Positions 1-10,207 of a stretch of DNA of 10,207 bases are shown piece after piece. Numbering within the stretch: position 1 is the first letter of the stretch; each line of letters starts with the position of its first letter. A model generated the notes under the pieces. It ran no database searches. It had not been told where the DNA came from and was given only the letters and a program-made list of their open reading frames with translations. Position numbers and translations under genes: made by a program. The stretch is from a bacterium (lineage in GTDB: Bacteria; SZUA-182; DTGQ01; JAFGSM01), in NCBI GenBank assembly GCA_049472355.1, contig JBLIRP010000112.1:1-10207 (forward strand), in the 5' to 3' direction.

Positions 1-39
1 GATGACGACGACGTATACGATCCTCCTAATGATTTTCAT
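1..39 (-). CDS. 5' end of a gene running off the left edge (MKIIRRIVYVVVI...), probably an exported or membrane protein
   Basis: ATG at 39-37 preceded by SD-like GAGAGGTGG (54-46). Basic residues followed by a hydrophobic run resemble a signal peptide or TM start. Only 13 codons are visible and it is not in the ORF track. Confidence 0.6.
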   Translation of the reverse strand, partial: MKIIRRIVYVVVI

Positions 40-452
40 GTCTTTCCACCTCTCTTCATTTCATGATCAACGCCCCACGCCTGGTGTTAAATCATAACGC
101 ACAGGGGATACTCCTCGCAAGAATTCGTGCAACCATCAAACATCCTCACGGGATCCCCTCCGGCACCCAGGCAGGGAGTGGTCGATGCCCATCCGAGGGA
201 AGGAAATGAATGTCCACATGTTCCATTATGATTACTATCTCAACGAAAAAAGTCAAGACAAGTCGGTGTCCGGCAATTCCAAGGGTACCCTTCAGGCCGG
301 GAGCACGGGCAGATACAGTTGCGGAGTTTTTGCCGCCTTTTCCGTAGAGGCTTCCTGTAAATTTTTCTGTAGCCAGAGAAGCATCATAGTAGCTTCGCAT
401 GGCAAGCGTTTTGGGGCGAGTTTGTGACCCTTATGGAGGATTGCAGAGAGGA

Positions 453-560
453 GCATAGAGGCTCCGCTGCGCTACGCCCTGGCAAGCTTAGTTGGAGCCT
501 TGGGGTAACCGGTTGGGGTGCATAGAGGCTCCGCTACGCTCCGCCCTGGCAAGCTTGGTT
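453..560. repeat. Two 41-bp imperfect direct repeats (453-493, 520-560), REP-like intergenic element
   Basis: gcatagaggctccgctgcgctacgccctggcaagcttagtt vs gcatagaggctccgctacgctccgccctggcaagcttggtt: 3 mismatches, 26-bp spacer. AGGCTCC (459-465) is inverted to GGAGCCT (494-500). Confidence 0.85.
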
Positions 561-1052
561 TCACTCCCCCAGGGCCGCTTCTATTGCGCGCCACATGGAC
601 AGGCGTTTCTCATACCCCTCGCCCCCGGCGGAGATGTCAATCCTTCGCTCGGTCGGCGAGACCACCCGCATCCTTATCTGCATGCATCCCTCCGGGATGA
701 GGTCCCCGGCACGGTCGGCCCACTCGATGAGTGATACCCCTTCGCCGAAGAGAAATTCCTCGTATCCGACCCCCATGATTTCTTCCTCGCAGGCAAGCCG
801 ATAAAAATCGAAATGGTATATGGGCAGCCTTCCCTGATATCGATTCATGAGAACAAAGGTGGGGCTGGTGATATACGCCCCTTTCGGCACCCCGAGTCCC
901 CTGCAGATCCCCTGGATCATGCAGGTCTTCCCGGCGCCGAGTTCGCCGAAAAAGGCGACGATATCACCGGGCTGAAGATGCCTCGCGAGAAGTTCCCCCA
1001 CGTTCCCGGTCTGTTCAGGGGACCGGCTCACTACCGCGCAACTGGTCGCCAT
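561..1052 (-). CDS. tsaE: tRNA threonylcarbamoyladenosine (t6A) biosynthesis ATPase TsaE (YjeE)
   Basis: Walker A GELGAGKT plus family motifs ITSPTF, YHFDFYRL and LIEW; 163 aa. The start overlaps the upstream stop (TAATG). Confidence 0.96.
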   Translation of the reverse strand: MATSCAVVSRSPEQTGNVGELLARHLQPGDIVAFFGELGAGKTCMIQGICRGLGVPKGAYITSPTFVLMNRYQGRLPIYHFDFYRLACEEEIMGVGYEEFLFGEGVSLIEWADRAGDLIPEGCMQIRMRVVSPTERRIDISAGGEGYEKRLSMWRAIEAALGE

Positions 1053-1864
1053 TACCCCTCGGGTGTCAACAATTTAAAGTTGATGCGGATAATCCCCTCC
1101 TGAAGGGAAACCTCTGGAGAGGGTTCGAAACGCCATGAAAAGATATAGTGCAGCGCCTTTTCCTCCAATGCCGCCGACAACTTCTGAACGGGGATCGCCT
1201 TCACCACGATGCCCTTTTCGTCGACCCAGAATCGGATCTTGACGAGGCCTTCCTCCTCCCCCTGATAGGAGGGGAGGTCCTGCGGCTTGGAAATCCATTG
1301 GCGCGGCGGCCCCTCCCAGGTGATATCGGAGGGGGATGACGGCGCCTCCTCCTCGGGAAAGGCATCGGACAATGGCGCCTCCCCGGTGAGTGAATCGACG
1401 GCACGGGGAGGGGCGCCCTTGTCTCCCCTGTCCATGCGGGGAATCATCGAGGGCGCACGGCCGGCAGGTTCCGCACCGGCGAATTCCTCCGGCCATACCG
1501 CGGCATACTCCTGCTCGTCAGGAAGAAACGTGCGTTTTGGAATCGTGATGGCGGGAAGGGGATATCGGTCGGTCCTTTGTTCCCAATGCCGTGGGCCCAT
1601 GGCATCAATGACCCGCTCGGTCACCACCCTGCCCGCATCGAGCACATCCGAAGAAACCGGTCCCGGTTCAGGGGTGGGCACCCCGCCCTGCGTCGGCGTA
1701 TCCAATGCCTGTGCAACGCCCGGGGGGTATTCCTCGATCAGGGTCACCCGCGCAAGTCGTAAAGGCCCCTGCACCTGAGGCGGTTGCATCCTCGGCCACA
1801 TGGTGATGATGAACGCGTGCAGCAGCACGGAGACCGCAATGGCATAAACAAGCCTTAAACGCAT
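1052..1864 (-). CDS. tonB: TonB-family energy transducer
   Basis: N-terminal TM helix with SxxxH (SVLLH), Pro/Glu-rich linker, C-terminal TonB_C-like domain (EGLVKIRFWVDEKGIV...WRFEP); lies directly downstream of exbB/exbD. Confidence 0.85.
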   Translation of the reverse strand: MRLRLVYAIAVSVLLHAFIITMWPRMQPPQVQGPLRLARVTLIEEYPPGVAQALDTPTQGGVPTPEPGPVSSDVLDAGRVVTERVIDAMGPRHWEQRTDRYPLPAITIPKRTFLPDEQEYAAVWPEEFAGAEPAGRAPSMIPRMDRGDKGAPPRAVDSLTGEAPLSDAFPEEEAPSSPSDITWEGPPRQWISKPQDLPSYQGEEEGLVKIRFWVDEKGIVVKAIPVQKLSAALEEKALHYIFSWRFEPSPEVSLQEGIIRINFKLLTPEG

Positions 1865-1873
1865 GCTCCCTGG

Positions 1874-2290
1874 TCACCCCTTCTGCTCCGGCTCCGGTTG
1901 CGTGGCAATGGCCATATTTTCGATTCCCGCCCTCTTCGCATAATCCATGACCTTCACCACCACCCCATGCCGCGCCATTTCATCCGCATGGATGATCAAA
2001 ACCCGCTCAGCGGACTCCTTGGCCTTGGCCTCGAGCGCCGATTTCAATTCGGAAAGGCGCATCATGGTGTTATTGAGGTAGATGTGCCCCTCCTTGGTTA
2101 TGTGCACCTCGAGCCTGTCTTGCGCCTTGACCACGTCCGAGGATGCCTTGGGCAGCTTCACCTGCAGACCGGGTGTGGATACAAAGCTCGTGGTGAGCAT
2201 GAAGAATATCAGCATCAGGAGCACCACGTCGATCAGACTGACGATATTGATCTCGGGGAGTATGCGATTATTGTTGTCGGAAAAGTTCAT
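1874..2290 (-). CDS. exbD: ExbD/TolR family biopolymer transport protein
   Basis: EINIVSLIDVVLLMLIFFML TM segment with the conserved Asp, VKLPKA, and IHAD...HGVVVKVMD..KRAG C-terminus. ATGA overlap with exbB and SD AGGAGG. Confidence 0.93.
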   Translation of the reverse strand: MNFSDNNNRILPEINIVSLIDVVLLMLIFFMLTTSFVSTPGLQVKLPKASSDVVKAQDRLEVHITKEGHIYLNNTMMRLSELKSALEAKAKESAERVLIIHADEMARHGVVVKVMDYAKRAGIENMAIATQPEPEQKG

Positions 2291-2925
2291 CGCCTTCCTC
2301 CTGCCGACTGCTGGCGCAGCGGCGTGTGCTCTTCGAGTATATCCAGGAGCTCCATCGAGGTGCTCTCCATCTCCAGGATATATGCGTTCGCCTTCTTCAG
2401 GAAGTAGTTGTGCACCACCAGGGTGGGTATGGCGACGATCAGTCCTGCTGCAGTGGTAATCAATGCCTCGGAGATACCCGACGCCAGCGCGGTTGGATGT
2501 CCGACCCCCTGAAGGGAAATGACCTCGAACACCTTTATCATGCCGGTCACGGTCCCCAAAAGCCCGAGAAGGGGCGAGATGATGGCAATGGTGGCGAGCG
2601 GAGCCAGGTACTTATGCAGTTTATCCGCCTCCTTCTTCCCGGCGTGTTCAATAACCTCCTTGATCTGTTCCCGTGCATGGTCCCGTCTCAGGATCCCCGC
2701 CTCCATGATCCGCGCAATCGGCCATGCACTGTTAGAGCAGATGGCCAAGGCCTCCTGGGCCTTGCCCTCATTGAGCACCTTTTTCATCTTTGTGACAAAC
2801 TCCGGCGGGTGCACCCTGACCCCTCTCAGGGAATAGAAACGCTCCAGGGCAATGGCCAGCGCAATCACTGAACAGGCGAGAATGGGAATCATGACAATCC
2901 CGCCCTTGATAAGGTAATCGATCAT
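2287..2925 (-). CDS. exbB: MotA/TolQ/ExbB proton channel family protein
   Basis: Motifs PLLGLLGTVTGMI and GISEALITTAAGLIVAIP, three hydrophobic segments, strong SD (AAGGGGGAG). Confidence 0.94.
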   Translation of the reverse strand: MIDYLIKGGIVMIPILACSVIALAIALERFYSLRGVRVHPPEFVTKMKKVLNEGKAQEALAICSNSAWPIARIMEAGILRRDHAREQIKEVIEHAGKKEADKLHKYLAPLATIAIISPLLGLLGTVTGMIKVFEVISLQGVGHPTALASGISEALITTAAGLIVAIPTLVVHNYFLKKANAYILEMESTSMELLDILEEHTPLRQQSAGGRR

Positions 2926-2979
2926 AGTCTCCCCCTTGTCGTGTGCCTTGTTATACGTGGTGTTAACGTAAAAACCCTC

Positions 2980-3006
2980 AAACGAAGCCGGCGGGAATAC
3001 CCCGGC
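2980..3006 (-). terminator. Weak intrinsic terminator or stabilising hairpin between the giant TPR gene and exbB
   Basis: Minus strand GCCGG-GG-TATTC-CC-G-CCGGC followed by an imperfect U-tract TTCGTTT. Confidence 0.35.
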
Positions 3007-3021
3007 ATCACCCTCTCTTTC

Positions 3022-6000
3022 CTATTTTTTCATGGCCTTGACCTTCTTGCCGGCCTGTTCCGCCCAGGTACCCCCCGGCGCGTCGATCGCAATCACCTGA
3101 TTGTAGGCATTGAGGGCCTCCTGACGTTTTCCCTGCATCTCATAGATCTGGCCGATACGATAGTATGCCTTTGCCTGCCATTCCCCGCTCTCCGAATACA
3201 GGTAGACGATCTTCATAAGCTCCAGGACCGCGTTGTCAAAATCCTTGAGCAGGACGTAGGTCTCCGCCAGGTCATAGATGGAGCGAAGCCGGAGGGTGCT
3301 GTCCTTGGCATTTCCCGCCTTGGTGAAGTGCTCCTTGCTCAGCTCATACTCACCCAATTCGGACTGGATCCTGCCGAGGGCATAGTGGGCCCTTGGAACG
3401 ACATGACTTTCGGGAAATTCATCCAGAACCGTCCGGTACATGTCCCGGGCCTTCTTCGTTTCGCCCATGGCGTGCAGGATATCGCCCTTGGCCAGGTAGG
3501 CCTCCGCCGCCTTTCCTTTGGCGTGGGGCTGGGCGATGACCTGATCGAGGCTTTCCAGTGCCTTGGCATGATCACCTTCCGATGCATGCAGCCTCCCCAG
3601 GGCAAGGTAGGCATCGGATGCGATCTCCGCGTCCGGATATCTGAGCAGAATCGTCTTGAGCGTGCCGATGGCCATACGGACATCGCCGGTCTCCTGGTAG
3701 ATCTGCGCCATCTTCTGCAGGGAAAGGGCAGACCATTTCCCCCTGGGGAAGTGGTTTATCAGCCGCTGATACACCTTGAGCGTTTGCGGCCATTCCTTGC
3801 GCGCCTCATAGGTCGTGGCCAGGCGAAAGAGGATGGTTTCTGAAAGGGGGTCCTGCCGGTACCGGTCCCAAAATTCCTCCGCATTTCTGATATACCCCTC
3901 CACATCCCCGAGTTGGTCAAGGCAGAGGATGATCCCGTACTTTGCCTCCTTTACCGAATCGGAGCGCGGGAAGGCATCGATGACATCCCGATACGTACGG
4001 ATGGCCTCCTGGTAGTCACCCAGATTGTACAGGCTGTCCCCCATCTTTACCATGGCCATGGGGACAAACGGGGTATCCGGGTGATGTTCGATGATGCCCC
4101 GGAACTCGTTAAGGGCATCCCTGTACCTGCCCATCATGAAATAGATCCACCCTGCCCTATACCGTGCCTCCGCACCGAGCGGGCTTTCCGGATATTCGGC
4201 GGTGAGCCGGTTCACGAAGGCGATTGCATTGCGTTGATCCTCGAGACGCGCCATCACCAGCACCATGCGGTAGTAAACCTTGTCCATGGCCGGATAGGAG
4301 GGATACTCCCGGATGATACGCTCCAGTGTCTTTTGCGATTCCTTGAACGCCCCTTGGTTATATTGACATTCGGACAAACGAAAGAGCGCCTCGGGTCTCT
4401 TCTCCCCGTGCGGATACTCCTTGATAAACCGCTTGAATTCGCCCTCCGCCCGGGGCCACTCCTCCTGGCTGTAAAAGACCCAGGCAAGCCCGAACCTGGC
4501 CTGCTCCTTGACATCCGCCTGGGGCATATCGAGCACCATCCGATAATCGCCCGCCGCCTTCTCGTATTCCCCCCGCTCAAAATAGGTATTCCCGCGCCAG
4601 TAGAACACCTGATCCCGCATCGCGGAATCCTTAAAAAATTCCATATAGGCCGAAAACGCCTTTATGGCAAGGGAATACTCCTCCTGCCGATAGTAGGTCT
4701 GACCGAGCCTGAAGAGCGCCAACTGGGACAGATCGGGGATGTCGAGGTATTCAGCGGCCTCACGATAGTAGGGGACGGCATCGGCAAATCGCCCCATATT
4801 GTAAAGGGACTCTGCGATCATGAGCACCCCGATCGGTCTCATCTCCCCTCTGGGAAACTGTTGTGTCATGCGGAGCCAGACGGTAATGGCCCGTTCATGC
4901 TCCGAAAGGCGAAAGAGGCACCACCCCTGCCTGAACAAGGCCCTTTCTGCGAGGTGATGTTCCGGGAACCGGTCCGCGGTTTCCCCGAATAAGGCCGCAG
5001 CTTCGGTGAAATCCTGAAGCGAAAAAAGGATGATGCCCCGCAAATAAAGGATGTCGGGAAGGAGTGCACTGTCCTTGAAGCGGTCCTCAAAATCGGGCAG
5101 GAGGTCGTGCGCCTCCTGATACCTTTGCTGGGCATACAGGGACCATGAGAGTCCGTATAGGGCCATGGGGACCCGCGGATGTTCCGGAAATGTCGTGAGA
5201 AACCATTGATATGCAGCCCGGGCGCCCTCGATATCCCCTGCCTGAAAAAGGGACTCCGCCTTCCAGAACGAGGCCTCCGAGATGAGGGGACTTGGCGCGT
5301 ACGTGTGAATAAACAGATCGTACTCCTGTGCCGCATCCTTGTATGATCCCATCGCATAGAGGACGTTTGCGAGCAGAAATTGCGCCTTTTCACGAACAGG
5401 GCTCTGGTAATAACCAAACAAAAGCGCCCTGAAAAGCCGGACCGCCTCTTCATGGTCCCCCTGCCGATCCATGATCCACCCGAGGGAATAGAACGCATAA
5501 TCGGCAAACTCCGACCGCGGCTTGTGCTCGGTGATATACCGGTAATAGAACGAGGCCACATCCCAGTCGCCGGTCTGAAAGGCCGCCTCCGCCGCCCAAT
5601 AGTATGCCTTGCCGAGATAGGGGGATTCCGGATACCGGGTGCCCAACTCCAGGAAGAGATGAAATGCCTCCTTGTAGGCACCCTGTTGATATTTGAACCG
5701 CCCCAGGTCGTAGTACCCCTTGTCTCCCAGGATGGTATGGGAAAATAATTTTTCTATGGGTGAGCCGAATATACAACAGGACGAAGGGGTATCGGGGGCA
5801 ACCGCCTTCTTGTCAGCCGCCGGTGCGAGCGTCTCCTCGTGCCTCGCCTTCTCATCGGGGATATCCTTTATCCCGGTGACCTTCTCCGGGGGGAGGATTT
5901 CCTTTCGTTCCTCCTTTAATTTGAGCACGGAGCGACCGAGCACGATAACCTCCGGCAGTTGGAGAATATCCTCGGCACAGGTTACGGTCCGGGCACCGGC

Positions 6001-6075
6001 AAGCATGACCGCCGCCATACCCATGCAGGTGAAGGCACATGCCAGGATGCGACACCATTTACGGCAATGGCGCAT
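3022..6075 (-). CDS. Very large exported tetratricopeptide-repeat protein (CpoB/BamD-like repeats, ~1017 aa) with N-terminal TonB-box-like peptide
   Basis: Start reassigned from 6144 to ATG 6075 (SD GGGGGAG; MRHCRKWCR n-region, hydrophobic h-region, probable cleavage after TCA). Roughly 24 repeats of ~37 aa of the type YP.S....A.Y.LG..Y...G.Y..A...F (count estimated from length). Confidence 0.9.
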   Translation of the reverse strand: MRHCRKWCRILACAFTCMGMAAVMLAGARTVTCAEDILQLPEVIVLGRSVLKLKEERKEILPPEKVTGIKDIPDEKARHEETLAPAADKKAVAPDTPSSCCIFGSPIEKLFSHTILGDKGYYDLGRFKYQQGAYKEAFHLFLELGTRYPESPYLGKAYYWAAEAAFQTGDWDVASFYYRYITEHKPRSEFADYAFYSLGWIMDRQGDHEEAVRLFRALLFGYYQSPVREKAQFLLANVLYAMGSYKDAAQEYDLFIHTYAPSPLISEASFWKAESLFQAGDIEGARAAYQWFLTTFPEHPRVPMALYGLSWSLYAQQRYQEAHDLLPDFEDRFKDSALLPDILYLRGIILFSLQDFTEAAALFGETADRFPEHHLAERALFRQGWCLFRLSEHERAITVWLRMTQQFPRGEMRPIGVLMIAESLYNMGRFADAVPYYREAAEYLDIPDLSQLALFRLGQTYYRQEEYSLAIKAFSAYMEFFKDSAMRDQVFYWRGNTYFERGEYEKAAGDYRMVLDMPQADVKEQARFGLAWVFYSQEEWPRAEGEFKRFIKEYPHGEKRPEALFRLSECQYNQGAFKESQKTLERIIREYPSYPAMDKVYYRMVLVMARLEDQRNAIAFVNRLTAEYPESPLGAEARYRAGWIYFMMGRYRDALNEFRGIIEHHPDTPFVPMAMVKMGDSLYNLGDYQEAIRTYRDVIDAFPRSDSVKEAKYGIILCLDQLGDVEGYIRNAEEFWDRYRQDPLSETILFRLATTYEARKEWPQTLKVYQRLINHFPRGKWSALSLQKMAQIYQETGDVRMAIGTLKTILLRYPDAEIASDAYLALGRLHASEGDHAKALESLDQVIAQPHAKGKAAEAYLAKGDILHAMGETKKARDMYRTVLDEFPESHVVPRAHYALGRIQSELGEYELSKEHFTKAGNAKDSTLRLRSIYDLAETYVLLKDFDNAVLELMKIVYLYSESGEWQAKAYYRIGQIYEMQGKRQEALNAYNQVIAIDAPGGTWAEQAGKKVKAMKK

Positions 6076-7645
6076 TCTGCTCTCCCCCGCCTGTTGAGGA
6101 ATTCCTGTGTCCTTGAACGCTGCCGGCACCCCTCGTGAGGACATCTATCCGTTCCTGTGCGGATTGCGTAAGCGCCTGTGTCCCATCCTTCATCGCCGCT
6201 ACCCGGGTATATAAGCCAAGCGCCATCTCCCTGTCCCCCTTCTGCTCATAGAGGTTTCCAAGCCGGAACCCGGCCATTTGCATCCACGGCTGCTCTACGG
6301 CACCCTTGTCCATCATCGACCGCAGTATCATGACGCCCTTTTCATGATCACCGATCAAAAGAAGGGCTTCGGCGCGTCGATACCCGGCCTCCGCAGCAAT
6401 CGACGGCTCACGTGCCTGTTCCGCCTTCGCATAGACAAGGGCCGCCTGCTCCATTCTCCCTTCCCGATAGTGGATATTCCCCAGATGGAGGGCGGACCGC
6501 GCAGCCAGCCCTTCCTCGACGGCATGCTGCATACTCTCTTCCAGGCACTGCCGGGCCATATCGGTCTTGTTGAGGTGCAGGTAACACAGCCCCAACTGAT
6601 ACGTTGCCTCGGGTATGACAGGATGCTGCGGGTACCGCTTCCTGAGCAGCGCAAGACGCTTTACCCCCTCCTCATACCGCTGATGCTCGCACAAGAGATG
6701 ACCCAGGTGCAGGGAAACCTCGGGGATCCGGGGATCGTCGGCCGAGGCGACTGCAAGGAAGTACCTGAAACGCTCGATTGCCTCATCGTCACGGTCCAGC
6801 CGGGACAGGGCAACCCCCTGCTTGACGACCACCTGATCACGGGAATCGGGATTCAGTTTCACGTACGCGGAATAGTGCTCGAGCGCAGCCGTGTAGTCTC
6901 CCTGTTCAAACAGGGCATCCCCCAATTGTTGATGAATCTGGGGGAGAAGGGCCGGGGGAGGACCTCGATCCAGGAGCCCTTGAAACTGCCCGGCTGCCTC
7001 CGCATAGCGTCCGAGTTCCATAAGGCACCAAGCAATTCCGTACAGGGCCTGCGGGATGAACTCGTGTTCCGGTGCCTCCTTGACATAGGTCCGGTATGCC
7101 GCCAATGCCTCAGGGTAGCGCTTCATTTGATAGAGGGACTCGGCAATCCAGAAACGCGCATCCAGTGCATGATCAGCGTCGGGGTCCTCCATGAGGAACC
7201 GCTGGTAATCGGAAAGTGCGGCGGCAAATTCACCCCGGACAAAACGCACACCGGCGCAGCGAAACCGGGCCAGCGACGACACCTGATGCCCCGGGTATGC
7301 CTGGAGGATCTTCTGATAGGCCTCTTCCGCCAGGGCATGCCTCTTCTGTGCCCGATACGCCTCGCCCAACCTGAACCATGCATAGGGGACCTTCCGGCTT
7401 TCAGGATACAGGTCGATGAATTTCCTGAACTGATCGATGGCGAGATCCAGAAACCCATTCCGGTACGCACCGAGTGCCAGGGTGTACAGGCTGTCCTCGG
7501 GGGTGATTTGAGGGGAAAGCGGGCGCGGGCACACCATCCCAAGGAGAAGCACGCAGGCGCCTATGGCCGTAATTGTCCGAAATCCCCGCCACGGTTCAGA
7601 CAAACGGGGGAACAACCGCACCTTCACGCAGTAGAGAGTGAACAT
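6059..7645 (-). CDS. Exported or membrane-anchored tetratricopeptide-repeat protein (528 aa)
   Basis: N-terminal hydrophobic segment (ITAIGACVLLLGMVC) followed by about 12 TPR-like repeats (e.g. YPESRKVPYAWFRLGEAY). Overlaps the next gene by 17 bp. Exact start uncertain. Confidence 0.88.
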   Translation of the reverse strand: MFTLYCVKVRLFPRLSEPWRGFRTITAIGACVLLLGMVCPRPLSPQITPEDSLYTLALGAYRNGFLDLAIDQFRKFIDLYPESRKVPYAWFRLGEAYRAQKRHALAEEAYQKILQAYPGHQVSSLARFRCAGVRFVRGEFAAALSDYQRFLMEDPDADHALDARFWIAESLYQMKRYPEALAAYRTYVKEAPEHEFIPQALYGIAWCLMELGRYAEAAGQFQGLLDRGPPPALLPQIHQQLGDALFEQGDYTAALEHYSAYVKLNPDSRDQVVVKQGVALSRLDRDDEAIERFRYFLAVASADDPRIPEVSLHLGHLLCEHQRYEEGVKRLALLRKRYPQHPVIPEATYQLGLCYLHLNKTDMARQCLEESMQHAVEEGLAARSALHLGNIHYREGRMEQAALVYAKAEQAREPSIAAEAGYRRAEALLLIGDHEKGVMILRSMMDKGAVEQPWMQMAGFRLGNLYEQKGDREMALGLYTRVAAMKDGTQALTQSAQERIDVLTRGAGSVQGHRNSSTGGGEQNAPLP

Positions 7646-7651
7646 GGGTTG

Positions 7652-7680
7652 ATTGTATATCCGGCCTCATCCTTTTGCAA
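7652..7680 (-). promoter_or_regulatory. sigma70-type promoter of the TPR-exbBD-tonB-tsaE operon
   Basis: TTGCAA (7680-7675), 17-nt spacer, TACAAT (7657-7652), then 6 nt to the ATG at 7645. Confidence 0.65.
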
Positions 7681-7694
7681 GAAAGGGTTTTGTA

Positions 7695-7753
7695 TTGACG
7701 AGGGTTCAAAAATATGCTAAATAAAAAATATAGAAATCATTTTGTTCTATAAT
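7695..7753 (+). promoter_or_regulatory. Probable promoter region for the divergent zinc-ribbon gene
   Basis: TTGACG at 7695-7700 with TGcTAAATA (16-nt spacer), a separate TATAAT at 7748-7753, AT-rich context. The pairing of the elements is ambiguous. Confidence 0.35.
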
Positions 7754-7833
7754 TAATCCCTTGTCTGCCGAGCGGATCAAGGATGCAGTGGCAGATAGGG
7801 CATGCGACATTCAATGTAAAATGTGAGGGTTCC

Positions 7834-8349
7834 ATGCCAATATATGAATTTCTTTGCCCTGAGTGCAATCGTATCTTCAGTTTTTTCTCCAAGTCGTTGA
7901 AGGAGACACGCATCCCTCACTGCCCGCGGTGTAAATCCGACCATATGATCAGGCAGATCTCCCTGGTGTCTCCGCTGCGTACCAAGAAAGGAAGACACAA
8001 CGTGGCGGATTCCGCTTCAGATGCGGAAGGCGATGTACCGCGTTCGCACGATCCCGAAGAGGATGCAAAAATGGAGAAGGCCATGAAGGTGCTGGAAAGG
8101 GAGATGGCAGGGATGGACGAGGAGAATCCAAACCCCCGCCAATTGGGCAGGCTCATGCGAAGGATGTCGGAGATGACCGGCGAACCCATGCCCGAGGAAT
8201 TACACGAGGCGGTCAAGAGACTCGAGGCGGGTGAAGACCCCGAAAAGATAGAGGAGGAGATGGGAGACCTGTTCGGTGAAGGAGAATATGGTGACGATTC
8301 GGGGTATGGCTGCGGCCCCACCAGAGATCCCGGGCTCTATGATCTGTAA
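7834..8349 (+). CDS. FmdB-family zinc-ribbon (CxxC-CxxC) putative regulatory protein with acidic helical C-terminal extension
   Basis: Begins MPIYEFLCPEC...CPRC, the typical FmdB start. Start reassigned from 7783 to 7834 with SD GAGG upstream; 171 aa. Confidence 0.88.
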   Translation: MPIYEFLCPECNRIFSFFSKSLKETRIPHCPRCKSDHMIRQISLVSPLRTKKGRHNVADSASDAEGDVPRSHDPEEDAKMEKAMKVLEREMAGMDEENPNPRQLGRLMRRMSEMTGEPMPEELHEAVKRLEAGEDPEKIEEEMGDLFGEGEYGDDSGYGCGPTRDPGLYDL

Positions 8350-8446
8350 CCGCTGAGCAATCCCGAAGGTTTTCCTTAGCCTCAAGGGTAACAAATCAAA
8401 GGTGCGAATCAAAAAAAGGTATACAGAACCTCGCCACCAAGGTCAT

Positions 8447-8496
8447 AAAAAAGCCGCCACAAATCTTTCAAGCAAACGCTATCCTTATGTGGCGGC
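8447..8496 (-). terminator. Intrinsic terminator for the minus-strand CBM48 transcript
   Basis: 9-bp stem GCCGCCACA (8453-8461) / TGTGGCGGC (8488-8496), 26-nt loop, and A6 at 8447-8452 giving a U-tract on the minus strand. Confidence 0.7.
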
Positions 8497-8562
8497 CATT
8501 GTTATCGCCTCGTAAAAAGACCTTATGGAATCGATGGTCAAAGGGGGGTCGTTCCCCTGGTC

Positions 8563-8973
8563 CTATTTTACGATGATCCTTGCATTCTGGGTCCCGAACG
8601 TATTGGGGACCCTCTGAGCGCTCTTGGGGTCATCGCGCCATTCGCCATCCACAAAAAATCTATAGTCGTATACGCCTGGTTTGAGACTAAGGGAGGTTGT
8701 CCATTCTCCATTATTGGTTTTCATCAAACGGGTCGAATCGGTCTTCCAATTATTAAAATCGCCTGCAAGGGACACCTGATGGGCCTCCGGGGCATAATAG
8801 GAAAACTGGATCGATCTGGTCAATGGCTTGTCAGCGGGTTTTGTCGATGATTTTTGAACCGGCTTTGCTGTGGAATAACTTCCTGATTTGGGAGTAGCGT
8901 TGCCCGCTGTTTTGTTCATCGACATGCTCTGGCTTTTTGCAGCCTTGGTGGTGGTTTTAGGTTTGGTAGCCAT
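8563..8973 (-). CDS. Stand-alone glycogen-binding domain protein (CBM48 / AMPK-beta CBM / isoamylase early-set) with Lys/Thr/Ser-rich N-terminal tail
   Basis: Motifs APEAHQVSLAGDFNNW, GEW...L.PG.Y.YRFFVDGEW..DP and NTFG..N; SD AAGGGGG. Confidence 0.9.
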   Translation of the reverse strand: MATKPKTTTKAAKSQSMSMNKTAGNATPKSGSYSTAKPVQKSSTKPADKPLTRSIQFSYYAPEAHQVSLAGDFNNWKTDSTRLMKTNNGEWTTSLSLKPGVYDYRFFVDGEWRDDPKSAQRVPNTFGTQNARIIVK

Positions 8974-9248
8974 CGTACCCCCCTTTTAAAAGGTTAGCGT
9001 AATACAATTAACGAAAACAGACCGGTGAACGATACACCCTCAAACGTTCAGAGCATATAGAAAAACCTGAAAAAAATCAAGTACGCGGTTCATCATTTCA
9101 ATCAAAAAGCACCACGTACGCCAAGCCCTTTTTTGTAACCGCAGACCTTCTAAATTGTTTTTATGTAATTAAGATCCCTGATCTGTTTGCACCCGCGGAT
9201 CGCTTAAAAAGCCGGGGCTGTGTGTGGCCGTAGGCTATATATAATTTT

Positions 9249-9362
9249 GATCCGGCTAACGTGCTGAACTCATTTGTGGCCGAAGGCCACTCATATTGCT
9301 ATTTTGAACGATCCGGTCAAGGGTCCGAACCCGTTTGTGGCCTGAGGCCGTTCATATTGTTA
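9249..9362. repeat. Degenerate ~60-bp tandem repeats directly downstream of tRNA-Ala
   Basis: gatccggctaacgtgctgaactcatttgtggccgaaggccactcatattgcta (from 9249) aligns without gaps to gatccggtcaagggtccgaacccgtttgtggcctgaggccgttcatattgtta (from 9310). A more eroded third copy lies near 9198-9246. Confidence 0.75.
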
Positions 9363-9369
9363 ATAAGGA

Positions 9370-9441
9370 TGGAGGACACGGGATTTGAACCCGTGACTTC
9401 TGCCTTGCGAAGGCAGCGCTCTCCCGCTGAGCTAGTCCCCC
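9370..9441 (-). tRNA. tRNA-Ala (anticodon CGC), CCA not encoded
   Basis: Cloverleaf GGGGGAC-TA-GCTC-AGCGGGA-GAGC-G-CTGCC-TTCGCAA-GGCAG-AAGTC-ACGGG-TTCAAAT-CCCGT-GTCCTCC-A, with the G3:U70 alanine identity pair and discriminator A. Confidence 0.97.
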
Positions 9442-9483
9442 ATATGCACTTACGCGGATATTTCAAAAATTCTTCGACTATTA

Positions 9484-9512
9484 TTAATAACATGGTTTCC
9501 ATGCTGCGTCAA
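9484..9512 (-). promoter_or_regulatory. Probable tRNA promoter
   Basis: TTGACG (9512-9507), 17-nt spacer, TGnTATTAA (-10 at 9489-9484), about 40 nt upstream of the mature tRNA 5' end. Confidence 0.5.
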
Positions 9513-9768
9513 TGCACATCCGTCCCCTTCCCTTCCCACAACGTAAATTGGAGGCTGCCTGCTGAAGAGTCGGAAACATTCCCTGCCCTGCGCTTCATCC
9601 TATCCGATTCAGGGGGACATCTTTCAAAATGTCGTCAGATGTGGTACACTTTGTTTTACAAATCAACGAATTTATGTGAATTTCCAAACCGCTGTGGGTG
9701 TTCCCCCACAGTTGATAAAGTGCGGGCATATGTCCTCTCAGATACATAGAGATCCCCCTCCACACGGT

Positions 9769-10207
9769 ATGATTGTCTGTCCACGGTGCAGCAGGAGCCT
9801 TGACGGCAAGGATATCAATTTCTGTCCCTCCTGCGGAACCAGGGTATCCGATGGTCAGCAGATGGATTCCCCCTCTTTTTCCCCCTCTCCGGACAGGGGA
9901 GACTCTCATCCGGATACACAACCGGCCAGTGCCGGATTCTGGATCAGGATGCTCGCATTCTGGCTGGATGCACTGGTCATTCTCTCAATCGCCATTATCA
10001 TTGGAAGCCTTACCTATTCGACCTTTATCGGAAAGGCGCTCTTTCCCAACCGGGATAAGGCGTGCCTCTTTTTCACCATCCTGTTCATCATGTACCACGC
10101 CCTCTTCCTGGGCAGGTTCAGGACAACCCCGGGTAAGCGTTTTTTCGGGCTTGCCGTTTCGCCGATGAACCCTTCCCGTTGGTTCGGTTATTCAGACGCC
10201 TTTCTCA
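9769..10207 (+). CDS. RDD-family membrane protein with N-terminal zinc ribbon (3' truncated by window edge)
   Basis: My translation: MIVCPRCSRSLDGKDINFCPSCGTRV...ASAGFWIRMLAFWLDALVI...YHALFLGRFRTTPGKRFFGLAV, showing the RDD motifs AGFWxR..A...D and TPGK...GL.V. In-frame alternative ATG at 9730. Absent from the ORF track because there is no stop in the window. Confidence 0.88.
   Translation, partial: MIVCPRCSRSLDGKDINFCPSCGTRVSDGQQMDSPSFSPSPDRGDSHPDTQPASAGFWIRMLAFWLDALVILSIAIIIGSLTYSTFIGKALFPNRDKACLFFTILFIMYHALFLGRFRTTPGKRFFGLAVSPMNPSRWFGYSDAFL

Follow-up and report, generated by a model that had tools for sequence, protein, structure and literature searches.

The locus examined here raises the question of what a TonB-box-like peptide is doing at the mature N-terminus of a large protein built of TPR repeats, and whether the TonB encoded beside it could pull on a solenoid in place of a receptor plug. 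The window (the whole stretch of 10,207 nucleotides that we analyzed, C16:1-10207) comes from an 87.5%-complete genome. Its minus strand carries closely spaced genes for two TPR proteins (TPR-A and TPR-B), ExbB, ExbD and a TonB-like protein, followed by tsaE (Table 1). By analogy with partners of known Ton and Tol motors, we lean toward the view that LPEVIVLG serves as a TonB box on TPR-B, which we predict to be a TPR solenoid of the periplasm, and that the operon TonB would pair with it and pull it.

The operon and the N-terminus of TPR-B

The operon encodes the parts of a 5:2 motor of the Ton/Tol type: ExbB, ExbD with its transmembrane Asp, and a transducer with S-x-x-x-H in the transmembrane helix and a TonB_C domain (27.6 bits, cut-off 24.6). 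No barrel gene lies within the TPR-TPR-exbB-exbD-tonB operon, and PF00593 has no match within the window. The tsaE gene is found 3' of the operon in the host phylum, but not in Tectomicrobia/Nitrospinota-like loci, and is probably outside the machine. Metatranscriptome assemblies (two runs, one study) include contigs that cover parts of the operon, one of them spanning exbB-exbD-tonB at about 93% identity, although contigs of this kind cannot show transcription. The box is covered by none of the RNA pieces listed from those two runs.

Elsewhere in the window, an element of ~35 bp occurs by eye as two imperfect direct copies 3' of tsaE (456-560). Positions 7783-10206 hold an FmdB zinc-ribbon gene, genes for a CBM48 protein and an RDD protein, and a tRNA-Ala(CGC) at 9367-9442; the FmdB and CBM48 genes keep their position within the same family only. 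A promoter and terminator scan returned nothing informative.

Table 1. Features of the operon, in window coordinates.
Feature	Position	Strand	Remark
TPR-A, TPR protein of 528 aa	6059..7645	-	conserved partner gene 5' of TPR-B
TPR-B, 1017 aa: leader and about 24 TPR units, plug and barrel absent	3022..6075	-	
Predicted Sec signal peptide of TPR-B, Met 6075 to T-C-A	5974..6075	-	by eye and hydropathy across orthologues
LPEVIVLG, TonB-box-like motif, mature residues 6-13 of TPR-B	5935..5958	-	
Extended leader	5779..5934	-	near-fixed length, K and P positions conserved
Conserved C-x-F-G motif and short helix preceding the first TPR	5725..5778	-	
Motor subunit, ExbB/TolQ family	2287..2925	-	
Motor subunit, ExbD/TolR family	1874..2290	-	transmembrane Asp (SLID)
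TonB-like transducer, 270 aa	1052..1864	-	dedicated; TM helix with S-x-x-x-H, Pro-rich linker, TonB_C
tsaE	561..1052	-	housekeeping gene

The start of TPR-B is most likely the ATG at 6075, with GGGGGAG upstream, for a length of 1017 aa. Bases 5958-5935 of the minus strand encode LPEVIVLG, preceded by a hydrophobic stretch and T-C-A/E-D-I-L-Q (the slash marks the predicted cleavage), and the box therefore occupies mature residues 6-13. The cleavage site was judged by eye and by comparison with 21 orthologues and one barrel, 22 proteins in total, in all of which a hydrophobic 12-mer ends 11-35 residues ahead of the box. A lipoprotein reading was rejected, the lipobox pattern being found in only 2 of the 23 N-termini. 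By sequence likeness and position, an N-terminal TonB box behind a signal peptide is present in TPR-B, as the sequence-only reading of this DNA had proposed.

In the 39-row full-length alignment, information content per column averages 2.71 bits in the box, 1.95 in the TPRs and 1.63 in the linker, and by this measure the eight residues rank 62nd of 977 alignment windows. A strict regular expression for the box matches 29 of the 39 rows. Of the other ten, three belong to close relatives with LP[ED][IV]IA[IV]G and two have VPEVV[FI]N; two are truncated or frameshifted, in one a long N-terminus runs beyond the scanned range, and two are of the Methylomirabilota type. The box expression, composed after the motif was seen, has 8 matches among the 3174 ORFs of at least 200 aa in the genome. 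Three of these fall within the first 90 residues, in a plugged BtuB-like receptor, TPR-B and SurE; the SurE match is due to chance. The box of the genome's own plugged receptor (LPEVVVTA) is akin to that of TPR-B, which aligns over 13 profile columns with the TonB boxes of plugged receptors from this phylum.

The box heads a leader span of ~95 residues. The part behind it, first described as a charged and Pro-rich linker of about 55 aa, is an extended segment and not featureless: in the 21 aligned leaders the spacing is near fixed, K and P positions are conserved, and C-x-F-G and a short helix stand ahead of the first TPR. The Cys of C-x-F-G (often Cys-Cys; window 5778-5725) is among the best-conserved columns.

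The claim that only TPR repeats follow is borne out by an AlphaFold2 model of the mature protein (984 aa, 39-row alignment, mean pLDDT 88.9), which is strandless, with 51 helices that begin at residue 75, and by Pfam, where the best 25 of 46 matches are TPR-like helical-repeat families. A 22-stranded β-barrel is thus absent from the model. The plug domain is absent from TPR-B as well, given a model without strands and a box-less leader unlike receptor N-termini. Searching with the full model returned generic TPR solenoids only (TM-score 0.30 or less by query).

Residues 1-16, which include the box, have pLDDT below 50 in the full-length model, and the box may be free there, at this low confidence. 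Residues 21-40 reach 72-77 in the full model vs 57-63 for the leader alone (21-row alignment), a comparison read from pLDDT alone, across two different alignments and without coordinates. These values suggest that the linker lies on the solenoid. Folded by itself, the leader has no domain (pTM 0.28).

Distribution of the box and of the operon TonB

Relatives were gathered by a single-protein search and an exhaustive search (10 matches). The leader profile finds one locus each in 18 of the 20 phylum genomes, including all 11 of high quality, a count that is partly circular as these same genomes supplied 15 of the 21 profile rows. Applied to a large protein set (7996 candidates scored), it has 57 matches, with TPR families in 56 and barrel families in none; their source names include Tectomicrobia and Nitrospinae. 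A single-protein search of this large protein set with residues 30-200 gave no match, an ESM Atlas search gave no usable match, and genome-collection scans with the leader alignment and with P0006 found nothing. An ExbB scan was set aside, its matches being mostly unrelated Gemmatimonadota loci.

Gene order is conserved along with the box. Sixteen phylum loci were fetched, and exbB is directly 3' of TPR-B in 11 of the 12 with downstream sequence; exbB-exbD-tonB of the twelfth genome (G006) is on another contig. The order TPR-A, box-TPR, exbB, exbD, tonB also occurs, with no barrel gene, in L090, L093-L096, L102, L108, L111, L112, L117, L118 and L168-L170. Some loci have features of their own. 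The leader of G019 has a frameshift about 30 codons past the box, between leader start and TPR body (L033:2757-5928), which may be an assembly error. TPR-A and TPR-B of G025 form one frame of 1466+ aa across an N run at the expected box site (L037:2-4402), followed by a TonB of the operon subfamily. An additional large TPR gene, in two frames, lies 3' of tsaE in G016 (L031:10189-13548).

The box is conserved among proteins only 21-30% identical, from several phylum-level groups. This makes it very improbable that the motif arose by chance or survives without function from a barrel gene since deleted, even counting the possibly artifactual frameshift in the G019 leader as a sign of decay.

The C-terminal domains of the operon TonBs form a distinct subfamily, of which 18 of the 20 phylum genomes have a single strong copy each. 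A 41-row tree places 24 operon TonBs on one side of a branch supported at 99/94, apart from the genome's other TonB and from TolA (the TolA row is 37% filled). In a second phylum the leader is found in 6 of 17 genomes. Operon-type TonB is present in five of these six (94-135 bits), the sixth leader being on a 3.3-kb contig, and in none of the 11 genomes without the leader (all at or below 40 bits; completeness not given).

The Methylomirabilota have the TPR pair without the box. The N-terminal part of TPR-B is matched in 32 of 61 sampled genomes, and the pair is orthologous by end-specific profiles in 4/4 pairs tested for both TPR genes. We examined 28 of the 30 returned loci (the genomes G120 and G091, flagged as unpublished, were omitted, yet are counted in the tallies of 61). 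The box occurs in 0/28 N-termini, and the 27 in view read P-P-P-D-L-like at the box site. The best score of the TonB subfamily in the 61 genomes (completeness not given) is 47 bits, and 10 of the top-scoring Methylomirabilota TonB matches fall outside the operon group in the tree (99/94). No exbB or exbD was found in nine stretches around eight of the loci; one locus has a generic TonB and a receptor about 8 kb off. An ExbB/TolQ is encoded once elsewhere in each of the five genomes tested. The leaders in L210-L238, where the TPR pair has no adjoining motor genes, are very proline-rich, of the same length and with a conserved Cys.

Comparison across relatives thus upholds two expectations of the sequence-only reading, conservation of LPEVxVxG and co-occurrence with this tonB: none of the 21 aligned leaders departs from P and G, L and V stand at 90% or more, and the box tracks one TonB subfamily and is absent where that TonB was not found. 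The co-loss in Methylomirabilota amounts to one event in one clade. It is supporting rather than decisive, because a single clade is involved, completeness is not given and the leader is not detectably homologous to the operon leader by profile (probability 1.5). The proline variant of this clade is a ready-made negative control; L8P in the BtuB box has been described as disrupting the TonB complex (PMC5413942).

These results also bear on an alternative in which the strand is static, binding TPR-A, TPR-B itself or another β-sheet, and resembles a TonB box in looks only. TPR-A accompanies TPR-B in every locus long enough to show both, and L-P-E-V-V motifs can arise by chance, as in SurE. However, it is the box that has low confidence in the full-length model and not the residues behind it, and the box is lost in Methylomirabilota, where TPR-A persists and the TonB was not found. 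We consider a static role unlikely.

PF01618 has a single match in this genome, the ExbB of the window, and likewise one in a 97%-complete congener (G001); four other relatives have 3-7. The genome also encodes tolA-tolB-pal-cpoB without adjoining tolQR (G000:C70:10409-14151, L161) and a stand-alone TonB (C116:49571-50326). The single ExbB motor may therefore drive three transducers, i.e., TolA, the stand-alone TonB and the operon TonB. A reading of the operon as a Tol-Pal substitute was rejected for this variant, tolA-tolB-pal-cpoB being present.

The two other TonB-fold proteins of the genome could bind the same strand. TPR-B could work within Tol-Pal and be pulled, like TolB, by TolA (or by the stand-alone TonB); an oversized CpoB would be one such case. 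The same strand addition joins TolA and TolB (PMC7391070, PMC12905483), the Tol genes have no adjoining tolQR in a genome where one ExbB/TolQ was found, and the TPR-B repeats score above the YbgF cut-off. A normal CpoB-like gene (278 aa) and TolB are, however, already in the genome, and the box tracks the operon TonB: in the five Methylomirabilota genomes with ExbB/TolQ elsewhere, it is absent. This role for TPR-B seems rather improbable.

Plug-less barrels and the search for a barrel partner

A similar pair of TPR protein and plug-less barrel occurs in Bacteroides. We identified such pairs beside Ton genes in other lineages. L114, from a record labelled Bacteroidota, encodes a 1039-aa TPR protein, a 540-aa barrel whose N-terminus starts LELPEFVITG, a SPOR protein and a TonB that groups with the operon TonBs in the tree, on a branch flagged as long. 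L265 has the order TPR-barrel-exbB-exbD-tonB, and its TonB is outside the operon group. L113 (Latescibacterota) fuses TPR, box and barrel in one chain, and operon-type TonB was not found in its genome. The fusion has 1430 aa (L113:9914-14206), with the box-like segment internal.

The leader of TPR-B resembles the N-terminus of the plug-less barrel, a protein of the same operon slot in these lineages, a likeness that the sequence-only reading had overlooked. In the L114 genome, the sole match of the leader profile at E<=1 is the N-terminus of the plug-less barrel (E 0.088 among 21 scored candidates). At this threshold the profile does not match the box inside the L113 fusion. In profile comparisons the leader aligns with barrel N-termini over 26 columns (probability 86; 84-89 across comparisons) and with the N-termini of 11 plugged receptors over 13 columns (probability 48; 48-62 across comparisons). 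The match to barrels rests mainly on the box, because it vanishes once the box is removed (probability 2.2 for barrel and 0.2 for receptor N-termini). The first repeats of TPR-A have their best match in the first repeats of the L113, L039 and L040 TPRs, and the L114 TPR is not among the best matches. No solved relative of the plug-less barrel was found at E<0.01.

The best reading of these likenesses is that the operon is a barrel-less variant of a machine made of a TPR protein, a plug-less barrel and a Ton system; the origin that leader and barrel would share is suggested by about 26 aligned columns. The box-bearing N-terminus of the barrel may have moved onto a second TPR protein.

It could also be that the receptor is split, with the leader supplied in trans to an outer-membrane barrel encoded elsewhere, as its small plug or tether, so that the motor still works a channel. 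The likeness to plug-less barrel N-termini and the fusion of TPR, box and barrel in L113 are consistent with this. In addition, the genome holds three candidate outer-membrane proteins (329-410 aa) without Pfam match, and a FecR-TPR-barrel protein. The latter (G000:C81:10091-15756, L336; 1121 aa) adjoins a CHASE2 adenylate/guanylate cyclase, which points away from a role here.

We searched for such a barrel with a profile of 42 rows, whose full-length matches in G044 and G045 are training rows. Its sensitivity is limited, because the divergent, untrained L265 barrel is seen by its last strands only. In the 20 genomes of the host phylum, the 17 of the second phylum and G042-G043, its matches are confined to C-terminal strands. 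Among 34 matching proteins checked, 26 have Plug over the cut-off, one retains a cut Plug tail, and locus ends or frame breaks interrupt the other seven (one further match had no locus). Five of the seven score 147-201 bits with PF00593 vs 0-32 in the three plug-less barrels. In the window's genome and in the 97%-complete congener, the single match is the plugged BtuB-like receptor, and no plug-less barrel was found genome-wide with this profile of limited sensitivity, which a divergent barrel could escape. A split receptor therefore also appears unlikely.

Proposed mechanism and comparison with known systems

The box of a receptor pairs with TonB as a parallel strand, and the plug that follows the box unfolds under force; binding of a BtuB peptide (residues 5-14) has been measured at 9.4 uM (PMC5413942). 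The N-terminus of soluble TolB is added to TolA as a strand in like manner (PMC7391070, PMC12905483). A free box, an ordered segment behind it and a dedicated TonB would, we are inclined to think, fit the same pulling logic with a solenoid as client. The operon TonB, powered by ExbB-ExbD, would add the box as a β-strand to its own C-terminal domain, a pairing we infer from the analogy with BtuB-TonB and TolB-TolA, and would then pull. The ~50 residues behind the box would lie along the solenoid and be peeled off, much as part of the receptor plug behind the box is unfolded. Peeling might uncover or open a groove to which TPR-A or an envelope protein could bind. The operon may have a housekeeping role in the envelope, because it is single copy and has housekeeping neighbors such as tsaE.

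A bolder version of this proposal, which we offer tentatively and consider doubtful, is that the dedicated TonB strips the leader from the groove of a self-plugged TPR solenoid. TPR-B would then be a third kind of client, channel-less, loading or releasing envelope cargo by proton-motive force, and would have arisen when a solenoid took the place of a plug-less barrel behind an unchanged handle. If true, the handle and TPR scaffold, and not the pore, would be the working core of the barrel-bearing system. The ~15-residue peptide and the ~95-residue domain are small and soluble, so that the key claim is testable in vitro despite uncultured hosts.

The operon shares its motor, a TonB_C transducer and a box-like strand at mature residues 6-13 with the Ton system of BtuB and FhuA. 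It differs in that TPR-B is all-helical in the model and lacks plug and barrel, the operon has no transporter gene, and its TonB belongs to a separate subfamily in the tree. The client in Tol-Pal, TolB, is likewise soluble and periplasmic, and its N-terminal strand is free (PMC7391070). TPR-B, however, is a solenoid of ~24 TPR units and TolB a Rossmann-propeller protein: the TolB_N domain and the β-propeller are absent from the TPR-B model, Pal is absent from the operon, and the real tolB is elsewhere in the genome. The score of TPR-B with the CpoB/YbgF model (TIGR02795; 378.8 bits over 11 stretches, cut-off 90.1) reflects repeat number. CpoB/YbgF is short, with a coiled coil and three TPRs, and is encoded beside pal, whereas TPR-B has 1017 aa and scores 183/383 with PRK10803; a separate cpoB-like gene adjoins pal in the genome. 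By the features tested, TPR-B is not a TonB-dependent transporter, TolB or CpoB.

The Agl-Glt gliding transducer has a TolQR-like motor. In Myxococcus, a structural model places the TonB-CTD-like domains of GltG and GltJ on GltD, a large TPR protein of the periplasm, and the word 'box' is absent from that paper (PMC11761067). GltE and GltC models score far under their cut-offs on TPR-B (40/225 and 30/450), and other glt-like genes were not seen in the operon. TPR genes also occur beside motor-vWA transducers, a different system (PMC12204202). The principle of a non-receptor client is not new, TolB and (as a model only) GltD being precedents. The label of non-canonical TonB client, as proposed for TPR-B, thus has to be qualified on both counts.

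A further parallel is offered by the uncharacterized operons with a TPR protein, a plug-less barrel and a Ton system (L113, L114 and L265). These too have the TPR gene first and then the box-bearing gene, followed by exbB-exbD-tonB in L265 and SPOR-tonB in L114, and their N-terminal box segment is similar. The TonB of L114 is in the operon subfamily and that of L265 is not, and homology beyond the box is not significant. Here, a second TPR solenoid fills the barrel slot. The comparison suggests that the barrel is replaceable, with handle, TPR protein and motor kept. A barrel-less operon also echoes the proposed origin of TolB from an outer-membrane protein by barrel loss (PMC12204202).

In the literature searched, with most subscription papers outside it, we found no account of a TPR protein that carries a TonB box, nor of such an operon. 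The reviews consulted name two kinds of partner: TonB works on plugged transporters, and TolA on TolB (PMC12905483, PMC7391070). A box on a solenoid of ~1,000 residues, in a conserved single-copy operon, would add a third kind of partner.
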